The notes below the pieces were generated by a model. That model was not told where the DNA came from and did no database searches. It worked only from the letters and a program-made list of their open reading frames with translations. Of a stretch of 64,000 bases of DNA, positions 1 to 64,000 are shown piece after piece. The stretch's first letter is position 1. Each line of letters opens with the position of its first letter. The stretch is from an uncultured Pirellulales bacterium. Lineage in GTDB: Bacteria > Planctomycetota > Phycisphaerae > Sedimentisphaerales > Anaerobacaceae. The stretch is taken from contig CAZOFX010000003.1 of the NCBI GenBank assembly GCA_964579055.1, positions 39,551 to 103,550 of the forward strand. Reading direction: 5' to 3'. The translations under genes and the position numbers were made by a program.

Positions 1-247
1 AGCGTACCTCGCCCGTCATGGCGACCACCTCGGCCGCGTTCGAGCGAATACGCGGATCGGGATTCGACAGGCCGTCGAAGACGATCTGCCGGGCCACTGT
101 CGGAGGATCACCGGGGATGGGCTGAAATGGCGGCGAAACGATCTGATTCTGGGCCGAGGAGGGGTTTTGCGCCGCCGGTTGGCATCCGCAGGCCGCAAGA
201 AGAACGCAAACGATTGAGACGATCCGAAATGACGCGCGTACGTGCAT
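1..247 (-). CDS. HEAT-repeat lipoprotein (5' part only; runs off window start)
   Basis: Not in ORF track. Manual translation from ATG at 247: MHVRASFRIVSIVCVLLAACGCQPAAQN...QIVFDGLSNPDPRIRSNAAEVVAM, i.e. a lipoprotein-type signal then a HEAT-like 'D.DPRIRSNAAE' motif; 37 nt downstream of lnt. Confidence 0.7.
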   Translation of the reverse strand, partial: MHVRASFRIVSIVCVLLAACGCQPAAQNPSSAQNQIVSPPFQPIPGDPPTVARQIVFDGLSNPDPRIRSNAAEVVAMTGEVR

Positions 248-284
248 GTCGAGAACCCTGCAAACCTGGACTGTTCCTCTGGGG

Positions 285-2081
285 TCAGGCCGACGGCTTC
301 GCCGGCTTTCGGGCCCTGCGCTGTGCCAGGCCGACGACGGCGGGCACGACCAGGACCGTGACGAACGCGACCGCACAGCCGGTGTCCAGCCACTGGCCGC
401 GACGGCTGTAGAACGTCACCCTGCTGTCTATCGGCATTTTTTCGAGGAACCATCCGGATAGGCCGGTTCGTTGCATTGCTTGAGGAGGGAGCCCCTCGCT
501 CGATGCGATCGGGGCGCTGCGGATGCGGCCGGAAGAATCGATCAGGCAACTGATGCCTGTGTTGACGCTGCGCAGCACGGGAAGTCGGTTTTCCACCGCT
601 CGAAACACGCAAATGGCAGCGTGCTGGGGCAGTTCGGCGCTTGGGATCACGCGGGGCGGCTCGTCCAGAAAGCGGACGAACCAGCCGTCGTTGCTGATAT
701 TCACGAGCCAGTCGATGCGTTTTCGGCCCTTCTTATCGAGGGCGAAATTCCTGGCGACGTACGGGATTGCGTCCTCATAACAAATGATGGTGCCGAAGTG
801 ATACGTCGATTCGGACGTTTGCGGTGCGGCGTTCGGCTCGGCGCCGCGAATCGGCGTGGTCATTTCATAGACGGTGTAGTGTGTGCCGCGTTCAAGCGAA
901 TAATCGTAGTTGTATTCCTCCGGGGCGAAACGCTTGAGCTGCTGGTAAAGCCAGTTGAAGCTGCGGCGGAAGGGGATGTACTCGCCGAACAGGACCAGGT
1001 GGATCTTGTCGTAGCGGTTCGGGTCCTTCGTCCCATCGGGCCGATAAAGATAGGCCGCGTTGTACTGGCCTACGTAAAGCTTGTCTTGGGGGTCCTTCAT
1101 GATCTCGCCGCCGTAGGCGCCGACCAGCAAATAGGCGGTGTCCTTGGCGTGAGCGATCAAGGCCTCGTGGAAGGCCCTGTCCTCATTGGGGTCCTCAAAG
1201 TAGCGCCAAAGCTCGGGTTGGAGATAAGCCTGAACCATCGTTTCGGGCCAGGCGATCAACTCGGCGCCGGCCGCCGCAGCCGCCCGGCTCATCTCCAGCA
1301 GCTCGGCGAACAACTCATCGCTGGCCGCGTGGCTGATCTTGACCGACTGGGGCACGTTCGACTGAAGCGCCGCCACCAGCGGGCCGTCCGTGATGACCTC
1401 GGCCGTCTGCCTGATGCGCCAGTGCCCGTACAGCCACGTTGCGACCACCATTATTGCGACAGAGGCGATGAGTGGCAGCCTCAAGCGCAGCTTGGGGATG
1501 GCTCCCGGCACAGGCCATCCCCAAAGCCTTCGGCTTTGAGGCTGCCACAAGCCTGCCGTCCGCCATGCGATCCAATCCACAAGGACGCCGTTGACCGCCG
1601 CGACGACGAACGAGACGCCCGCGACGCCAAAGAGGTCGGCGATCTGGATCAGCGGGAGGTTGGCGTACTGGCTATGCCCCAGTAGACGCCAGAAGAAGCC
1701 GCCCAGCGGAAAGCCCTGGAGCCGTTCGGCGCCGACGACCAGAATGGGCAACGCCAACGCCATTGGGATGTTCCAGGCCCTGCAGAAGCGGATCGCCAAT
1801 GCCAGCAGGGGCCAGAGCAGGGCCAGGTAGACGCCCATCGCAAGCCAGCCGGCAATGGTGATTGGCGCGATCCAGCAGATGTTTGCCAGCCAGTAGATCG
1901 TGCCGACAAGCCAAGCCACGAGCGCCAGCGTTCGCGGTCGCACTTCGGGCCGGCACGCCAGGGCGAACGGCCCCATCGCCGCCCACGCGAGGAACGACCA
2001 ATCGACGGGCGCCTGGATCACGCTCAGCAGCACCGCCGAGGCGGCCAGCGGAACCACCAAAGACAATACCTTCCTGGTCAT
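285..2081 (-). CDS. lnt: Apolipoprotein N-acyltransferase
   Basis: N-terminal multi-TM region plus CN-hydrolase domain: WPET, YDKIHLVLFGEYIPF, ICYEDA, ISNDGWF, FRAVENR, RSVNTGIS. Confidence 0.96.
   Translation of the reverse strand: MTRKVLSLVVPLAASAVLLSVIQAPVDWSFLAWAAMGPFALACRPEVRPRTLALVAWLVGTIYWLANICWIAPITIAGWLAMGVYLALLWPLLALAIRFCRAWNIPMALALPILVVGAERLQGFPLGGFFWRLLGHSQYANLPLIQIADLFGVAGVSFVVAAVNGVLVDWIAWRTAGLWQPQSRRLWGWPVPGAIPKLRLRLPLIASVAIMVVATWLYGHWRIRQTAEVITDGPLVAALQSNVPQSVKISHAASDELFAELLEMSRAAAAAGAELIAWPETMVQAYLQPELWRYFEDPNEDRAFHEALIAHAKDTAYLLVGAYGGEIMKDPQDKLYVGQYNAAYLYRPDGTKDPNRYDKIHLVLFGEYIPFRRSFNWLYQQLKRFAPEEYNYDYSLERGTHYTVYEMTTPIRGAEPNAAPQTSESTYHFGTIICYEDAIPYVARNFALDKKGRKRIDWLVNISNDGWFVRFLDEPPRVIPSAELPQHAAICVFRAVENRLPVLRSVNTGISCLIDSSGRIRSAPIASSEGLPPQAMQRTGLSGWFLEKMPIDSRVTFYSRRGQWLDTGCAVAFVTVLVVPAVVGLAQRRARKPAKPSA
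1472..1548. repeat. Four-way-junction palindromic element, copy 1 (in frame inside lnt)
   Basis: Perfect 13-bp outer arms gtggcagcctcaa/ttgaggctgccac, inner arms ttggggatggc/gccatccccaa; matches copies at 16327 and 58437. Confidence 0.9.
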
Positions 2082-2350
2082 CGAGAATCGTCGCCGTCGT
2101 TGTTCAGGGCTCGGTTTCGCGGTTCAATCATGGCGACATTCTATAGCCTCAGCGACCTTTGGCAAGGGCCTGCCGCGATCCGGCGTCTCGGGCCACCCGT
2201 TCAATTAACCGCGAGAAACCTGAAGACGATGTAACACATGCTGCCGCCGTCCGTCTTAACCTCTGGCGAAGCGCAACACGGCTTCGTACGTTGGCAAAAA
2301 GGCGAGAAAGGTGCGGACACACTGGGTGCATACCTGAAAGGAGAGTCTCC

Positions 2351-2644
2351 ATGTGCAAGCTCGTTGATCTCAAAAGTGCCATCATTGGTGGACTGATCGT
2401 CTCGCTGGTGATCTGTGCGATCGGCGCCGTGCGTCACGCCTCGAGCGATGATTACGGGCGCTTCCAGATTGCGACGAATCCGGACCACGGCTTCGTCCTG
2501 GACACAGCTACGGGGCAGGTCTGGACACTTCAGACGGGGATCGCGGGCGGGATGGGGGTCATCAATACACCGCCGCACACCGAGTTGGAGTTCTACGATC
2601 CCAAGACCTACGACATCATCCCCGCGGACCCCAACTGGCCGTAA
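2351..2644 (+). CDS. Small hypothetical membrane-anchored/secreted protein
   Basis: ATG at 2351 after aaggagag; hydrophobic N-terminus, GRFQI...VLDTATGQVW. Confidence 0.7.
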   Translation: MCKLVDLKSAIIGGLIVSLVICAIGAVRHASSDDYGRFQIATNPDHGFVLDTATGQVWTLQTGIAGGMGVINTPPHTELEFYDPKTYDIIPADPNWP

Positions 2645-2793
2645 TTCGGCTGCTCGGCTGTCCATGTCCCTGTGACGCTTCGCGTATCTCGTCCGAGGGG
2701 ACTGGTCCCCGACAGGCAGGCCGGTTATCATGCTTCGTGCGTGGGACGAGAGGGCGGTACAGGCGTGGTCGTTTTGCGGGGTCCTCACAGGCT

Positions 2794-3447
2794 ATGGTGA
2801 CAGGGGTGTCGCAGGATGTGGTGGCGCGGTTCGTGGAGGCTTGTCACGAGGTCGGCCGGCGCGGGCTGGTGCGTTGCAGCAGTGGAAACCTCTCGCAGCG
2901 CATCGATGACGGGCGCATGCTCGTGACAGCGACGCGAAGCTGGCTGGGCCTGCTGACCAGCGAGGACGCAGCGCTGTGCCGGATCGAGGACGGCGCGTGC
3001 CTGGACGGCAGGCGCCCAACGGTCGAAGTGAACCTCCACGCCGGCATACTCCGCGCCCGGCCTGAGATCGACGTCGTGCTGCACTTCCAGTCGCCCCATG
3101 CGACGACACTGGCCTGCTGCGTTTCGCGTGACGTCAATTTCTTCGTGATCCCCGAAATCCCGTTCTACATCGGTCCGATCGGGCATGTGGCGTATCTGCC
3201 GCCCGGCTCGCAGGAGCTGGCCTGCGCAGTGGTTGAGGTGATGCGGGATCACAACCTGGCGCTGATGGCCAACCACGGACAGGTGACAGTCGCACAGGGC
3301 TTCGATCACGCAATCCAGAACGCCGAGTTCTTCGAACTGGCCTGCCAGACAATCGTCCAGGGAGGCGACAAGGTGACCCCGCTGCCCGACGAAGCCGCCC
3401 GCGAATTGATAGCCCTCGGCTCGAAGGCGACCCGCGCCGCCGTTTAA
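2794..3447 (+). CDS. Class II aldolase/adducin family protein
   Basis: SSGNLS, PTVEVNLHAGI, HFQSPHAT, MANHGQV motifs; start chosen at ATG 2794. Confidence 0.9.
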   Translation: MVTGVSQDVVARFVEACHEVGRRGLVRCSSGNLSQRIDDGRMLVTATRSWLGLLTSEDAALCRIEDGACLDGRRPTVEVNLHAGILRARPEIDVVLHFQSPHATTLACCVSRDVNFFVIPEIPFYIGPIGHVAYLPPGSQELACAVVEVMRDHNLALMANHGQVTVAQGFDHAIQNAEFFELACQTIVQGGDKVTPLPDEAARELIALGSKATRAAV

Positions 3448-3518
3448 TGCAGACCGTATCCACCTTCCGGGCATTGGATATGCGTCCGGTCGAATGCGAC
3501 ACAACCGGACCAGGAACG

Positions 3519-3539
3519 CTACCTGCGAATCGCAGGTAG
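3519..3539. repeat. Perfect 9-bp hairpin downstream of aldolase
   Basis: ctacctgcg-aat-cgcaggtag. Confidence 0.6.
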
Positions 3540-3571
3540 GTGTTGCGATAGATGGATTGGTTCCAGAAGCC

Positions 3572-3660
3572 GTAGGGTGTGCATCGCACACCACGTCAGG
3601 GAGATGCAATGGAATTGGTGTGCGACGCACACCCTACGCCGCCTGACACCCTACGCGGCC
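3572..3660. repeat. Inverted pair of GTAG REP-like hairpins (REPIN-like) plus partial third copy
   Basis: gtagggtgtgcatcgcacacc (3572-3592), ggtgtgcgacgcacaccctac (3617-3637), caccctacgcggc (3647-3659). Confidence 0.85.
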
Positions 3661-3839
3661 AGCGGCCTTTCTGGTGCGCGTATTGACCGCATTGATGACC
3701 GGGCGTGTTGCGGTCGAGACGCCCGTTGTGTTATTGTGTACTGTATGGCGAGTAGCCGTGCCGATTCAGACATTAGAGGCGGAGCCCCAGCCAACGAAGC
3801 TGTGATTGGCTGATCCAAGAGTGAGAGGAGAATTCCGCC

Positions 3840-4352
3840 ATGTGTACCGACCCCTCGGTGGACGACAAGAAGTATCGCCAGGCGCTGGAGCACTATGCGC
3901 TGGTATGTCAGGTAAGTGAGAACCTTCGCCAGAGATGCCCGGATGCGCCAGTATCTGAGAAAGAGGCGAAGACTATGGAGAGAGCCATGTCGCTGCAAGA
4001 GGATATTGACATGTGGCAGTGGGACACCCCGGACGCCGTCGTCGCGACCGAGGATCGCGAAGATGTTGAGAAAGTCATAGACAACATGTGTCAGGGGCCC
4101 CCCGCGTGGGTCCATGGGAGCATCCCCGATGTTCTGTTCGTGTCCTTCTCCAGTTTGCCTGCCGATAAGAAGAGTACGTTTAGTCGTAGTCCATGCGAGC
4201 GGACCACGATCTCGTTCTACAATGGGAATCGGTGCTTTGCCGACCTCCTGTTCTATTTTGACGCCCCTTTGGCGGCGGCAGGGCTGAGGATATACCTGTT
4301 CAAACACGAGGGCCGATGGAAGGTGTGCTATTGCAGCCTCTGGAGGTCCTAG
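3840..4352 (+). CDS. Hypothetical protein
   Basis: 170-aa ORF with gaggag RBS upstream; no recognisable family. Confidence 0.65.
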   Translation: MCTDPSVDDKKYRQALEHYALVCQVSENLRQRCPDAPVSEKEAKTMERAMSLQEDIDMWQWDTPDAVVATEDREDVEKVIDNMCQGPPAWVHGSIPDVLFVSFSSLPADKKSTFSRSPCERTTISFYNGNRCFADLLFYFDAPLAAAGLRIYLFKHEGRWKVCYCSLWRS

Positions 4353-4374
4353 GTCGAAGGGATGCGATAGCATC

Positions 4375-4400
4375 GGTGTGCGATGCACACCCTACGCGGC
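4375..4400 (-). repeat. GTAG REP-like hairpin
   Basis: ggtgtgcgatgcacaccctacgcggc; its first 21 nt are the reverse complement of 3572-3592. Confidence 0.85.
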
Positions 4401-4630
4401 TGGCCGACGCGACCGTCGCGGTCATGCGGAACCACAACCTTACGCTGATGGCCAATCATGGGCAAGTCACGGTTGCACGCGACTTCGACCATGCGATCCA
4501 GAACGCGGAGTTCTTCGAGCTGGCCTGCCAAATCATCATCGAAGGCGGTGACAAGGTGACGCCGTTGTCGGAGGAAGCCGCTCGCGAGCTGATGGACCTC
4601 GGGCAGAAAGCTGCGTGTGCGGCCGTTTGA
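4400..4630 (+). pseudogene. Orphan 3' fragment of class II aldolase (diverged duplicate of 3217-3447)
   Basis: 76 codons plus stop; 59/76 aa identical to the C-terminus of 2794..3447 by hand alignment; begins directly at the REP. Confidence 0.85.
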
Positions 4631-4656
4631 ATTGCGAGCGATAGACCGCGTGACGT

Positions 4657-5934
4657 TCAGTGCGACGCAGCCGCTGGACGGGGGCTGGCGTCGACGAGTT
4701 CGAGAATGTGCGCGACGAGGATCTCGCCGGTTCGCTCTCCCAGACACGTACGCGTGATGTACTCGTAGCGCTCGAAGCTGTCGAAGTCCTCCTTGGTGAG
4801 GATGTAGCCGAAGGCGTCGTTGGTCAGGCCGAGCAGGAAGTTGTGCCGGCCGTGCATCTTGCGCTTGAGGTAGTAGCCGATGTTGGGCAGCGCCTCGCCC
4901 GGGATCGTCGCCATCTGGGCGTCGCCGAGGTTCACCACGTGGATCCGTGTGGCGACGCCGCCCTCGTCGTCCAGCTTGAAGCCCAGCGGCGAGAGCTGCA
5001 CGACGGCGCGCAGCATGTCGTTCTCGACCGGCAAGCGGACGGTCGTGTTTTCGCACAGCATTGCTGGATCGTCCTGGATCGGTGCATCGCCGACGATGCG
5101 CAGCGCCTCATCGGCCAGCAGGTGGCCGATTCGAATGCACTCGTCCCACGTCCGCATGTCTTCGCCGTCCGGCCCGCGGCAGTCGGCGGTGACCATGCCA
5201 CCCTGTGCGGAGTTCATGAAGATTCCTGTGCCGCCGCCTTGGGCTTCGATCCGGTCGTACACGGGGCCGACGAAATCGGGACTGAGAATGCCCTGGTCCG
5301 AGCCGAGCACTTCCGGATGGCAGGCGTAGTTGACGAGTGTGGCGATTGGCTTGCGGTCCTGGCCGAGCACCTGGACGACGTGACATCGCGGATCGTACAG
5401 CTTCTCGGCGTAGTAGTTGTAGGCGATCTTGCCTTGAGCATTACCGGTGGCGATCTTGACCGCCGCCGGCTGGAGACCGGCGGCTGCGGCGTCGATCGCC
5501 TGCGCCAGCGCCGAACAGACGCTGTCGAGATAGGCCAGATCGCACGAGGTCCGGCCCGTCTGGTCGGGGAAGCCATAACAGTCGGGGGCGCTGTGCGTGT
5601 GCGTCGCGCCGATCAGGATGTTGTCGGCCGGCACGCGCGAGACCTGCGCGCGGACCTTCTCGCACAACACGCCCGGAAAGCCGAGGAAGTCGGTGCTGCA
5701 AATGGCGACGCGGGTCCCGTCCTGCTCCAGCACCAGCGTGCGGACAGTCAGCTCACCCATCTTCTTCGTTGTAGGACTGGATGGTCCAACCCCGCCCGAG
5801 ACGGGCAGCAGCTTCTCGGGCGTTACGCAGCGCACCGCAATCGCCGCGCGAAATTCGCCCGCCGCCGGCGCTACAGACAGTAAGCCCATCGCTGTTACGA
5901 CAAATGCTGCTCTTAGAAGTCGCCTGTGTCCCAT
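4657..5934 (-). CDS. Neutral/alkaline ceramidase-like secreted protein
   Basis: Signal peptide; ATHTHSAPD, NYACHPE, GEAL, GLTNDAFGY motifs. Confidence 0.8.
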   Translation of the reverse strand: MGHRRLLRAAFVVTAMGLLSVAPAAGEFRAAIAVRCVTPEKLLPVSGGVGPSSPTTKKMGELTVRTLVLEQDGTRVAICSTDFLGFPGVLCEKVRAQVSRVPADNILIGATHTHSAPDCYGFPDQTGRTSCDLAYLDSVCSALAQAIDAAAAGLQPAAVKIATGNAQGKIAYNYYAEKLYDPRCHVVQVLGQDRKPIATLVNYACHPEVLGSDQGILSPDFVGPVYDRIEAQGGGTGIFMNSAQGGMVTADCRGPDGEDMRTWDECIRIGHLLADEALRIVGDAPIQDDPAMLCENTTVRLPVENDMLRAVVQLSPLGFKLDDEGGVATRIHVVNLGDAQMATIPGEALPNIGYYLKRKMHGRHNFLLGLTNDAFGYILTKEDFDSFERYEYITRTCLGERTGEILVAHILELVDASPRPAAASH

Positions 5935-6140
5935 TTGCGCCTCCGTCACCGTGTCTTTCGGTCGTTGCGGGCACCTGAACCACTCCCATGATTATCAGTT
6001 CCGCACGCTCTGCGTCAAGCGGGCGCTTCTTGCGCTTCAAGATTCCTGGGACTCGCCCTTTCGAGTCGTTTCGGTCATACTGTAGGGAATTGCGGTGAAT
6101 CCAGCGCCGTGCGGACATGGTCTTGGAGATGGAGATAGCT

Positions 6141-6794
6141 ATGGACAAGACGGGTGTCATTTCGGAATGCGGCCGCAAAGGGGTCGATCTCGACACCATC
6201 GCCCAACAGGTCGTCGAGCGTCCCGAGCGCATTGCCGATCTGGTCGATGCGTTGCAGAGCGAGAAGGGCACCGCTCGATACACGTATGAGAAGGTGCTGC
6301 GCCGCGTCAGCGAGCGCCGGCCCGAGTTGGTGTATCCCTGGTTCGACGCGTTCGCCGCGATGCTCGACCACGACAACAGCTTCCTGAAGTGGGGCGCGAT
6401 CATGACGATCGCCAACCTGACGGCGGTCGACTCGGAGGGAAGGTTCGAAACGATCTTCGAGAAGTACTATGCTCCGATCGGCGGGCCAGTCATGGTCACG
6501 GCAGCCAACATCATCGGCAGCTCACCGAAGATCGCACGGGCCAAGCCGCACCTTGCCGAGCGGATCGCTCGGGAGATTCTCAAAGTCCGCAAGGCGAAAT
6601 ACGACAGCCACGGTCGCCCTTCACCCGAGTGCCGCAACGTGGCCATCGGACACGCCGTCGAGGCGTTCGACGGGTTCTTCGACCAGATCAGCGACAAGGC
6701 GTCCGTTCTCGAGTTCGTGAAGAGCCAGCTCAAGAACACTCGCAAACCCGTCGTCAAGAAGGCCGAGAGATTTCTCCACGCGCACAAGATATAA
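6141..6794 (+). CDS. Hypothetical helical-repeat (HEAT/ARM-like) protein
   Basis: Typical codon usage, ggaga RBS, helical repeat-like sequence. Confidence 0.7.
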   Translation: MDKTGVISECGRKGVDLDTIAQQVVERPERIADLVDALQSEKGTARYTYEKVLRRVSERRPELVYPWFDAFAAMLDHDNSFLKWGAIMTIANLTAVDSEGRFETIFEKYYAPIGGPVMVTAANIIGSSPKIARAKPHLAERIAREILKVRKAKYDSHGRPSPECRNVAIGHAVEAFDGFFDQISDKASVLEFVKSQLKNTRKPVVKKAERFLHAHKI

Positions 6795-6876
6795 GGTGCA
6801 ATCCGAGAATGAGGCCACGATGTTTGCGGCCTTGCGTTCGCATCGCCGCCTCGGCAGTCAAAACCGCTGTCGCAGA

Positions 6877-8295
6877 TCAAACCTTGGTCAGGTCGAAACC
6901 GGTCCGGTATTGGGCCTCAACGAACATCTGGGCTTCGGGCACGTTGGTGACCTTCATGTTGGGGCCGTCCCAGAGGATCTTCCGGCCCGCGCGGATGGCG
7001 ACGTTGCCGAGCAGGACGAATTCCGTCAGGCGGGCGGCGTAGCTGAAATCGCTGCACGCCTTCGGCCCGCCCTTGCAGGCGTCGAGCCAGTCGCGATGGT
7101 GACCCTTGCTTCGCGGCAGCACCTGCGGAGGCCGGCCGTACGCGCGCATCTTCGACTCGGGGATGATGCGTGGCGACTGGCTCCAGCCGCCGCCCATGAT
7201 CGTCCCCTTGTCGCCGATGAGCAGGACACCGTTGCCTTCGTTGCCCAGCCGCCGGCCCTTCTCCAACTCCTTTGGGCGTGGTGGCATCAGGTCTCCGTCA
7301 TACCAGTGGACTGTCACCGGCCCACGGTCGCCTTCGGCGCCGAACTCCCAGACGACGTGGTTGTTGCCGCCGATGACCTCAGAATCCACGAAGTCGGTCT
7401 GGATGGCTTCGACGCTGATCGGATGGCCCAGCTTCAGCGCGGCAAACGCCGGATCGAGATTGTGGACCGACATGTCTCCGACGGCGCCGGTACCGAACGC
7501 CCACCAGCCGCGCCAGTTGTACGGGGCGTAAGCGGGGTGGTAGGGGCGGTCCGGCTTGGGACCGAGCCACAGCTTCCAGTCGAATCCCGCCGGCACTGGG
7601 GGCCGGTCCGTCGGGCGGCCGCGACCGCTCGACCAGCCGCCGGTATTGCTCCAGGCGTGGACCTCGCGGACCTTGCCGATCGCGCCGTCCCAGACCATCT
7701 CGCAAGTCAGGCGGTTGCCGTCGTCGCTGCGGCCCTGATTGCCCATCTGGGTGGCGACGCCTGCTTCGGCCGCCGCCTTGGCAACGGTGCGGGCCTCGTA
7801 GATATTGAGCGTCAGGGGTTTCTCGCAGTAGACGTGCTTGCCGCGATGAATGGCGGCGATGCAGACGTAGGCGTGGACGTGGTCTGGCGTCGCGCACAGC
7901 ACGGCGTCGATGTTCTTTTCCTTGTCCAGCAGCTCGCGGAAATCGAGATAGTCGTTGCACCGGAAGGCGGGATTGCCCTGGCGGTAGTGCCACTCGACCT
8001 CGGCCTTGACCGGCAGACGCCCGGCGACGCCTTGATAGTACCATTGGCTGTAGTCCGCCTGGTCCATCGGGTCGGCCACCGCAACGATCTGCGCATCGTC
8101 GTGGGCGAACAGCCCTCGGGCGTTGCTGCGCCCCTGGCCGCCGCAACCGATGACCGCGATGTACACCTTCTCGCTGGGCGCGACGAACTTCGGACCGCCC
8201 AGTACGAATCGCGGCACGATGGTGAATCCTGCCGCCGCACCTGCCGCCGACCCGAGGAACTGCCGCCGTGTGAGTCTCGATCTCTTGTTGCTCAT
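6877..8295 (-). CDS. Gfo/Idh/MocA family oxidoreductase (Tat signal)
   Basis: TRRQFL; IGCGGQG; ATPDHVH; YCEKPL; QMGNQ. Confidence 0.93.
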   Translation of the reverse strand: MSNKRSRLTRRQFLGSAAGAAAGFTIVPRFVLGGPKFVAPSEKVYIAVIGCGGQGRSNARGLFAHDDAQIVAVADPMDQADYSQWYYQGVAGRLPVKAEVEWHYRQGNPAFRCNDYLDFRELLDKEKNIDAVLCATPDHVHAYVCIAAIHRGKHVYCEKPLTLNIYEARTVAKAAAEAGVATQMGNQGRSDDGNRLTCEMVWDGAIGKVREVHAWSNTGGWSSGRGRPTDRPPVPAGFDWKLWLGPKPDRPYHPAYAPYNWRGWWAFGTGAVGDMSVHNLDPAFAALKLGHPISVEAIQTDFVDSEVIGGNNHVVWEFGAEGDRGPVTVHWYDGDLMPPRPKELEKGRRLGNEGNGVLLIGDKGTIMGGGWSQSPRIIPESKMRAYGRPPQVLPRSKGHHRDWLDACKGGPKACSDFSYAARLTEFVLLGNVAIRAGRKILWDGPNMKVTNVPEAQMFVEAQYRTGFDLTKV

Positions 8296-8426
8296 AGTGC
8301 TCTCTCAACGATTGAAGGGTGAGTCTGTGTGCCAATCGGAGATTACCATACACCGGGCGGCGTTCGCAAACAAGCGTACCATCCCCGATCGCGATGTGTA
8401 TCGGGATTGAGGCTGCTGCTCGCAGG

Positions 8427-8454
8427 GAAAGGGCGAGGCATGCCTCGCCCCTAC
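8427..8454 (-). repeat. GTAG REP-like hairpin (GGGCGAGGCATGCCTCGCCC family)
   Basis: gggcgaggcatgcctcgccc-ctac; sister copy at 50971. Confidence 0.8.
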
Positions 8455-8612
8455 CAGCAGATGCGCGAAGAAAGGGAGGTGTCTGTGTGTTTTTGCTTGC
8501 CTTTGGGGGGTGATGTTGGCATAGTGTGGACGAGGCGCGGGGCACGCTCAATAATATGAAGACCGCATCAGGCGAGGATTTCCATTTTGAGGCGTTCAGG
8601 GAGTATTGCAGC

Positions 8613-9347
8613 ATGCGAATCACAGCATTCAACAGCAGTCCGAGGAAGGACCGGGGCAATACGCACGTCATGGTGAGAGAGTTTCTTGCCGGGGCGCGGG
8701 AGGCGGGCGCCGAGGTCGAAAACGTGTTTCTCTGCGACTACGAGATCAAGCCTTGCACCGCCTGCTATAGCTGCTGGACGGCAACGCCGGGCCGTTGCAG
8801 TCTGACCGACGGCATGGCGGGCCTGCTGGCGAAGTTCCTGGCTTCGGATACCGTCGTGTTCGCCAGTCCGGTGTACGTGGACAATGTCACCGGGCCGATG
8901 AAGATGTTCATGGACCGGCTGATCCCGGTTGCCGACCCGCACATGGAAGCGGATCGGGCCGGGGAGACGCGACACCGCCGCAAGCACGACAGGCCGACGG
9001 GCATCGTCGCCATCTCCAATTGCGGATATCCCGAGCAGAGCCACTTCCAGGTCCTGCGTCTGCTGTACCGGCGGATGGCCCGAAACTTCCACTGCGAGCT
9101 GATCGGCGAGATCTACCGGGGTGGCGGGGGGCTTCTGACGTCGCCAATCCCTCAGCTCCGTCCGGCCATCGAGGCCTACGAGCGTCTGCTGCGAGACGCC
9201 GGACAGCAGATTGTCGCCGCCGGCCGGGTTTCCGAGCAAACGGTCGCCCGGCTCGAAGAACCTCTGGCTCCCATCCAGGCCGACGTCGCACAGTACATCC
9301 AGCGCGTCAATCAGATGTGGGACAACCGGCGTCCGAAGACGCGATGA
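8613..9347 (+). CDS. Flavodoxin-family / NADPH-dependent FMN reductase (iron-sulfur flavoprotein-like)
   Basis: MRITAFNSSPRKDRGNT, CTACYSCW...C, VFASPVY, KMFMDR. Confidence 0.9.
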   Translation: MRITAFNSSPRKDRGNTHVMVREFLAGAREAGAEVENVFLCDYEIKPCTACYSCWTATPGRCSLTDGMAGLLAKFLASDTVVFASPVYVDNVTGPMKMFMDRLIPVADPHMEADRAGETRHRRKHDRPTGIVAISNCGYPEQSHFQVLRLLYRRMARNFHCELIGEIYRGGGGLLTSPIPQLRPAIEAYERLLRDAGQQIVAAGRVSEQTVARLEEPLAPIQADVAQYIQRVNQMWDNRRPKTR

Positions 9348-9396
9348 CAGAGGCCCTCCAAGCCGGGCCGGAAGAGTTGAGAGCGGCTGGAGTCTA

Positions 9397-9425
9397 TTGC
9401 CATCGGCAGCGCGCCAGGTTACGAT
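9397..9425 (+). promoter_or_regulatory. Putative sigma70 promoter for DUF4056 operon
   Basis: TTGCCA-N17-TACGAT. Confidence 0.55.
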
Positions 9426-9475
9426 ACGCGTCAATCATGAAACAATCGTCTCAATGAGATTGGCTTGGGGTATCG

Positions 9476-10636
9476 ATGTTTGGCGGTCTGCGTGTCTTTC
9501 TGGTCTGCACCTTGTCCGCGTTCCTGCTCGGCGCGGTCGGATGCCGGCAGACCGTCCGGTTTGCCGGCGCGGCGGTGCGTCAGAATCCACTGCGCAGTAT
9601 CGGCCCGTCCGCCGACTGGACCTTCAACGGACTGGATGCGCGGGTGCTGCCGCGCCTTCGGCCCGGCTCCTATGCCACCGCCACGCGCGGCGTGCGATTC
9701 CTCGGCGCCGCCGACCTGGGACCCCACAGTTACCGGTTCAACGCGTCCGAGCAGAGCGGCATCGTGTACACCTGCCGGGCCGGGCACGTTGATATCTCCC
9801 ACGTTCGCAAGGCCGCCGACTGGACAGGATACCTCGCCGCGGTCGTGCTCGAACACCTGGAGAAAGGTCGAACTTCGTTTCAGGTCAAGCAGGTCGAGCC
9901 GTCTGTGTACTACATCGAGCTGACGTATCCGGAGAACTGGAACGACCTCGACAGCGCCGAACGCGAGCGGATCGCACGCGAAGTGTCGCGAGATCTCGGT
10001 CAGTATCTCGCCTGGACGGGACTGACCTGGCACGAGATTCTCACCTGGTTCGGCTACCGGTTCAAGGTCTGGCAGTCCGAGTTCCCATCGGCGTTCTCCT
10101 GGGAAGACAACTATTCCAACCTGCTCGGGACCGACATCGCGGTGGCCGCTCTCCAGGACCAGACTCGTCCGTTCAGCGAGACGGTGACACAGTTGCTGCA
10201 GGAATGGCTTGCGGAACTCGGGGTTCAGCCGGCACAGAAAGCCAGCGAGACCACTGAAGCGCTGAGAGGCCGGTGGTTCTCGGCCCAGTGGCACTACACG
10301 TGGATCTACGAGAGGAACTTCGATGTGGGGATCGACGACGGCTATGTGACCCCGCGTCTGGTCCCCTCGGTGCCGTTCTGCGAAGAGCCGGAGCCCTGGC
10401 CTTTGGCCGTCCCCACGGTCGATAGCCTGACTCGCTATGGGTTCTCGATGAAACTACAGCTCGAACCGAGGGTGTGGGAGGAGCGCCGCATCATGGCGCT
10501 CGTGTTCCCGCAGTACGATGGGAGGACGAGAAGGCTCGAGCCCGCGATCCACTTCCCGCTGCTGATCGGCCACATCGAGCAGGACGCCATTGCTCGGGGG
10601 TTCTCCTTTGCGGGCGGCGATGCCCTCGGGGGATGA
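9476..10636 (+). CDS. DUF4056 family lipoprotein
   Basis: Lipobox LGAVGC; GIVYTCRAGHVDISHVR, WHEI, SAFSWEDNYSNLLG resemble DUF4056 motifs. Confidence 0.8.
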   Translation: MFGGLRVFLVCTLSAFLLGAVGCRQTVRFAGAAVRQNPLRSIGPSADWTFNGLDARVLPRLRPGSYATATRGVRFLGAADLGPHSYRFNASEQSGIVYTCRAGHVDISHVRKAADWTGYLAAVVLEHLEKGRTSFQVKQVEPSVYYIELTYPENWNDLDSAERERIAREVSRDLGQYLAWTGLTWHEILTWFGYRFKVWQSEFPSAFSWEDNYSNLLGTDIAVAALQDQTRPFSETVTQLLQEWLAELGVQPAQKASETTEALRGRWFSAQWHYTWIYERNFDVGIDDGYVTPRLVPSVPFCEEPEPWPLAVPTVDSLTRYGFSMKLQLEPRVWEERRIMALVFPQYDGRTRRLEPAIHFPLLIGHIEQDAIARGFSFAGGDALGG

Positions 10637-10681
10637 CGGTTCCGATCCGGCGGCGTATGTATGTTCGTAGGGGGTAGAAGG

Positions 10682-12004
10682 ATGCGAGAGCGAATGGTCC
10701 GATTGCGAGTGGCGTGGCTTGTGCTGACATCGATCCTCGCGCAGGGGGCAGGTGCGGCGGCGTCCGAGCCGGTCGAAGCAGTCCGCTATGTGATCGTTGT
10801 GACCGGAGGCGAGCTGCTTTCCGGTGCTTACGCCGATGGGCATACGCACTTCCTCACGCGGACCTTGCGTCCGCTGGGTCTGCGCTGCGTCGGGGCGACG
10901 TGCGTCGACGACAAGCGAGATGACCTGAAGGAGGCGCTTCACTTCGCGACAGAGCGAGCACCGCTGGTGATCGTCACAGGAGGCCTTGGTCCCACCGACA
11001 ACGATGTGACGCGCGACGCGATCTCCGACTTCACGAAAATCGCGCTGGCCGAGCATCCGGACCTGGTGCAGAGGATGGCCAAGCGTTTCGGCGTCGCGCC
11101 CGAGCAGCTTCGCGCGAACCTGCGCCGCCAGACGCAAACGCCGGTGGGTGGGTCGTATCTCGACAACGCCGCCGGCACGGCGGTCGGTTTGGTTTTCGAG
11201 TTTGCCAAGGGCGCGATCGTGGCGCTGCCGGGCCCGCCGGGTGAATTGCAGCCGATGGTCCGCGACAAGTTGATTCCTTATCTGAGTCGGTGTTTCGGCA
11301 CGCGGCTTCCCGGACGGTCATTGACGCTGCGTTTCGTCGGACTCGGTCAATCGGAAATCGACCAGCGGATCAAGCAGCACGTGACACTGGACCCGGACAT
11401 TACGACTGGGTCGCAGTTCCAGGGCGGCCGCGTCGATTTCACGTTCACGCTGCCCGACGACACGCCGCGAGAGAAGGAACGACTCGATGCGCTCAGGCAG
11501 AAGATCGTCGCGCACCTGGGCGAGTACATCTATGCCGACGATGAGACGTCGCTGGAACAGCACGTCGTCAATCTGCTGCGGGCGCGGGGCGCCACGCTGG
11601 CGCTGGCGGAAGTGGGCAGCGGCGGGACCGTGGCGGCCGCGTTGAACGGTGCCGACGGTGCTGGCGATGTTGTGCTCGGCGCCTACGTCGCGCCCACCAT
11701 GGAGAGATTGCACCATCTTCTCGACGCCAGCAATGTGCGATGGGCAGAGGGCAAGCCGGGCCGCGACACGGTGGAGAAGTTGGCGACTGCCATCGCCGGC
11801 GCTGCGGGGAGCCGGTGGGCCATTGCGATAGGCGCTCTGCGCGAAGATGGCATGGTGGAGGTGACGTTCCGGCCGCCGACGGGTACGATGGAGAGCGAGC
11901 GCGTCGCGCTTCGCGGCGTGGACGAACTGGCCCGCTCGCGGTTCGTCACGCACCTGCTGGACCGCCTTCGCCGCAAGGTGCAGCAAGCGGCCGAATCAAA
12001 ATAG
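10682..12004 (+). CDS. cinA: CinA-like protein (molybdopterin-binding/COG1058 domain plus degenerate PncC-like domain)
   Basis: TGGELLSG, TGGLGPTDNDVT, ALPGPPGE; C-terminal LALAEVGSGG. Confidence 0.8.
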   Translation: MRERMVRLRVAWLVLTSILAQGAGAAASEPVEAVRYVIVVTGGELLSGAYADGHTHFLTRTLRPLGLRCVGATCVDDKRDDLKEALHFATERAPLVIVTGGLGPTDNDVTRDAISDFTKIALAEHPDLVQRMAKRFGVAPEQLRANLRRQTQTPVGGSYLDNAAGTAVGLVFEFAKGAIVALPGPPGELQPMVRDKLIPYLSRCFGTRLPGRSLTLRFVGLGQSEIDQRIKQHVTLDPDITTGSQFQGGRVDFTFTLPDDTPREKERLDALRQKIVAHLGEYIYADDETSLEQHVVNLLRARGATLALAEVGSGGTVAAALNGADGAGDVVLGAYVAPTMERLHHLLDASNVRWAEGKPGRDTVEKLATAIAGAAGSRWAIAIGALREDGMVEVTFRPPTGTMESERVALRGVDELARSRFVTHLLDRLRRKVQQAAESK

Positions 12005-12025
12005 AACCTTTGCGGAGAAAGAAGA

Positions 12026-12508
12026 GTGAACACCATGAGCGAGAATGGACACGAGTTGGTGACTTATTGCGGCCTGTATTGCGGGTTGTGCACGGCCCGC
12101 GCGCGGACGCCTCGCCAGGCGGAGGCCCTGCGGCGCACGATGGCCAAGGACGGCTACGAATTCTGGGCCAAGGATCTGCCCGGATTCAAGGAGTTCTGGG
12201 CGTTCCTGACGCGACTGAGCGATCTGGGCAAGGCCTGCCCGGGCTGTCGGCAGGGGGGCGGCCCGCCGTTCTGCGGCATCCGCAAGTGCGCCCGGGAACG
12301 TGGCGTTGATGTGTGCGTCGACTGCAACAACTATCCGTGCCATCGGATCGAAGCGATTGCCCAGGGCTACCCGACGCTGATTGCCGACAGCAAGCGGATG
12401 AAACAGATCGGGCTCGACGCATGGCTGGCCGAACAGCACCAGCGCGCGGAAACCGGCTTCGCCTACGCCGACATCCGCTGCCACCCCTACGAAGTCCCGC
12501 GCGAGTGA
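12026..12508 (+). CDS. DUF3795 family Cys-rich protein
   Basis: YCGLYCGLC, CPGCR, CGIRKCA, CVDC..YPC. Confidence 0.85.
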   Translation: MNTMSENGHELVTYCGLYCGLCTARARTPRQAEALRRTMAKDGYEFWAKDLPGFKEFWAFLTRLSDLGKACPGCRQGGGPPFCGIRKCARERGVDVCVDCNNYPCHRIEAIAQGYPTLIADSKRMKQIGLDAWLAEQHQRAETGFAYADIRCHPYEVPRE

Positions 12509-12785
12509 CCCGCTCGTCGTGCCCCGCACAGGATCGGCCTTCACGAAATATGGCACATGATCGAGGGGAAGCACGGGACGCTGAATCGGCGACGGGCCGT
12601 GGATGGGTGAATGCGTTGAATCGTCGCCTCAGGACGAGCCGCAAGATGCGAAACATCATCCCCTTCTTGTGTTTCCGTCGCTGTAGTTCTAAAATGAGGT
12701 TGTGCAAATGAAGTGGAGTATCCCAGTCTGTGACGCGCCAGGACAGATGCCCAGTTGGAGCAGGCGTTGATAGAGAGAGGATGTA

Positions 12786-13691
12786 ATGAACGACTTCTTC
12801 AAAAGACTGAAGACTATTCATAAGGCAAATGAGGCTGAACCATGGCTCGAACAGGAATACACTGACTACTCAGACTTCCACTACTTCCTTTGGTTCATCA
12901 ACGCATTTGACAACCTCGCCCACTTGCGACAACAATATGAGCCGTTCCTTTTCAGAGGACAGGCCGACGCGAAATGGACATTAAAGCCGAAGCTTGTACG
13001 CCTTCTGGAAGGGATGCCGCTGGAGGATGCATTGAGATACGAATTCGATTGCGTAGTCTACTTCCGAGAACGCGCGCATTTGTTCTGTGCATCGCTTGTG
13101 CCGGAGAAAGACAACTTCCTGGAATGGCTGTGCCTGATGCAGCATTTTTCTGCACCAACGCGGATGCTTGATTGGACAGGCTCATTCACCGTGGCGCTCT
13201 ACTTTGCTGTCTTTGAAGAGCCGATAGATACCCCTGGAGCAATCTGGATAGTCCACGGTGGGCCTCTCTGGAAGTGGATGCACCAGAAGTATCCTGAGCC
13301 TGAGTTTGGGGGTGACGCCAAGGCACGTGAGGTCTGCTCAAGTTACGACAGTTTCGTCGATTTCGGGGTGAACCGAGCCTCACTGCGTTTGGATGGGTAT
13401 GATCCAGATAGGAAGTCTGAGCGCGTGACTGCCCAGAGAGGCGTGTTAACGGTATGTGAAAGGCTGTTTGTCGACCATGCCACCATCATTGGACAGGCTC
13501 TGCTGGAGGTGCCTGATTCTGAACAGAATCTGCCATTGTGGAAGATCGTTATCTCGCCAGAGGCCAAGAGGTTCTTCAGGCAATACCTGAATAAACTCAA
13601 CATTACGGCTGCGACGCTGTTTCCGGGAACGGATGGGCTCGGCCGAACCATTAGCGAGACGCTGAGAGTTCTTCGGGAAGCGAACGAGTAG
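12786..13691 (+). CDS. FRG domain-containing protein
   Basis: FRGQADAKWTLKP, MQHFSAPTRMLDWT, ALYFAV, TLFPG.DG. Confidence 0.9.
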   Translation: MNDFFKRLKTIHKANEAEPWLEQEYTDYSDFHYFLWFINAFDNLAHLRQQYEPFLFRGQADAKWTLKPKLVRLLEGMPLEDALRYEFDCVVYFRERAHLFCASLVPEKDNFLEWLCLMQHFSAPTRMLDWTGSFTVALYFAVFEEPIDTPGAIWIVHGGPLWKWMHQKYPEPEFGGDAKAREVCSSYDSFVDFGVNRASLRLDGYDPDRKSERVTAQRGVLTVCERLFVDHATIIGQALLEVPDSEQNLPLWKIVISPEAKRFFRQYLNKLNITAATLFPGTDGLGRTISETLRVLREANE

Positions 13692-13787
13692 CTCGGTGAA
13701 TGACCAGGAACAGGCATGCACGAACGGTGGACGCAAGTCCAGAAAACGGTAGCTCTCCGTGGCATGTCCCTCAGAGGAGATGCAAAC

Positions 13788-14144
13788 ATGGGTCTTGGTC
13801 AGCTTGTCACGAAGTGGAGTGTCTGCGGCATCGCTCGCACTCAATTCAGGCTGTTCAAACTTGCTCAAAAAGAGAATCCTGGTGTCTGTGAGACTGTCAT
13901 TGCTCCTCTCCTTTTCGCAAGACGTATGCGGAAAGTGGCCTCTGCGCAGGGGCAAGATGAGCGAATCGCGGCGTATCTATGTGTGAACGGCCCTGTCGAG
14001 ACCCTGCGTGACACATGCCATGCAATCGCAGTTGTAGAGTTCAAGATCAGTCCGATGGATAGGGCGAATGTCGCCTATCTGACTGAGATGATCGACGCTG
14101 AGCTGGGGAGGCTTGGTTACATGGAGGAGCGCCCGGGTGGATAA
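13788..14144 (+). CDS. Hypothetical protein
   Basis: gaggag RBS before ATG 13788; part of AT-richer islet. Confidence 0.5.
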   Translation: MGLGQLVTKWSVCGIARTQFRLFKLAQKENPGVCETVIAPLLFARRMRKVASAQGQDERIAAYLCVNGPVETLRDTCHAIAVVEFKISPMDRANVAYLTEMIDAELGRLGYMEERPGG

Positions 14145-14204
14145 CAGGGGGATAACGCGAACATGTGGCGCGAATGGGTGCATTGCGGTGAATGCGCAGT
14201 GCGG

Positions 14205-14807
14205 TCAGGGGGTGGGGATGTTCAGGAGGGTGCGGACGCCGGTGAAGATGATCTGGGCGGCGATGGCGGTCAGGATCAGGCCGGTGAGCTTCATCATCAT
14301 TTGCAGGCCCTTCTGGCCCAGCAGCCGGCCGATGGGCACCGCCAGGAACAGGAACAGCGAGATCATCAACACCGCCAGCAGGATCGCGGCGGCGGCGATG
14401 ACCTTCTCCCTTGCGTCGCCGATCTCCATCCCGAGCACGAGGACCGTGCCGATCGTGCCGGGCCCGACGATCATCGGGATCGCCAGCGGCACCACCGCAA
14501 AATCGCTCTCCCGGTCCGGCCCGATCTCCGACCGCTTGCCCGAGACCATGTTGATCGCCGTCAGGAACAGCAGCGTGCCGGCGCCGACCTGAAAGGCCGG
14601 GACCGTGATGCCGAGGACCTTGAAGATCAGGTTGCCGAAGAAGTAGACCACGAAACAGATGACCAGGATTGCCACGCTGGTTCGAAGGGCGCAGTAGTTG
14701 CGAGTGCGCCGGTCCATGTCGCCCGACAGCAGCAGGAACATCGAGACGGAAAAGAACGGCGAGAGGATGAAGAACACCTTCGTAAAGATATCCAGGAACA
14801 GACCCAT
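14205..14807 (-). CDS. MarC family integral membrane protein
   Basis: LSPF, FGNLIFKVLGITVPAF, VPLAIPMIVGPG; about 6 TM segments. Confidence 0.92.
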   Translation of the reverse strand: MGLFLDIFTKVFFILSPFFSVSMFLLLSGDMDRRTRNYCALRTSVAILVICFVVYFFGNLIFKVLGITVPAFQVGAGTLLFLTAINMVSGKRSEIGPDRESDFAVVPLAIPMIVGPGTIGTVLVLGMEIGDAREKVIAAAAILLAVLMISLFLFLAVPIGRLLGQKGLQMMMKLTGLILTAIAAQIIFTGVRTLLNIPTP

Positions 14808-14833
14808 GTGCATTCCTTCAAGCGGACCGTGCG

Positions 14834-16210
14834 TCAGTCGATTCGGATTCGCGCGTAGCTGATGGTGTTGCCGGAACCCTGTCTGGTCCCGAGCAACTCC
14901 AGCGTTCGGGAGGGGGGCGATCCGGCACGGACCGTCGCGGTGAAGAACTCGGTGAACGGCCTTTGCAGCGGCACGCGGCCGGCCGGGCCAACGTTTGCAT
15001 CCGGTCCGATCTCCAGCAGGCGGTTCTCCGAAACGCTCTTGCCGCCCGCATCCGACCCGCTGACGTAGAAGAACACGAACAGCCGATGGTCCGGCGCGAC
15101 GTGGAAGCGGCCCCGGCCCGGCCGCTCGTTGGATTTGCCTTCTTCGGCCGCCAGCAGGGTGCGACGAGACTGCACCTGCCCATCACGCACGACCGCGTAG
15201 TTCAGCGAGTAGCTCTGCCTGGCTTCGGGGAAGAACTCCTCGCGGAGCCGTTCGTCGAGGGCCCGCTCGGTCCAGAGCAGGTGAACGTCGCCATTCGGGG
15301 CGATCCACAGATCGCCCGGCGTGACCCAGCCGCAGGTCTTCTCTCGGCTGGCGATCTCGATCCACGGGCGGAACGGCTCGCCTGTGACGTCGGGCGTCCA
15401 CGTGTAGAACAGCCGGCGGAAGTCGTAATCCCACTCGCGGCCGGTCAGTTCTTTCTTGAATGCCCGCCAGGTCTCGTTCGGCTCGACGATGTCGCTGACG
15501 CCGCAGAAGTGGACCGCCCGGTCCTTCAGCGCGACGTTGGGATAGCACACGCGGATCGGTTGCGGCTTGCTGTACTCGGCGCCCCACGGCCACTTGAGCT
15601 GCCCCTGTGCGCTCCATCGCCCATCGCGATCGAGGAACGACCACTCGGTGTGCGTGTAGCCGACGTTCTGCAGCAGGATCAACTCGTGATTCGGTCCATC
15701 GGCGGCGAAGCTGCGATAGGAATGTTCGGTGAACCTCGGTTGACCCTGCCAGGCGGGAAGCAGGGTGCGCGCCGGCGCACGCGGGTCGCTCGCGTCGAAC
15801 TGGAGCACCTCGGGTCGAGCCGGACCGGAGTAGGCATTCGTGTCCAACGTGGGATTGGACGACAGGAACAACCGACCATCAGGAAAGCCGACCAGCGGAC
15901 AGGGCTCACGGGTCCGCCCCGATTCGTCGACGCAGACCTTCGTCCAGCCCTGCTCAGTGCGCGTGAACAACATCCAGCGGCAGTTGTTCAGCGGCTTGGC
16001 GTCCGCAATCGTCTCCAGCCCGCCGGCGAAGACCGCCTCGCCGATGCGCACCAGGCAGGTGGATCCGTGGCACCACATGGGCCCGGCGCCGTTGTCGGCC
16101 GACTCGTAGCCGTAGACGTCTTCTTCGACCTCGACGACCGGACGAACCTCGCCCGTGGCCGCAACGGTTGCGAGAATCAGACATAGATTGGCGCTAAGAG
16201 ACGTTCTCAT
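14834..16210 (-). CDS. Secreted hypothetical protein (possible beta-propeller/BNR-like)
   Basis: Signal peptide, 458 aa, typical codon usage. Confidence 0.75.
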   Translation of the reverse strand: MRTSLSANLCLILATVAATGEVRPVVEVEEDVYGYESADNGAGPMWCHGSTCLVRIGEAVFAGGLETIADAKPLNNCRWMLFTRTEQGWTKVCVDESGRTREPCPLVGFPDGRLFLSSNPTLDTNAYSGPARPEVLQFDASDPRAPARTLLPAWQGQPRFTEHSYRSFAADGPNHELILLQNVGYTHTEWSFLDRDGRWSAQGQLKWPWGAEYSKPQPIRVCYPNVALKDRAVHFCGVSDIVEPNETWRAFKKELTGREWDYDFRRLFYTWTPDVTGEPFRPWIEIASREKTCGWVTPGDLWIAPNGDVHLLWTERALDERLREEFFPEARQSYSLNYAVVRDGQVQSRRTLLAAEEGKSNERPGRGRFHVAPDHRLFVFFYVSGSDAGGKSVSENRLLEIGPDANVGPAGRVPLQRPFTEFFTATVRAGSPPSRTLELLGTRQGSGNTISYARIRID

Positions 16211-16326
16211 GGTAGGACGCTCCTCATTGTTTGCGTGCCGATTGGCAGCTCAACGCGAACGCACGACATCGGCGCATTGTATCGGGCCTTCGAGAGGCGT
16301 CAAGCACGTGTCCAATGTGCAGAACT

Positions 16327-16443
16327 GGGTGGCAGCCTCAAGCGAAGCTTGGGGATGGCGGACCTCTCTGTGGCATAGATGGCAGGAGAAACCTCAAGGT
16401 GTTGAGCCATCCCCAAACGCCAAGGCGTTTGAGGCTGCCACCC
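16327..16443. repeat. Four-way-junction palindromic element, copy 2
   Basis: 15-bp perfect outer stem gggtggcagcctcaa/ttgaggctgccaccc, 11-bp inner stem, two side hairpins. Confidence 0.9.
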
Positions 16444-16516
16444 GTGTCAGGCATCTTCCTTGCCCTTTCGGGCGGTCCGGCCCATAATGGCTCGAACGGA
16501 ATGGCGCTCGTGAAGC

Positions 16517-16930
16517 TTGAAAGGTACGTCAGTGACGGATTCGGAGCGATTCGTGGCTTACTACGTTGAACGGCTTCGCGCCGGTGAGGATGCCTTCTTT
16601 CCTTTGGTCCAAGCTGAAGATGCTGTCGTACCCATACTGATTGAAGCATTCAGAACTGAACATGATCCAGATGTGCGTGCCGCTTTGGTGGAGATAATCT
16701 GGCAACATCGCATTCCGGAGACCATCGAGTTCTTGTCCCAGGCACTGACCGATGACGTGCCAGAGGTCTGGAAGAATGCTCTGGATGGACTGGTCGCATT
16801 GGGCGGAGAAGCCGCAATTGAGGCCTTGAAACGGGTAAGAGATCGAATATCGGTTCATGGACAGGCAACGGCTGGCAAGGTAGAGTGGATCGACGAAGCC
16901 GCATGCCAGATCAGAGAAGGTCTGATTTGA
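16517..16930 (+). CDS. HEAT-repeat protein
   Basis: LIEAFRTEHDPDVRAALVEIIW, ALTDDVPEVWKNALDGL. Confidence 0.75.
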   Translation: MKGTSVTDSERFVAYYVERLRAGEDAFFPLVQAEDAVVPILIEAFRTEHDPDVRAALVEIIWQHRIPETIEFLSQALTDDVPEVWKNALDGLVALGGEAAIEALKRVRDRISVHGQATAGKVEWIDEAACQIREGLI

Positions 16931-16980
16931 GCGGTGTGTCAACCGTCATCGTAGAGCGAAAATCATTTGGGAGAGTTGAC

Positions 16981-17550
16981 ATGGGGCATGGACGTGGTGG
17001 TGCTTGGCTGCGATTTGGGGTGTTCGCCTGCCTAATCATTGTGAGTCTGGCGGGTTGTCACGGGACCAAGGGCATGAAGGCTGAGATGAAGAGGGATCAC
17101 ATGATCATCGACCGATTGGCGAACGCGGAGGAATACTATGATATGCATCCGGCGTTCGAGAAGGCCTTCGCGTTCCTGCGGCGCAGCGATCTGGGGGAAC
17201 TGCCCGACGGCCGTCACGAAATCGACGGAGACCGTCTGTTTTGCCTCATGAGCCACAGTCCGGCCCGCCGCCGGGCCGAGGCGCCGCTGGAGGCGCACCG
17301 CAAGTACATCGACATCCAATACATCATCAGCGGGACGGACGAGATGAGGTGGAAACCCACTGCGGCCTGCTTCGTCTCGGCTGTGAGCTACGATCCCGAG
17401 AAGGACATCGAGTTCTTCAAGGACGCACCCGAACGTTGGACGCCGGTTCGGGCAGGCTCATTCGCCATCTTCTTCCCGCGCGACGCCCATGCCCCTCTGG
17501 CAGGAACGGGGCAAATCCATAAGGCGGTGCTCAAGATCGCCGTCCAGTGA
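16981..17550 (+). CDS. YhcH/YjgK/YiaL family protein (possible lipoprotein extension; alternative start 17101)
   Basis: MIIDRL, LEAHRKYIDIQY, FAIFFP.DAHAP, KAVLKI. Confidence 0.9.
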   Translation: MGHGRGGAWLRFGVFACLIIVSLAGCHGTKGMKAEMKRDHMIIDRLANAEEYYDMHPAFEKAFAFLRRSDLGELPDGRHEIDGDRLFCLMSHSPARRRAEAPLEAHRKYIDIQYIISGTDEMRWKPTAACFVSAVSYDPEKDIEFFKDAPERWTPVRAGSFAIFFPRDAHAPLAGTGQIHKAVLKIAVQ

Positions 17551-17598
17551 GCGCACAAGCCCGATTTCACCCAGGAACGGACGGTCTACTCCGTCGCG

Positions 17599-17952
17599 CT
17601 AACGATGAGGACGGCCCTTGCCTCGGCCTTGCTGCAACGCGACGACTTTCCTCAGGCGGCGCGAGGCTGTGTCGAAGGCATCTCGAATGACGACGTCGAG
17701 GGGGTCCTTCGTTTTGCCTCTTCCTGGCTCGTTTCTGACGGCTACTTTGTGTCCCGGCGGGACGGTCATGTCGATCCGCACCCGATACGGATTGCCGTCC
17801 TCCGGGCGTTTCGGCGGCTTCTCCACGGCCACACGGCAGCTCGACAGATGGTCGCAGACCCGTTCGAGCTTGTAGGCCTTCTGCCGGATCAGCCCTTCGA
17901 CTACGGTGGTGTTGGGGATACCCTTGAACGATACCTGTAGTGGAACCTGCAT
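17599..17952 (-). CDS. HPF/RaiA family ribosome-associated protein
   Basis: MQVPLQVSF, KLERVCDHLSSCRVAVE, YRVRIDMTVPPG, IRDAFD. Confidence 0.8.
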   Translation of the reverse strand: MQVPLQVSFKGIPNTTVVEGLIRQKAYKLERVCDHLSSCRVAVEKPPKRPEDGNPYRVRIDMTVPPGHKVAVRNEPGRGKTKDPLDVVIRDAFDTASRRLRKVVALQQGRGKGRPHR

Positions 17953-18273
17953 CCCATGCCTCCCGTATTTGCCCTCGATTGGAAACATACGTGCAATAAC
18001 GCTGTTCCATTGCTCGTTTCCCGTTATACGCCGGCCGGAGGTGTTTTGTGCGGTAGCAGATCGACGCCGGTCGCCGGCCGGCGCCCGACGCCGGGGTCAA
18101 CCGCGTTCCATGTATGTGAAAACATCCTGCCACACACGACAGTAGGGTTTGCGGTGAGATCTGGGCAGACGAGATTCCGCTGTCACGGCGCGATAGACGT
18201 TGTCGCTCGGTACCGCCTGCGGTAGACTGGGCCGAACTGGAGAACCATGACCTCAACTACAGGAGAATGTGTG

Positions 18274-19515
18274 ATGCGACTGAGACTGACGATCGGGTGC
18301 GCGTGTGCCTTGACGCTGATTTCCACCCTGTGCCAGGCAGACGACTGGCCCCAATGGCGAGGGCCCAACCGCGACGGTCTGTCGCCGGAGACCGGTTTGC
18401 TCCAGCAGTGGCCTCAGGGCGGGCCGAAGCTGGTTTGGAAGGCCACAGGCCTCGGCGAGGGGTTCTCCACCGTTTCGGTTGTCGGCGACCGGATCTTCAC
18501 CACGGGGGAGAAAGGCGGCGTTTCCTATGTGCACAGCCTGAATCGGGCCGACGGCAAGCTCCTTTGGAGTACGCCGCTCGGCAAGGCCGGAGCGCCTGGC
18601 TGGGGCGGGTTCACCGGACCGCGCGGCACGCCCACCGTCGACGGAGATTTGTTGTACGTCATGGGCCAGTTCGGCGAGCTGGCCTGCCTCAAGACCGCCG
18701 ACGGCGCCAAGGTATGGGATAAGCACATGTCCAAGGATTTCGGGGGCGAGCGGCCCGAGTGGGGTTACAGCGAATCGGTGCTGATCGATGGCGATCAGGC
18801 GGTTTGCACGCCCGGCGGGTCCAAGGGCGCGATCGTGGCCCTCGACAAGCGCACCGGCAGGGTCCTGTGGCAGACGAAGGACTTCACCGATCCGGCCCAC
18901 TATTCCTCGCTGGTTTGCGCCGAGATCGCCGGCGCCAGGCAATACGTCCAATTGACTGCCGATAGCGTAGCCGGTGTCGCTCCGGACGGCCAGGTGCTGT
19001 GGCGCATCGAGCGGAAGGGCAAGACCGCCGTGATTCCCACACCCATCGTCAAGGGCAACAAGGTGTACGTGACCAGCGGTTATGGCGCCGGCAGCAATCT
19101 GTTTGAGGTCGAGCGTGCCGGCGGAAAGCTCCAAGCCAGGCAAGTCTACGCCGAGCGGAGCATTGCCAGCCATCACGGCGGCGCGGTGCTGGTGGGCAAT
19201 CATGTGTACGGCTACTGCGACAGCCGGGGCTGGGTCTGCCAGGAGCTGGCGACAGGCAGGCTGACGTGGACCGAGAAGAGGCAGGTCGGCAAAGGCTCTG
19301 TGGTGTATGCCGACGGACGCTTGTATTTGCGTGCCGAAGACGATGGGATCGTCGCTCTGATCGAGGCGACGCCGGACGGCTACAAGGAGACCGGGCGTTT
19401 CGTGCAGCCCGGTTTCGGCAAACCCAAGACCTGGCCGCATCCGGTCGTGGCCGGAAAGAAGCTTTACCTGCGCGATCAGGACCAACTGCTCTGTTACGAC
19501 GTGCAAGTCCACTGA
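18274..19515 (+). CDS. PQQ-binding-like beta-propeller protein
   Basis: Signal peptide then ADDWPQWRGPNRDG; repeated LWS/W Trp-docking motifs; final LYLRDQ..LCYD. Confidence 0.9.
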   Translation: MRLRLTIGCACALTLISTLCQADDWPQWRGPNRDGLSPETGLLQQWPQGGPKLVWKATGLGEGFSTVSVVGDRIFTTGEKGGVSYVHSLNRADGKLLWSTPLGKAGAPGWGGFTGPRGTPTVDGDLLYVMGQFGELACLKTADGAKVWDKHMSKDFGGERPEWGYSESVLIDGDQAVCTPGGSKGAIVALDKRTGRVLWQTKDFTDPAHYSSLVCAEIAGARQYVQLTADSVAGVAPDGQVLWRIERKGKTAVIPTPIVKGNKVYVTSGYGAGSNLFEVERAGGKLQARQVYAERSIASHHGGAVLVGNHVYGYCDSRGWVCQELATGRLTWTEKRQVGKGSVVYADGRLYLRAEDDGIVALIEATPDGYKETGRFVQPGFGKPKTWPHPVVAGKKLYLRDQDQLLCYDVQVH

Positions 19516-19551
19516 TCTCGCGTTTCGGACACAATAGGAGGTCTTTCGGCG

Positions 19552-20892
19552 ATGTGGCAGATCGTGCTGCTCGTGGTTGCGATAGCGTTCATTGTCCTGG
19601 CCACGAGCAGACTGAAGCTGCACCCGTTTCTGGCGTTGCTGATTGCCGCATTCGGGTATGGGATTCTCAGCCGGCAGATGTCCTTGAAGGGCGTCGTCGA
19701 TTCGATCAACGACGGTTTCGGCGCTACCATCGGCCAGATCGGCATCGTCATCCTCGCCGGCTCGATCATCGGCACCTTCCTGGAGAAGTCGGGCGGCGCC
19801 GCCCGACTGGCCCAGCGGACGGTAGATCTGGTCGGCCCGCGTCGGGTTCCGCTGGCAATGGGCATCATCGGCTATGTCGTGAGCATCCCCGTCTTCTGCG
19901 ATTCGGGATTCATTCTTCTGGCTCCTCTGGCCCGCTCGCTGTCGTCTAAGGCCCGGGTTCCGCTGGCGGCCGGCGCGATGGCGCTCAGTCTCGGTCTCTA
20001 TGCGACGCACACGATGGTCCCGCCGACGCCCGGTCCCGTGGCGGCCGCGGCCGCGCTGGAAGCCGACCTCGGACGTGTGATCCTCTTCGGGCTGATCGTC
20101 AGCGTCCCGGCGCTGGTGGTCTCGTGGTTGTTCAGCGTGAAGATCGCCTCGCGGGTCAAGCTGGCGCCCGACGAATCCCTGGAATCCGATTCGCCGCTGT
20201 CGGCAACTGATGGACCGTCAGTAGCCAAGTCCCTTGCTCCAATCCTGGCGCCGATCCTGCTGATCCTGCTGCGGTCAGTCTGTACACTCCAGGATGCTCC
20301 GCTGGTCGAAGGGTGGGTTGCCGAGGTCGTCGGTTTTCTCGGGCAACCGGTGGTGGCGTTGCTGATTGGCGTGTTTCTGGCCTTTCTGCTTCCGGCCAGA
20401 CTGACGACGGCCATGCTCTCAGGGTCGGGCTGGGTCGGCGAGGCAGTGCTGGCGGCCGCAACGATCATCCTCATCACCGGCTGCGGCGGCGCCTTCGGCA
20501 AGGTGCTGCGGGAGTCGAACATCGCCTCGGTCATCTCGCAGGTCCTGGGTGATGCGTCTGCCTGGGGCCTTTGGCTACCGTTCGTGCTCGCTGCCGCGAT
20601 CAAAACCGCTCAAGGCTCCTCCACCGTCGCGATCATCACGACCGCCGGGATTGTCGCGCCGATGCTCGATCCGCTCGGCTTGGCGACGCCCACCGGCAGG
20701 GCGCTGGCCGTTGTGGCCATCGGCGCCGGGTCCATGGTGGTCAGCCACGTCAACGACAGCTATTTCTGGATCGTCACCCAACTGTCCACCATGACGGTCC
20801 GCCAGGGCTACAAGCTCCAGACGCTTGGGACCCTGATCGAGGGCCTCGCCGCGGCGCTGGCCGTCTGGGTCCTCGGCGCCTTTCTGCTGTAA
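19552..20892 (+). CDS. GntP family permease
   Basis: KLHPFLALL, SIPVFCDSGF, HTMVPPTPGP, AQGSSTVA, SHVNDSYFW. Confidence 0.93.
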   Translation: MWQIVLLVVAIAFIVLATSRLKLHPFLALLIAAFGYGILSRQMSLKGVVDSINDGFGATIGQIGIVILAGSIIGTFLEKSGGAARLAQRTVDLVGPRRVPLAMGIIGYVVSIPVFCDSGFILLAPLARSLSSKARVPLAAGAMALSLGLYATHTMVPPTPGPVAAAAALEADLGRVILFGLIVSVPALVVSWLFSVKIASRVKLAPDESLESDSPLSATDGPSVAKSLAPILAPILLILLRSVCTLQDAPLVEGWVAEVVGFLGQPVVALLIGVFLAFLLPARLTTAMLSGSGWVGEAVLAAATIILITGCGGAFGKVLRESNIASVISQVLGDASAWGLWLPFVLAAAIKTAQGSSTVAIITTAGIVAPMLDPLGLATPTGRALAVVAIGAGSMVVSHVNDSYFWIVTQLSTMTVRQGYKLQTLGTLIEGLAAALAVWVLGAFLL

Positions 20893-21230
20893 TCGGATTG
20901 CGCTCGTCTTGTCCGGTCCTTGAGACCCTCGCGGGTCCAGATGTCGGCCGCCCGGTCATGCATGCTTTCCTGTGTTTCTCCCGATAGTTTTTTTTCTTGA
21001 CCCCCGTGCGGGAACGGTTGTATACGATGCACCTTTTTGGCGAAGTTGCAGTCATTTCGTCTGGGGTGGCCGACATTTGATCTCAACATAGACTCGCGGC
21101 TCGCAGTGATCCGCCCTCGGCGGATACGGTGTTCCTCGTTAGTGATTCCCCCCGCCAAAGGCGGCCTGACGGTAGGCGTTGGCGGTGGTATCGAGTCGCG
21201 CGGTGGTCCTGAGATGGAGCAAGCAAAGCA

Positions 21231-21662
21231 ATGACATGGCAGGTCGATTACCTGGCAGAGCAGCAGGTCGTGGCGGCGACGGTTTCCGCCACGGTGGGAA
21301 TCCAGGAGATCTCGGAAATGGTTGCGCGAGGCCTTGCGGTGGCCGCCGAACGCGCCACAGGTGCGATCCTGATTGACGCTCGCCAGATGAGGCTGGACGC
21401 CCTGACGACGGAGCTCTATCGCCTGCCTGGGATCGTTGAGGAACTCGGGCTGACCCGGTCCCACCGGGTCGCGGTGGTGATCGCGGACGACTCGGAGCAG
21501 ATGGACAGCTTCCTGTTCGTCGAGACCGTGTTCTTCAATCGAGGTTTTCCTGTTCGCCTCTTCACGGAGGTGACCGCGGCCCTGAAATGGCTCAAGTCAG
21601 GCCAACGGCCTTTGCACCCTGCGAGCGGATCGAGTCCGAACAAGCGCCCGAGAACCTCTTGA
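21231..21662 (+). CDS. Hypothetical STAS/SpoIIAA-like protein
   Basis: ILIDAR, RVAVV, FVETVFFNRGFPVRLF...ALKWL. Confidence 0.7.
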   Translation: MTWQVDYLAEQQVVAATVSATVGIQEISEMVARGLAVAAERATGAILIDARQMRLDALTTELYRLPGIVEELGLTRSHRVAVVIADDSEQMDSFLFVETVFFNRGFPVRLFTEVTAALKWLKSGQRPLHPASGSSPNKRPRTS

Positions 21663-21676
21663 AAGCTCTTTGTCCG

Positions 21677-21913
21677 ATGCGCGACGAGATCGCCAGAAAC
21701 CTGGGCCCGCAGCCGATCGGGCGGATCATGGCCGAGCACGGTCTCAAGCCGCACGACCTCGTGGCCGCTTCGACCGAACAGCTCACGCACAAGATGGTCA
21801 CCCGCGCGTGCAAGGGCCGCCGCCTGACCCCGAACGCCCAAGCCAAGGTCCTGGCCGCCCTGAACCTCGCGACGCAGAAGCACTACGCCCTCAGCGACCT
21901 GTTCACCTACTGA
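21677..21913 (+). CDS. Small hypothetical protein, possibly HTH-like
   Basis: RNLGPQPIGRIMAEHGLKPHDLVAASTEQLTHKMVTRACKGRRLT; typical codon usage. Confidence 0.7.
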   Translation: MRDEIARNLGPQPIGRIMAEHGLKPHDLVAASTEQLTHKMVTRACKGRRLTPNAQAKVLAALNLATQKHYALSDLFTY

Positions 21914-22058
21914 CCACGCGATCTGTTTGGTGTTCAAAGCTCCGTCTCGTCCGTCGACGTGATCCCGGCGCGCCGGGATGGCCGCGCCAGGATGATTGCA
22001 GAGGTGAACCGACCGGCTATAATCGGCGTAGATCAAGGGCTTTCGAAGGGGCAGAAGA

Positions 22059-23513
22059 ATGACGACACCGCCTTTGGTGGTGAAACGGTCGTCGGTGCGA
22101 TTGACGGCGGATGCCAGCTTGACGATCACGCGCTTGTTCTGGCCGGGGTCCGACCGCGCGCGAAATGTGATCGACCGCATCAATGCGCTGGACGACGAGC
22201 AGGTCCGGCGACTGCTGGATTCGACGCGGGCGAACTTCACCCACCTTCCTGCGGGCCTGGACAACATCTTTCTGGCGCATTACGAGCAGGCGGCCAAGCG
22301 GGTCGCCATGCCGGCGAACGCCAGCGAGGAACGCAAGCTCTACATCGGCGCGTGCTTCACCATGGAGTACGCCTTTGCCTCGGCGGCCATGTTCAATCCG
22401 TCCATGACGCCGGCCATCGACCAGAGCGGTCTGGAGGGCGGCTCGCTTCGCTTCGCCATGAGCCTGCGGGCCGTCGGCGAGGGACATCTCAGCTCGATCG
22501 TCTTTCGGCGCGGGGTCATCAACGCGAGCGGAGACATCGTAATGGAGCCGGCCGGGCCGTACCACGAACCGATGCGCCGCGCCGAATACGAGCGGTTCAG
22601 CAAGGCGAAGTTCCGCGTCAAGCTGGCCGAGCTGGGCGTGCGCGACACGATCATGGAGGTCGTCCTGCGAAGGCTGGGCGAGCGGTTCACCGCCGAGGAC
22701 CTGCGCGAGGCGATCAACGGCCCCCAGGCGTTGGTCGAAGGGCTGCTGCGCCCCGACAGTGAGTCGGCCGGCTTCGAGTGGCTGGCCGGCTGCGACTACG
22801 ACATCGAGGCCAGTCCCGACGGCCAGATTACCGATGCGGTCCTGTTCCCGATCTGCGAAGCCGAGAGCCAGGGCATGGAGGACATGCGGATCGTCCGCTT
22901 CACCGACGACGACGGCTCGGTGCGCTACTACGGCACGTACACAGCCTACAACGGACGCCAGATCCTCCCGCAGATTGTCGAAATGCGCGAGCAGAACCTG
23001 GCCCGCGTCCGCACTCTGCACGGACGCTGCGCCCGCAATAAAGGACTGGCGCTGTTCCCGCGCAAGGTCGGCGGTCGCTACATGATGAGCGGACGCATCG
23101 ACGGCGAGAACCTCTTCATCCTCCGATCCGACAACGTTCTGATCTGGGACGAGGCAGTCAAGGTGCAGGAGCCGCAGTTTCCCTGGGAGGTGATTCAGAT
23201 CGGCAATTGCGGCTCGCCCATCGAGACGGAGGCGGGTTGGCTGCTGCTGACGCACGGGGTCGGTCCCATGCGCCATTACTGCATCGGTGCGACGCTGTTG
23301 GACCGCGAGGACCCGACGAAGGTGCTCGGCCGGCTGGCCGAGCCGTTGCTGATGGCCACCGCCGAGGAACGCAAGGGCTACGTCCCCAACGTCGTCTACT
23401 CCTGCGGCGGACTCGTCCACAACGGACTGCTCGTGATCCCCTACGGGATCAGTGATGCGGCCGCCGGATTCGCGACGGTGTCTCTTGACGATCTGCTGGC
23501 CCGCCTGGCATGA
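22059..23513 (+). CDS. Glycoside hydrolase family 130 protein with N-terminal extension
   Basis: GMEDMR, YYGTYTAYNG, NKGLALFPRK, IGNCGSPIET, GWLLLTHGVG, GYVPNVVYSCG. Confidence 0.9.
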   Translation: MTTPPLVVKRSSVRLTADASLTITRLFWPGSDRARNVIDRINALDDEQVRRLLDSTRANFTHLPAGLDNIFLAHYEQAAKRVAMPANASEERKLYIGACFTMEYAFASAAMFNPSMTPAIDQSGLEGGSLRFAMSLRAVGEGHLSSIVFRRGVINASGDIVMEPAGPYHEPMRRAEYERFSKAKFRVKLAELGVRDTIMEVVLRRLGERFTAEDLREAINGPQALVEGLLRPDSESAGFEWLAGCDYDIEASPDGQITDAVLFPICEAESQGMEDMRIVRFTDDDGSVRYYGTYTAYNGRQILPQIVEMREQNLARVRTLHGRCARNKGLALFPRKVGGRYMMSGRIDGENLFILRSDNVLIWDEAVKVQEPQFPWEVIQIGNCGSPIETEAGWLLLTHGVGPMRHYCIGATLLDREDPTKVLGRLAEPLLMATAEERKGYVPNVVYSCGGLVHNGLLVIPYGISDAAAGFATVSLDDLLARLA

Positions 23514-23560
23514 GGCCGGCAGCCCGCTGTCTCTCATCGGACCTGTACGACCAACGGGAC

Positions 23561-26173
23561 CTATGAGTCTGTCTTGCTGGCGTCGGATTTCTTCTGCAGG
23601 TCCTCGAGCTGCTCCTTGAGTTTGCCGGTCTCCTCCTTCAGTTCGTCGAGCATCTTTCGCAGCTCGACGATCTCCTCCGGAACCAGCGGCTTCTCCTGGC
23701 GCAGCTTGTCGACGGCTTCGGCGGCGCGTCTCTGGACCCAATCGCGCGGCTCGCGCCCTCGAAAGGTCTCGACGATCGGGATGGCCTTGGGATCGCCGAG
23801 CGTGCCCAGCGCGCCGATGGTGCCGGCCTGAATGGATTGTCTGGGGTGGTTCACGTAGCCGGCCAGGAACTGGCGCACTTCGCAGCGATCCTCCTCGTTG
23901 CGGGCGAGGTAGGCCAGCGTGTCGAGTCCGCCGGCAAAGTCCCAGGAGCGGTACTGCGACTCGCTGTCGCGAAGCGCCGCCATCAGCTCATCGGTATACG
24001 ACGCATCATCGAGCGTGCGCAGGGCCGCAATGGCGGCGCCGGCCAGTTCGTTTCGATAGGACGTCGACCGCATGTACCTGTCGATGACCTCTCGCGTCTG
24101 CGGTCCAGTGTAGCGCCCGGTCGCCCGTATGGCGGCGGCCAGCACCTCCGGGTTCTTCTCCTCGATCAGCACGCTCTGTATCAGCGACGGGACCTCGGAG
24201 CGGTAGAAGCGCCCGAGGTCTTCGATGACCCGCAGGCGGACGCGCGCATCGCTCTGGTCCATCGAATCGGCCAGGGCTTCAAATGCCTCATCGGTGTGGA
24301 TCTCCTGCAATGCGGACGACGCATGGAGCCGCACGCCGTGGAAGGGATCACGGTCGAGCGTGTCCTTGAGTCGGGCGATGGTCTTCTTGTCCTTCTTGTC
24401 TTTCAGCGCGTCGATCGCGCGCAGTCGGCCGACCACGTCCGATGTGTTCTGGAGCTGCGCGTACAGCATTTCTCTCGGCTTGTCGAATTCCACCTTGGCC
24501 AGCAGCGTCAGGTCGGGATCGAAGCACACCACGTTTGGCTCGGCGGCCAGGGCGAAATAGAAGTCCTGGCGGGTGCTGTCGATTTCCATGTCCCGGTCGG
24601 TCGCTTGGCCGTGGAGCCGGAAGCGGACGGTGGCCGGCAGGTGGAAGACGGCCGTGCCGTTTTCGCCCGGCTTGTGGGTCTGCTCGACGCTGATCTTGGC
24701 AAGTTTGTCCTGTTCCAACCACTCGTAGGAGACCTTCAGCTCAGGGCAGCCGGAGTGGTAGAGCCACTGATCGAAGAAGCGGTCGAAGGATCGGCCCGAC
24801 AGTTCTTCGATGACCGAGCGCAAGTCCTCCGTGACCACGACCCCCAGCGCGTGCCGCTCGATGTACGTTCGGATGATCCGCCGGTACAGCGCTTCGCCCA
24901 GCTCGCTGCGCAGCATGTGCAGGACCCAGCCGGCCTTGGCGTAGCAGCGATAGTCAAACTGGTCGTCGGCGTGCTTGTACCGCCGCGTGACGATCGGCTC
25001 GGCGTCGGCATCGTCCCGCACGATCCGCCGGGCCGAGTTGTACAGCCCGTACAGCAGCGCGTCGCGCCCGTTCTTGTGGCCGTCGTAGAGCGCCTCGTAG
25101 TACGTCGCGAACCCCTCGTTCAGCCACAGGTGACTCCAATCCTTACAGGTGACGTAGTCGCCGAACCACTGGTGCACCAGTTCGTGAGCGATCAGGTCCT
25201 GGCTCGTGCGGATGTTCTCCGACGCGTCGGTGAAAAGTGTCCCATCGGTGAGGATCGTCAGCGTCGTGTTCTCCATGCCGCCGGCGACGAAGTCCTCCAC
25301 TGCAACCTGATCGTACTTGTCCCAGGGGTAGGGGATGCCGATCTCCTGCTCGTAGAAGGCGATCATGTCGGCGGTGCCCTCGAAGCTGTTGGCGGCCTCA
25401 GCGAATTGCGAAGGCGGCGTGTAGAACCCCAGCGGGAGGTCTCCGTGCCGCGATTCGAGCTTCTCGAAGTACCCGGCGACCAGCGCGATCAGATAGTTGA
25501 CGTGGGGCTTTTCCTGGAGCCAGTGGACCGTCTTGAGCCCGGTCTCCGGTTCGATGCGTTCGGAGACCAGCCGGCCGTTCGAGACGACCGTCATCTCGGG
25601 CGGCACGCGGCAGATGACCTCGGAGCTGAATCGCTCGTTCGGATAGTCGAAGTTCGGGAACCAGTGCGGCGCATCGTGACTCTCGCCCTGGGTGAACAGG
25701 TGCGCATCGGTTTCGGGATACCCCATCTCGGGCGTACGGAAGTAGAGCCCTTGCCGAGGCTCGGCGTCGTACAGGATCGTGACGGAGTGTTCTTCTCCCG
25801 GCAGCAGGGGCGGGTGGAACGTGATCGTGATGTCCTTGTCCGTCGCTGTATAGCCTGCGATCTTGGCGTCCGACACGACAGAAACGACGTTCAGGTCGAT
25901 CGCGTCGAGCTTCAGCTCGGTCAGGAGCCGGGAGATCGGCGCAAAGCGGATGGTTGTGATTGCCTGGATCGTACGCTCCTCGAAATCCGGCGTCACGTCG
26001 ATGGTCACCCTGGTGATATCGACGTCTCGCGGTGGCGCATACTGGCGGTCCGGCGTGTCCCTCTTCTCCTCCGCCGAACAAGACTGATCTGTGCCCGCGA
26101 ACCCTGACAGGCCCCAGACCAGCAACACCGAAAGCCACAGGAATCGACCGCGCGTATGTCGTTTTGCATTCAT
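23561..26173 (-). CDS. M1 family aminopeptidase with C-terminal HEAT repeats
   Basis: AGGMEN, HELVHQWFG...WLNEGFA; signal peptide; C-terminal coiled coil. Confidence 0.95.
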   Translation of the reverse strand: MNAKRHTRGRFLWLSVLLVWGLSGFAGTDQSCSAEEKRDTPDRQYAPPRDVDITRVTIDVTPDFEERTIQAITTIRFAPISRLLTELKLDAIDLNVVSVVSDAKIAGYTATDKDITITFHPPLLPGEEHSVTILYDAEPRQGLYFRTPEMGYPETDAHLFTQGESHDAPHWFPNFDYPNERFSSEVICRVPPEMTVVSNGRLVSERIEPETGLKTVHWLQEKPHVNYLIALVAGYFEKLESRHGDLPLGFYTPPSQFAEAANSFEGTADMIAFYEQEIGIPYPWDKYDQVAVEDFVAGGMENTTLTILTDGTLFTDASENIRTSQDLIAHELVHQWFGDYVTCKDWSHLWLNEGFATYYEALYDGHKNGRDALLYGLYNSARRIVRDDADAEPIVTRRYKHADDQFDYRCYAKAGWVLHMLRSELGEALYRRIIRTYIERHALGVVVTEDLRSVIEELSGRSFDRFFDQWLYHSGCPELKVSYEWLEQDKLAKISVEQTHKPGENGTAVFHLPATVRFRLHGQATDRDMEIDSTRQDFYFALAAEPNVVCFDPDLTLLAKVEFDKPREMLYAQLQNTSDVVGRLRAIDALKDKKDKKTIARLKDTLDRDPFHGVRLHASSALQEIHTDEAFEALADSMDQSDARVRLRVIEDLGRFYRSEVPSLIQSVLIEEKNPEVLAAAIRATGRYTGPQTREVIDRYMRSTSYRNELAGAAIAALRTLDDASYTDELMAALRDSESQYRSWDFAGGLDTLAYLARNEEDRCEVRQFLAGYVNHPRQSIQAGTIGALGTLGDPKAIPIVETFRGREPRDWVQRRAAEAVDKLRQEKPLVPEEIVELRKMLDELKEETGKLKEQLEDLQKKSDASKTDS

Positions 26174-26381
26174 CTCGTCCGCCTTTCCAGTCGGTGTGTC
26201 AGGCCGCGTCTATGGTTCATCATGAATACGGGCGAATATATCCTTATCCCGCCGGAGCGCCAAGCCCGCCGCAGGCGGGTCATTTTGCGGATAGGGGCTG
26301 GTGTGACGGCGGTTTCATGGTATGATGTCGCCCGTCTACGCCAAACCACGGACAACGGACCTTTGTTGGAGCGGATGTACG

Positions 26382-27323
26382 ATGGGATCGGATGTGGGTA
26401 GCCTGGCCCGGCCGCTGCGCGGGATCATTCCGCCGATGGTGACGCCTCTGGAAGACCGCGATGCGCTCGACGTGCCCGGCCTGGAGCGGCTGGTCGAGCA
26501 TATCCTGGCCGGGGGTGTTCACGGCCTGTTCATTCTCGGCACGATGGGCGAGGCGCCGAGCCTGAGCCACCGCCTGCGCCACGAGCTGGTCGGTCGGGTC
26601 TGTTCCCAGGTCAACCATCGTGTCCCGGTCCTGGTGGGCATCATCGACACGTCGTTCGTCGAGGCGCTGAGTCTGGCGCAGAAGGCCGCCGCGGCCGGCG
26701 CCGATGGACTGGTGCTGCCGGCGCCGCACTACTATCCGGCGGGCCAGCCGGAGCTGCTCGAATTCCTCCGTCACCTCGTGCCGCAACTGCCGCTGCCGAC
26801 GTTTCTCTACAACCTTCCGAACTATCCCAGGGCGATGTTCGATCCGGAGACGGTCCAGGCGGCGTCGGACATGCCCGGCATCGTCGGACTCAAGGACAGC
26901 TCGACGAACATGATCTACTTCCGCCACCTTCAGTTTCTCATGGCCGACCGTCCGGACTTCGCCCTGTTGATGGGCCCGGAGATGCTGTTGGCCGAGACGG
27001 TCCTGCTCGGCGGACACGGCGGGATCTGCGGCGGTGCCAATCTGCTGCCTCGTCTGTACGTCGATCTCTATGAGGCCGCGTATGCGCGGGACATGGCCCG
27101 CGTCCAGACGCTGCATCGTAAGGTGGTCGAGCTTGGCCGAACGATCTACCGCGTGGGGCGGTACGAGTCAAGCTTCTTGAAGGGCCTCAAATGCGCTTTA
27201 TCGTGCCTGGGGATATGCAGCGACTTCATGGCCGAACCGCTGCACCGCTTCCGAGGGCCGGAGCGGGACATCGTGCAGAAATACGTCGAAGAGCTTGGCA
27301 TCACGGCGAACGGACTGGTCTGA
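26382..27323 (+). CDS. Dihydrodipicolinate synthase/N-acetylneuraminate lyase family protein
   Basis: GIIPPMVTP, LGTMGE, LYNLP, GLKDSS. Confidence 0.92.
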   Translation: MGSDVGSLARPLRGIIPPMVTPLEDRDALDVPGLERLVEHILAGGVHGLFILGTMGEAPSLSHRLRHELVGRVCSQVNHRVPVLVGIIDTSFVEALSLAQKAAAAGADGLVLPAPHYYPAGQPELLEFLRHLVPQLPLPTFLYNLPNYPRAMFDPETVQAASDMPGIVGLKDSSTNMIYFRHLQFLMADRPDFALLMGPEMLLAETVLLGGHGGICGGANLLPRLYVDLYEAAYARDMARVQTLHRKVVELGRTIYRVGRYESSFLKGLKCALSCLGICSDFMAEPLHRFRGPERDIVQKYVEELGITANGLV

Positions 27324-27350
27324 CGACGAATCCGAATGGAGTCCTTTCCG

Positions 27351-27410
27351 CTTGGGGTCCCTCAGGTCCTTCTTGGGCCAAAAGGACCTAAAGGACCTGA
27401 AGGACCTAAG
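27351..27410. repeat. Inverted 9-nt periodic repeat (ggtcc.../aaggaccta)
   Basis: cttggggtccctcaggtccttctt ... aaaggacctaaaggacctgaaggacctaag. Confidence 0.8.
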
Positions 27411-27438
27411 GTACCGGCGAATGATGATTCGCCCCTAC
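27411..27438 (-). repeat. GTAG REP-like hairpin (GGGCGAAT...ATTCGCCC family)
   Basis: gtaccggcgaatgatgattcgcccctac; sister copy at 38958. Confidence 0.85.
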
Positions 27439-27455
27439 AGTGTCGGCCGCAGGCC

Positions 27456-27540
27456 GATTTCGGATTCAGGATTGCAGATTAGCGGTTGCCAGAGAATCCG
27501 CAATCGCCAATCATCAATAATCAATAGTCAATCATCAATT
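27456..27540. repeat. 7-nt periodic repeats, partly inverted
   Basis: gatttcg gattcag gattgca gattagc ... aatccgc aatcgcc aatcatc aataatc aatagtc aatcatc. Confidence 0.8.
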
Positions 27541-27550
27541 CGGAGGCAGC

Positions 27551-29026
27551 ATGGTCGGAAATCTCGGGGCCTTCGACATCGCGATCCTGGCGGCGTACTG
27601 CGTCGTGGTCGTCGGGATGGGCGTCTACTACACTCGCAAGTGCCGCACGGCGGAGGAGTTCATGGTGGCCGGGCGATCCATTCCCGCCTGGGCGGCCGGG
27701 CTGGCCATCATGAGCACGTACACCAGCAGCATCTCGTACATCGCCACGCCGGGCAAAGCGTACGACACCAATTGGCATCCGTTCATCTTCTCGCTGGCGA
27801 TCTTCCCGGTAGCCTGGCTGGCCTGCCGATACGCTGTGCCGTACTACCGGAAGATGAAGCTGTTGTCCGTCTACGAGTTCCTCGAAGAGCGGATCGGCGC
27901 CTGGGGCCGGGTCTATGCGGCGCTGTCCTTCCTGCTCTACATCGTGGGTCGAACCGCGGTGATCCTGTACCTCGTGAGTCTGCTGCTGAGCCAGTTCCTG
28001 GACTGGCCAATCGCGCTGATCATCGTCGTCATCGGTGTGGTCACGATTGTCTACACGCTCCTGGGGGGGATGGAAGCGGTGATCTGGACAGATGTCATGC
28101 AATCGATCATCATGATCGGCGGGCTGCTGTTCTGCGTCGTGAATCTGTCCTGGCGGATCCTCACAGGCCCCGAACCCCTCATCCAGGCGGCGGTGGACGC
28201 CCACAAGTTCAGCTTGGGCACGTGGGATCTGTCGCTCTCGTCGCGGACCATCTGGGTGATGATCATCTACGGCGTGACCGAGAACCTCCGTAATCTGCTG
28301 GCGGACCAGAACTTCGTCCAGAAGTACTCCTCCGTGGCGACGGAGCACGAGGCTCGGCGGTCCATCTGGATCGCGATGCTGATCTACATCCCGATGACCG
28401 TGGTCTTCCTGTACATCGGGACGGCCCTGTTCGCGTTCTACTCGACCGGCTCAGCCGGTGGGGCCGTCACCAAGGGCGACGAGGCCTTTCCCTACTTCAT
28501 CGCGACGCAGCTTCCTGTGGGACTCAAGGGCCTTATCCTCGCAGCGGTGCTGGCGGCTGCGATGAGCACCGTCGATTCGGCTCTCAACTGTTCCGCAACC
28601 GTCCTGCTCGTGGATTTCTACAAACGCTACATCAATCCGCAGGTGAGCGACCGGGCGAGCCTTCAGTGCCTGCGTGCCGTGACTATCATCTTGGGTCTTC
28701 TGGGTACGGGCCTGGCGATCCTACTGATCTACTCAGAGAAGAGCACATTGGATGTCTGGTGGCAGATTTCGGGCATTTTTGGTGGAATCATCCTGGCAAT
28801 GTTTGCCCTAGGCGTGCTGCGTGTCCGTCTTCAACCGTGGCAGAGTTTCGTCGTTGTCGTTGTCAACCTTGCGGTCATCGTCTGGGGGACCTTCGCGAGG
28901 AATCTCCCCGTTGGCTGGAAATGGGCTCAGCCTCCGTTTGATCCCATCCTCACCGGCGCCGTCGGCACCGCCGCCCTGATCGCCGTGGCCCTGGCCTTCC
29001 ACCTTTTGAACGCCCGTAAGAGTTGA
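27551..29026 (+). CDS. Sodium:solute symporter (SSS) family transporter
   Basis: FMVAGRSIPAWAAG, SVYEFLEERIG, LGGMEAVIWTDV, DQNFVQKY, AAAMSTVDS. Confidence 0.95.
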   Translation: MVGNLGAFDIAILAAYCVVVVGMGVYYTRKCRTAEEFMVAGRSIPAWAAGLAIMSTYTSSISYIATPGKAYDTNWHPFIFSLAIFPVAWLACRYAVPYYRKMKLLSVYEFLEERIGAWGRVYAALSFLLYIVGRTAVILYLVSLLLSQFLDWPIALIIVVIGVVTIVYTLLGGMEAVIWTDVMQSIIMIGGLLFCVVNLSWRILTGPEPLIQAAVDAHKFSLGTWDLSLSSRTIWVMIIYGVTENLRNLLADQNFVQKYSSVATEHEARRSIWIAMLIYIPMTVVFLYIGTALFAFYSTGSAGGAVTKGDEAFPYFIATQLPVGLKGLILAAVLAAAMSTVDSALNCSATVLLVDFYKRYINPQVSDRASLQCLRAVTIILGLLGTGLAILLIYSEKSTLDVWWQISGIFGGIILAMFALGVLRVRLQPWQSFVVVVVNLAVIVWGTFARNLPVGWKWAQPPFDPILTGAVGTAALIAVALAFHLLNARKS

Positions 29027-29030
29027 CCGG

Positions 29031-32000
29031 TCAGCGTCCGAGTAGTTGGTCGATACAGGCGTCGAGGTTGTCTTTTGTGGGAGAAATGACCACGCGGCCC
29101 TCACGGTCGATCAGATACAGGGCGGGCGTGGCCTTGGGCGCGTACGCGCTATAGGTTTGGCGCTCCTGGTCGAGGCAGAAGGCAAACGGCACATGGCCCT
29201 CTGTCACAAACTTCCGGAGGTCGTCGTCGGTGACCTCGCCGCCCCACGTGACATCCAGGGGCTGATGGACCGCGATGATTGTAAGCCCCCGGCCGGCGTA
29301 CTTGTCCGCCACCTTCTGCATCGCAGTCAGATCCTCCCCGTAGAGGGGCAGGAGCACGCCGATTTGCAGCAGGACCACCTTCCCGCGAAGCTCCTCCAGG
29401 GTCAGCGGCTTGCGGTTGTACCACTTCGCGATGGATAGTGGGGGCGCCTGCTTTCCAAGCAACTCCCAACCCTGCGGGAAGATCTGCATGTCGCCGTCGT
29501 CGCTGTCGGCGTAGACGTACTTGTGGCAGTGTCCGTACCCGTCGAGGTAGAGGCTGAAATTCAGCCTCACGCCCCTGGGCAGGCCGGTCAGCATGAAGTG
29601 ACCGCTCCGGTTGGTAGTGGCTTCGAAGTGGTCGGTGCCTGTATAGGCCGTGACCTTCACCGCAACGACGGGTTCGTTGTTCTCGTCGGTGATGGTCCCT
29701 TCGAGAATGCCCGTCCAGTCGGTCTTCTCGTCGATGCCGCCATAGCCACGCAGGACGATGTCCCCCACGTCACGGACCTGCCCCGGCAGCAGATCGTTGA
29801 CGTCTGCCCAGCCCTGCAATCCTTTACTCTCGGCACTGACCCGCATCGCAAGACCTGTCGGGACTCCCGCGACGACAAAGAGACCTTTCTTTTCCACGGT
29901 CACGGTCCACGGCACACGGGAGTAATAGACCGTGCCGCCGCCGGGCTTGCAGACGCCCAGCTTGGGCATGACGTTGGCTCGAACCTGGCCCGCCTCGTTC
30001 ACAATCCGTCCGGTGAGAGTCGCGCAAGGCTCCAGGACGATCACCAGCTCGCCGGTGTAGTCTGCTTTTCGGAATAGGAACATCTTCCCGATTCGTTGCG
30101 CGTTGTCGTACGCCCACAGCCCCTTGTATTCGAACGCGTCGCCAAAAGGCTCTTCGACAGTGAACCTGCCGTTCGGATCGGTCTTGTCCGGACGGTCGGA
30201 ACCGATCTGCACGAATCCTTCGACCGGGTTGCCGTTCGTGTCAACGAGCCGGCCGGTGACGTTCGCCCGGGCGGTCATGGCGATGATCACGGCCGCATCG
30301 GTCTGTTCCCTCGCGAGCGCGAGTTCTTCGGCGAACTCGCTGAACCGGCCGTTCTTCCACCCCTGGGCCACGATTCGATACCGGCCCGGCGGGATGGCCA
30401 GCGTGCAGCGGCCCGCCCGGTCCGTTCGCGCCTGGGCGACCGCACCCTCTGCGCCTTCGGCAAACTCCGCGCGGACCCAGACGTTCTCCAGTGGACCGCC
30501 CGTGGTCTCATCCACGACTTGCACCGCCACCGGCTGGTCGGCCGGAAGCACCTTCAACACAACCTGAGATGTGCCCGCAGCCAGATCGACCTGCACCTCG
30601 ACCGGGGCGCACAGAGGTTTGGACTCGTCCTTCATCGCGTTGAGATGATAGAGCCCGGGCGACAGTTCGCAAGACGTGAACGTCCCATCGTCTTCGGTTG
30701 CGAAGACCAGTTCGTGGACGCCGGGACCCTCGGCTATAATGACCGCTCGGTGCTCGTAGGGTGTGCCATCCTCGTAGACGATCCGACCGGCAATCGCGCT
30801 GCCCGGCTCCAACACGATCCGCAGACTCTCTCCGCCGACCTCGATGGAGAAGGCCTCGCCTGTTGAGTTGGGGGGTGTCGTGAAAAGCGCGTACCCAGGG
30901 GCGGAGACCCGCAAGCGCAGCGAGGCCGGCGCGGGCAGGCGGTCCAGGACGAATTCGCCCTGGTCGTTGGCGTACAGTGCCGTATCGGTCAGATCCCACA
31001 GCATCAGTTGGTCTGACTGGCCGTTGGCGGACAGACGCACGTCTGCCTCGATCCGAGCATTGGCGATCGGCTGGCCGAGCGTGTCGACCACGATTCCAGA
31101 CACGGCGCCGGGCGCGTACAGCGTCACCTGGATGTTCCCGTTGGTGTCCGAGCCGGCCAGAGTGTGCCAACCCAAGCCATAGTCGGCGTGGTCGAAGTAC
31201 AGAACCCGAAAGATTTCGCTGCCTTCCTTCGGGCGAGCCACGGTCAGGCGGAACGTGCCGTCCGCATCGGTCAGTGTCTCCTGCGCGAGAACGGAGTTCT
31301 GGAAAGTGTTACTTAGCACCTGTCCCCACACGTGGACGCCCGGCACGGCGTTGTCCGTTTCGTCGACGACTCTGCCGGCATACGTGATGAGCTCGCTGCC
31401 TGCCGCCGGCGCTGCCGGAGATTGTGGAGACGATCTCTCGCTCTGGCTGGACGGCGTCCCTTCGGGCAGGCGTTCGGAGACCGCATTGGGTTCGGCCCGC
31501 GCGGGCTCCGGCTCGGCGGCGGGTTTCTCCCGCTGGTGAATTGCGTCGATGGCCTTCTGGAAGGGATTCGTATCCGGTGCGCCTTTCCATTGGGCGGCCA
31601 GCGGCTCCAGAGTCGGCAGAGCAGAGGCGCCGCCGATCTGTTCGAGGTAGCCGGCGACCTTCACCTTGGTCCCATACCGCCCGGTCTCCATGAGCGTCAG
31701 CAGGCCGGACACATCGTTCTGACGGAAAAGTCCCTCTGCACGGGCCAGTTCGGCCTGTGCGGCATCGGCCACGATCGCGGTTCGATCGTACGGCGCTGTC
31801 TCCCGGCCGCTCAGGTGCCTGACCAGCATGAATACCGCAACCGCCAGCATGGCGGCCGCCGCCAGTCTTATCATTGGGTTTCTCATGAGTTCTCTCCCGA
31901 ATGCGATCGCGGCCGGCAGGGGGCCGGAGCGATGCGCCTTCCGCTGCGCTCGCTGTGTCAGGGTTTCCAGAGCGTGAGCATGTTGGTGTCGCCACGCGTT

Positions 32001-32090
32001 GAAATCCGCCACGAGCGGGTGGCCCGGGGTCGTCCGGGCGATGGCCTCATCCAGCCAGTTGGTCTCTTCAGGGCGCACCATGACCGTCAC
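29031..32090 (-). CDS. Large multidomain putative anti-sigma protein (TM, HEAT, carboxypeptidase-regulatory-like repeats, C-terminal thioredoxin-like fold)
   Basis: Start overlaps sigma stop; one TM near aa 75-95; repeated GxVVD..G.P...A.V / TD..G.F units; GKQAPPL...LRGKVVLL. Confidence 0.85.
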   Translation of the reverse strand: MTVMVRPEETNWLDEAIARTTPGHPLVADFNAWRHQHAHALETLTQRAQRKAHRSGPLPAAIAFGRELMRNPMIRLAAAAMLAVAVFMLVRHLSGRETAPYDRTAIVADAAQAELARAEGLFRQNDVSGLLTLMETGRYGTKVKVAGYLEQIGGASALPTLEPLAAQWKGAPDTNPFQKAIDAIHQREKPAAEPEPARAEPNAVSERLPEGTPSSQSERSSPQSPAAPAAGSELITYAGRVVDETDNAVPGVHVWGQVLSNTFQNSVLAQETLTDADGTFRLTVARPKEGSEIFRVLYFDHADYGLGWHTLAGSDTNGNIQVTLYAPGAVSGIVVDTLGQPIANARIEADVRLSANGQSDQLMLWDLTDTALYANDQGEFVLDRLPAPASLRLRVSAPGYALFTTPPNSTGEAFSIEVGGESLRIVLEPGSAIAGRIVYEDGTPYEHRAVIIAEGPGVHELVFATEDDGTFTSCELSPGLYHLNAMKDESKPLCAPVEVQVDLAAGTSQVVLKVLPADQPVAVQVVDETTGGPLENVWVRAEFAEGAEGAVAQARTDRAGRCTLAIPPGRYRIVAQGWKNGRFSEFAEELALAREQTDAAVIIAMTARANVTGRLVDTNGNPVEGFVQIGSDRPDKTDPNGRFTVEEPFGDAFEYKGLWAYDNAQRIGKMFLFRKADYTGELVIVLEPCATLTGRIVNEAGQVRANVMPKLGVCKPGGGTVYYSRVPWTVTVEKKGLFVVAGVPTGLAMRVSAESKGLQGWADVNDLLPGQVRDVGDIVLRGYGGIDEKTDWTGILEGTITDENNEPVVAVKVTAYTGTDHFEATTNRSGHFMLTGLPRGVRLNFSLYLDGYGHCHKYVYADSDDGDMQIFPQGWELLGKQAPPLSIAKWYNRKPLTLEELRGKVVLLQIGVLLPLYGEDLTAMQKVADKYAGRGLTIIAVHQPLDVTWGGEVTDDDLRKFVTEGHVPFAFCLDQERQTYSAYAPKATPALYLIDREGRVVISPTKDNLDACIDQLLGR

Positions 32091-32626
32091 CTCTCGGGAA
32101 ACCCGTTTCGTCTCAGCGTCTGTTCGATCTGTTTGCGGGCTCGAAAGAGCCTGCCTCGCACGGTATGGCCGGCGATGCCCAGTGTCGCGGCGATCTGCTG
32201 GTAGTCCATCCGCTGGTAGTAGTGCAACACGACGATCTCGCGATACATCGGGGCCAGTCGGTCGACCGCCGCCTTGACCAGACCCAGGTCCGGGTCTTGC
32301 GGCGCGGGGGCGGCCTCGTCGTCAACGTCGGTCTGCATCGCGGATTGCCCCCGCTTGCGATCGCGGATGAGCTGGTGGGCCTCGTTCCGGCAGATTTGCG
32401 CCAGCCAGGGAACGAACCGGTCCGCACGCTTCAGGTCGGCCAGCTTCTCGCAGGCCTTGACGAAGGCCTGCTGCGCCGCGTCTTCGGCCAGCGTCCGGTC
32501 CAAGAGGATCGAATAAGCCAGCCAGACCATCGCCGCATAGTGCCGCGCGTACAGCGTTCCGAAGGACTCCGCGTCACCCCGGCGGGCTGCCTCCACGATT
32601 TCGTATTCCGCGTCCCGTTGCACCAC
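32087..32626 (-). CDS. ECF-type RNA polymerase sigma factor
   Basis: GDAESFGTLYARH, AEDAAQQAF, FVPWL, YREIVVLHY...YQQIA..LG...TVRGRLFRAR. Confidence 0.95.
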   Translation of the reverse strand: MVQRDAEYEIVEAARRGDAESFGTLYARHYAAMVWLAYSILLDRTLAEDAAQQAFVKACEKLADLKRADRFVPWLAQICRNEAHQLIRDRKRGQSAMQTDVDDEAAPAPQDPDLGLVKAAVDRLAPMYREIVVLHYYQRMDYQQIAATLGIAGHTVRGRLFRARKQIEQTLRRNGFPER

Positions 32627-32915
32627 TCGATCACCTGTAGATGCATCTGCTCGTCGACAACATCATACAGATGAGACAACGCCTGCAGAAGTGCGCGAAA
32701 AAACCGCGGGAACCCGAGAATACCCTGCTGGCTATGGTCGCACGACGATATCTTGGGCGTTCTGCCCTTCGCACCTTTGGATCGGTCTTCCCCGGAACCA
32801 TCAGGACGACCGCCACGATAGTCGTCCCCTCAGTCTGCGACTCCCGAAATCCTGGCAGGATGCTGCCGATTTGGCCCGTTCTCGGTGACATGCGTGCAAG
32901 AGACGTGCTGTAGAC

Positions 32916-32944
32916 TTGACGGACAGACATGCGAACCGTATGCT
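32916..32944 (+). promoter_or_regulatory. Sigma70 promoter of hen1-pnkp
   Basis: TTGACG-N17-TATGCT, about 66 nt before the ATG. Confidence 0.7.
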
Positions 32945-33010
32945 GACCACAATGTGGGACTACCGTCCGTGCGGAGTTGCCGCTGAAAGAGACACGAAGG
33001 ATTTCGTGAG

Positions 33011-34411
33011 ATGCTGCTGACCATCAGCACGACGTACCGGCCGGCGACACACCTCGGGTATCTGCTGCACAAGAACCCGGCTCGCTGCCAGTCCGCGCAG
33101 CTCAGTTTTGGTTGGGCGCACGTGTTCTATCCCGTGGCCACCGAGACGATGTGCACGGTGGCCCTCCTTCTGGATGTTGATCCGATCGACATGGTGCGCG
33201 GTAAAGGCCGGAAGACGAAGAGCACGCCGCTGGAACAGTATGTTAGCGACCGGCCTTACGTGGCTTCGTCCTTCCTCAGCGTGGCGCTGGCGCAGGTGTT
33301 CGGATCGGCACTGAAGGGACAGTGCATGGAGATGCCTGCGCTGGCGGAGACATCGCTGCCGCTCGATGTGAAGATCGCCGTACTGCCTTCGCGGGGCGGC
33401 GAGCCGATCCTGCGTCGTCTTTTTGAGCCGCTGGGCTACGAACTGTCTGCCAGACGGCACTGTCTTGACGAGGTTTTTCCTCAGTGGGGTGATAGTCCCT
33501 ATTACACCGTTGTGTTGAGAAAAGAGACCCGCCTGTCGGAGTTGTTGACGCATCTCTATGTCCTCGTTCCTGTTCTGGACAATCAGAAGCATTACTTCAT
33601 CGGAAGGGACGAAGTCGAGAAGCTCCTGCGAAAAGGCAAAGGCTGGCTGAGAGATCATCCGGAGAGGGACATGATTGCCAGGCGATATCTGAAGCACAGG
33701 TCCAGCCTGGCTCAGGAAGCTCTTGTTCGACTGGCTGAAGAGGAACTTGTGCCCACCGAGGACCCGGCTCCGGCCCAGGTGGATTTCGAAGAGACCATCG
33801 AGAAGCAGTTCAACCTCAATGAGGATCGTCTGGGCAGCGTTCTGGCCATCCTGAAGTCGTCCTCCGGATTCCGGCGCGTCATTGACCTGGGGTGCGGCGA
33901 AGGCAGGCTGCTGCGGCTGTTGCTGAAAGAAAAGCAATTCGAGAGGATCACCGGCGTGGATGTGTCCATCCGCTCGCTCGAAATCGCTGCCCGCCGGCTT
34001 CATCTCGACACCCTTGCTCCTGCACGGCGTGACCGAATCAGACTCGTCCACGGCTCACTGATGTATCGTGACAAGCGATTCGAGGGCTACGATGCCGCAA
34101 CCGTCATCGAGGTGGTCGAACATCTTGACCCGCCAAGACTGGCGGCTTTCGAACGTGTGGTGTTCGAGTTTGCCCGACCGCCGATGGTGGTCGTTACGAC
34201 GCCGAACCGCGAGTACAACGTCGTCTGGGAGAACCTGCGCGATGGTCGCCTTCGGCACGCCGACCATCGTTTCGAGTGGACGCGAAGCGAGTTCGCCGCC
34301 TGGACTGCTTCCGTAGCGGAACGCTTTGGCTATGTCGTTCGGCATCTGCCGGTCGGGCCCGAGCGAGCCGATATAGGAAGCCCTACGCAGATGGCGGTCT
34401 TCTCCAAGTGA
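33011..34411 (+). CDS. hen1: 3'-terminal RNA ribose 2'-O-methyltransferase Hen1
   Basis: MLLTISTT...LGYLLHKNP; DRPYVASSFLS; VIDLGCGEG; EVVEHL; TTPNREYN; RHADHRFEWTR. Confidence 0.96.
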   Translation: MLLTISTTYRPATHLGYLLHKNPARCQSAQLSFGWAHVFYPVATETMCTVALLLDVDPIDMVRGKGRKTKSTPLEQYVSDRPYVASSFLSVALAQVFGSALKGQCMEMPALAETSLPLDVKIAVLPSRGGEPILRRLFEPLGYELSARRHCLDEVFPQWGDSPYYTVVLRKETRLSELLTHLYVLVPVLDNQKHYFIGRDEVEKLLRKGKGWLRDHPERDMIARRYLKHRSSLAQEALVRLAEEELVPTEDPAPAQVDFEETIEKQFNLNEDRLGSVLAILKSSSGFRRVIDLGCGEGRLLRLLLKEKQFERITGVDVSIRSLEIAARRLHLDTLAPARRDRIRLVHGSLMYRDKRFEGYDAATVIEVVEHLDPPRLAAFERVVFEFARPPMVVVTTPNREYNVVWENLRDGRLRHADHRFEWTRSEFAAWTASVAERFGYVVRHLPVGPERADIGSPTQMAVFSK

Positions 34412-34439
34412 TTGGCGTGGTCCGTGAGGCAATGACACG

Positions 34440-37076
34440 ATGCAGATCAAGATACCCAAGCTGAGTATGGTCGTTTTGATCGGGCCGTCGGGATCGGGCA
34501 AGAGTACGTTTGCCAGGAATCACTTCCTGGCGACGGAGATCCTCTCGTCGGACTCCTGTCGGGCGCTGGTCAGTGACGACGAGAACGACCAGTCGGTGAC
34601 CGATGCCGCATTTGAGATCATGCATTTCATCCTGGCCAGGAGACTCGCTGCAGGAAGACTGACAGTGATCGATGCGACGAACGTGCAGAGCGAGGCGCGA
34701 AAACCACTGGTCCAGGTCGCCAGGGACTTTCATTGCCTGCCGGTCGCGATCGTTTTCGACCTGCCCGAAGACGTCTGCCAGGCGCGAAACGCCAAACGGC
34801 CTGACAGGAATTTCGGAAAGCATGTCATCCGGCAGCACCGTCAGCAATTGCGACGTTCGCTCCGAGGTCTCAAGCATGAGGGGTTTCGCCACATCTTCCG
34901 GTTTGAGTCGGCTGAGCAGGTCAGCGCTGCTGTGATCGAGCGTGTGCCGCTGTGGAACGACAAGACCGATGAACATGGACCGTTCGATATCATCGGCGAT
35001 GTCCACGGATGCTGCGATGAATTGCAGGAACTGCTGGCGAAGCTGGGGTATGTCACGATGGGGCAGTCGGAGGACGGAGGGCTGACCGGGCCTGTCTACG
35101 CGCACCCGGAGGGGCGCAAGGCCGTCTTTCTCGGCGATATTGTCGACCGCGGCCCGCGAATTCTGAATAGCCTCAGGCTCGTCTACAACATGGTCCGGGC
35201 GGGTCACGCACTGTGCGTGCCGGGCAACCATGAGATGAAACTGATCCGCAAGCTGCGCGGCCGGGATGTCCAGGTTACGCACGGTCTCGCGGAGACGCTC
35301 GACGAAATCGAGAACGTGCCGCAGGTTCAGAGGCCTCCGCTCGAGAAAGAGATATCGGCGTTTCTGGATGGTCTGGTAAGCCACTACGTCCTGGACGGGG
35401 GGCGGCTCGTGGTGGCCCACGCCGGAATTCGTCAAGACATGCAGGGACGCGGCTCAGGGCAGGTACGGGAATTCTGCCTGTATGGAGAGACGACCGGCGA
35501 AACAGATGAGTTCGGGCTGCCGGTGAGATGCAACTGGGCAGCCGAGTATCGCGGGCCGGCCATGGTCGTTTACGGCCATACCCCCAATGCGGAGCCGGAG
35601 TGGTTGAACAGAACCGTCAACATCGATACGGGCTGCGTCTTCGGGGGCAAGCTCACGGCGCTGCGCTATCCCGAAAAGGAGTTCGTCTCCGTGGCGGCCA
35701 GGGCCGTCTACTGCCGACCGGCTCGTCCCATGGACACGAAGCCCGAAGACGAATCGTCCTTGACCGCCCAGCAAAAGTACGACGACGTTTTGGATGCGGA
35801 CGACGTCATCGGCAAACGGTTCATCTCGACGCGTTTGCGCGCGAACGTTACGGTTCGCGAGGAGAATGCGATTGCGGCTTTGGAGGTGATGAGCCGATTC
35901 GCCGTCAATCCAAAGTGGCTGATCTATCTTCCGCCGACCATGTCGCCTTGCGAGACCGCCAACGAAGACGGGTTCCTGGAGTACCCAACGGAGGCCTTTG
36001 CCCATTTCCGGTCTGTTGGAATCCCGCGGGTCATCTGCGAACAGAAGCACATGGGCTCGCGCGCCGTTGTGATCGTGTGTAAAGATGAGAGTGTGGCGAC
36101 ACGGCGTTTCGGTGTGACGGAACGGGGGTTGGGCGTGGTCTATACGCGGACAGGACGTCGCTTCTTCGATCGGTCGGATGTGGAAGGAGCCTTTCTTGAA
36201 CGAATTCGTTCTGTCATGGAGAGGAGCAGCCTCTGGAAGGAGCTGCGCACCGATTGGGTGTGCCTGGACTGTGAGTTGATGCCGTGGTCGGCCAAGGCCC
36301 AGGATTTGCTGAAGTCTCAGTATGCCTCAACCGGCACAGCGGCTCTTGCATCATTGGGTGAGGCGATAGGTGTCATAGAGGCGGCGGTCCAGCGAAGCGA
36401 GCTGACTGCTGAGGGTACATCGCCGCCGTCGCATGGTTCCCTGGTAGAGACGGATCTTGACGGGCTACTCGCTAAGTTCCGCCAGCGCAAGAAACTCAAC
36501 GGGCTGTACGTCGATGCGTATCGCCGGTACTGCTGGCCGGTGACATCGCTTGACGACCTCAAGTTGGCGCCCTTCCACGTTCTGGCGACGGAAGGAGCGG
36601 TTCACAGCGACAAGGATCATCGGTGGCATATGGAGACGGCGGCACGAATCTGCGCGGAGGACACCTTGTTGCTGCTCGCTACACCCCACCGGTTTGTTGA
36701 CCTTACAGACGCCGACAGCGAGCGAGACGCCACCCGGTGGTGGTGCGAACTGACGGATGGAGGTGGAGAGGGCATGGTCGTCAAGCCGCTCGATTTCGTG
36801 GCCCAAGGCAAGCGTGGCCTGGTCCAGCCGGCCTTGAAGTGTCGTGGACGGGAGTACCTGAGGATCATCTACGGCCCGGAATATACGACCCAAGAGAATC
36901 TCATCCGTCTGCGTTCCCGAGGGCTGAGCGCCAAGCGGTCTCTGGCCCTGCGGGAATTCGCACTCGGGATCGAAGGCCTGGAGCGGTTCGTGAGTGGTGA
37001 GCCGCTCCGGAGGGTGCACGAATGCGCCTTTGGAGTCCTGGCGATGGAAAGTGAACCCGTGGATCCGAGGCTGTAG
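34440..37076 (+). CDS. pnkp: Polynucleotide kinase-phosphatase-ligase Pnkp
   Basis: P-loop GPSGSGKS; metallophosphoesterase DVHG, GDIVDRG, GNHE; ligase EQKHMGSR, EGMVVKP, KCRGREYLR. Confidence 0.96.
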   Translation: MQIKIPKLSMVVLIGPSGSGKSTFARNHFLATEILSSDSCRALVSDDENDQSVTDAAFEIMHFILARRLAAGRLTVIDATNVQSEARKPLVQVARDFHCLPVAIVFDLPEDVCQARNAKRPDRNFGKHVIRQHRQQLRRSLRGLKHEGFRHIFRFESAEQVSAAVIERVPLWNDKTDEHGPFDIIGDVHGCCDELQELLAKLGYVTMGQSEDGGLTGPVYAHPEGRKAVFLGDIVDRGPRILNSLRLVYNMVRAGHALCVPGNHEMKLIRKLRGRDVQVTHGLAETLDEIENVPQVQRPPLEKEISAFLDGLVSHYVLDGGRLVVAHAGIRQDMQGRGSGQVREFCLYGETTGETDEFGLPVRCNWAAEYRGPAMVVYGHTPNAEPEWLNRTVNIDTGCVFGGKLTALRYPEKEFVSVAARAVYCRPARPMDTKPEDESSLTAQQKYDDVLDADDVIGKRFISTRLRANVTVREENAIAALEVMSRFAVNPKWLIYLPPTMSPCETANEDGFLEYPTEAFAHFRSVGIPRVICEQKHMGSRAVVIVCKDESVATRRFGVTERGLGVVYTRTGRRFFDRSDVEGAFLERIRSVMERSSLWKELRTDWVCLDCELMPWSAKAQDLLKSQYASTGTAALASLGEAIGVIEAAVQRSELTAEGTSPPSHGSLVETDLDGLLAKFRQRKKLNGLYVDAYRRYCWPVTSLDDLKLAPFHVLATEGAVHSDKDHRWHMETAARICAEDTLLLLATPHRFVDLTDADSERDATRWWCELTDGGGEGMVVKPLDFVAQGKRGLVQPALKCRGREYLRIIYGPEYTTQENLIRLRSRGLSAKRSLALREFALGIEGLERFVSGEPLRRVHECAFGVLAMESEPVDPRL

Positions 37077-37167
37077 GAGTCTGTCAAGGTCACGTGCGGC
37101 GTGCGAATCCGCCTGGTTCAATGTGGCGTCAGGCGTGGCAGGGGGGAGGTTCCTGTGGAGATGGGGG

Positions 37168-37725
37168 TCAGACGATGCGGCCGGACTTGAGGACCGCCCA
37201 GGTTCTCTGGGGCGGTTTGGCGGCGGCGTCTCGCGTGCTGGTGTTCGGGAAGACATCGACCTGAGAAATGGTGTACTCCGGATCGCCCGCACAAGCCCGC
37301 TTATACGCTTCGTACAGGTAGCCCAGATAGACCGAGTCCTCCTCGGCCCGGGCGATCTGACAGTCCAGCGGATGGTCCGTATCGGCCCTCAGCTCGTCGA
37401 GCGCCCGCTTCTTAGCCGCCTCGATTTCCGCGCCGGTCGGATGCTCCAGGCTCACGCCGAGCCGGGCCACGTGCGCCGAGAGTCCCTCCATGTACTTGGC
37501 CCGCAGGTGAACGCGGATCGCCGAGCGTCCGACGTTGGCGACCTCGTCCCACTGCATCGCGCTGAGGTAGTCCTTGCACTGAAAGAACAAACGCGTCACG
37601 GCGACGTCGGGCAGCGACTGCCGGATCACTTCCTCGGCGGAAACCCCGAACGTCCCCGCCAACGCCGACAGGTCCTTGAACCATTCTTCATCGATACGCA
37701 GCGTGATCGACTTGCTTTTCGGCAT
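37168..37725 (-). CDS. Hypothetical protein with N-terminal ribbon-helix-helix-like segment
   Basis: MPKSKSITLRIDEEWFKDLSALA...VSAEEVIRQSL; aaggag RBS. Confidence 0.7.
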   Translation of the reverse strand: MPKSKSITLRIDEEWFKDLSALAGTFGVSAEEVIRQSLPDVAVTRLFFQCKDYLSAMQWDEVANVGRSAIRVHLRAKYMEGLSAHVARLGVSLEHPTGAEIEAAKKRALDELRADTDHPLDCQIARAEEDSVYLGYLYEAYKRACAGDPEYTISQVDVFPNTSTRDAAAKPPQRTWAVLKSGRIV

Positions 37726-37940
37726 AGTCCACTCCTTGAACCGGTCTTTGTAGGGATTCTATCGTCTCGACGCAGCCCAATCAACAGAAATTGGGGACAA
37801 AGACGGTCGCGGACTGTAGACTTCATTCTCCGGGCTCCGGTTGAAGGCGGCCCCATTTGGCGTTAGAATTGGCGCGGTTCGTAATGCATGGGCCTCGGGC
37901 TCGTCCTCAGCATCCTCAATTATGATGAAAGGTGATTCTC

Positions 37941-38957
37941 ATGGGCAAAAGCATCCGTCTTGCGTTGACCTCTTTGATTGTGGCGATTGGCTTTGTTTGC
38001 GTCTCTGGGGCCGGCGAGGCCGATCCGTACATCGGGCGCTGGGCCCTGACCATTCCCGGCGGGGGCGCCGGCTGGCTCGGTGTCACGCAGGAGGATGGAT
38101 ACCTCGACGCCAGTATCCTCTGGGGTGGCGGCAGCGTCGTCCCGGTCGACAGCGTCTTCCTGGTCGAAGACAGTCTGTATGTGGTCCGTCTTCAGAAGGT
38201 GGACCGCAAGGATGCATCGGGCAATGTGGTTCGCACACAGACGTTCCCCGAGGTTCTCGTCGCGAACGCTTACGGCGAGACCATGCAACTGACGCAGATG
38301 CAGCCTCATCGAAACGGCATCGGTATCGATCAACGAGAGTTCACGGGCAAGCGAATCCCCGAGTTGCCGGCCAAGCCGGACCTGGCGAAGGTCAAATTCG
38401 GCCAGCCGATCCCCTTGTTCGATGGAACGGGCCTCGACGGGTGGGAGTTGACCAGTCCGGGCCAGACCAACGGCTGGTCGGTCGTTGAAGGCGTTCTCGT
38501 CAACAATCCCGTTCAGAAGGAAGGCGAGCGCCACATCTCGTACGGCAACCTTCGCACCAAGGCCCAGTTCGAGGATTTCAATCTGAAGCTCGAAGTCAAC
38601 GTGGGCCGACGCGAGAACAGCGGCGTTTACCTGCGCGGCATCTATGAGGTCCAGATCACCGACAGCTTGGGCCGGCCGCTCGATTCGCACAACATGGGCG
38701 GCATCTACAGCCGGATCACGCCTCGCGTCAACGCCGAGAAGCCAGCCGGCCAGTGGCAGACGATGGACATCACCCTCGTGGATCGCCACGTGACGGTCAA
38801 ACTCAACGGCACGACAATCATCGACAACGAGCCGCTGCTCGGTTGCACCGGCGGCGCGTTGTGGTCCGATGAGTCTCGTCCCGGCCCCATCTATCTCCAG
38901 GGCGATCACACGGGTGTCAAGTACCGCAATATCGTCTTGACCCCGGTCGTGAAGTAG
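37941..38957 (+). CDS. DUF1080 (3-keto-disaccharide hydrolase) family protein
   Basis: Signal peptide; LFDGTGLDGW, NSGVYLRGIYEVQI, GQWQTMDI, IYLQGDH. Confidence 0.9.
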   Translation: MGKSIRLALTSLIVAIGFVCVSGAGEADPYIGRWALTIPGGGAGWLGVTQEDGYLDASILWGGGSVVPVDSVFLVEDSLYVVRLQKVDRKDASGNVVRTQTFPEVLVANAYGETMQLTQMQPHRNGIGIDQREFTGKRIPELPAKPDLAKVKFGQPIPLFDGTGLDGWELTSPGQTNGWSVVEGVLVNNPVQKEGERHISYGNLRTKAQFEDFNLKLEVNVGRRENSGVYLRGIYEVQITDSLGRPLDSHNMGGIYSRITPRVNAEKPAGQWQTMDITLVDRHVTVKLNGTTIIDNEPLLGCTGGALWSDESRPGPIYLQGDHTGVKYRNIVLTPVVK

Positions 38958-38985
38958 GTACGGGCGAATAATGATTCGCCCCTAC
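38958..38985 (-). repeat. GTAG REP-like hairpin
   Basis: gtacgggcgaataatgattcgcccctac between convergent genes. Confidence 0.85.
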
Positions 38986-39013
38986 GCACACCGGCGCCAG
39001 CGTGCGCGTTGGG

Positions 39014-39835
39014 TCAGCGGCCCATGCGGAGCAGGCGCTCGATGCGCTCGTTTGTGGGTGGGTGTGTCATGAACAGCTTGGCCATGCCGCTGCCGGTCAG
39101 CGGCGCGACGATGAACATATTGCTCTGAGCGTCGGGCACGCGCAGCGGAATGCGCCGGCTCATCGCGTCGAGCTTCTGAAGCGCCTGGGCCAGGCCGCGT
39201 CCGCTGCCGGCCAGCTCGGCGCCGCGACGGTCCGCCTCGAACTCGCGGCTGCGGCTGATCGCCATTTGCAGCAGCGCCGCCGCCAGGGGCGCCAGGATCA
39301 TCAGGACCAGCGCCACCAGCGGATTGGACCGCCGGTCGCTGCCGCCCCAGAAGACCAGGTAGGTCAGCCACGAGATCGCGCCGGCGATCACGGCCGCGAT
39401 CGTGCTGATGAGAATGTCCCTGTGCTGGATGTGCGACAGCTCATGTGCGATGACGCCTTCGAGCTCATCGCGCGAGAGCATCTGCCGCAGGCCCTGAGTG
39501 ACGCAGACCGCGCTGTGCTTCGGATTGCGGCCTGTGGCGAACGCGTTGGGTGCCGGCGCAGGCGAGATATAGACCCTGGGCATGGGCAGGCCCGCGCGGC
39601 CCGCCAGCGTCTGGACGATCTGCCAGAGCGCTGGGTCATCGTTGGGGCCGATCTGGACCGCCCGCATCGTCGCCAGCGCGATCTTGTCGCTGAAGAAGTA
39701 CGCCAGGAGGTTCATGCCCGCCCCGATCGCGAACGCCGGAAACAACGCCGCACGCCCGCCGACGAGGTAGCCCACCGCCAGACACAAGCCCATCAGTCCC
39801 GATAGCAGCAGCGTCGTCTTGAAGTTGTTCCACAT
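39014..39835 (-). CDS. htpX: Zinc metalloprotease HtpX
   Basis: PNAFATGRNP, HELSHI, ISRSREFEAD, FMTHPP. Confidence 0.93.
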   Translation of the reverse strand: MWNNFKTTLLLSGLMGLCLAVGYLVGGRAALFPAFAIGAGMNLLAYFFSDKIALATMRAVQIGPNDDPALWQIVQTLAGRAGLPMPRVYISPAPAPNAFATGRNPKHSAVCVTQGLRQMLSRDELEGVIAHELSHIQHRDILISTIAAVIAGAISWLTYLVFWGGSDRRSNPLVALVLMILAPLAAALLQMAISRSREFEADRRGAELAGSGRGLAQALQKLDAMSRRIPLRVPDAQSNMFIVAPLTGSGMAKLFMTHPPTNERIERLLRMGR

Positions 39836-40074
39836 CCTGTACATCTCTATCATCCTCGGCCAGAGTGATCTGCACATGCACCGTTCTGTTCTTATCTACG
39901 AACGCCGGCGTCCGTGGTTTGCGCCGACGTCATGCAATGACGTGCAAAGAACGTGCCAGCAATGCCTCATCGCCTGCAACCGACGCCAGGACAACAAGAT
40001 AAACCAGGATCTCGCCATGCCGGCCGTCGGTGCCTGTCTGCCATCCCGGCAGACACAGCGATGCACTCAGCCTT

Positions 40075-40833
40075 CTATTTGTCGAGAGCGAGATTGACGA
40101 TCCTGACGTCGGGGTCGAAGTCTTTGCCGGTGGCGACGGCCTTGCCGGTCTTGTCGGCGGCGACGCTGTGGCCGGCGTAGGTCATGCCCGTCCAGGGGCC
40201 GTGTGTGATCTGTCCGATCAGGTTCGTCCCGACCACGGGCGCTCCGATGGTTTTCGCGGCGTTGGCGACGACTTCCTCCAACGCCTTGCCATGCTCGGGC
40301 CAGGCCTCCTCGCGTGCGGCGTAGCCGTAGGGCACGATCACGAGCTTGGGATGCAACTCCCTCATACTCGTGAGGATCTCGGCGCTGTGCGTATCGGCGC
40401 AGATCAGCAGGCCGATCCGGCCGAGCTTCGTCTTCGTAATCGTGACATCGCGACCCGGCGTGTACGGAGGCGCCATCAGCTCCGTCAGGATGTTGATCTT
40501 GCGGTGCTTCGACAGGATTCGTCCATCGGGCCCGATCAGAATCGCGCTGTCGTGCAAGTGCTCGCCGTCTTTCTCTGCCAGACCGGCGCAGAGGAAGACA
40601 CTGTGTCGCTTCGCCATCTCGCAGAGGCGGTCGGAGTCTTCCCCCGGGATCGCGTGGGCCCTTTCATGCGCGTCGGGGTTGACCCAGCCGTAGATCGCCA
40701 TCTCGGGCAGACACACGATCTCGGCCTTGCCCGCCACCGCCTCGGCTACGGCCCGCTCGGCGCGGGCAAGGTTGCCTTTCCGGTCGCCGTCGAGACAGAC
40801 GGTCTGGCACATCGCGATCCGCACGCTTGGCAT
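40075..40833 (-). CDS. Carbon-nitrogen hydrolase (nitrilase superfamily)
   Basis: Catalytic E-K-C: LPEM, KHRK, LICAD. Confidence 0.92.
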   Translation of the reverse strand: MPSVRIAMCQTVCLDGDRKGNLARAERAVAEAVAGKAEIVCLPEMAIYGWVNPDAHERAHAIPGEDSDRLCEMAKRHSVFLCAGLAEKDGEHLHDSAILIGPDGRILSKHRKINILTELMAPPYTPGRDVTITKTKLGRIGLLICADTHSAEILTSMRELHPKLVIVPYGYAAREEAWPEHGKALEEVVANAAKTIGAPVVGTNLIGQITHGPWTGMTYAGHSVAADKTGKAVATGKDFDPDVRIVNLALDK

Positions 40834-40845
40834 CGGCGTCCTCCT

Positions 40846-42258
40846 TTAGATGGTCCACCCTTCGCGGTAGCCGGGCTGGATGAATGCGTTGGCCTCGGTC
40901 GCGTTCGTGACGTTCATCTTCTTCCAGTCGAAGTCGAGCTTCGTGCCCGCTCGCAGCGCGACATTGCCCATCAGCACGAATTCCGTCAGCGGACCGGCGT
41001 AGTCGAAGTGCGTGGTCGTCCTGGCCTCGCCTCGGCAGGCGTCGAGCCAGTTGCTATGATGGCCCGTGACACGGGATAGGGTCTTGGGTGGGCGCTTGTA
41101 GGCCCTCATCTTCGATTCGGGGATGATTCGGGGCGACCGGCCCCAGCCTTCGCCGAGGATGGAGCCTTTGGTGCCGACGAAGAGGATGCCGTTCTCGCCC
41201 AGGCTGCGCCCCGCCTCCAACTCCGCCGGGCGCGGCGGCATCACGCCGCCTTCGTACCAGGTGATTCGCACCGGGCCCATGCCCGCGCGGGCCGGGACGT
41301 CGAAGTAGATCAGCGAGGCGGATGGACAGTTCTCTTCGGTCACGCCGCATGCACTGGCCTCGACGCTGAACCGCTCGCACTGGTCGATCTTCAGCGCCCA
41401 GAATGCGGGATCGAGGTGGTGACATGCGAAGTCGCCGATCGTCCCCGAGCCGAACTGCCACCAGGCCCGCCAGCGAACCGGCGCATAGTCGGGGTGGTAT
41501 GGGCGCGGGGGCACCGGCTCGAGCCAGCGGTCCCAGTCGAAGCCCGCCGGCACGGGAGGCGTTTCTCTCGGACGCGCCTTCAGCGACGTCCAGCGGTTGG
41601 CGCCGGTGGTGGTCCACGCATAGACGTCGTGGACCTCTCCGATCGCGCCGTCCCAGATCCATTCACAGGTCAGGCGGATATCCTCGCTGGAGTGCCCGAA
41701 GTTGCCGAGTTGGGTGGCGACTCCCATTCTGCGGGCGGCCTCAGTTACGACGCGCGTCTCATACACGGTCCGGCACAGCGGCTTCTCGCAGTAGAGGTGC
41801 TTGCCCTTGGCCATCGCCGCCAGCGAAATGATGGCGTGCGAGTGGTCCGGGGTGGCCAGCAGCACCGCGTCGATGTCTTCTTTGTCCAGCATCTCGTGGT
41901 AGTCACGATACGTCGGGCAAGGCGCGCCGTACTGCCGGCGGACCAGTTCGAGAGCCGGCTTGAGCCCCGCGGTGTCACCGTAGTAGAACATGCTGTAGTC
42001 GCTCTCGTCGTTGAGGTCGCACAAGGACACGACGCGGGCGTTGGGCTCGTTGAAGAGCTGTTTCATGTTGACGATGCCCTGGCCGCCCGTGCCGATGATG
42101 GCGACGTTGACTTTTTCGCTGGGAGCCGCGTTGCCCCGCCCGCCCCGGACATGGCGGGGGACCACCGTGAAGGCGGCGGCCGTCGCGGCGGCGCCCAGCA
42201 CGTCCCGGCGCGTCATGGATTTCTGTCTGCTGCTGGAGCCGGTCTTTCGCGTTGTCAT
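40846..42258 (-). CDS. Gfo/Idh/MocA family oxidoreductase (Tat signal)
   Basis: TRRDVL; IGTGGQG; ATPDHSH; YCEKPL; paralog of 6877..8295. Confidence 0.93.
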   Translation of the reverse strand: MTTRKTGSSSRQKSMTRRDVLGAAATAAAFTVVPRHVRGGRGNAAPSEKVNVAIIGTGGQGIVNMKQLFNEPNARVVSLCDLNDESDYSMFYYGDTAGLKPALELVRRQYGAPCPTYRDYHEMLDKEDIDAVLLATPDHSHAIISLAAMAKGKHLYCEKPLCRTVYETRVVTEAARRMGVATQLGNFGHSSEDIRLTCEWIWDGAIGEVHDVYAWTTTGANRWTSLKARPRETPPVPAGFDWDRWLEPVPPRPYHPDYAPVRWRAWWQFGSGTIGDFACHHLDPAFWALKIDQCERFSVEASACGVTEENCPSASLIYFDVPARAGMGPVRITWYEGGVMPPRPAELEAGRSLGENGILFVGTKGSILGEGWGRSPRIIPESKMRAYKRPPKTLSRVTGHHSNWLDACRGEARTTTHFDYAGPLTEFVLMGNVALRAGTKLDFDWKKMNVTNATEANAFIQPGYREGWTI

Positions 42259-42554
42259 GAAGGGTCTCCTCTATGTCTTCTTTCGTTCCGCCCGCTCACC
42301 CTGCGCCCGCCGAGCCGCAACGCCCGACGGGGCGCGCATAGAATAACATCTCTGTGCCAGGGTTACGAGTCTGCTCCTCGGTGTGCGGGACTATGGGCAA
42401 GGCGATGCGGAAATCATAGGAGACGCGCGTGAACCACACTGGCCTCGCACGGTGAGCCGGATGTGTGCACGGGATGTTTGACGGCTGACTCTGAGGTATG
42501 GCTTATCGGAAGGGAAGATGCGAGCCGGACTCTCCGCCTCGGCGCCCAAGGCCG

Positions 42555-42647
42555 CTACGTCCCTGAGAGCAGGAAGCTCAGCATGAGGATCACGCCAACG
42601 ATCAGAACGACCGCCGTGATCACCAGCTCCACCCGATTCACGATCAT
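42555..42647 (-). CDS. 30-aa single-TM small protein (below ORF-track cutoff)
   Basis: MIVNRVELVITAVVLIVGVILMLSFLLSGT*; AAGGAG 7 nt upstream. Confidence 0.6.
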   Translation of the reverse strand: MIVNRVELVITAVVLIVGVILMLSFLLSGT

Positions 42648-42697
42648 GCCGCTACTCCTTCGCCCAGATCCCACATGGGCTTCCTTCTCCTATCCAA

Positions 42698-42725
42698 ACC
42701 ATAGGTTATGCGTTGCCGTGGTCAA
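42698..42725 (-). promoter_or_regulatory. Putative sigma70 promoter for the small protein
   Basis: TTGACC-N16-TATGGT on minus strand. Confidence 0.4.
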
Positions 42726-42855
42726 TTGGGGAGACTACGTATTTTGTTGTCCCGACGCCCGGCCCGCGTGCCGGGAACCGTCTGCGGCGCTCCGAATAGG
42801 CCCTTCTGGGCGGCGGGTTCCAATGGTACGCAGGGAAAAAGCCCTCTTTGGGTGC

Positions 42856-42911
42856 AAAAAAAGAGCCCCCGCAATTTGATGAGGGAGAGGAAGCGAGACT
42901 ATGCGGGGGCT
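42856..42911 (-). terminator. Intrinsic terminator-like hairpin with large CU-rich loop
   Basis: agcccccgca/tgcgggggct 10-bp stem followed by CUUUUUUU on minus strand. Confidence 0.7.
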
Positions 42912-42932
42912 TAGAGGCGAAATTCATTACTA
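42856..42932 (-). ncRNA. Candidate ~75-nt small RNA
   Basis: Extended -10 TGtTATCAT (42938-42946, minus) upstream of the terminator; no ORF between them. Confidence 0.4.
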
Positions 42933-43316
42933 ACATTATGATAACACGATGTCCGTTCCAAGGCTACAAGGAAAATCCTCGTACCGGCGAATTCTTTTCC
43001 ATACTCTCGGCGCACCGACGGCCGGGTGACTCTGGGCGATTTGTGCCCCGGCGGGGCGCCGGAAACCTCATTCTTGGGCCAAAAACGAGGCTGGTCAAGG
43101 CTCCTGCAGCGGAATGGGCCTGATTTCGCGGTCCCATCGCGTCCGCGAAGCCATCGGCAAGGAAAGAAATTCTTCGTCTGCGACGGCTTTTTTCTGTCCA
43201 CGCCGGCGGTCTGACAGACGCCTGCGCAATGGCCAGGGGTCTGCGGATGCCTCTATTGGGATCTTCCTCCTTCCCGTGAGCCCTTGGCCGTTTTGTTTCG
43301 TCTGCTCGATGTGTTT

Positions 43317-43757
43317 TCAAGACGAGCGTGGCGATCGGGTGAATTGAGGTGCCGTCGGGGAGGTGCTCTGTGCCCCGGCGGATTCGGCTGCCGCGCCGAG
43401 CAGGATGCCGGCGCTGTAGCAGATCAGGTCGCTCCACTGGAATCCAAAACCCAGCAGGAGGGCGCCGGGCGTCGTATGCCGCAGGGCGTCGATCCACGGC
43501 GCCCGATAGAGCTGGCTCAATTCGACACCGTAGGAGATGAGTGCTGCGCCAATTGCCAATCGCATGGTGGTAGCCCTGGGCAAGAGCAGGCCGAGGACCA
43601 GGAAGACCGCCAGGGCCCAGAGGGTATCGCCGGCATAGGCTCGCACGAGCGCCGGCAGGTGGTCCGCGCCGGACGAGCGTGAAAGCAAGCCGGCCGCAAT
43701 CGTCACGCCGAGCGCGACGACGTAGCTGAACCGGTTTCTTTGTCGGGCGTGATCCAT
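43317..43757 (-). CDS. DUF2809 family membrane protein
   Basis: GLLSRS, YAGDTLWAL, ELSQLYRAPWIDALR, LLGFGFQWSDLICY. Confidence 0.88.
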   Translation of the reverse strand: MDHARQRNRFSYVVALGVTIAAGLLSRSSGADHLPALVRAYAGDTLWALAVFLVLGLLLPRATTMRLAIGAALISYGVELSQLYRAPWIDALRHTTPGALLLGFGFQWSDLICYSAGILLGAAAESAGAQSTSPTAPQFTRSPRSS

Positions 43758-43765
43758 CTGCGCAT

Positions 43766-45211
43766 CTACTTGTAGTCGGCGCCGTTGAGACTTCGCACCA
43801 CCGATGCGAGCCACGCTTCGAGTTGTGCCTTCATCGTCTCGACGCGCTCGGACTGCTGTTCGAGAAGGTCGTTCCCTTCCTGCGGGTCGTCGGCGAGGTT
43901 GTACAACTCGATTGTCACGTCGTCGCCCTTCTCGATTCGATGCAGCTTCCAGGGCCAGTCGAGCCATGCCGCATGGCCGGGGAAGTGGTCCTCGGGGTAT
44001 TGCTCGGTGATCTCGCCCGCGTCGAGCCGCAGACGCGATGGGTTGTCAACCGGCTTGCCCGCCTTCTGCGCTTCGAGCAGGCTCGTCATCCACTCCTTGC
44101 TCGGGGTCGACACGCCGCGCGTGGGATGGTCCCAGAAGCCCATCGGTCTGGGCCGTGACGTCATTCTGCCCTCGATCAGCGGAACCAGGCTGATTCCATC
44201 CAGCGTAGGCTGGTTGTCTACGGTGACGCCTGTAATCTCCAGCAGGGTCGGATAAATGTCCGATGTGTTGCAGGGGACATCGGTCGTACGCGGCTTCGGG
44301 ATCGCGACCGGCCATTCGAGGATCGCTGGGACGCGCAGGCCGCCTTCGTAGATCTGCGCCTTGTTGCCCCGACCGCCGGTGGCGCCGACGCCGGGCAGCC
44401 CCCCGTTGTCGCTGCAATACCACAGGATGGTGTTCTGGTGGATGCCGAGGGTGCGCAGCTCGTTTCGCAGCTTGCCGAACGCGCGGTCCATGCCGGTGAT
44501 CTCGCCGTAGAAGTGCTGGTGCTTCTCGTCCTGGTCTTCGTAGAGGGCGCGATCCTCTTCGATGGCCTGGTGTGGCAGGTGCGGCGAGCCGAACCAGACC
44601 ACCGCCAGGAACGGCCAGGGCGAGTCGGCGTGCTTGCGGATGAATTCGATGGCCGCGTCGACCGTGACCATCGAGCTTTCGCCGTGCATCTGAACCGCAG
44701 TCCCTTCCCGGCTGAGGATCGGGTCGTTGTCGAAGAAGTTCGGCGCCGACAGCCACTCGTCGAAGCCGCTGGCGCCGGGGTTGACCGGGCTGCCCTTGCA
44801 CACCGAGCCGAGGTGCCACTTGCCGAAGTGGCCCGTGGTGTAGCCGCCGATCTGGAGCGCCTCGGCGATCGTCACCTCCTGAGGCCGCAGCGAGTGGCCC
44901 CACTTGAAGCAGCCGAAGCGGTTCGGATGCCGGCCGGTCATGACGCTGCCGCGCGTGGGCGAGCAGACCGGCGCGGCCGCGTAGAAGCGGTCGAACCGCA
45001 GACCCGCGCGGGCCATCTCATCGAAGTGCGGCGTTTTGAGCGTCGGGTGGCCGTTGTAGGCCATGTCGCCCCAGCCCTGGTCGTCGGCCATGACCAGCAC
45101 GATATTGGGCTTCTTCGGCGCCACATCGGCCAGCGCCTTCGGACCCTTCAAACCGGCCAGGCACAGCCCCGCTCCGGCCGCCTTCAAAAACGCACGACGA
45201 TTCATCTCCAT
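43766..45211 (-). CDS. Arylsulfatase/sulfatase family protein (Tat signal)
   Basis: NRRAFL; MADDQGWGD; CSPTRGSVMTGR; GKWHLG; SDNGG. Confidence 0.95.
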   Translation of the reverse strand: MEMNRRAFLKAAGAGLCLAGLKGPKALADVAPKKPNIVLVMADDQGWGDMAYNGHPTLKTPHFDEMARAGLRFDRFYAAAPVCSPTRGSVMTGRHPNRFGCFKWGHSLRPQEVTIAEALQIGGYTTGHFGKWHLGSVCKGSPVNPGASGFDEWLSAPNFFDNDPILSREGTAVQMHGESSMVTVDAAIEFIRKHADSPWPFLAVVWFGSPHLPHQAIEEDRALYEDQDEKHQHFYGEITGMDRAFGKLRNELRTLGIHQNTILWYCSDNGGLPGVGATGGRGNKAQIYEGGLRVPAILEWPVAIPKPRTTDVPCNTSDIYPTLLEITGVTVDNQPTLDGISLVPLIEGRMTSRPRPMGFWDHPTRGVSTPSKEWMTSLLEAQKAGKPVDNPSRLRLDAGEITEQYPEDHFPGHAAWLDWPWKLHRIEKGDDVTIELYNLADDPQEGNDLLEQQSERVETMKAQLEAWLASVVRSLNGADYK

Positions 45212-45572
45212 GCCACCACTCCTTTCGCGATCTACCCCTTCTCGCCGCATAGGTCTGGCGCCGACCCGCCCGGCGCCCCATAGCATACCGCTTCCCGCCC
45301 GACATTTCGACCCCGTATTGCCGTCGCCCGAAGCGCGTATCTCGTGTTCCGTACCTCGCATCTCGGTCCACAAACAAAGCCTATACGGAGGCGTCCCGCG
45401 AAGCTGGCCATCTCCAGCACGTACGTGACTTGACCGGCCCGTTCCGCGACGCTACAATACTGTCGATAGGCAAAGGAGACGCGGAATGTGGAAGCAATCA
45501 TTCGGAGAGAGTGCCGGACCCCTTTCCCCGTCGGCCCCCTTTCCATCGTTCACCTTTTTGGGAGGTCTTCAC

Positions 45573-46160
45573 ATGAAGCGCAAGCTGCAAGTTCCGATCG
45601 TTGTCGTTTTGTTTCTCCTGCTCTGCCTGATCCCGTTCTCGGACGCGGGGCAGACTGCTCCGGAGTCGTACTACACGCAGTTGAAGTCTCTGGTGACGGG
45701 ACGGTGTTCTCTCCGGGTCCGTCCGAAGCCGTCGGAGCGAGACATCAACCTGATCGCGATTGAGGACGGGGCAGCAGGGGTCCTCTTTGGCGCCACGATG
45801 GATGACGTGATTGCCATTTGGGGCAAGCCAGACAGCCTCATGATCGATGGGATCAGGCCGGTGTGGGATCTGGGGATTGGCGCGTGCCGATTCGGCTTTG
45901 TCGACAATCGCCTGGTGACCATTTCGGTTCACTCTGCCACAATCGAAAAGGCTTATCTGCCGAACGGCCTGAGCTTTGAATCCTCTTACGAGGAGGTAGA
46001 GTCCGCGTTCGGTGAGCCCATCGAAGCGACGGACCTCAATCTGGAGTTCGCCACGGAGAACAGCTATCTGGTTCGCTTTCACTTTGCCCCGGACCTGGGC
46101 GCCCTGGGCAAGCGCAAACTCATCAACATTGAGATCTGTCATCCCGATTCGGGAGAGTAG
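45573..46160 (+). CDS. Secreted hypothetical protein
   Basis: ggagg RBS; signal peptide. Confidence 0.7.
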   Translation: MKRKLQVPIVVVLFLLLCLIPFSDAGQTAPESYYTQLKSLVTGRCSLRVRPKPSERDINLIAIEDGAAGVLFGATMDDVIAIWGKPDSLMIDGIRPVWDLGIGACRFGFVDNRLVTISVHSATIEKAYLPNGLSFESSYEEVESAFGEPIEATDLNLEFATENSYLVRFHFAPDLGALGKRKLINIEICHPDSGE

Positions 46161-46204
46161 GGCACGCATTGACAAGCGGGGCCATCATGTTGGAGGAAAG
46201 ACGC

Positions 46205-47464
46205 ATGAGACCGACCTTCGGTGTTCTGATTCTGCTGGTCACATCGGGAATGGCCCTCGCCACGGAACAAGTGCCTGACATATTGCATTACGACGACATG
46301 GAGATACGGGTGAGTACCGGCTGGGGACATCCCTCCCCTTTGCAGACGTACTATTACCAAAAGAGAGTGCTGTACCCATTCCGGGGGCATTCAACGGCGA
46401 ACTACCGAGGGCACGTCGCCGTCTGGAAGATACAGGACGCCGAACTCTACCTGTCGGCGATTCAGACAGACTCTGATCCCAATGGTGGGCATGAGCGTGT
46501 CGTTAAGACATACAAGCCTCGCGAGTATGGCGTAGCCAGCAAGAGTAGGCCTCCATCTCAGAACGGCGATGTACTCGCAGATTGGTTCAGCGGCATACTC
46601 GATTGCCACACGAAGACCGAGGACGGATATCGGTCATACTTTTTCCACGTGCGAGACGGAAGCGTCGTCGATGCGCAGGTCATCACGACGGAGGACTACA
46701 AAACCCTGTCTGAACCTGGAACGGCGCATCTGTGGAGCGAAGACCTGAAGAACAAGAGTAGGATACGTCAGCTCAATATCAACTACATCACCTACTACTA
46801 CAGGCTCAATGAGGAGGATGACATCGAATACAAAGGGCAGAACTGTCGGCTGGAAACGGGGTACGACAGAGTGAGCCCCCTCTTTGGATTTTATGACGAC
46901 AGCCATCTTAACTGGCCTTACAATTGGGAGAACCTGGACAAGAGCGGCTCGCCTCACTGTCGATGGCGGATCGAAGACGACAAGCTGTATCTGACGGGTG
47001 TGGAATTGTACAGTGGTCTCAGTTTCTACAGCATCGATACGGAGAAACTGGATTTGGTCACGCTGTTCCGGGACAAAGTTACGGACGGTGTTGTTGAGGC
47101 CAACTGGGTGAGCGGAGTGTACGTGATCAAGCACGGATCCGTCACGCAGGAGGACGCTGGCTGGCCCGGATATACGTTTACGGTCTTCAACGTGACGGGA
47201 TACACGTACCTGCGAATGAAACAGGGACGACTAACGGAAAGCTATACCGTGCCCGAGGACTCTGACCCTGACGATCTGTCTGAAGATGTGGATCCGGGAC
47301 TGTTCCGGATCATTGAGGACTACCGATTGCCGTCGGTCTTCGGCACATCCTCCGCCGCAACCGACGGAGGCGCGGATCAAGCACAGAACGCTCTTTCTTC
47401 AGCGCAAGCTGTCATTCGGAGCGAGCACCGGACCCTTTGGGCTCTTGGGATTCACACGAGTTGA
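46205..47464 (+). CDS. Secreted hypothetical protein with internally duplicated domain
   Basis: Signal peptide; two units PDILHY..SPL..Y..WKIQDAELYL and DDIEY..SPL..Y..WRIEDDKLYL, each followed by DWFSG/NWVSG. Confidence 0.75.
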   Translation: MRPTFGVLILLVTSGMALATEQVPDILHYDDMEIRVSTGWGHPSPLQTYYYQKRVLYPFRGHSTANYRGHVAVWKIQDAELYLSAIQTDSDPNGGHERVVKTYKPREYGVASKSRPPSQNGDVLADWFSGILDCHTKTEDGYRSYFFHVRDGSVVDAQVITTEDYKTLSEPGTAHLWSEDLKNKSRIRQLNINYITYYYRLNEEDDIEYKGQNCRLETGYDRVSPLFGFYDDSHLNWPYNWENLDKSGSPHCRWRIEDDKLYLTGVELYSGLSFYSIDTEKLDLVTLFRDKVTDGVVEANWVSGVYVIKHGSVTQEDAGWPGYTFTVFNVTGYTYLRMKQGRLTESYTVPEDSDPDDLSEDVDPGLFRIIEDYRLPSVFGTSSAATDGGADQAQNALSSAQAVIRSEHRTLWALGIHTS

Positions 47465-47491
47465 GACGGTATTCAATTGGGAGGGAGAAAG

Positions 47492-49285
47492 ATGATGCGC
47501 GTCGCCTCGATGTTGATGGTTTCGCTCTTGCTTTCCCCGGTTTTGGCGCAGGAGGGAGGGACTGCGAATCCGCCGCAGCGGGAGCGGACGATCGCACTGC
47601 CTGTGGGGGAGTACGCCGCTGTGCTTCGGGCCCAGATGGAAAGCCTTGAAAAAGAATGGGGAAAGTCCCCGGCCAGCCTGGCGGAGGCCCATGCGAGGCT
47701 GGAAGAGATCGTGTCTCCTGAGACGTTGGCGAAGATCGATGCCATGCCATCCGAAGAGGGCATGATCGATTATCATTTCGGATTGGGGCTGAGCATGCGC
47801 AATGCCTGGGGACTGTGGGCAGATTCGGCATTGGCCAGGCACATGAAGGAACTGGGATTCACGAACGGCGACGAGATGTCGGGGACGATTCTCGCGACGT
47901 TCTGGTGCAAGCGACACGGCAGGGATTTCCGCCTGGAGGAGCGGGCCGCCAGGTACAAGAAGCTCCGCGAGAAGCAAGAGAACCGTATCCCCAGGGCCCG
48001 CGCGGCGCTGCGGGACAGGATGATGGGGTTGCGTTTCGAGAAGCGGGATGTTCCCAAGGTATCCGTTGCCGTCCGTCATTCCGGTGTGCGGCCGCGTCTG
48101 GCGTGTCCCTTTCGCAACGGCGTGTTCCTTACCGTCTACCACCAGGGTCGTCTGGTACCCAAGTGGGTCTCGATGCACGAATCGTATGTAGATCCGAATG
48201 GCGACGTACGCCCGACGTCGGAATACGGTGACTTCGCCCACTGGGGATATGGCTTCGATCCGACGGAGGGCAAGATCCGCAAGATGAGACCAGGGGAGGA
48301 CTCCTACACGCAGGGATACTACTTCGACCCGGCGGACGGCAAGCTCCATAGGATCTGCGTGCCGGAAGTCAACGAGGTTTATGCGGCGGTCGTGGCCGGG
48401 GACAGGGCGTGGTTCGCCGGCCTGACCGATGGCAGGCTCGTCGCAGCGGGCGTCGGCAACCAGGGTCGCCTCACGGTACCCTTGCCGCAGGACGATGAGA
48501 TGCCCGATCTGGGCATAGATGGCCAGTCCTTGTTGGCCGTGTATACCAAGACGATCTATCGCCTCGCGGATCGCACCTGGACGGTCGTTTCTTCCGGAGG
48601 CATCTTCTTGCCACGGTCCGGATTGCCGCCGCGGTTATACGGCGATACCCTCTTCTTCCGAGACGAAGATGACAGTTCGGACCCCAAATGCAGGCGATTG
48701 TGGTGGTTGACCATGGCCGAGCCGTTGCATCTGAGTGGCCTCGACCGCGACGTAAGGGTACTTCGCCAAGGGGGACCGCAGTGGGACGAAGTGACCTCCT
48801 ATTGTGTGACGAGCGATGGCGATTTATGGGCGTGTGTCGGCGAACACTACCTGTCGAATTGCCTGTTTCGTCGATCCAAGAACGGAGACTACTCGATCGC
48901 CATCCTGGGTAGTTCCGTTCGCTTTCTCGAAGAGGGCTGGCCCAATAGGCGGCACGCGTATCAAGGCGCGTCCGTCTCGGCGATTGCGCCCTTGCCCGAT
49001 GGCACGCTTCTTCTCGCTGGTCGCACCGGGCTCTATCGCCTCAATGGTGACGAACTGATCCAAGAACTCGAATTCACCGTCAAGGGGCCTCCAAAGGGGC
49101 CTCCAGATGATGTACTCGATGCGGTTCGCCACCAGAAGTGGATTCCGAACAATGTTCTGCAGCTTGATGACAGGTCTTTTTTCATCACAACGGATTCGTG
49201 GGAGGGCGCCTACTGGCTACGCCAGGGCGAGGACGGCCAGTGGAGTTGTCTGCCCCTGGACGAGGGCGATCCCGTCGTCTGGTGA
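47492..49285 (+). CDS. Secreted protein with DUF6794-like N-domain and propeller-like C-terminus
   Basis: HFGLGLSMRNAWGLWADS...GDEMSGTIL resembles DUF6794. Confidence 0.7.
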   Translation: MMRVASMLMVSLLLSPVLAQEGGTANPPQRERTIALPVGEYAAVLRAQMESLEKEWGKSPASLAEAHARLEEIVSPETLAKIDAMPSEEGMIDYHFGLGLSMRNAWGLWADSALARHMKELGFTNGDEMSGTILATFWCKRHGRDFRLEERAARYKKLREKQENRIPRARAALRDRMMGLRFEKRDVPKVSVAVRHSGVRPRLACPFRNGVFLTVYHQGRLVPKWVSMHESYVDPNGDVRPTSEYGDFAHWGYGFDPTEGKIRKMRPGEDSYTQGYYFDPADGKLHRICVPEVNEVYAAVVAGDRAWFAGLTDGRLVAAGVGNQGRLTVPLPQDDEMPDLGIDGQSLLAVYTKTIYRLADRTWTVVSSGGIFLPRSGLPPRLYGDTLFFRDEDDSSDPKCRRLWWLTMAEPLHLSGLDRDVRVLRQGGPQWDEVTSYCVTSDGDLWACVGEHYLSNCLFRRSKNGDYSIAILGSSVRFLEEGWPNRRHAYQGASVSAIAPLPDGTLLLAGRTGLYRLNGDELIQELEFTVKGPPKGPPDDVLDAVRHQKWIPNNVLQLDDRSFFITTDSWEGAYWLRQGEDGQWSCLPLDEGDPVVW

Positions 49286-49345
49286 GAACAGCGGCTTGTG
49301 CCGCTGGTTTAAGACGGGATGTGCAAGAGAGATCAGGGATAAGTC

Positions 49346-50236
49346 ATGAACGTGAGAGAGAAGAGATTGAACGCGTGCGTGGTTGCATTCCTGGTTTGTC
49401 TCGCGTTGGGCGGGGCTGTGGAGGCGGGGGAGGTTCGGACGGGGGCGTTTGAGGCGGTGTTCACGGAGCGGTGGCTTGGGTCGAGCGTGCGGAGTGTGCA
49501 CGAGCGGATGCAGCAGGGGTCGAGGATGAGATTTCCGGCGGGCGTCGATTACCGGATCAGCGAGGAAACGTATGCGGCCTACGTGCCGCCGGACTACAAC
49601 GGCGATGCGGCCTACGGGCTTCTCGTCTGGATCAGTGCGGGCGAACGCGGGGATATGCCCAAAGGCTGGGACGCGCTGATGGACAAGCACAAGCTCATCT
49701 GGATCGGCGCCCACCGGTCCGGCAACGAGCACAACCTGACGGGGCGCAGGATGCCCCTGGCGCTCGATGCCGTCTTCAACATGACGAAGAAGTATAACAT
49801 CGATCCGAACCGCGTCTACGTTTCCGGCGATTCCGGGGGCGGACGCGTCGCCAGCATCCTGGCCATGCACTATTCGGAGGTCTTCAGCGGCGGGATCTTC
49901 GTCGTCGGGGTGGAGTACTGGGAACCGCTTCCGATGAGCGGCCGGCCGGGACAGTTCTGGAGGCCCATGCCCAAGCCGCAACTGGCTTGCCTGGCCCTCG
50001 CCAGAAAACGCGGACGCTATGTCCTCCTGACCGGAGACCATGACGGCAACCGCGCGCAAACCTACGACTACTACGAATACGGCTACAAGAAGAAGCTGCG
50101 CCACGTGCTCTACATCCAGGTCCCCGGCATGGGGCACGAGATGCCGCCGATGGAGTGGTATGAGAAAGCCATCGTTTTCCTCGACACCGCGCCGGCGGCG
50201 ATGGAAAATGCCGTGCCTCGGGGCAAATCGGACTGA
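49346..50236 (+). CDS. Secreted alpha/beta hydrolase (esterase-like)
   Basis: YNIDPNRVYVSGDSGGG nucleophile elbow; PGMGHE. Confidence 0.8.
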   Translation: MNVREKRLNACVVAFLVCLALGGAVEAGEVRTGAFEAVFTERWLGSSVRSVHERMQQGSRMRFPAGVDYRISEETYAAYVPPDYNGDAAYGLLVWISAGERGDMPKGWDALMDKHKLIWIGAHRSGNEHNLTGRRMPLALDAVFNMTKKYNIDPNRVYVSGDSGGGRVASILAMHYSEVFSGGIFVVGVEYWEPLPMSGRPGQFWRPMPKPQLACLALARKRGRYVLLTGDHDGNRAQTYDYYEYGYKKKLRHVLYIQVPGMGHEMPPMEWYEKAIVFLDTAPAAMENAVPRGKSD

Positions 50237-50303
50237 GTCGCTCAGGACGCTGCCTCGTCGTCGCCTGCAAACGGATGCTTGAAAAGGAATACAAGGAGAC
50301 AGG

Positions 50304-50963
50304 ATGAGGTTTCCGCCTGAAGTGCGTGGGACGCTGCGAAGACTGGGCCGGTCGAAGGTAGTCCTGGTTCTTCTGCTCGCTGCGCTGCTGGCGCAGCAGG
50401 CCCCCAACCTTGCACGCCTGGCCAGGAGGGCGTTGTCGGATGAGCCGGCCCCGCGCCGGCCCGATGTGTCCTACGTGCCTACGCCGCAGAAGGTCGTGGA
50501 CCGCATGCTGGAGCTGGCGCGGGTGACGCAGGACGACGTGGTCTACGATCTCGGCTGCGGCGATGGACGGATCGTGATCACCGCCGCCCGGCAGTACGGA
50601 TGTCGGGCCATCGGCTACGACATCGTGGACTGGGTGATCGATAAGGCGCGCGAGAACGTAGCGCAAGCGGGCGTCGGGCATCTCGTGACCATCGAGAATG
50701 CCGACGTCTTCACGCTGGACCTCAGTGGCGCCAGCGTGATAACCCTGTATCTGCTTCCCGATTTGAACGTCCGGCTCATCCCACAACTGGACAAGTTGCG
50801 GCCCGGCGTACGGATCGTCTCGCACAACTTCGACATGAAGGGCGTCAAGCCCGATCAGGTCGTCACCGTCGAAGACGCCGAAGGCCCTTACGACGATCAC
50901 ACCGTCTTCCTGTGGACCACACCGCTCAACAAAGAAGCCACGAACGAGGAAGCCCGCCTATAA
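50304..50963 (+). CDS. Class I SAM-dependent methyltransferase
   Basis: YVPTPQKVVDRML, VVYDLGCGDGRIV, VITLYLLP. Confidence 0.92.
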   Translation: MRFPPEVRGTLRRLGRSKVVLVLLLAALLAQQAPNLARLARRALSDEPAPRRPDVSYVPTPQKVVDRMLELARVTQDDVVYDLGCGDGRIVITAARQYGCRAIGYDIVDWVIDKARENVAQAGVGHLVTIENADVFTLDLSGASVITLYLLPDLNVRLIPQLDKLRPGVRIVSHNFDMKGVKPDQVVTVEDAEGPYDDHTVFLWTTPLNKEATNEEARL

Positions 50964-50970
50964 CGTGTCC

Positions 50971-50998
50971 GTAGAGGCGAGGCATGCCTCGCCCTCAC
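50971..50998 (+). repeat. GTAG REP-like hairpin
   Basis: gtagaggcgaggcatgcctcgccctcac between convergent genes. Confidence 0.8.
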
Positions 50999-51008
50999 AG
51001 ACGGAGGC

Positions 51009-52475
51009 TCATTGCGCCCGGCCGATCAACTGCGGTTGTTTGGTTGGGCCGAAGCTGACGTTGGCCTCGCAGTCGTACTGGAGCTGCGGGCCGGCGAACT
51101 TCAGGCGGAGCGTGTAGATGTACGGCGTCTCGTAGAGGCAGACTTTGGCGGTGAAGGTGTCGTCTTCGGTCCAGGCGCCGGCGGCGGCCATCGGCTGCGC
51201 GGGGAGCTGGGCCCAGGCGACCCGGCCTTCCCGCCACTCGTTTCGTCCGCAGGCGATCCGCCGGTCGGCGCCGTAGACTCGGATCGTGACAGTCACATCG
51301 CTGCTATTGCCGCCGCCTTCGAGCGTGATCGCCTCGATCTTCTGATCGTTGGGTGCAAAGGCATACTTCCTGCCCGACACAGAGGCGGCCCGGCCGTTGC
51401 CTTCCGGCGTGCGCAGCGCCAGACCCTTGAGCCGTTGGGCGAGGCTTCTCGCGGCTGCGTCATCGGCAGGCAGTGCGGTGTCCTTCATCGCCGGCAGGAG
51501 TCTATCCCAGATCAGATTCATCACCGCCTGCATGTCACGGACGCCGCTGGTGATGGCGATCACCGCATCCTGCTCGGGCATCACGATGCAGTACTGGCCG
51601 AACGCGCCGTCGCCGCGATAGAGGCCGTGGCGGCATCGCCAGAACTGGTAGCCATAGCCCTGGTCCCAGTCGCTGTTCGGGTTGCTGCCGTTGGAGGTTT
51701 GCCTCGCGGTGGCCGCCGCGATCCAACTGGCGGGCACGAGCTGCTTGCCCTGCCATTGGCCCTTCTGCAAGTAGAGCTGGCCGAAGCGGGCGATGTCCTC
51801 GGTGCGCACGCTCAGGCCGTAACCGCCCGTGCTGACGCCTTCGGGGCTGACTTCCCACGTCGGGTTCTCGATGCCCAGCGGCCCGAACAAACGCGGCTGG
51901 AGGTAGTCGAGAACGGTCTGCCCGGTTGCCTTCTGGACGATGGCCGAGAGCATGTACGTGCCGGAGGTGTTATAGAGGAAGTGCGTGCCCGGCTTGAACG
52001 GAACCGGATGCGCCAGGAAGGTCTTGCTCCAGGGTTCGCTGTCCGTGCGGGGCGGCTCCGTCTGCTGGCCCGTGGACATGCGGAGCAGGTCGTGGACCCG
52101 CATCTCCTTGAGGTTGTTGCTCGGCTCGGCCGGTGCGGCGTCGGGGAAGAATCTCAGCACCTCGTCGTCCAGGCTGAGCTTTCCCTCGGCGATGGCCAGT
52201 CCGACGGCGGTCGAGGTGAAGCTCTTGCTCAGCGAATACAGCATGTGACGCGACCGAGCGTTGTAGGGCGCCCACCAGCCTTCGGCCACGACGTGACCGT
52301 GGCGCACGAGCATGAAGCTGTGCAGCGCATCGATGTCGCGGTCGGCCGCGTCGATGAAGTCGAGAACGACGGATGACGAAATGCCCTGCGCCTCCGGGGC
52401 GCTGCGCGGCAGCTCGGCTGCGGTACCGATGGAACTGCTCAGAGCGATGAGTGCGATGATGGAGAGAGTCTTCAT
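51009..52475 (-). CDS. Serine hydrolase (class C beta-lactamase-like family)
   Basis: Signal peptide at ATG 52475; SLSK (SxxK), FLYNTSG, YGYQFW. Confidence 0.92.
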   Translation of the reverse strand: MKTLSIIALIALSSSIGTAAELPRSAPEAQGISSSVVLDFIDAADRDIDALHSFMLVRHGHVVAEGWWAPYNARSRHMLYSLSKSFTSTAVGLAIAEGKLSLDDEVLRFFPDAAPAEPSNNLKEMRVHDLLRMSTGQQTEPPRTDSEPWSKTFLAHPVPFKPGTHFLYNTSGTYMLSAIVQKATGQTVLDYLQPRLFGPLGIENPTWEVSPEGVSTGGYGLSVRTEDIARFGQLYLQKGQWQGKQLVPASWIAAATARQTSNGSNPNSDWDQGYGYQFWRCRHGLYRGDGAFGQYCIVMPEQDAVIAITSGVRDMQAVMNLIWDRLLPAMKDTALPADDAAARSLAQRLKGLALRTPEGNGRAASVSGRKYAFAPNDQKIEAITLEGGGNSSDVTVTIRVYGADRRIACGRNEWREGRVAWAQLPAQPMAAAGAWTEDDTFTAKVCLYETPYIYTLRLKFAGPQLQYDCEANVSFGPTKQPQLIGRAQ

Positions 52476-52525
52476 GCTGGTGTCCTCACGAGAAGGGAAG
52501 GTAGGAGATAGAAATGCACGGCAAT

Positions 52526-53980
52526 TCATCCGGATGTCACCTCTTCGGCGGCGATCGTGCACTCGGTTTGGCCCCGGCTCAATTCTACGATGAGGATGTC
52601 GTCCTCGGGCGGGCCGCTGCGAAAGCGCTGGATGTCGCGCAACAACTGCTCGGAGACCTGATTGTCCGCTGTCCGGGCCGCCTCCTCCAGCAGAGCCCGT
52701 TGCAGTCCCTCGATGCCAAGCATCTGGTCGTTGCGGTCGTGGGCCTCGGTGGCGCCGTCGGTGTACATGACGATACGGTCGCCCTCTGCGAAGGCCCGCG
52801 TCTGCGTATCGCAATCGTAGAGCGGATCGTCGAGCACGCCGAGCATGACCGCGTTGGAGTCCAGCGCGGTGCAGCCGCCCCGCGTGTCCAGCACGAACGG
52901 CGGCGGATGTCCGGCGTTGGCCCACTCCAACCGGTCGGCCGCCGGGTTGTGCCGGACGGCTACGGCGGTGGCGTAGATGTCGTGTTTAGCGATCGAGACG
53001 CAGAAGTAGCGGTTCAGAGCCTCCAGCACCTCGCCCGGGCGCAGATCGGCGTGCTCGCCGAAGAGGCGGTCCAGCTCGCCGTGAATGCGATTGACCGTCA
53101 GTGCGGCGGTGATGCCGTGGCCGGTGACATCCAGCACGACCACGTTCAGCCGGCCCGCCTCGTCGCGCCGGACATAGACGAAGTCGCCGCCGAGCTGCTG
53201 CATCGGCTCGTAGCGGTACCGCAACTGGAACGGCCCCTCCGTGATCTCACGGGGAAACAGCATCTCGTGGACCGCGCGGGCCTGCTGCAATTCCTGCTGA
53301 AGCTGTCCGTAACGGCCGAGCACGTGTTCGAGCGTGAATCGGCTGCGAAACCGGCTGTACCGGAACCAGCAGTACAGCAGACCCGGAATGCCCGCTGTCG
53401 GCAGGATGAACACCTCGAAGATGCGATGTCCGATTGTGCCCTCCACGAAGAGGAAGTCGCAAAGCAGCGCCAGCCCGCACAAGGCCGCCAGGACGCGGGC
53501 TGCCTCGCGCACGGTCCAGGGGATGAACAGCGCCCCGACGAGGTGAATCAGGAGCACGCGCCCGACGAGCGAGGGCTGACTGGCAACCTGCTCGGCCGGC
53601 AGGTCGCTCACGAGGGTCCGCAGCGGAAAGACGGAAAACACCGGACGAACCAGAAAGGTTATGACGCCGGCCGCCACGATCAGCCAGAAGCTGTACCGAA
53701 TCACCGCAACGCGGTCGAGTCGTTGGTCCTTGGCACGCCGGTAGCCAAAGAAGAACACGAGCACGGTCATGATGCCCGGCAGCAGGTCGTAGCCCGAGTA
53801 CGCCGCTAGATTGTTGAGAAAGGGGCCTTTCTTCCAGAGGGAGACGATGAGCCCGACGGCCAATTCGATGTTCGCCGCCGCCATCGAGACCGCACAGAAG
53901 ACGCGCAGACGCCGGCGCATCCATTGACTTCGTCTCTCTTCGGAAGCCAGCGAGATTTCTTCGTCCAGCGGCAGTGCCAT
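52526..53980 (-). CDS. Membrane-bound PP2C/SpoIIE-family phosphatase
   Basis: N-terminal TM helices; LGGDF, DVTGHGITAA, NAGHPPP, MYTDGATE, EDDI. Confidence 0.92.
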   Translation of the reverse strand: MALPLDEEISLASEERRSQWMRRRLRVFCAVSMAAANIELAVGLIVSLWKKGPFLNNLAAYSGYDLLPGIMTVLVFFFGYRRAKDQRLDRVAVIRYSFWLIVAAGVITFLVRPVFSVFPLRTLVSDLPAEQVASQPSLVGRVLLIHLVGALFIPWTVREAARVLAALCGLALLCDFLFVEGTIGHRIFEVFILPTAGIPGLLYCWFRYSRFRSRFTLEHVLGRYGQLQQELQQARAVHEMLFPREITEGPFQLRYRYEPMQQLGGDFVYVRRDEAGRLNVVVLDVTGHGITAALTVNRIHGELDRLFGEHADLRPGEVLEALNRYFCVSIAKHDIYATAVAVRHNPAADRLEWANAGHPPPFVLDTRGGCTALDSNAVMLGVLDDPLYDCDTQTRAFAEGDRIVMYTDGATEAHDRNDQMLGIEGLQRALLEEAARTADNQVSEQLLRDIQRFRSGPPEDDILIVELSRGQTECTIAAEEVTSG

Positions 53981-54141
53981 AGAACCTTCCGTCCAATCGA
54001 CAGTTCGCCGAGCGTATTGAACCTGGGTGCCCGACGCCCGTAGAATACCGCGTCGGTGACCCAATTTCGAGCATAATGCTCGTATTAACTGGATTTGTCA
54101 TGCCATCGCTGGATCAAGATTGAGAGAAAGGGGGCGGCATC

Positions 54142-55137
54142 ATGGCAGAGCACGTTCTGACCAGGCGAGGGTTTCTCCGGAGTACTGCGGCCGGCTTTTG
54201 TGCGGGCGGTTTCGTCGCCCAGGCGCTGGCGGCGTCCGGCGGCGGAGGGGTTCCCACGCGCCCGTTCGGCAGCACGGGCGTGAATGTCTCCATCCTCGGT
54301 CTGGGCGGCCATCACGCCGGACGGGGGCGGGATGAGAACGCATCGGTCCGACTGGTTCGCAAGGCTATCGACATGGGGGTGACCTTCCTGGACAACGCCT
54401 GGGAGTATCACGACGGCCGCTCCGAGGAGTACATGGGCAAGGCCCTTCAGGACGGCTATCGTGCCAAGGTCTTCCTGATGACCAAGCACCACGGGCGCGA
54501 CAAGCAGACCGCCATGCAGCACCTCGAAGACAGCCTCCGGCGGCTGCGCACCGACGTGATCGACCTGTGGCAGTTCCACGAGGTCGTCTACGACAAGGAC
54601 CCCGAGATGATCTTCGCGCCCGCGGGCGGCATCGAGGCGGCCGACCTGGCTAAGAAGCAGGGCAAGGTCCGCTTTGTCGGCTTCACCGGGCATCGCGACC
54701 CGATGCTCCATCTGAAGATGTTGGCGTATGGCTACCCGTGGGACGCGGTGCAGATGCCGATGAACGTCTTCGATCCACACTACAAGAGCTTCCAGCAGCA
54801 CGTGCTGCCGATTCTCGTGCGGCGCGGGATCGGCGTGATCGCGATGAAGACGATGGCCAGCGGCCACGTGCTCCGCGCGAATGTCGTCACGCCTGCCGAA
54901 GCGCTGGACTACATCTGGAGCCAGCCGGTCTCGACCATCGTCTCGGGCATGGAGTCCGAAGCGCTGGTCGAGGCCAACGTCGCCTCGGCGCGGTCGTTCC
55001 AGCCGATGAGCGCCCAGGCCCAGACCGAACTGCTGGAGAAGACGAAACAGGCGGCCTTGACGGGGCAGTTCGAGCCGTTCAAGACGGCCCCCAACTTCGA
55101 TGGCGCCATCGGCCGCCGACTCCACGGTCTCTCGTAG
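54142..55137 (+). CDS. Aldo/keto reductase (Tat signal)
   Basis: TRRGFL; LGLGGHH; DNAWEY; SLRRLRTDVIDLWQFH; IAMKT. Confidence 0.93.
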   Translation: MAEHVLTRRGFLRSTAAGFCAGGFVAQALAASGGGGVPTRPFGSTGVNVSILGLGGHHAGRGRDENASVRLVRKAIDMGVTFLDNAWEYHDGRSEEYMGKALQDGYRAKVFLMTKHHGRDKQTAMQHLEDSLRRLRTDVIDLWQFHEVVYDKDPEMIFAPAGGIEAADLAKKQGKVRFVGFTGHRDPMLHLKMLAYGYPWDAVQMPMNVFDPHYKSFQQHVLPILVRRGIGVIAMKTMASGHVLRANVVTPAEALDYIWSQPVSTIVSGMESEALVEANVASARSFQPMSAQAQTELLEKTKQAALTGQFEPFKTAPNFDGAIGRRLHGLS

Positions 55138-55219
55138 CCTCACGTTCGGTGGACAAGGTCTTGGCGAGTCCCTCTGTCTCGTGGTATGATCCCTCAGGCC
55201 GGCGCCGGGACATCCGTGT

Positions 55220-55254
55220 ATAGGTCCCATAGGTCCTATGGGTCCTATGTCCAT
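55220..55254. repeat. 9-nt tandem repeat
   Basis: ataggtccc ataggtcct atgggtcct atgtccat. Confidence 0.7.
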
Positions 55255-55277
55255 CGCACTGATACCCGGCCCCGAAA

Positions 55278-57437
55278 ATGGACGACAACACAGGCTTTTG
55301 GCGAGGTGCAGACGTGAGCCGCAAGACAGCATTTCTCGGATCGTGGATTATTCTGGGTGTCGTATTCGCAAACTCCGTGACATGGCCTTCTGCGTGCCGA
55401 GCGGCACCGAAGCCCATCACGCTGGAGACGCTTCTGGAGGAGATGGTCGATCGCGACACGATCGCGCGGCTGCCCGATCCGGCGTATACCTGCAAGCAGG
55501 CCAGCAGCTACGACCGCCACTCGACCGAGCCCGGCTCGCCGACGTGGTGGGCCAACATGGATCGCAGCTACTTCGTCCGCGTCGAGGAGAACGGCGGCCG
55601 CACCGAGCACGTGCTGATGGACGTCGAAGGTCCCGGAGCTGTGGTGCGGTTTTGGGCCACGTGGCACGGTCCCGGCGGAGGCGAGTTCAGCAACGGCACG
55701 ATGCGCATCTATCTCGACGGCCAGCCCGAGCCGGCGGTCGCCGGACCGCTGGCCGACCTGATCAGCGGCGGCGTCCTGGTCGCCGAGCCACTCTCGCAAG
55801 GCGTATCGCCCCAGACGGCCTACCGCCATCGAGGCCACAACCTCTACCTGCCGATTCCCTATGCAAAGCATTGCAGGATCACGTACCAGACCGATGTGCC
55901 CATCGACGACGGCGCGCACAAGGGCGAAGCGCTCTACTATCAGATCAACTACCGTACGTACGAGCCGAAGACCGAAGTGGAGTCTTTCTCGTCCGAAGTC
56001 CTGCGTCGCGCCCAGGGGACTGTCGCCCGGGTGCAGGCGATGCTGAGCCAGAGCTGGCCCTTCGGCCTCGACGACCTGGACGAGGATACGCTCGAAGGAC
56101 GCCTTTCGCCCGGCAAGGATCGCTCGCTGACGATCAAGGGCGAAAAGGCCATTCGCGGCCTCCAGCTCCAGTTGAAGGCGGACGATCTGGCCCAGGTGCT
56201 GCGATCGACGATCATCGAGATCGCCTTCGATGGAACACGGACCATCTGGTGTCCGATCGGCGACTTCTTCGGGACCGGCTACCACATCCGCCCGCACACG
56301 ACCTGGTACACGGATGTGTCGGTCAATCGAATCCTCTCGTGCCGGTGGGTGATGCCGTTCCGCAAGCAGGCGAAGATCACGATCCGCAACCTCGGCGCCC
56401 AGCGCGTCGAGCTGACGTATGGCCGTGTCCAGACGGGGCCGTGGGACTGGGACGACCGCTCGTGCCATTTCCACACCACCTGGAAGCAATGGGCAGGCAT
56501 CGAGACGCAATCCAACGAAAGAGCCAAGGATCTCGGCGCTCTCGATCTGAACTGGCTCACGGTCCGGGGGCAGGGCGCCTACGTCGGCGACACGCTGACC
56601 CTGTTCAACACCGCCAACACCTGGTGGGGCGAAGGCGATGAGAAGATCTACGTCGACGGCGAATCGTTCCCCTCGCACATCGGCACGGGCACGGAGGACT
56701 ACTACGGCTACGCCTGGTGCAAGCCCGAATTCTTCGAGTCGGCGTTCCATGCCCAGCCCAGCGGTGACGGCAACCTGGTCGCCGGTTTCTCGGTCAACTG
56801 CCGTTACCGGGCCTTGGACGCCATTCCCTTCCGCAAATCCATCCAGTTCGACATGGAGCTGTGGCACTGGGCCCGGACGAAGATGAACTACGCCCCGACC
56901 ACCTTCTGGTATGCCTGGCCCGGCGCCACGTGCGACGTCGAGCCGAATGTCGAAGAGGCCCGGCGGCCCGTCGCACGAAAGGTCGAGGACATCGTCAAGC
57001 CTCGCCGTGTGGAGAACGCGCTGGAAGGCGAGACGCAGAAGGTCGCCGAATGCTCCGGCGGCACCACGGAGATTCAGGACCTCCCGCAGCACGACTGGAG
57101 CGACAACCGCCAGCTCTGGTGGCGGCATGCCCAAGAGCAAGATCGCCTCGTGGTGGAATTCCCCATCGCCGAGGAGGGCGATTACGATGTGATGCTCGGC
57201 ATCACCAAGGCCCGGGATTACGGCATCGTCCGCATCGCCATCAACGGCCAGACGAAGATCGACTCGCTCGACGGCTACAACGGCTCGGTGATCGCGGCGG
57301 ACGTCAAGCTGCCGACGTGCAAGCTCCATCAGGGGACGAACCGGCTCGAAGTGACGGTCCTGGGCTCCAACCCTGAGGCGATCCAGAGCCACATGTTCGG
57401 ACTGGATTACATCCTCGCGACGAAACGCTCCAGATGA
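55278..57437 (+). CDS. DUF2961 (GH172-like) secreted protein
   Basis: QASSYDR, GPGAVVRFW, PIGDFFG, WWGEGDEKIYVDGE, GTGTEDYYG. Confidence 0.9.
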   Translation: MDDNTGFWRGADVSRKTAFLGSWIILGVVFANSVTWPSACRAAPKPITLETLLEEMVDRDTIARLPDPAYTCKQASSYDRHSTEPGSPTWWANMDRSYFVRVEENGGRTEHVLMDVEGPGAVVRFWATWHGPGGGEFSNGTMRIYLDGQPEPAVAGPLADLISGGVLVAEPLSQGVSPQTAYRHRGHNLYLPIPYAKHCRITYQTDVPIDDGAHKGEALYYQINYRTYEPKTEVESFSSEVLRRAQGTVARVQAMLSQSWPFGLDDLDEDTLEGRLSPGKDRSLTIKGEKAIRGLQLQLKADDLAQVLRSTIIEIAFDGTRTIWCPIGDFFGTGYHIRPHTTWYTDVSVNRILSCRWVMPFRKQAKITIRNLGAQRVELTYGRVQTGPWDWDDRSCHFHTTWKQWAGIETQSNERAKDLGALDLNWLTVRGQGAYVGDTLTLFNTANTWWGEGDEKIYVDGESFPSHIGTGTEDYYGYAWCKPEFFESAFHAQPSGDGNLVAGFSVNCRYRALDAIPFRKSIQFDMELWHWARTKMNYAPTTFWYAWPGATCDVEPNVEEARRPVARKVEDIVKPRRVENALEGETQKVAECSGGTTEIQDLPQHDWSDNRQLWWRHAQEQDRLVVEFPIAEEGDYDVMLGITKARDYGIVRIAINGQTKIDSLDGYNGSVIAADVKLPTCKLHQGTNRLEVTVLGSNPEAIQSHMFGLDYILATKRSR

Positions 57438-57477
57438 GGACAGGGATTCATCGCAGATTGCGTGAAAGGGACAGACT

Positions 57478-58422
57478 ATGACGCAGCACCCGCTGGATTC
57501 GAAGAACATGCACAACGATTACAGTCGCCGGCGTTTCCTCGGCGCAGCGCTGGCCGGGGCAGGGGCTTTGGCGGTTCGCCCGGAATGGCTCTCGCCGGGC
57601 GTTTCGGCAGCAGCCACGGGCCGGCGGACCGCGACCGATATTGTGACGCTGGGCAAGACGGGTATCAAGGTCTCGCGCCTCGCCCAGGGCACCGGCTACA
57701 ACGGCACCGGCCGCTCCTCGGCCCACACGCGGCTGGGCGAGAAGGAGTTCGACAAGCTGATTCACCACGGACTCGACCGGGGTATCACGTTCCTGGACAT
57801 GGCCGACCTGTACGGCTCGCACCCTTACGTGCGCCACGCGCTGGACGGCCGAGCGCGGGACAAGATCGCCTTTCTGAGCAAGATCTGGCCCGAGACGCAG
57901 TACTGGAATGCCTTTTCCGGCGGCGCCAAGCCCGAGATCGACCGCTTCCGACGGGAACTGGATACCGACGTAATCGACATCTGTCTGATGCACTGCATGC
58001 GAAACAGCCGGTGGCCCGAGGAACACAAGCGAGTCTGTGACGAATTGGACGAGCTGAAGGCCAAAGGCGCGGTCCGGGCGGTGGGGGTATCCTGTCACGA
58101 CCTCGGCGCTCTAAAGGTCGCCGCCACACATCCCTGGACGGACGTGATCCTGGCGCGGATCAATAACGCCGGCCGCGACGCTGCCATGGACGCGTCAGTC
58201 GAGGAGGTCGTGCCTGTCCTCAAACAGGCCAAGGCCAACGGCAAGGTGATCATCGGGATGAAGATCTTCGGAGCCGGCGCACTGACCCGTCCCGAGCAGA
58301 AGGATGCCTCGCTCCGCTTCGTCTTCGAAAACGAACTGGTCGACGCCATCACGGTCGGAATGCTGAGTACCGAGCAGGTCGACGACACCATCGCCCGGAT
58401 GAACAAGGCCCTGAACGCCTGA
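57478..58422 (+). CDS. Aldo/keto reductase (Tat signal)
   Basis: SRRRFL; TLGKTGIKVSRLAQGTG; DMADLYG; GMKIFG. Confidence 0.92.
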   Translation: MTQHPLDSKNMHNDYSRRRFLGAALAGAGALAVRPEWLSPGVSAAATGRRTATDIVTLGKTGIKVSRLAQGTGYNGTGRSSAHTRLGEKEFDKLIHHGLDRGITFLDMADLYGSHPYVRHALDGRARDKIAFLSKIWPETQYWNAFSGGAKPEIDRFRRELDTDVIDICLMHCMRNSRWPEEHKRVCDELDELKAKGAVRAVGVSCHDLGALKVAATHPWTDVILARINNAGRDAAMDASVEEVVPVLKQAKANGKVIIGMKIFGAGALTRPEQKDASLRFVFENELVDAITVGMLSTEQVDDTIARMNKALNA

Positions 58423-58436
58423 TCGCGGATTGCCCC

Positions 58437-58518
58437 GGGTAGCGGTCTCAAGTCCGAACGATTTGGGGATGGTTCTCAAGGTTGAGCCATCCCCAAGCTG
58501 CGCTGGAGGCTGCCACCC
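58437..58518. repeat. Four-way-junction palindromic element, copy 3 (reverse orientation, degraded)
   Basis: Reverse complement gggtggcagcctccagcgcagcttggggatggctc...ccatccccaaatcgttcggacttgagaccgctaccc. Confidence 0.85.
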
Positions 58519-58550
58519 ATTGATCGATCTGCAGCCTTCTGCGTAACCGT

Positions 58551-58576
58551 CAATCATCAATTATCAATTATCAATG
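58551..58576. repeat. 7-nt periodic repeat overlapping proB stop
   Basis: caatcat caattat caattat caatg. Confidence 0.65.
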
Positions 58577-59664
58577 AAGACAATGTCTTCCGGGATGGCG
58601 ACAACGTCGCGGTGACTCGGACCAAGCAGGGCTTTGATCTCGGTGCTGTGTTTGCCCGCCAGCGTCTTGAGCTGCACGGAGGACAGGCTGGTGACCGCTT
58701 TGGCGGCGCCGTTGAGCAGGACGACGTCGCCGGCCTGGAAATCGCCCTCGACCGAAACAACGCCGGAGGGCAGCAGGCTCTTGTGATTCCGCAGCGCCTT
58801 CATCGCGCCGTCGTCGATGCGCACTGTTCCGGCCGGGCGGCTGTTGATGATCCACCGCGCGCGATTGCTGAGCTTGCGTTTGGGAAGGAAGATCGTGCCG
58901 ATCTCCTCACCCGCCACGATCCGGCCGATCACGTCTCTGGCTCGACCGTTGGCCAGAACGAGCCGGCATCCCGCCTGGGATGCGATTCGCGCCGCCTCGA
59001 TCTTGGTCTTCATCCCGCCGGTGGCGTGCCGGCTGCCCGAGCCGCCCGCGTTGCGGACGATCTCCTCGGTGATCTCGAAGACCGCGGAGATCGGCCTGGC
59101 GTCGGCGTGATCGTTGGGGTTCTTGTCGTAGAGCGCATCGATGTCGGTCAGCATGATCAGCAGGTCCGCGTCGATTTTGCTGGCGACCAGCGCGCTGAGC
59201 TTGTCGTTGTCGCCGAACGCGGTGCCGATCTCGGCGGTGCTGATGCTGTCGTTCTCGTTGAGGACCGGGACGATGTTCAGACTCAGCAGCGTCTCGATCG
59301 CGTTGCGCAGGTTCAGGTACGTCTTGCGGTTGCTCAGCACCTCAGCCGTCAGCAGGACCTGGGCGACGGTGACGCCGTGCCGGAGGAAGGCCTTGCGGTA
59401 TTCCTGCATCAGCAGGGGCTGGCCGATGGCGGCGCAGGCCTGGCGCATCTTCATGTCCTTGGGCCTGGTGGAAAGCGCCAGTTGCCCGGCGCCCATGCCG
59501 ATGGCGCCGGAGGTGATGATGACCACCTGCCGGCCGGCCTGGAGCAACGAAGTGACCTGCGAGGCAACCCGCCGGAAGTACGCCGCATCGATCCCCGTGT
59601 CCTTGGTCAGCGTGTGCGTCCCGATTTTGATGACGATCCGTCTTGTCTTGCTGAAATCTCTCAT
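58564..59664 (-). CDS. proB: Glutamate 5-kinase
   Basis: IVIKIGT, TSGAIGMG, AAIGQ, NENDSI, FGDNDKLS, TGGMKTK, C-terminal PUA domain. Confidence 0.97.
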   Translation of the reverse strand: MRDFSKTRRIVIKIGTHTLTKDTGIDAAYFRRVASQVTSLLQAGRQVVIITSGAIGMGAGQLALSTRPKDMKMRQACAAIGQPLLMQEYRKAFLRHGVTVAQVLLTAEVLSNRKTYLNLRNAIETLLSLNIVPVLNENDSISTAEIGTAFGDNDKLSALVASKIDADLLIMLTDIDALYDKNPNDHADARPISAVFEITEEIVRNAGGSGSRHATGGMKTKIEAARIASQAGCRLVLANGRARDVIGRIVAGEEIGTIFLPKRKLSNRARWIINSRPAGTVRIDDGAMKALRNHKSLLPSGVVSVEGDFQAGDVVLLNGAAKAVTSLSSVQLKTLAGKHSTEIKALLGPSHRDVVAIPEDIVFIDN

Positions 59665-59723
59665 ACGTTTGTCAGTATATGCCTGCCTCAACGCCCGTTC
59701 AAGCCCAAACGATCTTGTACGAC

Positions 59724-61532
59724 CTACGGGGCTTGATAGTGGTAGTTGAAGCGGCCGCTCGGCGCGACGTCGCCGTAGAGGTAGAAGTCCAGGATATCGC
59801 CCGAGGCGGGCACGTTGTCGGTCCACTTGAACTCGAAGTCCAGCGGACGGTTCGCCTCCAGGCCGACGAGCGCTCTTGGTATGCACAGTTCCATCCGGTT
59901 GCCCTCAACACGGAACGCGACTTGGCCGATCTTGGACCAGTTCCATTCGTGTTCGCTTCGTTCCAGAGTTGCTTCGTTTCCGTCGGGCTTCGTGCGATTG
60001 ACCGCGAAGTCGTAACCTTCCCATCCGGTGCCTTTGTCGCGGTCGATGTCGATCAGCAGCATCATCCAGCCGTCGCCGGTCGGTTCTGTGATAAGCTCGG
60101 CGGTCTCGACGTAGAAGTACAGGTTCTCCGCGTCCCGCGTCACCTTGGCGGCGATGAAGTCGTTGCGGCCCGAGTCGTTCTCATAGAATGTCTTGCCGTA
60201 GCCGCGGTGGCGGCGGTGCATCGTGCTGCCTTTGTGGTGTCGAAACTCCGGCTGCACCCCGGCCCACGACTCGAAGCGTCCGTCGATGTCGATCGCCACC
60301 GGCGGCGACGGCGGGGCAGGGGCCTGCACGCCTTTGTACCGCCGGACATTTGCGACGAGCTGATGGTAGTAGTTGTCGGCAAAGCCGCCCTTCATCGGCT
60401 CGATGTCACGACTGTATTCGTTGTTGAACTCATCGGGGAAGGCGTTCTCCGTGCCTTGCCACTCTTTGTAGCGGCCTGCGATCCACTCGTTCCATCCGGT
60501 CACGAAGATCAGCTCGGGGTCGATCTTCAATGCGCAGTCCCATTGCTCCTGGAAGTTCAGGCCGCGACCGACGGCTTCCGGATCGGTGCTGAAACTGTGA
60601 GCCTTGGTATAGCTGCGCCCGTACGAGCCTTTGGGGTCGTTCATCGCCGCAGGCGCCAGCACGTCGGTGGCGTTTTGCGCCACGCCCACCGTCACCTGCT
60701 CGAACTTCCCCGGCGTGGTCTCGACGTAGCCGTGCTGAGGACAGACCTCCAGCCAGCCCCAATGGTCGGGCCGCGAGGGTCCCCTGCGATAGTCGGGCTG
60801 TCCCGGCCGGAACGTGAAAAAAGAGCGAATCGGCTCGGGAAGGTTGTCCGGATAGCCCATCAGCAGCGGTTTGCCCTTCCAGTAGAACCACAGGTCTTTG
60901 AAACGTCCCGGCTTATAGATGTCTTCGTAGATCTTCGTGATGTTGACGCGGCTGTCGTCGTGCGGAGCGAACGGACACAAAAAAGCGAACTGCGGTGTCC
61001 GAACCCCGTCTTGCCGGGCGGCGGTCCAAACCTCCCCAAGCACGTCGTAGGCCTCCTTCCACGTGAATGTTCCGTTCGTGCAGTCGAAGACCACGACGTC
61101 CACGCCCGCGTCGGCGAGCATCTCGGCGTGTTTGCGGTAGACCCACGGATCGGTGCCGCGATAGTAGCCGAACAGCGGCTCGTTCCAGTGGTATCCCACG
61201 ATGTGTCCGACCTCCTTCCAGACAGGATGGTTGAAGTCGTTGATCGCCTCGGGATACCGTGCGACGATCTCGCTGACGTTCGCCGGTCCCAAGTCGGTCT
61301 TGCCGTCGACGTGCCATGTCCAGTAGAACATCGCGACGGTCCGGTCCGGCCGTGGATCGCCCACTTTCACATGGTCCGGCAGTTTCCGCCCCAGCGCATC
61401 GGTCGCGACCCACGCGTCGCTGATGCTCTGCGGCGTACTGCCCAAACAGACGGAGAGACTCAACAGTAGGATGGTCCATAGGACGATCATGGCACGAGCG
61501 AGCAATGACGCGTGCGAGTGCTTCAGGGTCAT
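59724..61532 (-). CDS. Secreted glycoside hydrolase-like protein (GH99/GH71-like TIM barrel plus C-terminal beta domain)
   Basis: AMFYWTWH, EPLFGYY, HAEMLADAGVD, VTGWNEW, RDIEP. Confidence 0.7.
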   Translation of the reverse strand: MTLKHSHASLLARAMIVLWTILLLSLSVCLGSTPQSISDAWVATDALGRKLPDHVKVGDPRPDRTVAMFYWTWHVDGKTDLGPANVSEIVARYPEAINDFNHPVWKEVGHIVGYHWNEPLFGYYRGTDPWVYRKHAEMLADAGVDVVVFDCTNGTFTWKEAYDVLGEVWTAARQDGVRTPQFAFLCPFAPHDDSRVNITKIYEDIYKPGRFKDLWFYWKGKPLLMGYPDNLPEPIRSFFTFRPGQPDYRRGPSRPDHWGWLEVCPQHGYVETTPGKFEQVTVGVAQNATDVLAPAAMNDPKGSYGRSYTKAHSFSTDPEAVGRGLNFQEQWDCALKIDPELIFVTGWNEWIAGRYKEWQGTENAFPDEFNNEYSRDIEPMKGGFADNYYHQLVANVRRYKGVQAPAPPSPPVAIDIDGRFESWAGVQPEFRHHKGSTMHRRHRGYGKTFYENDSGRNDFIAAKVTRDAENLYFYVETAELITEPTGDGWMMLLIDIDRDKGTGWEGYDFAVNRTKPDGNEATLERSEHEWNWSKIGQVAFRVEGNRMELCIPRALVGLEANRPLDFEFKWTDNVPASGDILDFYLYGDVAPSGRFNYHYQAP

Positions 61533-61766
61533 CGGTCTCCTCTACACATATGAGCTGGAAACACGCCAGAATCAGAAGTCTGGAGCCATTGTAGGGGATC
61601 ACCCGCCAAATGCAATCCTCGCGCGCCCCGTCCTGGATCCGGCCGGTATTTGTGTTGCTTCCCAAGTGGTTCGACCCTAAGATGACCCCGTGTGGTGCCC
61701 GTTGCGACGCGGGGGTATCGTACACGAGGTGGTCTTCCGACATCACCGGGCAAATGGCGAATCATC

Positions 61767-62396
61767 GTGAAGTACAGGCTCATCATATTCGATTTTGACG
61801 GCACACTGGCCGACACGTTCGGCTGGTTCGCCCACGCGATCAACCGGATTGCCGACAAGTACCATTTCAAGAAGGTCGATCCGAGCGAACACGAGACCAT
61901 CCGGGGTTTCGACGCCCGCGCCGTGCTGAAGTATCTCGGCGTGCCTTTCTGGAAAGCTCCCCTGATCGCCGCCCATATGAGAATGCTGATGTCGCAGGAC
62001 ATCCAGCGCATCAGCCTGTTCGAGGGGATCGAGAACCTGCTGCGGCGCCTGTCCGAGGTCGGGGCCACTCTGGCGGTGGTCAGCTCGAACTCTTTCGAGA
62101 ACATCCGTCACGTTCTCGGGGCGGAGGTAGCGGCCCTGATCGACCACTACGAGTGCGGCGTGTCCGCGTTCGGCAAGGAGGCGAAGCTGAGGAAGGTCCT
62201 TCGCCAGAGCGGCATTCCGCGCCGCGAGGCGATCTACATCGGCGACGAGATCCGCGACTGCGAAGCGGCCCGAGAGGTGGGCATCGCCTTCGGCGGAGCC
62301 TCCTGGGGTTACACGACCCCTGAGGCGCTGCGGGCCCATGCCCCGAGCGATGTCTTCGCCCACATCGACGACATTCTCGACCGGGTCATCGGCTGA
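61767..62396 (+). CDS. HAD family hydrolase (phosphoglycolate phosphatase-like)
   Basis: GTG start; IFDFDGTLAD, VVSSN, YIGDEIRD, WGY. Confidence 0.92.
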   Translation: MKYRLIIFDFDGTLADTFGWFAHAINRIADKYHFKKVDPSEHETIRGFDARAVLKYLGVPFWKAPLIAAHMRMLMSQDIQRISLFEGIENLLRRLSEVGATLAVVSSNSFENIRHVLGAEVAALIDHYECGVSAFGKEAKLRKVLRQSGIPRREAIYIGDEIRDCEAAREVGIAFGGASWGYTTPEALRAHAPSDVFAHIDDILDRVIG

Positions 62397-62476
62397 CCCC
62401 TGCGGACGAGGCGTGCCGGCGCCCTTTGCACAGGGAAAGCGTGCGATCAATCGTGGTCGGATGGTATGATGTCGTC

Positions 62477-64000
62477 ATGCACGACATCCTGAAAAGCCAC
62501 ATTCTCCAGCTTCTTCAGAAGGATGCGACGCCGCGAAATCTCGCCCACCTGGCCGAGGAGCTGGGCGTTGGCGGTTCGCTGCGCCACGCCTTCCGCGAGG
62601 CGATCGAGTCGCTCAGCGCCGAGGGCCGTGTCGTCCTCGGTCCGCGAAACGTGATCGGCCTTCCATCGCTGTCCAGCGAGGTCACGGGCATCTTCCGGGC
62701 CAATCCGCGCGGGTACGGCTTCGTCAGCCCGCAGCAACTCACCGACGAGGGCGACGTGTTCATTCCCGCCAAGTCGACCGGCAGCGCCATGACGGGCGAC
62801 CGTGTCGTCGCGCATGTCACGCGCGGTTCGAAGAAAGATCCGGATCGTCTCACGGGCAAGATCGTCAAGGTGCTCGATCGCGCCCACACCACCGTCGTCG
62901 GGACGCTTCGCCAGGAGCAGGACCGCTGGCTGGTCCGGCCGGATGGGGGCGATTTCCTTCGCCCGATCGAGATCGAGCGCGTTGACACCCGGGTTGTCCG
63001 GCATGGGGACAAGGTCGCCGTGGCGATTCGCACGTATCCCACGGCTTCGCAGGCGGCCACCGGCACGGTCCGGGAAGTGCTCGGGCGTCCCGGCCGATTC
63101 GATGCGGAGATCGCCGCGGTCATTCGCCGGCACGGCCTGTGCGAGGAGTTCGAGCCCAGCGCCCTGGTCGAGGCCAGCAACGCACGCGAGAACTTCCGAC
63201 CCCAGGACACGCGCGGACGCAAGGATCTCACCAAGGCTCTTGTCGTCACGATCGATCCGCCCGATGCGAAGGACTTCGACGACGCGATCAGTCTGGCGCG
63301 CACCGAGCAGGGCGGCTGGCTTCTCGGCGTCCACATCGCCGACGTCAGCTACTTCGTTCCGCCCGGCTCGGCTCTCGACCGCTGCGCGCGACAGCGTGGC
63401 AACAGCGTCTACCTTCCCGGCCGGACTCTGCCCATGTTGCCCGAGATGCTCAGCAACGAAATCTGTTCCCTCCAGCCGGGCAAGCGACGCTATACCAAGA
63501 GCGTCTTCTTGACCTACGACAAAGATGGGCGGATGCAGTCCGCTCGCTTCGCCAACACGATGATCGAGTCTAAGGGCCGCCTGAGCTATCAGCAGGCCGA
63601 TGCGGCGCTCAAAGGCGACGCGGGTGGCCTTGCCGAGGAGGTGGTGTCCCTCTTGCACGAGATGGACGCATTGGCCCGCGCCATCGAGAAGCGGCGCCGG
63701 CGGGCGGGCATGCTGCAACTGAACATGCCCGAGACCGAAGTCGTGACCGACGAATCCGGCCGGGTCGTTGCGGTCTGCCCTGCCGATACGAGCTATCCGC
63801 ACACGATCATTGAGATGTTCATGGTCGAAGCCAATGTCGCGGTCGCGGCTCTGCTCGATCGCCATTGCATCCCGTTCATGCGGCGCATCCATCCTGAGCC
63901 CGAGGGCAAGGTCTTGCGCCGGCTCAGTCAGACGCTACGGCTGTTGGGTGTCACGCTGTCACGCCAGCCCCAGCGCGGCGATTTGCAGAGCCTGCTCGAT
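62477..64000 (+). CDS. rnr: Ribonuclease R (5' part; runs off window end)
   Basis: Not in ORF track. Manual translation MHDILKSHIL...GIFRANPRGYGFV; RNB motif VTIDPPDAKDFDDAISL; VHIADVSYFV. Confidence 0.93.
   Translation, partial: MHDILKSHILQLLQKDATPRNLAHLAEELGVGGSLRHAFREAIESLSAEGRVVLGPRNVIGLPSLSSEVTGIFRANPRGYGFVSPQQLTDEGDVFIPAKSTGSAMTGDRVVAHVTRGSKKDPDRLTGKIVKVLDRAHTTVVGTLRQEQDRWLVRPDGGDFLRPIEIERVDTRVVRHGDKVAVAIRTYPTASQAATGTVREVLGRPGRFDAEIAAVIRRHGLCEEFEPSALVEASNARENFRPQDTRGRKDLTKALVVTIDPPDAKDFDDAISLARTEQGGWLLGVHIADVSYFVPPGSALDRCARQRGNSVYLPGRTLPMLPEMLSNEICSLQPGKRRYTKSVFLTYDKDGRMQSARFANTMIESKGRLSYQQADAALKGDAGGLAEEVVSLLHEMDALARAIEKRRRRAGMLQLNMPETEVVTDESGRVVAVCPADTSYPHTIIEMFMVEANVAVAALLDRHCIPFMRRIHPEPEGKVLRRLSQTLRLLGVTLSRQPQRGDLQSLLD

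Follow-up and report, generated by a model that had tools for sequence, protein, structure and literature searches.

A REPIN-type palindrome probably read in frame within a permissive loop of apolipoprotein N-acyltransferase in an uncultured Sedimentisphaerales lineage

We analysed a window of 64,000 nt (C3:39551-103550) from a 5.66-Mb MAG, G000, which comprises 197 contigs at 62.6% G+C. Close to the start of this window, on the minus strand, lies lnt (285–2081), coding for an apolipoprotein N-acyltransferase of 598 aa and representing the only full-length lnt match in the whole genome. Pfam assigns LNT_N to residues 15–165 (99 bits) and CN_hydrolase to residues 236–531 (68 bits), and the protein is recognised as an Lnt by its N-terminal membrane domain together with a nitrilase-type domain bearing the Glu-Lys-Cys triad, whose columns E280, K359 and C434 are invariant in an alignment of 12 orthologues. 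Comparison with the lnt gene of G012, an independent MAG in which the gene carries the same insert as described below, yielded a dN/dS of 0.134 at a dS of 0.30, which indicates purifying selection on the gene during the time it carried the insert. Lnt with its insert thus looks functional: the possibility, considered in the original prediction, that the gene is otherwise broken is countered by the intact ORF, the conserved triad and the dN/dS of 0.13.

The insert occupies positions 1472–1548 and is a perfect nested palindrome of 77 nt, of the composition GTGGCAGCCTCAA-GCGCAGC-TTGGGGATGGC-TCCCGGCACAG-GCCATCCCCAA-AGCCTTCGGCT-TTGAGGCTGCCAC, to which we refer as a short-form 'type A' REPIN. It features an outer stem of 13 bp, an inner stem of 11 bp and two small side hairpins. 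In the outer stem, the left arm GTGGCAGCCTCAA (1472–1484), of which 102 exact copies exist genome-wide, pairs with the right arm TTGAGGCTGCCAC (1536–1548), as is evident from sequence and fold. The inner stem TTGGGGATGGC/GCCATCCCCAA encloses an 11-nt loop (1492–1524), the position at which the autonomous form of sister genomes holds a RAYT gene. Side hairpin 1 (AAGC-GCA-GCTT, 1483–1493) has a GNA triloop, and side hairpin 2 (AAAGCC-TTC-GGCTTT, 1523–1537), read from the sequence, a TNC triloop. As RNA, the element folds with −55.7 kcal/mol (z = −5.7), a stability that none of 200 shuffles reached.

On the minus strand, the element starts with the third base of codon 178 and ends with the first of codon 204, in the lnt frame and without a stop, so that Lnt residues 178–204 are encoded by it and W179–P203 stem wholly from it. 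A self-complementary 77-nt element in a stop-free lnt ORF had been noted beforehand and is borne out by sequence, ORF and fold, as is the peptide LWQPQSRRLWGWPVPGAIPKLRLRLPL that had been given for its translation. Four of the six reading frames of the element are open, which is near chance for its G+C content. Since the lnt gene of G012 contains the type A insert as well, with 4 substitutions relative to G000, an assembly artefact does not account for it. In the element nucleotides, the two genomes differ by 2 synonymous and 3 non-synonymous changes, numbers too small for interpretation.

Alignment by phmmer matched residues 73–171 with residues 88–187 of E. coli Lnt and residues 218–542 with E. 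coli residues 210–481, leaving 46 residues (172–217) opposite 22 in the E. coli enzyme (188–209). An AlphaFold model built on the 12-orthologue alignment reached a pLDDT of 71.7 and a pTM of 0.76, while the single-sequence model (pLDDT 39.6) was unusable. In the former, a helix at 153–176 is followed by coil at 177–197, with block-mean pLDDT of 33–39, and by a helix at 198–229 leading into the nitrilase domain; residues 177–199 have pLDDT values below 50. The best 24 Foldseek matches are all Lnt structures, including those from E. coli and P. aeruginosa, with target-normalised TM-scores of 0.65–0.73. The model places the insert in a low-confidence coil between transmembrane helices 6 and 7, and together with the E. 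coli alignment it supports the originally proposed location in a loop of this conserved membrane enzyme. In the E. coli Lnt structures of 2017, the loop between helices 6 and 7 is reportedly cytoplasmic and the active site periplasmic, and we take the insert-bearing loop of the present protein to be this cytoplasmic TM6–TM7 loop.

The 31-nt left half of the element has three matches in the window at no more than 3 mismatches, one of them the lnt copy itself, compared to 0 in 100 shuffles. Intergenic copies had been announced near 16327 and 58437, and both were recovered: a long-form copy of 113 nt between long ORFs (16329–16441) and a copy of 78 nt with a degenerate left end GTAGCGGTCTCAA (58439–58516), 17 nt past the stop of the ORF at 57478–58422. 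Across G000, the 102 exact occurrences of the 13-mer end compare with 0 for a backwards-read control. We counted at least 48 complete copies, with ends paired at no more than 2 mismatches, and 46 additional unpaired ends at no more than 1 mismatch, several of which sit at contig ends. Copy lengths form a short class of 76–79 nt (7 copies) and a long class of about 110–125 nt, the latter displaying extra asymmetric arms outside the palindrome which the short copies lack; in long intergenic copies, these arms start with GTGTGTGTG. Nearly all copies carry the tag GTGG, with G at position −2 in 93 of 96 ends, and 7 nt separate this tag from the small hairpin. Since such a hairpin, mostly with a GNA triloop across copies, is found between outer and inner stem of each half, the whole element constitutes a four-way junction. 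The stems of these hairpins comprise more than 20 different sequences family-wide and are nearly all perfectly paired. Exact 13-mer ends number 2–245 in each of 12 other genomes of the genus versus 0–7 per genome outside, and the type A family is confined to the genus. Neither the window nor eight full-length copies gave an Rfam match.

Copies were called intragenic if codon-usage scores on both flanks indicated one continuous coding frame. A genome-wide search for intragenic in-frame copies, as suggested by the original prediction, returned 5 of the 48 complete copies in G000, the remaining 43 lying outside credible coding frames, and the family is therefore mostly extragenic. The label 'coding-tolerant', which the prediction had attached to the family, does not hold, since neither this proportion nor the near-chance number of open frames points to a special tolerance. 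All five intragenic copies, lnt (C3, 77 nt) included, lie in one continuous coding frame and are stop-free. The copy in the gene of a zf-HC2/DUF4139 protein (C2, 77 nt) is old, being shared by ten genomes of the genus, and its right half is decaying in several of them. A copy of 93 nt lies in frame between two ABC-2 permease halves (C6). In the squalene-hopene cyclase gene (C74, 78 nt), the site is filled in eight genomes and empty in four, for a net gain of 20 aa, and the gene of a 678-aa protein without Pfam match (C111, 77 nt) is filled in G000 and G003 and free of the insert in six or more others of the genus. These latter two genes provide clear empty sites in relatives. Within G000, 4 of the 7 short copies are intragenic, compared to none of the long ones. 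The empty site of the C111 gene reads GGTGTGGCA^TCG and the filled site of G003 GGTGTGGCA...GGTGTTGCA; the latter, the only informative site, exhibits a direct duplication of 9 nt, the left copy of which coincides with the element's own end. A 9-nt duplication is not the expected footprint of IS200-type Y1 transposition.

The left half of type A has the general form GTGGCAGCCTCAA-hairpin-TTGGGGATGG and is joined to its mirror image, which amounts to inverted REP units in one hairpin. In G012, a left half (GGGTGGCAGCCTCAA-hairpin-TTGGGGATGG) is situated 58 nt upstream and a right half (CCATCCCCAA-hairpin-TTGAGGCTGCCACCC) 22 nt downstream of an ORF of 186 aa. Its product scores 97.8 bits against NCBIfam NF047646, 'REP-associated tyrosine transposase' (cut-off 80), 29.9 bits against Pfam Y1_Tnp and 17.3 bits against NCBIfam NF033573 (IS200/IS605; cut-off 55), and in sequence weakly resembles TnpA-REP of E. 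coli (structure 4er8; E = 0.0057). With NF047646 above and NF033573 below its cut-off, we discarded membership in the IS200/IS605 (PATE) group. Type A halves also flank both sides of a RAYT gene in G010 that is 80–81% identical. A RAYT gene of 65% identity is nested between the ends GTGGCAGCGGCAAG.../...CTTGCCGATGCCAC in G003, and two nested copies with the ends GTGGCAGCGTCAAG.../...CTTGACGCTGCCAC are present in G006. A RAYT gene was thus found exactly between a left and a right half at five loci in four genomes, and the sequence of the ends varies in step with the RAYT subfamily, as expected of a cognate pair. The G010 gene is broken near its 3' end by another inverted-repeat element.

Since the RAYT units bear the same two ends, the 77-nt element corresponds to such ends with the gene exchanged for an 11-nt loop, which makes it a REPIN. 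From these sequence comparisons, the element is best described as a REPIN-type pair of inverted REP units, the putative autonomous, RAYT-bearing form of which resides in sister genomes. By analogy to E. coli TnpA-REP, we infer that it would be mobilised by the RAYT via single-stranded DNA. In the G000 assembly, tblastn detected no RAYT of the G012 type, with a 30%-identical stretch at best, and its own Y1_Tnp genes lack type A sequence on their flanks. Of the seven stretches in G000 between ends 260–6000 nt apart, five were read by eye and appear to contain ordinary genes, no transposase ORF being recognised. As this MAG is 92.6% complete and broken at these repeats, the absence of the RAYT carries little weight. 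G005 likewise gave no RAYT match despite 140 ends in 40 contigs. The notion that RAYT presence explains copy number was abandoned, since no clean relation emerged across genomes, which as fragmented MAGs make any absence a weak argument.

To compare the loop among orthologues, we measured the spacing from the VNG motif that closes helix 6 to the GP(L/M) motif that opens the nitrilase domain. At least nine orthologues from outside the genus have a spacing of 53 aa and all ten of the genus one of 70–85 aa, the loop outside the genus being 17 residues shorter than here. An indel of about 26 aa had been anticipated among orthologues; outgroup loops are indeed shorter, by these 17 residues, but a clean 26-aa indel is not seen, with all ten orthologues of the genus extended. 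Nine of these ten contain a recognisable palindromic repeat, though of differing families. Type A is found in G000 and G012, an inverted GTAG-tagged hairpin pair, 'type B' (CGTAGGGTGTGCATTGCACACC ... GGTGTGCGGTGCACACCCTACG), in G001, G002, G008, G009 and G010, and a type A half mixed with type B-like hairpins in G003 and G004, while the long loop of G007 shows no clear palindrome. Type B is a REP family in its own right, flanking a different Y1_Tnp gene of 195 aa in G010 and G001, where a single unit lies 111 nt upstream and inverted ones approximately 200 nt downstream.

In an Lnt tree constructed with the loop masked, both main branches of the genus include type B, and type A is restricted to G004 and the G000/G012/G003 clade, which suggests that type B was probably the earlier occupant of the loop and type A followed. 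Once reverse-complemented, the 3' half of G000 agrees with the type A half of G003 and G004 at 29 of 30 positions, and the orientation of type A therefore varies between lineages. No empty lnt site exists among the orthologues of the genus, so that the insertion into lnt is deduced from the outgroups and from the behaviour of the family elsewhere. Beyond the genus, the same loop harbours an AT-rich palindrome of 7-nt periodicity in G018 (+16 aa) and in one more MAG (+9 aa), and another MAG is extended there by 44 aa. The palindrome of G018 is a low-copy repeat with 13 matches versus 2 for a control, and it is unrelated to type A. The TM6–TM7 loop of Lnt thus appears to be a recurrent landing place for palindromes. 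Homing of REPs into REPs as the cause of this hotspot finds no support in the surroundings of type A, since the 40 nt next to its ends hold no excess of GTAG-tagged REPs (2 observed versus 1.5–12 expected), and tolerance of the loop explains the hotspot better.

REPIN-RAYT systems have been defined previously (PMC3116915; PMC3337134; Bertels & Rainey 2011), and the present system resembles them in its inverted REP units within one long hairpin, its many, mostly extragenic copies and its RAYT with these units on either side. Intragenic GTAG/CGTC REP pairs encoding 20–30 aa have been reported from several phyla, including the PVC bacterium Opitutus terrae (PMC3733652), along with different REPs at one recB site in Xanthomonas (PMC3733652; Di Nocera, De Gregorio & Rocco 2013). 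Both features recur here, where intragenic pairs would add peptide and differing REPs share one gene site. In contrast to these systems, the tag is GTGG instead of GTAG, although GTGG is the majority tag of one GTAG family, O. terrae GTAG-20 (PMC3733652), the host belongs to an uncultured Sedimentisphaerales lineage, a hairpin with hypervariable stem is bordered by a 7-nt linker and a conserved GGGGATGG box, and the pair forms a four-way junction.

The RPEs of Rickettsia are, in the account of Ogata et al. 2000 that is given in PMC10969869, palindromes located in frame in conserved proteins at fold-compatible places. The analogy to them drawn in the original prediction is supported, since here too a dispersed palindromic repeat is apparently read through in frame, adding a peptide segment to the loop of a conserved membrane enzyme. 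The likeness is one of behaviour, with neither membership nor sequence relationship claimed: the host phylum differs, RPEs are about 100–150 bp long with a large intragenic share, compared to 5/48 here, and the present family has an identifiable RAYT partner. The proposed family of dispersed, RPE-like in-frame repeats therefore persists as a description and is better assigned as a REPIN with a RAYT form in sister genomes. IS200/IS605 elements and PATEs likewise have a Y1/HUH transposase between hairpin-forming ends and deletion derivatives consisting of the ends alone, but the left and right ends of IS200/IS605 are distinct, whereas the ends here are mirror images. In-frame insertions of REPs and RPEs are already in print; our literature search found no papers on repeats of Sedimentisphaerales, nor a description of the repeat family reported here.

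We propose, with considerable confidence, a model in which a RAYT-derived REPIN is read in frame in a permissive loop of Lnt and the enzyme is kept functional. A non-autonomous REPIN-type mobile palindrome, derived from a unit with a RAYT (Y1/HUH) gene between the same halves, would have become fixed as one 77-nt copy in the TM6–TM7 loop, at the latest in the common ancestor of G000 and G012. Owing to the compatible length and frame, the ribosome most likely reads straight through the element, and we infer that it is translated; the insert would then contribute about 25 disordered residues to the cytoplasmic side, remote from the active site in the periplasm, leaving the enzyme functional. The same permissive loop would have accepted the GTAG-tagged type B pair before type A, and in another genus the AT-rich palindrome.

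An alternative model would have the hairpin retained for a role of its own, for example in ribosome pausing at TM6/TM7, with palindromes recruited by convergence. This is suggested by the occurrence of palindromes from three unrelated families at this loop, in nine of ten orthologues of the genus and at least two lineages outside, as well as by the very stable fold of the element. However, most orthologues outside the genus have the 53-aa spacing and no hairpin, G007 has a long loop lacking a clear palindrome, and the same elements are found in unrelated soluble proteins. Two uncompensated substitutions furthermore weaken the inner stem in G012, and type B copies have stem-breaking changes too, which is why we regard a hairpin function as quite improbable. 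Slightly harder to credit is an insertion that inactivates lnt or escapes translation, by cleavage of the mRNA at the hairpin or by skipping of the segment. A perfect 77-nt hairpin is a plausible substrate of RNase III, but the lnt ORF is intact and single-copy, its triad is conserved and its dN/dS is 0.13 since the split from G012; skipping, moreover, would not demand that all five intragenic copies of G000 are in frame and stop-free, as they are.

The least probable of these explanations is, in our view, a conventional MITE of a DDE-type IS, with terminal inverted repeats and target-site duplication, to which the nearby RAYTs would be unrelated. The ends of the element are inverted repeats, one filled site has the 9-nt direct duplication, and long intergenic copies possess the extra arms beginning with GTGTGTGTG, all of which would favour a MITE. 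Against this stand the RAYT genes exactly between the halves at five loci in four genomes, the co-variation of ends and RAYT subfamily, and the five inter-end stretches of G000 read by eye, in which no transposase ORF was recognised. Membership in a DDE-type MITE family was consequently rejected, as the single duplication overlaps the element end and the only gene found between the ends is the RAYT.

With the RAYT-derived REPIN as the preferred reading, the locus offers a well-documented case, from an uncultured planctomycete lineage, of selfish palindromic DNA within the sequence of a conserved membrane enzyme, in which the mobile system behind the repeat can be identified from a RAYT with matching ends and one protein loop seems to have been rewritten repeatedly by different repeat families. 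For annotation, this implies that lineage-specific loop inserts in such genomes need comparison with the repeats of the same genome before being called adaptive. For REPIN biology, the four-way junction and the hypervariable yet paired side hairpins could reveal how RAYTs recognise their targets.

Orientation also differs between copies at the squalene-hopene cyclase site. In G008, G009, G010 and G001, the copy resembles that of G000, G003, G005 and G012 turned around, matching at 68 of 80 positions ungapped as reverse complement versus 57 of 80 gapped in the same orientation. The boundaries of these oppositely oriented copies are identical and their peptides differ, resulting either from in-place inversion or from a second hit in opposite orientation. 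A more far-reaching interpretation, to which we assign a small but appreciable likelihood, is that permissive sites such as the TM6–TM7 loop of Lnt and this one cyclase site are long-lived docking sites, at which REPIN families replace each other or flip while the frame is kept, possibly with a selected mRNA-hairpin role at the helix boundary. On this view, part of an essential enzyme would be continually rewritten by selfish palindromes. In sister genomes, more in-frame 77-nt copies occur in genes that, judged by eye, resemble those of a terminase-type ATPase and a 4Fe-4S protein.

In the source genome of the window, long intergenic copies of the type A family, the REPIN-like palindromes to which the 77-nt in-frame lnt insert belongs, are extended beyond the palindrome itself by asymmetric arms of conserved sequence (stretches L078–L080, at C66:16480–16880, C26:33760–34160 and C111:7980–8370, among others). 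One arm reads gtgtgtgtgaaaaCATCCTGGCATGxGT and the other gtgtctgtgcagatttcacggcaagccccattcaggCGTAGAGAGC or its variant CATTGAAGCGTCyGG, and we therefore place the full unit at about 190 nt; these armed copies matched no Rfam family. In sister genome G010 an element roughly 270 nt long (L103, contig C8, ~1918–2200) breaks the 3'-terminal part of the gene for a REP-associated tyrosine transposase (RAYT). It is bounded by the inverted repeats GAAGATTTCCGGGCGAGG and CCTCGCCCGGAAATCTTC, which are similar to the long arm of the intergenic copies.

At C58:4773–4884 of the source genome, an ORF of 659 aa runs into a long type A copy that provides its final 11 codons and its stop codon (...SARGSLKRSLGMVD*), and 77-nt copies lie in frame in sister genomes G010 (L115, C7, 2298–2374), G001 (L117, C519) and G012 (L116, C412). 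On visual reading, the host gene of one of these appears to encode a terminase-type ATPase, in which the copy directly precedes a Walker-A-like motif (GGGKT), and the host gene of another appears to encode a 4Fe–4S cluster protein. Comparison of orthologues of the C111 gene, which holds an in-frame type A copy in the source genome, between G003 (L053, C60) and G012 (L062, C135) revealed a 9-nt direct duplication, GGTGTGGCA...GGTGTTGCA, at the filled site, the left copy of which doubles as the terminal GTGGCA of the element. Such a duplication is unlike the footprint expected of IS200-type Y1 transposition.

The in-frame lnt pair of five sister genomes belongs to the second, GTAG-tagged family, type B, inverted GTAGGGTGTGCNNTGCACACC hairpins of which flank a 195-aa Y1_Tnp gene on both sides in G010 (L111, C1, 1390–2400) and G001 (L096, C361, 1014–2600), making this a second unit of REP sequences with a RAYT. 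The source genome additionally holds two near-identical Y1-transposase-like genes of 238–251 aa (L022, C130:11730–12065; L023, C9:63054–63386), neither of them linked to type A. Both are preceded by CTAGGGACAGTCACCTA; its inverted partner TAGGTGGCTGTCCCTAA lies 3' of the C130 gene, and 7-nt GGTAACT repeats stand in a row upstream of the C9 gene.

Further palindromes are abundant in the source genome: AGGGGCGAAT, the core of GTAGGGGCGAAT(A/G)AT(C/T)ATTCGCCCCTAC, occurs 203 times and GGGGCGAGGCATGCC 40 times genome-wide, and GTAGGG[GT] tags total 687. A 7-nt periodic repeat, tcaatcatcaattatcaattatcaatg, occupies window positions 58545–58580. In G018, from another genus, inverted arrays of the 7-nt periodic TAGAATTNAGAATT build the palindrome of the lnt loop (L017).

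Follow-up and report, generated by a model that had tools for sequence, protein, structure and literature searches.

A locus in an uncultured planctomycete carries a probable recombination scar, left when a foreign block replaced the 5' two-thirds of a resident aldolase gene by one-sided, homology-facilitated illegitimate recombination (HFIR). It lies in a 64-kb window (64,000 nucleotides, the whole stretch of DNA analyzed), where an intact aldolase gene is followed by an orphan gene between REP sequences and then by a second version of the aldolase 3' end. The joint can be followed nucleotide by nucleotide, since three states are known: pre-insertion (L049, G003), donor-type (L038), and product. 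The locus provides a clear, not unprecedented example of a mechanism of gene gain, recorded in an uncultured planctomycete.

Two aldolase 3' ends of different descent

The intact gene (2794-3447, plus strand; 217 aa) belongs to the class II aldolase/adducin family (PF00596, E=2.8e-36) and carries what we call allele A. As a sequence-only reading of this DNA had stated, its last 76 codons and stop (copy A, 3217-3447) recur on the same strand at 4400-4630 (copy B), where they lack their own start and 5' part. The copies share 59 of 76 residues with no gaps (3217-3444 versus 4400-4627; BLASTP E=2e-42) and 75.4% of their nucleotides; out of the 183 positions of PF00596, the full gene covers 2-182 and fragment B only 137-182. 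The same reading took both copies for former coding sequence because of their many synonymous differences, and the substitution rates agree with it: a dS of 1.44 and a dN/dS of 0.09 indicate that the divergence between A and B accrued nearly all as coding sequence under purifying selection.

The two copies have different nearest relatives. Copy A is closest to L038 and L050 (86% nucleotide identity) and stands at 79% from G003/G012 in a codon alignment (81-82% over shorter BLAST spans). Copy B is 85.5-87.6% identical to G003 and 86.6% to L049, and the 70-nt spacer 3' of it is 98.6% identical to L049. Separate trees for the parts of the gene, as the sequence-only reading had proposed, keep the copies apart, A with L038 (79% support) and B with G003 (72% support), while the tree of the 5' part is poorly resolved and groups it with the G009 clade at 62% support. 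That the copies are direct repeats in one register would also be explained if the aldolase 3' end had been duplicated locally in tandem, the copies had diverged where they stood, and the orphan gene had been inserted later. This history is scarcely credible, since both the tree and the dS values contradict it: the dS between A and B is four times the between-species divergence in the clade (0.28-0.37 for Lnt, the ceramidase-like gene, and Gfo among the window, G003, and G012), and no relative shows a duplication.

The surroundings tell which copy is the resident. In the stretches that were compared, nothing in ten same-genus genomes matches the orphan. Each has one aldolase gene, and the ceramidase-like gene follows it directly wherever the locus was read, both as the earlier reading had predicted for sister genomes. 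The two genes abut in six of these genomes (G003, G012, G009, G008, G010, and G001), with which positions 4399-5900 of the window are colinear, and the metagenome contig L049 preserves the same pre-insertion state intact. From these alignments, the resident arrangement is an aldolase gene directly convergent with the ceramidase-like gene, the latter represented in the window by a resident gene of 430 aa (4657-5949, minus strand; weak PF04734 match). Relatives without the orphan likewise lack the REPs, so the sequence-only reading, against which the same layout without REPs would have counted, stands on this point.

By colinearity and descent, fragment 4400-4630 is the resident, original 3' end of the aldolase gene, since it runs colinear with the ceramidase-like gene and has its closest relatives in G003 and L049. 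The sequence-only reading had called it the diverged copy; the roles are reversed, and what came in is the 3' end carried inside the intact gene. From the same comparisons, this incoming 3' end differs in descent and is tied to the cassette-bearing lineage. Relic B would be non-functional, and it shows no decay yet, which suggests that the event was recent relative to species divergence.

The import probably comprised the whole aldolase gene. The 5' part of the gene has a dS of 0.57-0.59 to G003/G012, above the 0.30-0.37 of the flanking resident genes (0.35-0.37 for the ceramidase-like gene), and its pS is 0.40-0.41 where 0.27-0.28 is expected (binomial p about 0.002). The earlier claim that an incoming segment replaced the 3' end is thus right in that a new 3' end arrived, and probably too narrow in limiting the import to it. 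The aldolase alleles are mosaic across lineages, which blurs single-event reconstructions, and no allele with more than 85% amino acid identity to A was found among 5.8e9 proteins.

Layout of the block and its joints

The imported block would measure about 1.6-1.75 kb and derive from an unsampled lineage of the same genus; this donor is hypothetical, since no sampled allele is closer to A than 86% at the nucleotide level. The block would have brought, in order, aldolase allele A, a terminator-like hairpin, a REPIN, the orphan with its upstream region, and a terminal REP, replacing the 5' two-thirds of the resident aldolase and leaving the last third behind. The claim that an incoming segment delivered an aldolase 3' end together with a cargo gene is supported by the descent of A and by the layout of L038, which reads aldolase (A-like)-REPIN-orphan-REP-about 90 bp-ceramidase with no fragment; L039 and L040 agree with it from the spacer on.

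Shortly after the aldolase stop, a hairpin (3503-3535) belongs to a second palindromic repeat family, ACCTGCGAATCGCAGGT. Copies of this second family occur on C24, C65, C66, C142, and C22, and the element also follows the aldolase stop in L038 and G012. The REPIN (3570-3640) is an inverted pair of GTAG-REPs, REP+ at 3572-3592 and REP- at 3617-3637, with a 24-nt spacer. Next come a 17-nt tandem duplication of the REP tail (3641-3660, plus strand; ACACCCTACGC..), which alignment places in neither L036 nor L038, and the orphan-upstream region (3661-3802, plus strand), about 82% identical to L038 and missing from L036. The low-divergence cassette core (3803-4352, plus strand) holds a ribosome-binding site (RBS), GAGAGGAG, and the orphan coding sequence (CDS) of 170 aa (3840-4352). 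It is followed on the minus strand by a half-REPIN (4353-4402), made of a spacer and a REP- with its stem-loop at 4375-4391, CTAC at 4392-4395, and the tail GCGGCTG. An Rfam search of 2600-4800 returned no match, and consensus scans gave no sigma-70-type promoter and only one terminator-like match, within chance expectation.

The orphan does lie between direct REP copies, as the sequence-only reading had it; the repeat is longer than described, about 45 nt of REPIN spacer plus REP- (roughly 3594-3640 and 4353-4399), and its left element is a REPIN. That reading also held that the fragment starts at the edge of a REP and that the REP marks a breakpoint, and both statements are borne out. Aldolase homology begins at 4399/4400, directly after the REP tail ...CCCTACGCGG; the tail reads ...CGCGGCTG up to the joint and GCCGAC beyond it, with CGCGGCTG as in L036. 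At 4399-4402 (plus strand), GCTG is common to the REP tail CGCGGCTG and to codons 140-141 of the resident aldolase, GGAGCTGGCC. Aligning the window with L036/L038 and with G003/G012 places the right joint, an illegitimate one, on this 4-nt microhomology, where the terminal REP has its outer edge; by itself, the microhomology is weak evidence. In all three cassette-bearing lineages, homology ends 5-7 nt past the GTAG side of the right REP. A joint at the REP edge, together with the microhomology, fits a one-sided, homology-facilitated illegitimate recombination. We infer that a stable hairpin or repeat end, as a favored end-point for incoming or processed DNA, may account for the joint at the REP end, rather than a cut by a RAYT.

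The left crossover would be homologous and lie within the aldolase 5' region or immediately before it. Colinearity with G012 ends at 2650; neither segment identities, nor the 5' tree, nor upstream alignments place a left breakpoint, and no donor for the 5' part was found among the sampled sequences. The trees and dS values set the middle block apart from its flanks in descent. Divergence from L038 is about 12-18% for allele A and its spacers and 4% for the orphan, which points to more than one event or to a donor that had just received the cassette.

The joint itself is symmetric and gives no direction. Together with the mosaic alleles and the left synteny Lnt-small ORF-aldolase that other cassette-bearing lineages share (as in L050), this symmetry would also suit the reverse polarity: an L038-like resident would have received a G003-like piece reaching from inside the aldolase 3' end past the ceramidase gene, its right side anchored by homology and its left side linked illegitimately to the REP end. 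We consider this distinctly improbable. Both flanks are equally G003/G012-like (dS 0.30-0.36 for Lnt and 0.32-0.37 for ceramidase and Gfo) over at least 2 kb to the left and 8 kb to the right; the middle block is the sole outlier, and so is most simply taken for the import.

The genome is a 197-contig metagenome-assembled genome (MAG), REPs are repeats at which assemblers can mis-join, and related strains co-occur in metagenomes, all of which could yield an assembly or binning chimera of two strains. The independently built Logan contig SRR8925802_7621, which is 100% identical to the window over 1473-4825 (3353 bp) and spans every junction, makes this very improbable. Moreover, a mis-join via the REP would still need a REP beside aldolase codon 141 in a real genome, and one via the aldolase homology would yield a hybrid gene, not the observed order.

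The REP family and the orphan cassette

The repeats at the locus are GTAG-type REPs and REPINs: the palindrome carries the tag, copies are dispersed, and inverted pairs occur. In the window, the palindrome GGTGTGCRNYGCACACC has three copies, all at this locus (3576-3592, 3617-3633, and 4375-4391), where about 0.13 chance matches are expected. Across the 5.66-Mb assembly, the GTAG-tagged REP has 58 matches at about 40 loci, against 1 in a reversed-sequence control; 48 copies with at most one mismatch give the consensus (C)GTAGGGTGTGCACCGCACACC, and the element has the GTAG tag ahead of a 7-bp stem with a 3-nt loop. Inverted pairs occur at C3, C9, C12, C19, C22, C26, C71, and C132, and the REPIN query C71:2257-2327 is matched in most genomes of the genus. 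The local REPIN folds as a single long hairpin (-27 to -30 kcal/mol; z -6.3 to -7.5).

Three findings mark the orphan as a genuine gene: a homologue at 53% identity, a family of 18 members in 1.8e9 representative proteins, and a structure model with a pLDDT of 82.8 (pTM 0.78). The protein is predicted to be cytoplasmic, with three helices followed by a four-stranded sheet. Its best PDB matches (AtzH, bile-acid 7-alpha-dehydratase, and other NTF2-like proteins; E about 3e-3, TM 0.25-0.36) are weak and weakly suggest an NTF2-like fold. It belongs to a tiny uncharacterized family; searches of Pfam and NCBIfam gave no match for it, and its relatives likewise have no Pfam domains. The 53% homologue (L035) lies in a different context without a REP.

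Other lineages do carry homologues of the orphan between REPs, as the sequence-only reading had anticipated. The near-identical cassette is found on five contigs, which share one REP-flanked setting: on L036, L037, and L038 it lies 3' of the aldolase, and L039 and L040 begin in the spacer, where they match L038, which was the sole match of the orphan in a scan of JGI metagenomes. The core (3803-4352) is 96.1% identical at the nucleotide level to L038 and 94.3% to L036. Among the three lineages, the orphan CDS has a dS of 0.07-0.14 and a dN/dS of 0.23-0.43, with substitutions mostly at third codon positions, versus a dS of 0.45-0.67 for the adjacent aldolase and 0.50 for the ceramidase (p=9e-11); at synonymous sites, the core is thus 4-6 times less diverged than its flanks. 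The low-divergence block is sharply bounded (about 3803-4358), the mismatch density jumping at about 3808. The orphan dS, far below that of the aldolase, shows horizontal spread of the orphan CDS: three or more diverged lineages have exchanged it, at a much later date than its neighbors. A REP edge is tied to a recombination joint, and a REP-flanked orphan moves between lineages faster than the genes beside it.

Could the REPs have moved the cassette themselves? A RAYT-type Y1 (HUH) enzyme might excise and integrate a unit of RBS, orphan, spacer, and REP, cutting a few bases 5' of the GTAG on the REP strand, or a circular cassette might integrate in a Campbell-type manner at a REPIN half-site; one such event would have joined the REP end to the resident aldolase. 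In L036, the left REP tail GCGGCTG directly abuts the RBS, and the cassette sits between the direct repeats of about 45 nt (spacer plus REP-). Beyond the GTAG side of the right REP, the DNA differs in all three lineages, and the low divergence of the core would also fit. On the minus strand, the joint (slash) reads GGC/CAGCCGCGTAG; TnpAREP cuts at CT or CA, 5' and 3' of REPs, and work on a single group 3 enzyme showed that GTAG helps to choose the cleavage site (PMC8266576).

We nevertheless judge such an enzymatic origin unlikely. RAYT-like open reading frames on C9 and C130, whose presence would suit that origin, reach 72 bits on NF047646, where the cut-off is 80, and C21 has a pseudogene; no copy of this REP family occurs within 1.5 kb of them, and they show no flanking inverted repeats, so that they do not have the form of a REPtron, a RAYT gene flanked by the same REP. 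The cassette is single-copy in the genome and stands at the aldolase-downstream locus in every lineage that carries it, whereas transposition should leave copies with constant ends at several unrelated sites. The left edge of the conserved core (about 3803) lies 140-165 nt from the REPIN in the window and L038, the empty sites of relatives hold no REP target, and the passages found in the REP/RAYT literature report no movement of cargo genes by RAYT. RAYT-mediated capture is therefore unproven, given RAYT-like genes not flanked by this REP and a cassette at one locus. The sequence-only reading had proposed locating a RAYT gene, and RAYT-like genes exist, although without this REP; its proposal of REP/RAYT cassette capture found support in no test.

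Further variable slots are bounded by REPs. On C22, the same [REP+ REP-]-cargo-REP- layout encloses an MNT/HEPN pair in G000 and an HD-domain protein in G003, with homology ending within 4 nt of the REPs; on C177, a gene between REPs has been replaced; and on C71, a 3.4-kb indel adjoins a REP. The slots on C22 and C177 would also suit the RAYT explanation. Together with the young orphan cassette in three lineages, these cases hint at REP-bounded slots. A bolder view, which we regard as doubtful, is that GTAG-REPs in this planctomycete genus are portable recombination sites, loosely attC-like, that delimit exchangeable gene slots: cargo and terminal REP would be gained or lost beside a REP or REPIN already in place, through either RAYT cleavage 5' of GTAG or recombination across the 45-nt half-REPIN, and the aldolase scar would be one misdirected event.

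Comparison with known systems

With a short ORF, an RBS, and a terminal hairpin-forming repeat, and with direct-orientation hairpin repeats at both ends in L036, the cassette is reminiscent of integron cassettes (attC), IS200/IS605 elements, and PATEs. The resemblance is one of form only, since the unit comes without integrase, attI, array, tnpA/tnpB, or a second site. The minimal mobile elements of Neisseria, reportedly described by Saunders and Snyder in 2002, are said to be whole-gene cassettes that vary from strain to strain between conserved flanking genes, with no mobility gene of their own and a spread presumably due to DNA uptake and recombination. Here, in contrast, the slot edges are REPs, and one event ended illegitimately inside a flanking gene.

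HFIR itself (de Vries & Wackernagel 2002; Prudhomme et al. 2002; Meier & Wackernagel 2003), as reviewed in PMC3240628 and PMC5361080, combines one homologous anchor with one illegitimate joint at a short GC-rich microhomology, and foreign DNA is added beside a homologous gene while resident sequence is partly kept. The locus shares the microhomology joint, the added foreign DNA, and the partly kept resident sequence, and would share the anchor. HFIR was observed experimentally, whereas the present event is read by comparative genomics in an uncultured planctomycete; its illegitimate end lies at the edge of a REP hairpin.

The conserved 5' part, new 3' end, new small gene, and old 3' relic also make up the same architecture as in Rhs, CDI, and T6SS effector loci, as far as the cited passages describe them (PMC5361080, which cites Poole et al. 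2011, PMC3150448). The gene here is a metabolic class II aldolase and not a polymorphic toxin, its 3' ends are allelic (78% amino acid identity) where those loci have unrelated toxin domains (PMC5361080), and nothing marks the small gene as an immunity protein. The 3'-end displacement familiar from toxin loci thus extends to an ordinary metabolic gene.

Finally, the repeats resemble REP/REPIN-RAYT systems in the features given in the passages cited (PMC2817692, PMC3733652, PMC8266576): GTAG with a 7-bp stem and a 3-nt loop, tens of dispersed, apparently intergenic sites, frequent inverted pairs, and RAYT-like Y1 genes in the genome. They differ from those systems in a modest copy number (about 50) and in multi-copy RAYT-like genes that are not flanked by this REP. 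They also enclose cargo that codes for protein and fall where homology between genomes breaks off. If this association proved general, REPs would help to organize accessory-gene exchange, a role not yet established for them.

Organization of the aldolase locus

The window is part of contig C3 in an assembly of 5.66 Mb (197 contigs, 62.6% GC). It carries an intact class II aldolase/adducin-family gene encoding 217 aa (2794-3447, + strand; PF00596, E = 2.8e-36), an open reading frame for a 170-aa orphan protein (3840-4352, +) with no match in Pfam and NCBIfam, and the last 76 codons and stop of a second aldolase allele (4400-4630, +; PF00596 positions 137 to 182). A ceramidase-like gene runs convergently to the aldolase (4657-5949, − strand). 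The 3' end of the intact gene (copy A, 3217-3447) and the downstream fragment (copy B) share 59 of 76 residues (protein alignment, E = 2e-42) and 75.4% nucleotide identity. With a dS of 1.44 and a dN/dS of 0.09, both were coding for nearly their entire separate history. The recurrence of an aldolase 3' end beyond a REP-bracketed orphan, described in the sequence-only reading, is therefore borne out, and an assembly chimera is made unlikely by an independent 3353-bp Logan contig (run SRR8925802) that is 100% identical to positions 1473-4825 and covers all the junctions.

The 64 kb contain three copies of the palindrome GGTGTGCRNYGCACACC, all at the aldolase locus (0.13 expected by chance). Extended by its GTAG tag, it defines a genome-wide REP family with the consensus (C)GTAGGGTGTGCACCGCACACC and 58 hits at about 40 loci (1 hit in the reversed-genome control), among which inverted pairs are common. 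Such a pair, a REPIN that folds into a single long hairpin, forms the left element (3572-3592, +, and 3617-3637, −). Since the right REP (4375-4395, −) carries the REPIN spacer on its left side, direct repeats of about 45 nt stand on both sides of the orphan. The REP tail is duplicated in tandem over 17 nt at 3641-3660 (ACACCCTACGCCGCCTG / ACACCCTACGCGGCC), a feature not found in the orphan-bearing metagenome contigs L036 and L038. A second palindromic family (ACCTGCGAATCGCAGGT) is present at 3503-3535, directly after the aldolase stop, as well as on contigs C24, C65, C66, C142, and C22 and behind the aldolase stop in L038 and the same-genus genome G012.

Two further reading frames were observed. 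A 104-aa frame (4316-4630), listed as a gene in the recorded calls of the Logan contig, begins in the orphan 3' end, crosses the REP, and stays in frame into the aldolase relic; it is probably without function. Between lnt and the aldolase gene, a 97-aa frame with an N-terminal hydrophobic segment (2351-2644) is shared with G012, G006, and metagenome contig L050 and missing from G003. Upstream of the aldolase, G012 and L036 also have a gene for a FAD_binding_4 oxidase, so that variation extends to the left intergenic region.

Resident and incoming aldolase alleles

Ten other genomes of the genus contain a single aldolase gene and no second aldolase fragment. In the six in which the locus was read (G003, G012, G009, G008, G010, and G001; 82 to 84% identity to the window's aldolase protein), the ceramidase-like gene directly follows, as had been anticipated for sister genomes; G011, G007, and G006 are farther. 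The orphan found no match in the five same-genus relatives searched for it. Positions 4399-5900 are colinear with the aldolase 3' end and ceramidase gene of the six relatives, and copy B is closest to G003 (85.5 to 87.6%) and to metagenome contig L049 (86.6%). In L049, the ceramidase gene adjoins an intact aldolase whose tail is B-like, and the 70-nt spacer is 98.6% identical to that of the window; this contig effectively represents the pre-insertion state. Copy A shows 79 to 82% identity to G003 and G012, its nearest relatives being L038 and L050 (86%). In maximum-likelihood analysis of the 3' ends, A clusters with L038 at 79% support and B with G003 at 72%. The polarity initially proposed, with 4400-4630 as the diverged copy, is thus reversed, since copy B is the resident one; the proposal of an incoming segment bearing a cargo gene is supported, as copy A groups with L038, which carries the REP-flanked orphan.

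At the resident genes (Lnt, ceramidase, and Gfo), the window, G003, and G012 are roughly equidistant (dS 0.28 to 0.37), with L038 as an outgroup (dS about 0.5). The 5' part of the window aldolase differs from G003 and G012 by a dS of 0.57 to 0.59, above this baseline (binomial p of about 0.002), suggesting that the import probably comprised the whole gene, beyond the 3' end alone. No left breakpoint could be placed in comparisons of the aldolase 5' region. Metagenome aldolase alleles are visibly mosaic: P0037 has the A-like motif AQGFDH together with a C terminus of B-like type (MDLGQKAACAAV), and the A-like motif QTIVQGG..PLPDE is present in P0023 and P0079. Such patchworks point to frequent intragenic recombination at this gene. 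Copy B shows no sign of decay (dN/dS to G003 of 0.16, inside the range of intact pairs); either the event is recent relative to species divergence, or 231 nt are too short to reveal decay.

Outside the window, near-identical orphan copies were found in five metagenome contigs only, all REP flanked, and none in 200 sampled genomes of the order or in a contig collection with one genome per species. Contigs L038, L039, and L040 show the order A-like aldolase, hairpin, REPIN, upstream region, orphan, REP, about 90 bp, and ceramidase, and the fragment is absent. L036 and L037, whose lineage is more distant (Lnt 79%, aldolase 79.5%), have FAD-oxidase, aldolase, REPIN, orphan, and REP, the tail of the minus-strand REP touching the orphan RBS. 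REPs are present in every orphan-bearing relative and in none of the orphan-less ones, the opposite of the outcome that the sequence-only reading named as counting against it, a like arrangement devoid of REPs. Since no sampled protein exceeds 85% amino acid identity to the window's aldolase, the actual donor is unsampled.

Exchange of the orphan cassette and other REP-bounded sites

The orphan coding sequences of the window, L038, and L036 differ by a dS of only 0.07 to 0.14 (dN/dS 0.23 to 0.43; substitutions mostly at third codon positions), compared with 0.45 to 0.67 for the neighboring aldolase and 0.50 for the ceramidase (window versus L038; p = 9e-11 for the contrast). Against L038, the mismatch density falls from 8 to 14 per 50 nt to some 2 per 50 nt near position 3808, where homology with L036 also begins, and rises again at the REP. 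This low divergence and these sharp edges indicate that the RBS-CDS unit was exchanged among diverged lineages far more recently than its surroundings.

A search of 1.8e9 representative proteins gave 18 members of the orphan family. Among the relatives, several either are lipoproteins (LxxSC) or bear the domain C-terminally in proteins of 340 to 516 aa; the window protein begins at the lipobox-Cys position and lacks a signal peptide. A homolog with 53% identity (L035) lies in a different context, REPs being absent. The AlphaFold model (pLDDT 82.8, pTM 0.78) predicts three long helices and then a four-stranded sheet, weakly matching NTF2-like proteins in the PDB.

Three further places have REPs 0.8 to 2.5 kb apart, and all three vary between genomes. 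The site at C22:32168-34742 has the layout of the aldolase locus, [REP+ REP-]-cargo-REP-, its cargo being an MNT/HEPN toxin-antitoxin-like pair and two ORFs; the G003 counterpart (contig C85) encodes a 499-aa HD-domain protein and a 188-aa ORF. Homology between the two ends 4 nt beyond the REPIN and restarts 4 nt beyond the right REP. A post-REP segment of about 60 nt is duplicated in G003. At C177:1594-2692, G005 retains the single gene between REPs, whereas G002 has another gene in its place. At C71:1422-2326, REPs likewise bracket a single gene; next to the REP there is a 3.4-kb indel, the sequence being present in G003 and G005 and missing from the window's genome. A repeat of about 100 nt at C71:1279-1394, with dozens of copies per genome across the genus, is distinct from the GTAG REP family.

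Right-hand joint and mechanism

At the joint, the window + strand reads ...CACACCCTACGCGGCTG|GCCGACGCG. Comparison with the REP tails of L036 (CGCGGCT(G)) and L038 (CGCGGCCGG) and with the resident gene of G012 (GGAGCTGGCCGACGCG) places the crossover inside GCTG (4399-4402), a 4-nt microhomology at the GTAG-side edge of the right REP, in agreement with the suggestion that a REP marks the breakpoint. Beyond it, the three cassette-bearing lineages continue with three unrelated sequences, which makes this edge a recurrent boundary.

The sequence-only reading suggested REP/RAYT-associated capture of the cassette. RAYT-like ORFs do occur, and PF01797 matches them at three loci: C9:62670-63416 and C130:11385-12092, which share the HUH motif NHVHLV and, over 505 nt, about 97% identity; the third is a pseudogene broken by a TGA stop (C21:25663-25920). 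A fourth, weaker match lies within a 1227-aa ORF on C67. The ORFs score 72 bits on the REP-associated tyrosine transposase model (19 to 22 on IS200), under its cut-off of 80, and no GTAG REP was found flanking them. Multi-copy RAYTs are unusual. Cleavage by TnpAREP enzymes takes place on both the 5' and the 3' side of REPs, at CT or CA dinucleotides, and in a group 3 enzyme GTAG was shown to help select the site (PMC8266576). A CA of this type is part of the minus-strand joint GGC|CAGCCGCGTAG, an observation that is no more than suggestive. The cassette is single copy in the genome and occupies the same locus in every occurrence, and we therefore consider RAYT-mediated capture unlikely.

The locus is most simply read as the product of homology-facilitated illegitimate recombination, in which a homologous anchor is combined with an illegitimate end-join at microhomology (PMC3240628, PMC5361080). 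Here, the anchor would lie on the left and the end-join on the right, yielding a conserved 5' part, a new 3' end, a new small gene, and, last, the old 3' end. The locus is a well-documented new example of this known process, and there is a modest chance that it points to a mechanism of cassette exchange based on REPs. Its architecture is the same as that of Rhs, CDI, and T6SS effector loci with displaced 3' ends (PMC5361080), whereas the present case concerns a metabolic gene.

Follow-up and report, generated by a model that had tools for sequence, protein, structure and literature searches.

Introduction

The 64,000-nt stretch of DNA that was analysed here (the window, C3:39551–103550) comes from a 5.66-Mb planctomycete MAG (G000; 197 contigs, 62.6% G+C, 92.6% complete) and carries, in the spacer between a divergent gene pair, a 117-nt element that can fold on itself and has further copies in the window. 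The initial annotation had described this repeat family as a four-way junction with compensatory changes, and considered it to be either a structure-selected MITE- or REPIN-like element or a structured RNA. The question raised by this locus is whether the structure serves as an RNA, as a DNA signal of the host or as the recognition site of a transposase, and where in the element the compensatory changes are located.

Results and Discussion

Anatomy and folding of the element

The element and the site next to it consist of the following features.

16327 to 16443, no strand assigned: full long-form element of 117 nt, with two inverted REP-like ends and a centre of ~47 nt
16327 to 16358, plus strand: left end (half-unit), with the tag GGGTGGCAG, the hairpin CCTCAA-GCGAAGC-TTGGGG and the tail ATGG
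16407 to 16443, minus strand: right end (half-unit, a pattern match), reading on the minus strand GGGTGGCAG, CCTCAA-ACGCCTTGGCGT-TTGGGG and ATGG
16359 to 16406, no strand assigned: variable centre, a diverged member of the GGACNTNNCTG...GATGGCAGNAG subfamily, with CTCAAGGTGTTGAG at its end, adjoining the inner arm
16460 to 16488, plus strand: promoter-like TTGCCC-17 nt-CATAAT, outside the element, found by eye against the sigma-70 consensus

The outer stem is formed by GGGTGGCAGCCTCAA (16327–16341) and TTGAGGCTGCCACCC (16429–16443), and the inner stem by TTGGGGATGGC (16349–16359) and GCCATCCCCAA (16406–16416), with the mini-hairpin GCGAAGC (16342–16348) on one side and the second side hairpin ACGCCAAGGCGT (16417–16428) on the other; both stems and both side hairpins thus lie where the initial annotation had placed them, and we agree that the element has neither a GTAG end nor a target duplication. 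Relative to dinucleotide-preserving shuffles, the predicted RNA fold was −70.8 kcal/mol (z −6.9) for the plus strand and −65.1 (z −5.2) for the minus strand, and the DNA folds were −37.9 (z −6.8) and −35.2 (z −7.3). The minimum-energy folds include both stems and, of the two side hairpins, the one of 12 nt; the 7-nt mini-hairpin GCGAAGC was absent from the predictions of the energy model. Each end alone was also predicted to form a DNA hairpin (left, −10.3 kcal/mol, z −3.0; right, −12.7 kcal/mol, z −5.0). Because the ends are inverted copies of each other, two folds are open to a single strand: a separate hairpin at each end, or a cloverleaf, that is, the four-way junction.

Predicted folds that are very stable on both strands could point to a structured noncoding RNA gene or a cis-regulatory RNA, in which the four-way junction would be the selected functional fold. 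However, the two strands fold equally well, and Rfam returned no match for the whole window at the gathering score and none for positions 16250–16520 even at E ≤ 1.

A family of tagged hairpins that occur singly or in inverted pairs

The repeating unit of the family is one end of the element, namely GGGTGGCAG, a hairpin (CCTCAA, a variable GNA-looped apex and TTGGGG) and then ATGG. CCTCAA pairs with TTGGGG through one G·T pair among the others to form the basal stem of the half-unit, above which the variable apical hairpin is stacked. A full element is composed of two ends in inverted order around a centre of 13 nt (short form, ~75 nt) or ~47 nt (long form, ~110–125 nt), the long-form centres being split into several subfamilies; in addition, there are a few minimal forms in the window's genome and many solo halves, which terminate precisely after TTGGGGATGG. 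The window's genome contains ~44 full and at least 25 half copies, and 110 half-units by the pattern GTGGCAGCCTCA, 4–45 nt, TGGGGATGG. A stricter pattern, TGGCAGCCTCA-N5-30-TGGGGATGG, gave 89 matches in the window's genome, 1 to 209 matches each in 12 of 12 congeneric genomes, 1, 31 and 89 matches in three further genera of the same family and 28 matches in one genus from another family of the order. With the pattern reversed as a control, none of 41 genomes gave a match.

The tag and the tail are invariant across the half-units. The variable insert is a perfect simple hairpin in 81 of the 110 half-units, compared with 3.6% of shuffles, and 14 distinct stems are represented. On the tag strand, the loops of these simple hairpins were GCA in 38, GAA in 10, GTA in 6, GGA in 5 and ACA in 4, so that 54 of the 81 carry GCA, GAA or GTA, the complement of which was never seen in the window's genome; the other half-units mostly have a longer hairpin of two tiers, the internal loop of which (GTA/GGA) is conserved, for example ACC-GTA-GCGCAGC-GGA-GGT. 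C-G-closed GNA triloops such as GCGAAGC are reportedly very stable mini-hairpins of DNA, as described by Hirao and co-workers, and their presence therefore fits a structure on the tag strand at the level of DNA, not of RNA. Although conserved loops could be counted in favour of an RNA, loops of the GCGAAGC type are said to be a signature of DNA mini-hairpins.

Three other copies were found in the window.

1472 to 1548, no strand assigned: short-form copy of 77 nt with a 13-nt centre, inside the reading frame of lnt (a called gene)
58437 to 58518, no strand assigned: decayed short-form copy with the left arm GGGTAGCGGTCTCAA and the right arm TGGAGGCTGCCACCC, directly past a stop codon
8379 to 8419, minus strand: degenerate solo half-unit, GCAGCAGCCTCAA-TCCCGATACACATCGCGA-TCGGGGATGG

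In the lnt copy, GCGCAGC and AGCCTTCGGCT occupy the places of the two side hairpins of the 117-nt element, which are the hairpin variants that had been reported there, and G003 has a rearranged copy at the orthologous site. The copy at 58437–58518, with a weak DNA fold (z −2.5) and at least three arm mismatches, was correctly noted to share ctcaa..ttgag with the 117-nt element, as CTCAAGG(T)GTTGAGCC adjoins the inner arm there too.

With respect to classification, GTAG REPs are present in the window's genome as separate families, and the tag at the foot of the hairpin is GGGTGGCA(G) in this family, which places it outside the superfamilies of Di Nocera as defined by GTAG/CGTC. The family nevertheless has the conserved unpaired tag with a stem-loop and the high copy number of a REP, and the ~44 inverted doublets with 13- or ~47-nt spacers, plus solo units, of a REPIN or BIME. 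Hence, the proposal that it is distinct from the REPs holds at the level of the family, by its tag, but in kind the repeat is a REP.

Compensatory variation within one end

An alignment of 41 distinct half-units with a 13-nt insert, from the window's genome and its relatives, was used for the analysis of covariation. In this alignment, 98% of the cells were paired, three stem positions had three to four pair types, and the end hairpin had 45 doubly changed cells, compared with 11.7 ± 4.7 in shuffles (0 of 500 as high), which, as in all our shuffle controls for covariation, ignore the relatedness among copies, and with 0–9 when the partner column was slid. The stems that make up the junction are, on the other hand, uninformative, because inverted copies are complementary by construction and these stems are almost invariant. 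The sole variable position of the inter-end stem, which is the base directly outside GTGGCAG and CTGCCAC in the outer stem, was paired in 20 of 44 elements, compared with 15.2 expected from the margins (Fisher p = 0.43), indicating that the two ends vary independently.

The compensatory variation is therefore real but located within one end: the claim of compensatory changes was substantiated as true covariation within each end in the larger alignment, whereas the inter-end position showed none. The four-way junction simply follows from the presence of two inverted ends that each bear a hairpin, with no sign of selection as such, and the covariation supports the intra-end hairpin in place of the junction that had been put forward as the selected structure. 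For an RNA, the covarying stems would be a favourable point, and the inter-end position without covariation is an unfavourable one. The compensatory change that had been proposed between two window copies is better seen as the replacement of whole hairpin modules than as a stepwise process; at C2:2790, the orthologous copy in G003 bears a wholly different left side hairpin (CTCCGGAGGAG in G000 vs TCCCGCACCGGCGTCGGTCGGGA in G003), which means that hairpins are replaced, not merely mutated pairwise. As a more general point, apparent covariation in a four-way junction can stem from two inverted copies of one selected hairpin.

A RAYT gene between the same ends in relatives

Across the genus, weak Y1_Tnp matches of ~190 aa pointed to G010 (G010:C8) and G006, and a protein search with the G003 homologue was used to collect relatives. 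Homologues, intact or broken, were found in G003, G012, G006, G008, G010, G025, G026, G030, G035 and G036. The gene encodes 186–190 aa (186 aa in G012, at L048:1501–2058) and lies between a single left half-unit and a single right one ~560 nt apart, so that the gene and its ends make up a unit of ~0.7 kb, and G006 has two gene copies plus a fragment, which are diverged from each other. The arms were as follows.

G012 (L048), G026 (L047) and G025 (L055): canonical arms, GTGGCAGCCTCA(A), hairpin, (T)TGGGGATG(G), and the inverse
G006 (two loci): GTGGCAGCGTCAA / TTGGCGATGG, stem CGTCAA/TTGGCG
G003: GTGGCAGCGGCAA / TTGCCGATGG, stem CGGCAA/TTGCCG, a variant unlike the abundant canonical type
G036: GGGTGGCAGCCACT... 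/ ...AGTGGATGG, stem CCACT/AGTGG
G030: GGGTGGCACCTTCAA / TTGTGGGTGCC, CCTTCAA/TTGTGGG, with an imperfect basal stem

Where the outer arm is altered in G006, G003 and G036, the inner arm of that end carries the matching alteration, in agreement with intra-end pairing. In G026, where the gene is 65% identical and lies in A+T-rich surroundings, the arms are letter-for-letter those of the window copy, and their remaining unchanged despite the drift of the gene favours recognition of the arm sequence.

Two homologues scored 101.9 and 97.7 bits with the NCBIfam model NF047646 for REP-associated tyrosine transposases (cut-off 80), and 26 bits, below the cut-off of 55, with the IS200 model; these two Y1 transposase models were the only ones matched in the NCBIfam scan, and scans with Pfam and NCBIfam showed no additional domain. 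The motifs H-u-H, FWQ and Y-x-H-x-N-P are invariant in 7 of 7 homologues, and Y-x-x-x-N-P together with HuH is the signature of class-2 TnpA_REP (Quentin et al. 2018, PMC6006769). The sole relative of the protein in the PDB is TnpA_REP of E. coli (4ER8, E = 3e-8). By the NF047646 score, the motifs and this structural relative, the protein is an HUH-Y1 enzyme of the TnpA_REP class, and the arrangement, a RAYT-like gene between long inverted repeats that are also dispersed as a family, is that of a TIRtron.

Taken together, we consider it highly probable (about 85%) that the element is a non-autonomous REPIN/MITE-like repeat built from the two inverted hairpin ends of the ~0.7-kb RAYT unit. The mobile-element side of the initial annotation was thereby borne out, both by the RAYT gene between the same ends in relatives and by the true compensatory variation. 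The RNA reading is hardly credible in comparison, because at the RAYT loci the ends lie too far apart for a local junction to form; furthermore, copies lie in either orientation, in frame within genes as well as in spacers of the divergent, tandem and convergent types, solo halves are common, and orthologous sites in different species differ in the presence of copies.

In the window's own assembly, the same check for a RAYT gene flanked by the repeat, which succeeded in the relatives, failed: tblastn with the RAYT of relatives against this genome gave only a domain embedded in valS (E ~1e-5), and none of the four Y1_Tnp matches of the genome is flanked by this family. These candidates were rejected since the genes on C130 and C9 have another inverted repeat on their flanks (TAGGGACAG.CACCTATT), that on C21 is a broken gene among GTAG REPs, and the match on C67 is the domain within valS. 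No shared gene was found beside the solo halves by all-against-all blastn of the 2.5-kb flanks and a listing of the ORFs between neighbouring copies, which gave only ordinary genes (SppA, DUF433-like and others). This assembly has nine family ends at ~350 nt or less from the end of a contig, and short-read MAGs easily lose a 0.7-kb unit that sits between high-copy repeats, so that true absence of the gene is not established. The copies of the window's genome thus either persist and decay as orphans or depend on an unassembled gene. Repeat abundance and gene presence are poorly correlated: G005 (98% complete, 40 contigs, 119 half-units) has no RAYT gene, the same is true of G022 (89 half-units), G004 and G009, and G026 has an intact unit and no other copy of the repeat. 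These mismatches, the lack of the gene in the window's assembly and the variant arms of the gene in G003 count against the preferred reading.

Breadth of the tagged RAYT loci

A scan with one genome per GTDB species yielded 273 stretches encoding RAYT relatives, nearly all in Planctomycetota MAGs (Phycisphaerales, Sedimentisphaerales and others) and a few in Zixibacteria, KSB1 and other bins. Among the best 80 of these 273 loci, a tag of the GGTGGCA type (with at most one mismatch) was found in inverted arrangement within ~430 nt on both sides in 70. The 129 ends with an exact G[GT]GTGGCA tag at the best 80 of the 273 loci had an uninterrupted stem of at least 8 bp, 0–2 nt past the tag, in 60%, compared with ~3% of shuffles. 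Tagged ends of RAYT loci had 36 different stem sequences, and the tail after the hairpin was ATGG or TGG. In 20 ends of equal length, the basal stem had 28 doubly changed cells, compared with 8.2 ± 2.1 in shuffles (0 of 500 as high), with pair switches of CG/GC, GC/CG and UG/GC/AU. The conservation of tag, hairpin and tail at each end makes this superfamily a REP by construction, with GGGTGGCA replacing GTAG.

Turnover of copies and a nested host MITE

G000 and G003 have flanks of ~90% identity and share most of the copies that were tested. At C14:11212, the copy is 124 nt in G000 and 93 nt in G003, with 26 nt deleted from the centre and 5 nt from a side hairpin, indicating that short forms can derive from long ones. 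The element of the window is present at its site in G000, G003 and G004, and its orthologues decay differently (G003 with CCATTCCCAA, and G004 one inner-arm base short); G002, G012 and G005 do not have it. G003 has a clean empty site for a ~235-nt composite at C18:47920; at the window site, the relatives without the element hold other sequence.

As the composite shows, some 14–20 long copies are nested in a ~220-nt host MITE with the ends GTGTGTGAAAACATCCTG... and ...ATCTGCACAGACAC (GTGTGTG...CACACAC). Core-less copies of this host MITE (C38, C162, C14 and window positions 18114–18175) read ...AACATC-CTGCCAC..., and filled copies read ...AACATC[CTGGCATGCGTGTGGCAGCC...TTGAGG]CTGCCAC.... The two states differ by a seamless indel (an insertion or an excision), ATC[CTG GCATGCGTGTGGCAG...TTGAGG]CTGCCAC, with no duplication; it has a 3-nt ambiguity (CTG) and can be written as C^T cuts at ATCC^TGGCA and GAGGC^TGCCAC. 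No target-site duplication was found for the repeat family in 44 copies. The centres of the elements showed no similarity to the interiors of the RAYT units at E ≤ 0.01, which also counts against the reading as a RAYT-derived repeat, and we therefore do not claim an origin by internal deletion beyond the ends.

These observations also bear on an ordinary cut-and-paste MITE of the DDE type, with TIRs recognised in double-stranded DNA and target duplications, for which the link with RAYT would be incidental. Its long and perfect inverted termini would agree with such an element, as would the host MITE that carries the nested copies, which is missing cleanly from G003 and for which a possible 4-bp GTCC duplication was noted; however, this duplication was seen at one site only and belongs to the outer MITE, a different element, not to the core. 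The GGGTGGCAG element itself has no target duplication, the indel inside the host MITE is seamless, neither a DDE transposase nor a common gene or such an IS was found beside the half copies, and the tagged ends on both sides of most of the best-scoring RAYT loci are not expected. A DDE-type MITE is therefore very unlikely.

Gene context and possible use by the host

Gene calls were made for this analysis with a codon-model caller and are heuristic. By these calls, 6 of the 44 full copies lie inside genes, 15 in divergent, 19 in tandem and 3 in convergent spacers, and 1 lies at a contig edge. Divergent spacers thus hold 15 of the 37 intergenic copies, compared with 15.5% of spacers by count (Fisher p = 3e-4); by length, divergent spacers make up 24%, and the enrichment is then a modest ~1.7-fold. 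Classical REPs favour the 3′ side of genes, according to the survey PMC3733652, whereas the copies of this family are not concentrated behind genes or in convergent spacers.

It may be asked on this basis whether the host maintains the copies as a co-opted DNA signal, such as a cruciform or a protein-binding site near promoters, which would be compatible with an origin from a RAYT unit. The proportion of intergenic copies in divergent, promoter-bearing spacers would be consistent with such a role, and the window copy lies 16 nt upstream of the promoter-like site, which is kept in G003, G004 and G002 in the alignment of orthologous spacers. Many copies are also old, being common to species with 80–91% identical flanks, the arms are kept letter for letter across genera, including G026 with its diverged RAYT, and copies persist where a RAYT was not detected. 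On the other side, the enrichment is small by spacer length and comes from crude gene calls, orthologous copies decay, as at the window site and in the mismatched arms of the copy at 58437, G002, G012 and G005 do without the element at the same promoter, and recognition by a transposase predicts the conservation of the arms equally well. We thus regard co-option as improbable.

Proposed mechanism

On the preferred reading as a RAYT-derived repeat, each end would be a REP-like module made up of the 5′ tag GGGTGGCA(G), a stem-loop that is free in sequence as long as pairing is kept, and (A)TGG. By analogy with TnpA_REP of E. coli, the RAYT may bind the folded tag and hairpin on single-stranded DNA, for instance at replication forks, cleave C^T in the complement of the tag (GGC^TGCCAC) and then rejoin the strands, with the possible outcome that elements are excised or inserted without target duplication. 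The same strand transfer could exchange hairpin modules and centres between copies. This scheme of binding, cutting and rejoining would account for solo ends, doublets, seamless gain and loss, independent variation of the ends and hairpin replacement. TnpA_REP acts on single-stranded DNA only and requires a folded REP with its 5′ tag, cuts at C^T, also inside the complement of the tag, and works on both strands of inverted REP pairs, with strand transfer diversifying BIMEs (PMC3333891, PMC8266576).

An extension of this scheme, which is speculative and which we think rather unlikely, is that the family is a still-active compact RAYT system that moves its own unit and swaps hairpin cassettes and centres, with cruciform-prone doublets being preferentially kept near divergent promoters. 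If true, it would explain the unrelated hairpins in orthologous copies and the GNA loops on the tag strand, and, across Phycisphaerae, the selfish element would also serve as a tunable DNA structure close to promoters.

Relation to known systems and significance

The family resembles the REPIN-RAYT or REPtron systems (Nunvar 2010, PMC2817692; Bertels & Rainey 2011, PMC3116915; Ton-Hoang 2012, PMC3333891) in its short tagged hairpin, single or as an inverted doublet with a spacer, in tens to hundreds of copies, in the HUH-Y1 gene that, in relatives, is flanked by the same repeats, in the lack of target duplication and in the vertical sharing of many copies between species. It differs from them in the tag, which is GGGTGGCA(G) and not GTAG, in the two-tiered hairpin, whose basal stem is conserved and whose apical mini-hairpin is freely replaced, in the placement of the gene between one left and one right end as a ~0.7-kb unit, with 2–3 diverged copies in G006, and in the host, a planctomycete of the Phycisphaerae type.

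In layout, the TIRtrons of Di Nocera et al. 2013 are the closest known system. According to that survey (PMC3733652), TIRtrons likewise have a RAYT-like gene between long inverted repeats unrelated to GTAG REPs, some of their TIRs have self-complementary tracts, they form moderately abundant families with REP-like dimers, and the presence of the gene correlates poorly with the abundance of the repeat, as in the present family. Unlike TIRYT, the GGGTGGCA ends do not match the shared TIR motif GGGGWSAS that is given in PMC3733652, and the protein is short (186–190 aa), whereas most TIRYT belong to subclass 2.1 with a C-terminal HTH extension (PMC6006769).

IS200/IS605 elements (IS608, ISDra2) share with the family a Y1 HUH transposase, subterminal hairpins and seamless movement without duplication, and the recognition of single-stranded DNA that we propose for the family would be a further likeness; their ends are not inverted repeats, however, with both hairpins on one strand, and the protein of the family falls below the IS200 cut-off and has the class-2 Y-x-x-x-N-P signature. 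The Correia/NEMIS, ERIC and RUP MITEs are similar in their size of ~100 nt, inverted termini and dispersal, and sometimes affect neighbouring promoters, but they have target duplications and an origin from DDE-type IS, and the core of the family has neither.

The arm sequences matched only unrelated mammalian primers, with no bacterial context, in the literature, no paper on Phycisphaerae with REP, MITE or tyrosine transposase was found there, and the REP survey PMC3733652 contains no Phycisphaera entry and does not describe the family. The family is selfish DNA of the REP/REPIN-RAYT (TIRtron) kind, and we found no earlier description of it. For annotation, it explains very stable palindromes that could otherwise be called RNA genes or terminators, and also in-frame insertions such as that in lnt. 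The non-GTAG tag, the gene between exactly two ends and the exchangeable apex make it a clean and useful substrate, the layout of which lets one ask whether a RAYT reads the tag, the stem geometry or the loop, and at which point the cut falls. This analysis thus contributes a clearly bounded REP/RAYT family from Planctomycetota, a phylum that is rich in such repeats but for which they have barely been described.

The neighborhood of the element and its lnt copy

The sequence adjoining the 117-nt REPIN-like element (window 16327-16443) was compared between the window's genome and its relatives, for which the following features were considered.

Window 16517-16930: HEAT-repeat ORF (Pfam HEAT_2, 4e-11) separating the element from the DUF386 gene
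G012:C88 (locus L007) and G005:C23 (locus L008): spacer orthologous to window 16211-16500

The HEAT-repeat ORF was found to be restricted to the window's genome, G000, and, in G003, G004, G002, G012, and G005, the DUF386 gene comes immediately after the conserved promoter-like site. Because of this arrangement in the five relatives, the ORF is regarded as a lineage-specific insertion adjoining the element. In both orthologous spacers, 7-nt periodic repeat runs (CAGTTCC/CAGTTGA/CAGTTCT..., then CCGCCAA units) were observed where the window has the element.

At the lnt site of G003 (L063, G003:C83:30450-31000), which corresponds to the short-form copy at window 1472-1548, the element survives only as its right half, and a GTAG-type REP (GTAGGGGCAACCCCCCGTGGTTGCCC) replaces the left half, still in the lnt frame region. 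Judging from this sequence comparison, the lnt insertion is old and has since been remodelled.

Nesting with other repeats

A second MITE family was identified as a host of some long copies from the element's family.

Window 18114-18175; G000 C38:~25419, C162:~3789, and C14:7530: members of GTGTGTGAAAACATCCTG...ATCTGCACAGACAC, ~100 nt

Nested inside members of this host MITE are ~14-20 long copies from the element's family, GGGTGGCAG. The B-arm subtype of the host MITE and the centre subfamily to which the nested GGGTGGCAG core belongs are correlated. The whole composite of ~235 nt at G000 C18:~47860-48090 has a clean empty site in G003, with a possible GTCC duplication.

GTAG-tagged REPs were also observed within GGGTGGCAG-family copies at two G000 contig starts (C52:1-75 and C129:1-90), and inserted GTAG-tagged REPs break two genes for RAYT, the REP-associated tyrosine transposase (L051, G010:C8, at 2013-2078; L050, G008:C34, at ~1990-2120). 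The REP families are mutually nested in the G000, G010, and G008 genomes.

Y1 transposase domains elsewhere in the genome

G000 C130:11350-12150 and C9:62650-63470: two Y1 transposase genes, ~240-250 aa
G000:C67:27193-30873, minus strand, outside the window: valyl-tRNA synthetase ORF with a RAYT-like Y1 domain

Flanking the former two genes is an inverted repeat other than that of the element, AATAGGTGACTGTCCCTA / TAGGGACAG.CACCTATT, with which they probably form a separate unit of the TIRtron type (a RAYT-like gene between long inverted repeats); tandem (T)AGTTACC repeats, read by eye, come after the C9 copy.

The valyl-tRNA synthetase ORF is stop-free over 1227 aa and carries the Y1 domain in frame at ~aa 250-440, with the motifs HVHVIV, FWQEE, and YLLQNP and a Pfam Y1_Tnp score of 29.1 bits (cut-off 23). 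A different REP family (CGTGGCGAGGGCGTC... / ...GACGCCCTCGCCACG) borders this domain, also in frame, and G009 and G005 have open frames of like length (1218 and 1256 aa, respectively) with the same domain. An entire REPtron read through within an essential gene looks unusual.

Follow-up and report, generated by a model that had tools for sequence, protein, structure and literature searches.

A previously uncatalogued family of predicted small-RNA genes with a conserved pyrimidine-rich hairpin loop in Phycisphaerae

Introduction

A 64,000-nt stretch of DNA from an uncultured Pirellulales bacterium (hereafter, the window) carries on its minus strand a promoter-like element followed by a GC-rich hairpin and a U-tract. 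The locus raises the question of whether it is a gene for a regulatory small RNA (sRNA) and what the large, pyrimidine-rich loop of the hairpin might recognize. The first-pass annotation of the window had proposed a stand-alone, trans-acting sRNA whose terminator loop resembles an anti-Shine-Dalgarno (anti-SD) sequence. No description of a regulatory small RNA in Phycisphaerae came to light, and a literature search on Phycisphaerae and sRNAs retrieved no relevant paper; the PVC group as a whole is barely represented in sRNA catalogues, with only 8 annotated sRNAs counted in a 2022 review (PMC9029176).

The comparative analysis described below identifies the element as one of the six copies that this genome has of a previously uncatalogued Phycisphaerae small-RNA gene family. 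We regard it as a new family of a known kind of regulator, which is well supported as a gene by sequence comparison and for which both the transcript and the targets are predicted. The reading as a whole, in which an independently transcribed ~76-nt sRNA of a clade-limited family acts antisense at translation start regions, is in our judgement moderately probable. The family offers a tangible starting point from which sRNA experiments in anaerobic planctomycetes could begin.

Organization of the locus

Direct reading of the minus strand between positions 42946 and 42856 recovers every part listed by the first-pass annotation, namely TGtTATCAT, a 10-bp stem, the loop and the U-tract, but the spacer between the -10 box and the stem counts 26 nt instead of the ~20 nt given there. 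The extended -10 promoter element, TG-t-TATCAT (42946-42938, minus), has the form TGnTAT[C/G]AT in all 9 orthologues. A transcription start placed 7 nt past the -10 box, at ~42931, would give a mature transcript of ~76 nt (42931-42856, minus), as predicted from the promoter and terminator positions. The transcript would begin with an unpaired 5' leader of ~20 nt (42931-42912, minus; unpaired in the fold). The 3' end of the leader is the conserved AUUUCGCCUCUAA in the window copy, its 3' part ATTTGCCTCTAAG is kept in the orthologues, and the consensus G-Y-C-Y-W-C-A-R is found directly 5' of the stem throughout the family.

The 5' arm of the hairpin, A followed by GCCCCCGCA (42911-42902, minus), was identified by reading and folding and covaries with the 3' arm, UGCGGGGGC followed by U (42873-42864, minus), compensatory changes being present at 6 of the 10 pairs. 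The arms enclose a 28-nt loop, UAGUCUCGCUUCCUCUCCCUCAUCAAAU (42901-42874, minus), that is unpaired in both the MFE and the centroid structures. Inside the loop lies the 19-nt family core GUCUCGCUUCCUCUCCCUC (42899-42881, minus), the presumed functional (seed or recognition) element, which is followed in the window copy by the subgroup-specific tail AUCAAAU. The U-tract of the intrinsic terminator, C followed by UUUUUUU (42863-42856, minus), closes the element, and conservation among orthologues ends directly after it.

The predicted 76-nt RNA folds into a single hairpin with leader and loop unpaired (MFE -20.4 kcal/mol; z = -2.98, with 2 of 200 shuffles folding equally well). The hairpin is more than a chance structure mainly because it is conserved, as judged from its copies, its range within the genus and its covariation. 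A simple terminator scan made no call at 42856-42946 because it allowed only loops of 3-8 nt and the loop here is 28 nt long. A loop of this length is unusual for an efficient intrinsic terminator. The stem and U-tract of a canonical intrinsic terminator are present in the family, and its short loop (3-8 nt) is replaced by one of 22-35 nt. Two other readings of the locus were rejected. A coding reading, with an ORF of 76 aa across the hairpin (42706-42936), is contradicted by frame-breaking indels of the orthologues in the leader and after the terminator. A leader-loop pseudoknot, AUUUG/CAAAU, was seen by eye in group A only and is inconsistent in the other groups.

Copies and taxonomic distribution

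Using BLAST, pattern searches and a covariance model, we identified six copies in this 5.66-Mb metagenome-assembled genome (MAG), on contigs C3 (the window), C55, C77, C22, C133 and C117. The genome-wide paralogue search proposed by the first-pass annotation thus yielded five further copies. The covariance model, R1, was built from four copies and still found the C133 copy, which had been held out, at 48 bits. The search in relatives, also proposed there, gave matches in all 13 genomes of the genus, with 1-9 copies in each of the 12 other genomes; the one single-copy genome has a completeness of just 67%. Of 151 sampled genomes of the order, 19, from 11 of 76 genera, gave strong matches, and all of these belong to the window's own family.

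We collected 91 distinct copies from Phycisphaerae/Sedimentisphaerales MAGs with the 19-nt core pattern GU[C/U]UCGCUUCCUCU[C/G]CCUC, which has two degenerate positions; the constancy of the core among these copies is by construction, the core being the search pattern. Many of the 91 copies are orthologues, and the counts given below refer to sequences and not to independent events. A covariance-model search, for which an exact core is no requirement, contributed nothing beyond close variants, e.g., AUCUCGCUUUUCCUCUCCCUC in the C117 copy. The model and about 90 sequences are available for an Rfam family. Scanning all 4227 Rfam families with cmscan (E<=10) over positions 41500-44500 gave no match overlapping 42856-42946, and gathering-threshold scans of four group F loci detected only an unrelated cobalamin riboswitch.

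In an exact-pattern scan of a public genome collection, the carriers were MAGs labelled Sedimentisphaerales, Phycisphaerae, Phycisphaerales or Planctomycetota, together with about twenty chance matches in other phyla that lack the structure. The family is restricted to a single clade of Phycisphaerae at family level, with MAGs that bear the label Sedimentisphaerales or Phycisphaerales, and the 'Pirellulales' label of many carriers is probably a mislabel. Full hairpin copies also occur on contigs of public MAGs (L064, L094, L100, L113, L118 and L054) labelled Woesearchaeota, Methanomassiliicoccales, Ignavibacteriales, Nitrospiraceae, Hydrogenedentales and Syntrophorhabdus. The contigs in these foreign-labelled MAGs are probably mis-binned, and the element can serve as a clade-specific marker that flags such contigs.

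Helix covariation and the transcribed strand

In the covariance-model alignment, 98.1% of the stem cells are paired, and double (compensatory) changes occur at 6 of the 10 pairs. The most variable positions include pair 6 (C-G in 52 sequences, U-A in 32, G-C in 5), pair 8 (C-G in 68, G-C in 7, G·U in 14) and pair 9 (G-C in 46, A-U in 16, C-G in 5). None of 500 shuffles reached the observed covariation values, which collapse in slid controls. The two strands are not equivalent: read on the CU strand, the stems contain 33 G·U against 3 A·C pairs, counts of sequences that by our estimate represent roughly five independent events versus one. Family-wide, the 9 nt past the stem contain a median of 7 T, and those before the stem a median of 3 A. 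Because of the G·U excess and the U-tails, we read the RNA on the CU-loop strand, with the hairpin and U-tail as its terminator. Comparative support of this kind is unusually clean, since promoter, structure, strand and terminator are all evident; as far as comparison of sequences can establish them, the repeat family, its structure, the strand that is read and the signals for promoter and terminator are secure.

Promoters

Hexamers of the form TAnnnT pile up at positions -36 to -26 from the stem over a flat background, in 49 of 87 copies. An alignment of 47 non-identical copies with a good hexamer, anchored on that hexamer, revealed a -35 box for which no selection had been made, TTGAC at exactly 17-nt spacing (T 89%, T 74%, G 85%, A 66%, C 70%), with an A-rich tract upstream of it. 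The predicted paralogue promoters are of the canonical sigma-70 type, TTGAC-N17-TAnnAT, and lie about 20 nt before the hairpin. Unlike most paralogues, the subgroup of the window copy (leader ...GCCUCUAAG) has no TTGACA at 17-nt spacing.

The extended -10 element is invariant at the nine orthologous loci, where the flanks drift, the 3' part of the leader, the hairpin and the U-tract are kept, and the sequence past the U-tract is not conserved. Further upstream, two blocks are conserved at the same loci. The first, GAAAAGAATTCG (42988-42999, minus), is near-invariant amid variable surroundings and is a candidate UP-like or regulator-binding site of the window-copy promoter. The second, GGATTTTCCTTGTAGC (42963-42978, minus), retains its core ATTTTCCTTGTGGC in the 9 orthologues and sits at the place expected for a -35 box or an activator site. 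The two blocks together form an imperfect GGAAAA...TTTTCC inverted repeat. A promoter of its own, which is a feature of trans-encoded base-pairing sRNAs, is therefore predicted from the signals in front of the hairpin.

A further promoter type was observed in the C77-type group, which has an invariant TGAAC-N16-CGTA ~60 nt upstream (G000:C77:7639-7800, minus; L031, L033, L113, L114, L134, L147 and L151); we take this motif to resemble ECF-sigma promoters.

Genomic context

Genomic context was evaluated for the 59 copies with enough flanking sequence, using a crude codon-model gene caller trained on this genome. The upstream gene lies on the opposite strand in 33 of the 59 copies and on the same strand in 25, and the upstream gap is usually about 300-400 nt. 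For same-strand upstream genes it is usually 175-660 nt, typically about 400 nt, and just 3 same-strand copies are found 30 nt or less from a stop codon. The hairpin is not merely an mRNA terminator, because the upstream gene is so often on the opposite strand and the gap so wide. The first-pass annotation had named as its own refutation a hairpin that is only the repeated terminator of a longer mRNA; repeated it is, but this scenario fails for most copies, and only the C22 copy may fit it. The downstream gene is co-oriented in 44 of the 59 copies and opposite in 14, a bias that would equally suit some copies acting as leaders. By the same crude caller, 3 of the 59 copies overlap an ORF.

Within the MAG, the C55 and C117 copies are antisense to both neighbours, and the neighbours of the six copies, judged by inspection of their translations, are mutually unrelated. 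They include a Gfo/Idh/MocA-type oxidoreductase and a DUF2809-like protein, an integrase and HisRS, Rex and a ferritin-like protein, an ankyrin-repeat protein and a PEP-CTERM protein, a GH31-like protein, and a thioesterase and an MFS sugar porter. An intergenic site with an orientation independent of the neighbours, a feature of trans-encoded sRNAs, is thus found here. Together, promoter, strand and orientation relative to the neighbours give strong comparative support to the stand-alone sRNA gene that the first-pass annotation had predicted.

Upstream of the window copy, a gene for a DUF2809-like membrane protein occupies 43317-43757 (minus); it probably starts at an internal ATG (146 aa), and the mechanically listed 216-aa ORF runs into the sulfatase gene at 43766-45373. 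Downstream of the window copy, and in the same orientation, lies a 30-aa hydrophobic ORF, MIVNRVELVITAVVLIVGVILMLSFLLSGT (42647-42555, minus), with an overlapping 10-codon uORF; the unit spans 42555-42725 (minus) and has its own TTGACC-16-TATGGT promoter. In 7 genomes the ORF follows the orthologous sRNA copy with 70-93% identity at the amino-acid level, and it is therefore probably a real small membrane protein gene.

Candidate targets and proposed mechanism

The first-pass annotation had called the loop anti-SD-like and complementary to a sequence similar to ribosome-binding sites of the window, and the strings that it cited are present (gggagggagaaagATG at 47479 and gagaggag...ATG at 3823). 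The anti-SD likeness holds for the CU half of the 19-nt core but not for its 5' half, GUCUCGC. SD-like motifs are in use in this genome: AGGAG, GGAGA and AAGGA show roughly 3-fold enrichment ahead of predicted starts (crude start calls). At starts, the 7-mers complementary to the CU half are 2-6 times as common as within genes (e.g., AGGGAGA, 19 versus 3), so the loop can pair with many ribosome-binding sites. The complement of the GUCUCGC half is depleted at start sites (4 versus 26), and pairing with SD sequences leaves the conservation of this half unexplained.

In RNAduplex predictions of the 19-nt core against ~3,900 start regions, the mean energy was -13.4, no better than for shuffled loops (-12.5 to -14.3). 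The best site (-30.0 kcal/mol), which belongs to a GspF/PilC-like gene at C11:25187-26338, was matched by 13 of 60 shuffles, and exact complementary 7-10-mers at start regions showed no enrichment over 200 shuffles. Target pairing is only putative because the predicted pairing is no better than that of shuffled loops. A search for a long target (the 19-mer with up to 3 mismatches) in this and three other genomes of the genus found only the sRNA genes themselves and chance-level matches. The 16S rRNA is absent from this MAG, so the anti-SD tail is not readable there. Hfq and ProQ were not found by tblastn with E. coli queries, a search that divergent homologues could escape.

Two CsrA homologues, with 51% and 42% identity to E. 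coli CsrA, are encoded at G000:C1:11555-11731 (minus) and C24:10176-10325 (plus). A role of the RNA as a CsrA sponge of the CsrB/RsmZ type was rejected: GGA occurs only on the non-transcribed strand and never on the RNA strand.

We propose the following mechanism, in which transcription, action in trans and the pairing partners are all predicted. A stand-alone sRNA gene of ~76 nt would be transcribed on the minus strand from the extended -10 promoter and end at the terminator hairpin, a single hairpin serving both as intrinsic terminator and as functional module. The covarying GC stem of 9-10 bp would hold open a loop of 23-30 nt and display the near-invariant GUCUCGCUUCCUCUCCCUC in single-stranded form. 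The CU-rich part of the loop, with CUUCCUCUCCCUC as the segment for start-region pairing, would then pair antisense with purine-rich translation-initiation regions (SD sequences of the GGAGA, GAGGA or GGGAG type and their flanks), and a limited set of mRNAs would be bound and closed to ribosomes. The blocking of a limited set of purine-rich start regions by antisense pairing is, on our analysis, the most likely mechanism, and we put it forward with moderate confidence; the trans-acting anti-SD mode of action is one that we infer, as had the first-pass annotation. The paralogues would be expressed from sigma-70-type or ECF-like promoters and the window copy from its extended -10 promoter. Several signals might thus be funnelled into one regulon, because the paralogues share the loop but differ in their promoters. 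With several copies, differing promoter types and one common loop, the family looks like a signal-integrating hub.

Comparison with known small RNA families

The closest parallel is provided by the cuckoo/alpha-r14 sRNAs, in which variable stems display an ultraconserved anti-SD loop motif (PMC4615179, PMC10746234). Like this group of Alphaproteobacteria (cuckoo/alpha-r14/CcsR1-4/NfeR1; Rfam ar14), the present sRNAs form a multi-copy family, their stems vary by compensatory changes around an ultraconserved, pyrimidine-rich, anti-SD-like loop motif, the paralogues are under different regulation, and the proposed action is occlusion of ribosome-binding sites. The differences are equally clear. 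The motif here is the 19-nt GUCUCGCUUCCUCUCCCUC, and the cuckoo 9-mer CCUCCUCCC is absent from the loop UAGUCUCGCUUCCUCUCCCUCAUCAAAU. The cuckoo RNAs have 2-4 adjacent hairpins, whereas here there is one hairpin that is also the terminator, some paralogue groups adding one unrelated 5' hairpin. The present family belongs to another phylum, lacks the DUF1127 gene context, and has neither a detected Hfq nor an Rfam match. It is an analogue of cuckoo/alpha-r14 and not a member.

The C-rich-loop sRNAs of Firmicutes, namely RsaE/RoxS, hairpins 7, 13 and 14 of RNAIII (Staphylococcus aureus) and LhrC1-5 (Listeria), use exposed C/U-rich loops to pair with SD regions; the terminator hairpin of RNAIII itself carries a seed loop, and LhrC is multi-copy. 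Unlike in these RNAs, to which the present family has no sequence or structural homology, the loop is larger (28 nt) and the conserved stretch far longer. The family appears to be another independent case of the design that combines a variable stem with an ultraconserved pyrimidine loop, as in Alphaproteobacteria and Firmicutes.

Alternative interpretations

A different view of the loop is that the RNA is made but that the loop is a recognition site for a protein or a ribosome component, the RNA being a decoy, sponge or RNP subunit and not an antisense regulator. We consider this unlikely, yet it agrees with several observations. In copies that the covariance model picked up independently, the core reappears with few alterations, GUCUCGC half included; the loop shows no target enrichment beyond that of its shuffled versions; and a complement of at least 16 of the 19 nt is found nowhere else in the four genus genomes. 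The loop hairpin is also part of two further architectures, which is what one would expect of a portable binding module. Such a module, a 19-nt loop on a variable stem, would be built into at least three kinds of RNA: the minimal terminator hairpin, a two-hairpin RNA driven by an ECF promoter and a Y-shaped RNA that lacks a U-tail. If this were true, the family would consist of differently regulated decoys or RNP subunits, and both the kept non-anti-SD half of the loop and the absent target signal would be explained. On the other side, no candidate protein is linked to the family, as the paralogue neighbours are unrelated; CsrA, the sole global RNA-binding regulator found, binds GGA, which the RNA strand lacks; and multi-target seeds can be ultraconserved as well, e.g., the cuckoo CCUCCUCCC (PMC10746234). 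A portable module for an RNA-binding protein or ribosomal component, in planctomycetes in which Hfq was not detected, is a serious rival to which we give about one chance in five. Antisense pairing at start regions remains the preferred reading. A cis-acting leader or attenuator, in which the terminator hairpin controls read-through into the downstream gene and the loop binds an antiterminator factor, would agree with the 44 of 59 copies co-oriented with that gene, several only 10-40 nt from its predicted start, and with a promoter only about 20 nt before the hairpin. We judge it improbable: 14 of the 59 copies face a downstream gene on the opposite strand, C55 and C117 are antisense to both neighbours, the downstream genes are functionally unrelated, the sequence between terminator and downstream gene is unconserved, and the next gene in the window, the 30-aa ORF, has its own conserved promoter (TTGACC-16-TATGGT).

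That 30-aa hydrophobic peptide gene, 210 nt downstream, could also make the window copy an antitoxin-like partner in a type I toxin-antitoxin-like pair. The peptide ORF is kept beside this sRNA copy in 7 genomes, and the start of its 5' UTR, AGGAGAAGGAAGC, can form 11 bp with the loop with one bulge, a match kept in 5 of 6 aligned orthologues. A match of this kind is not unusual, because about 11% of all start regions pair with the 19-nt core at an energy of -18 kcal/mol or better. Moreover, among 85 copies the peptide lies downstream only in group A and one other, and the group A orthologues L023 and L026 have no peptide in the fetched flank. In known type I pairs the complementarity is longer and the arrangement antisense or divergent; in place of extended complementarity and family-wide linkage we find an interrupted 11-bp match and a small transmembrane ORF that follows group A copies. 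Such a partnership is very improbable. A small transmembrane ORF as general partner of the family was likewise rejected, other paralogues having no such ORF. Least of all do we expect a REP-like dispersed repeat or a generic terminator that has no function as an RNA, a reading that is already largely refuted. It would fit a GC-rich palindrome with several copies per genome and the C22 copy 9-12 nt after a stop codon, but not the strand-specific G·U pairs and U-tails, the promoters conserved at a fixed distance or an asymmetric loop that is kept on variable stems. Copy numbers per genome are low (1-9), the loci retain orthologous positions across the genus, and most copies are far from any upstream stop codon. 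REP/REPIN elements would show neither this strand asymmetry nor promoters, and no RAYT transposase-like neighbour was seen by inspection.

Variant architectures of the loop hairpin

Two architectures other than the minimal terminator hairpin were observed. The C77-type group has an extra 5' hairpin with compensatory changes, so that its RNA, of ~115 nt, would have two hairpins and share the conserved loop. Elsewhere in the genus (L066:6700-6800, L072, L109, L115, L157, L061, L136 and L054), a covarying second hairpin (e.g., GCUGCAC-UUCG-GUGCAGU) precedes the loop hairpin within an enclosing stem, CAUGAGC/GCUCCAUG, with a -10-like box and no U-tail; no copy of this Y-shaped form was found in the present MAG. 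The C22 paralogue (G000:C22:46911-46990, minus) is located 9-12 nt past the stop codon of a gene for a PEP-CTERM-anchored, beta-propeller-like protein and has no obvious promoter; it may be the terminator of that gene or a 3'-UTR-derived sRNA.
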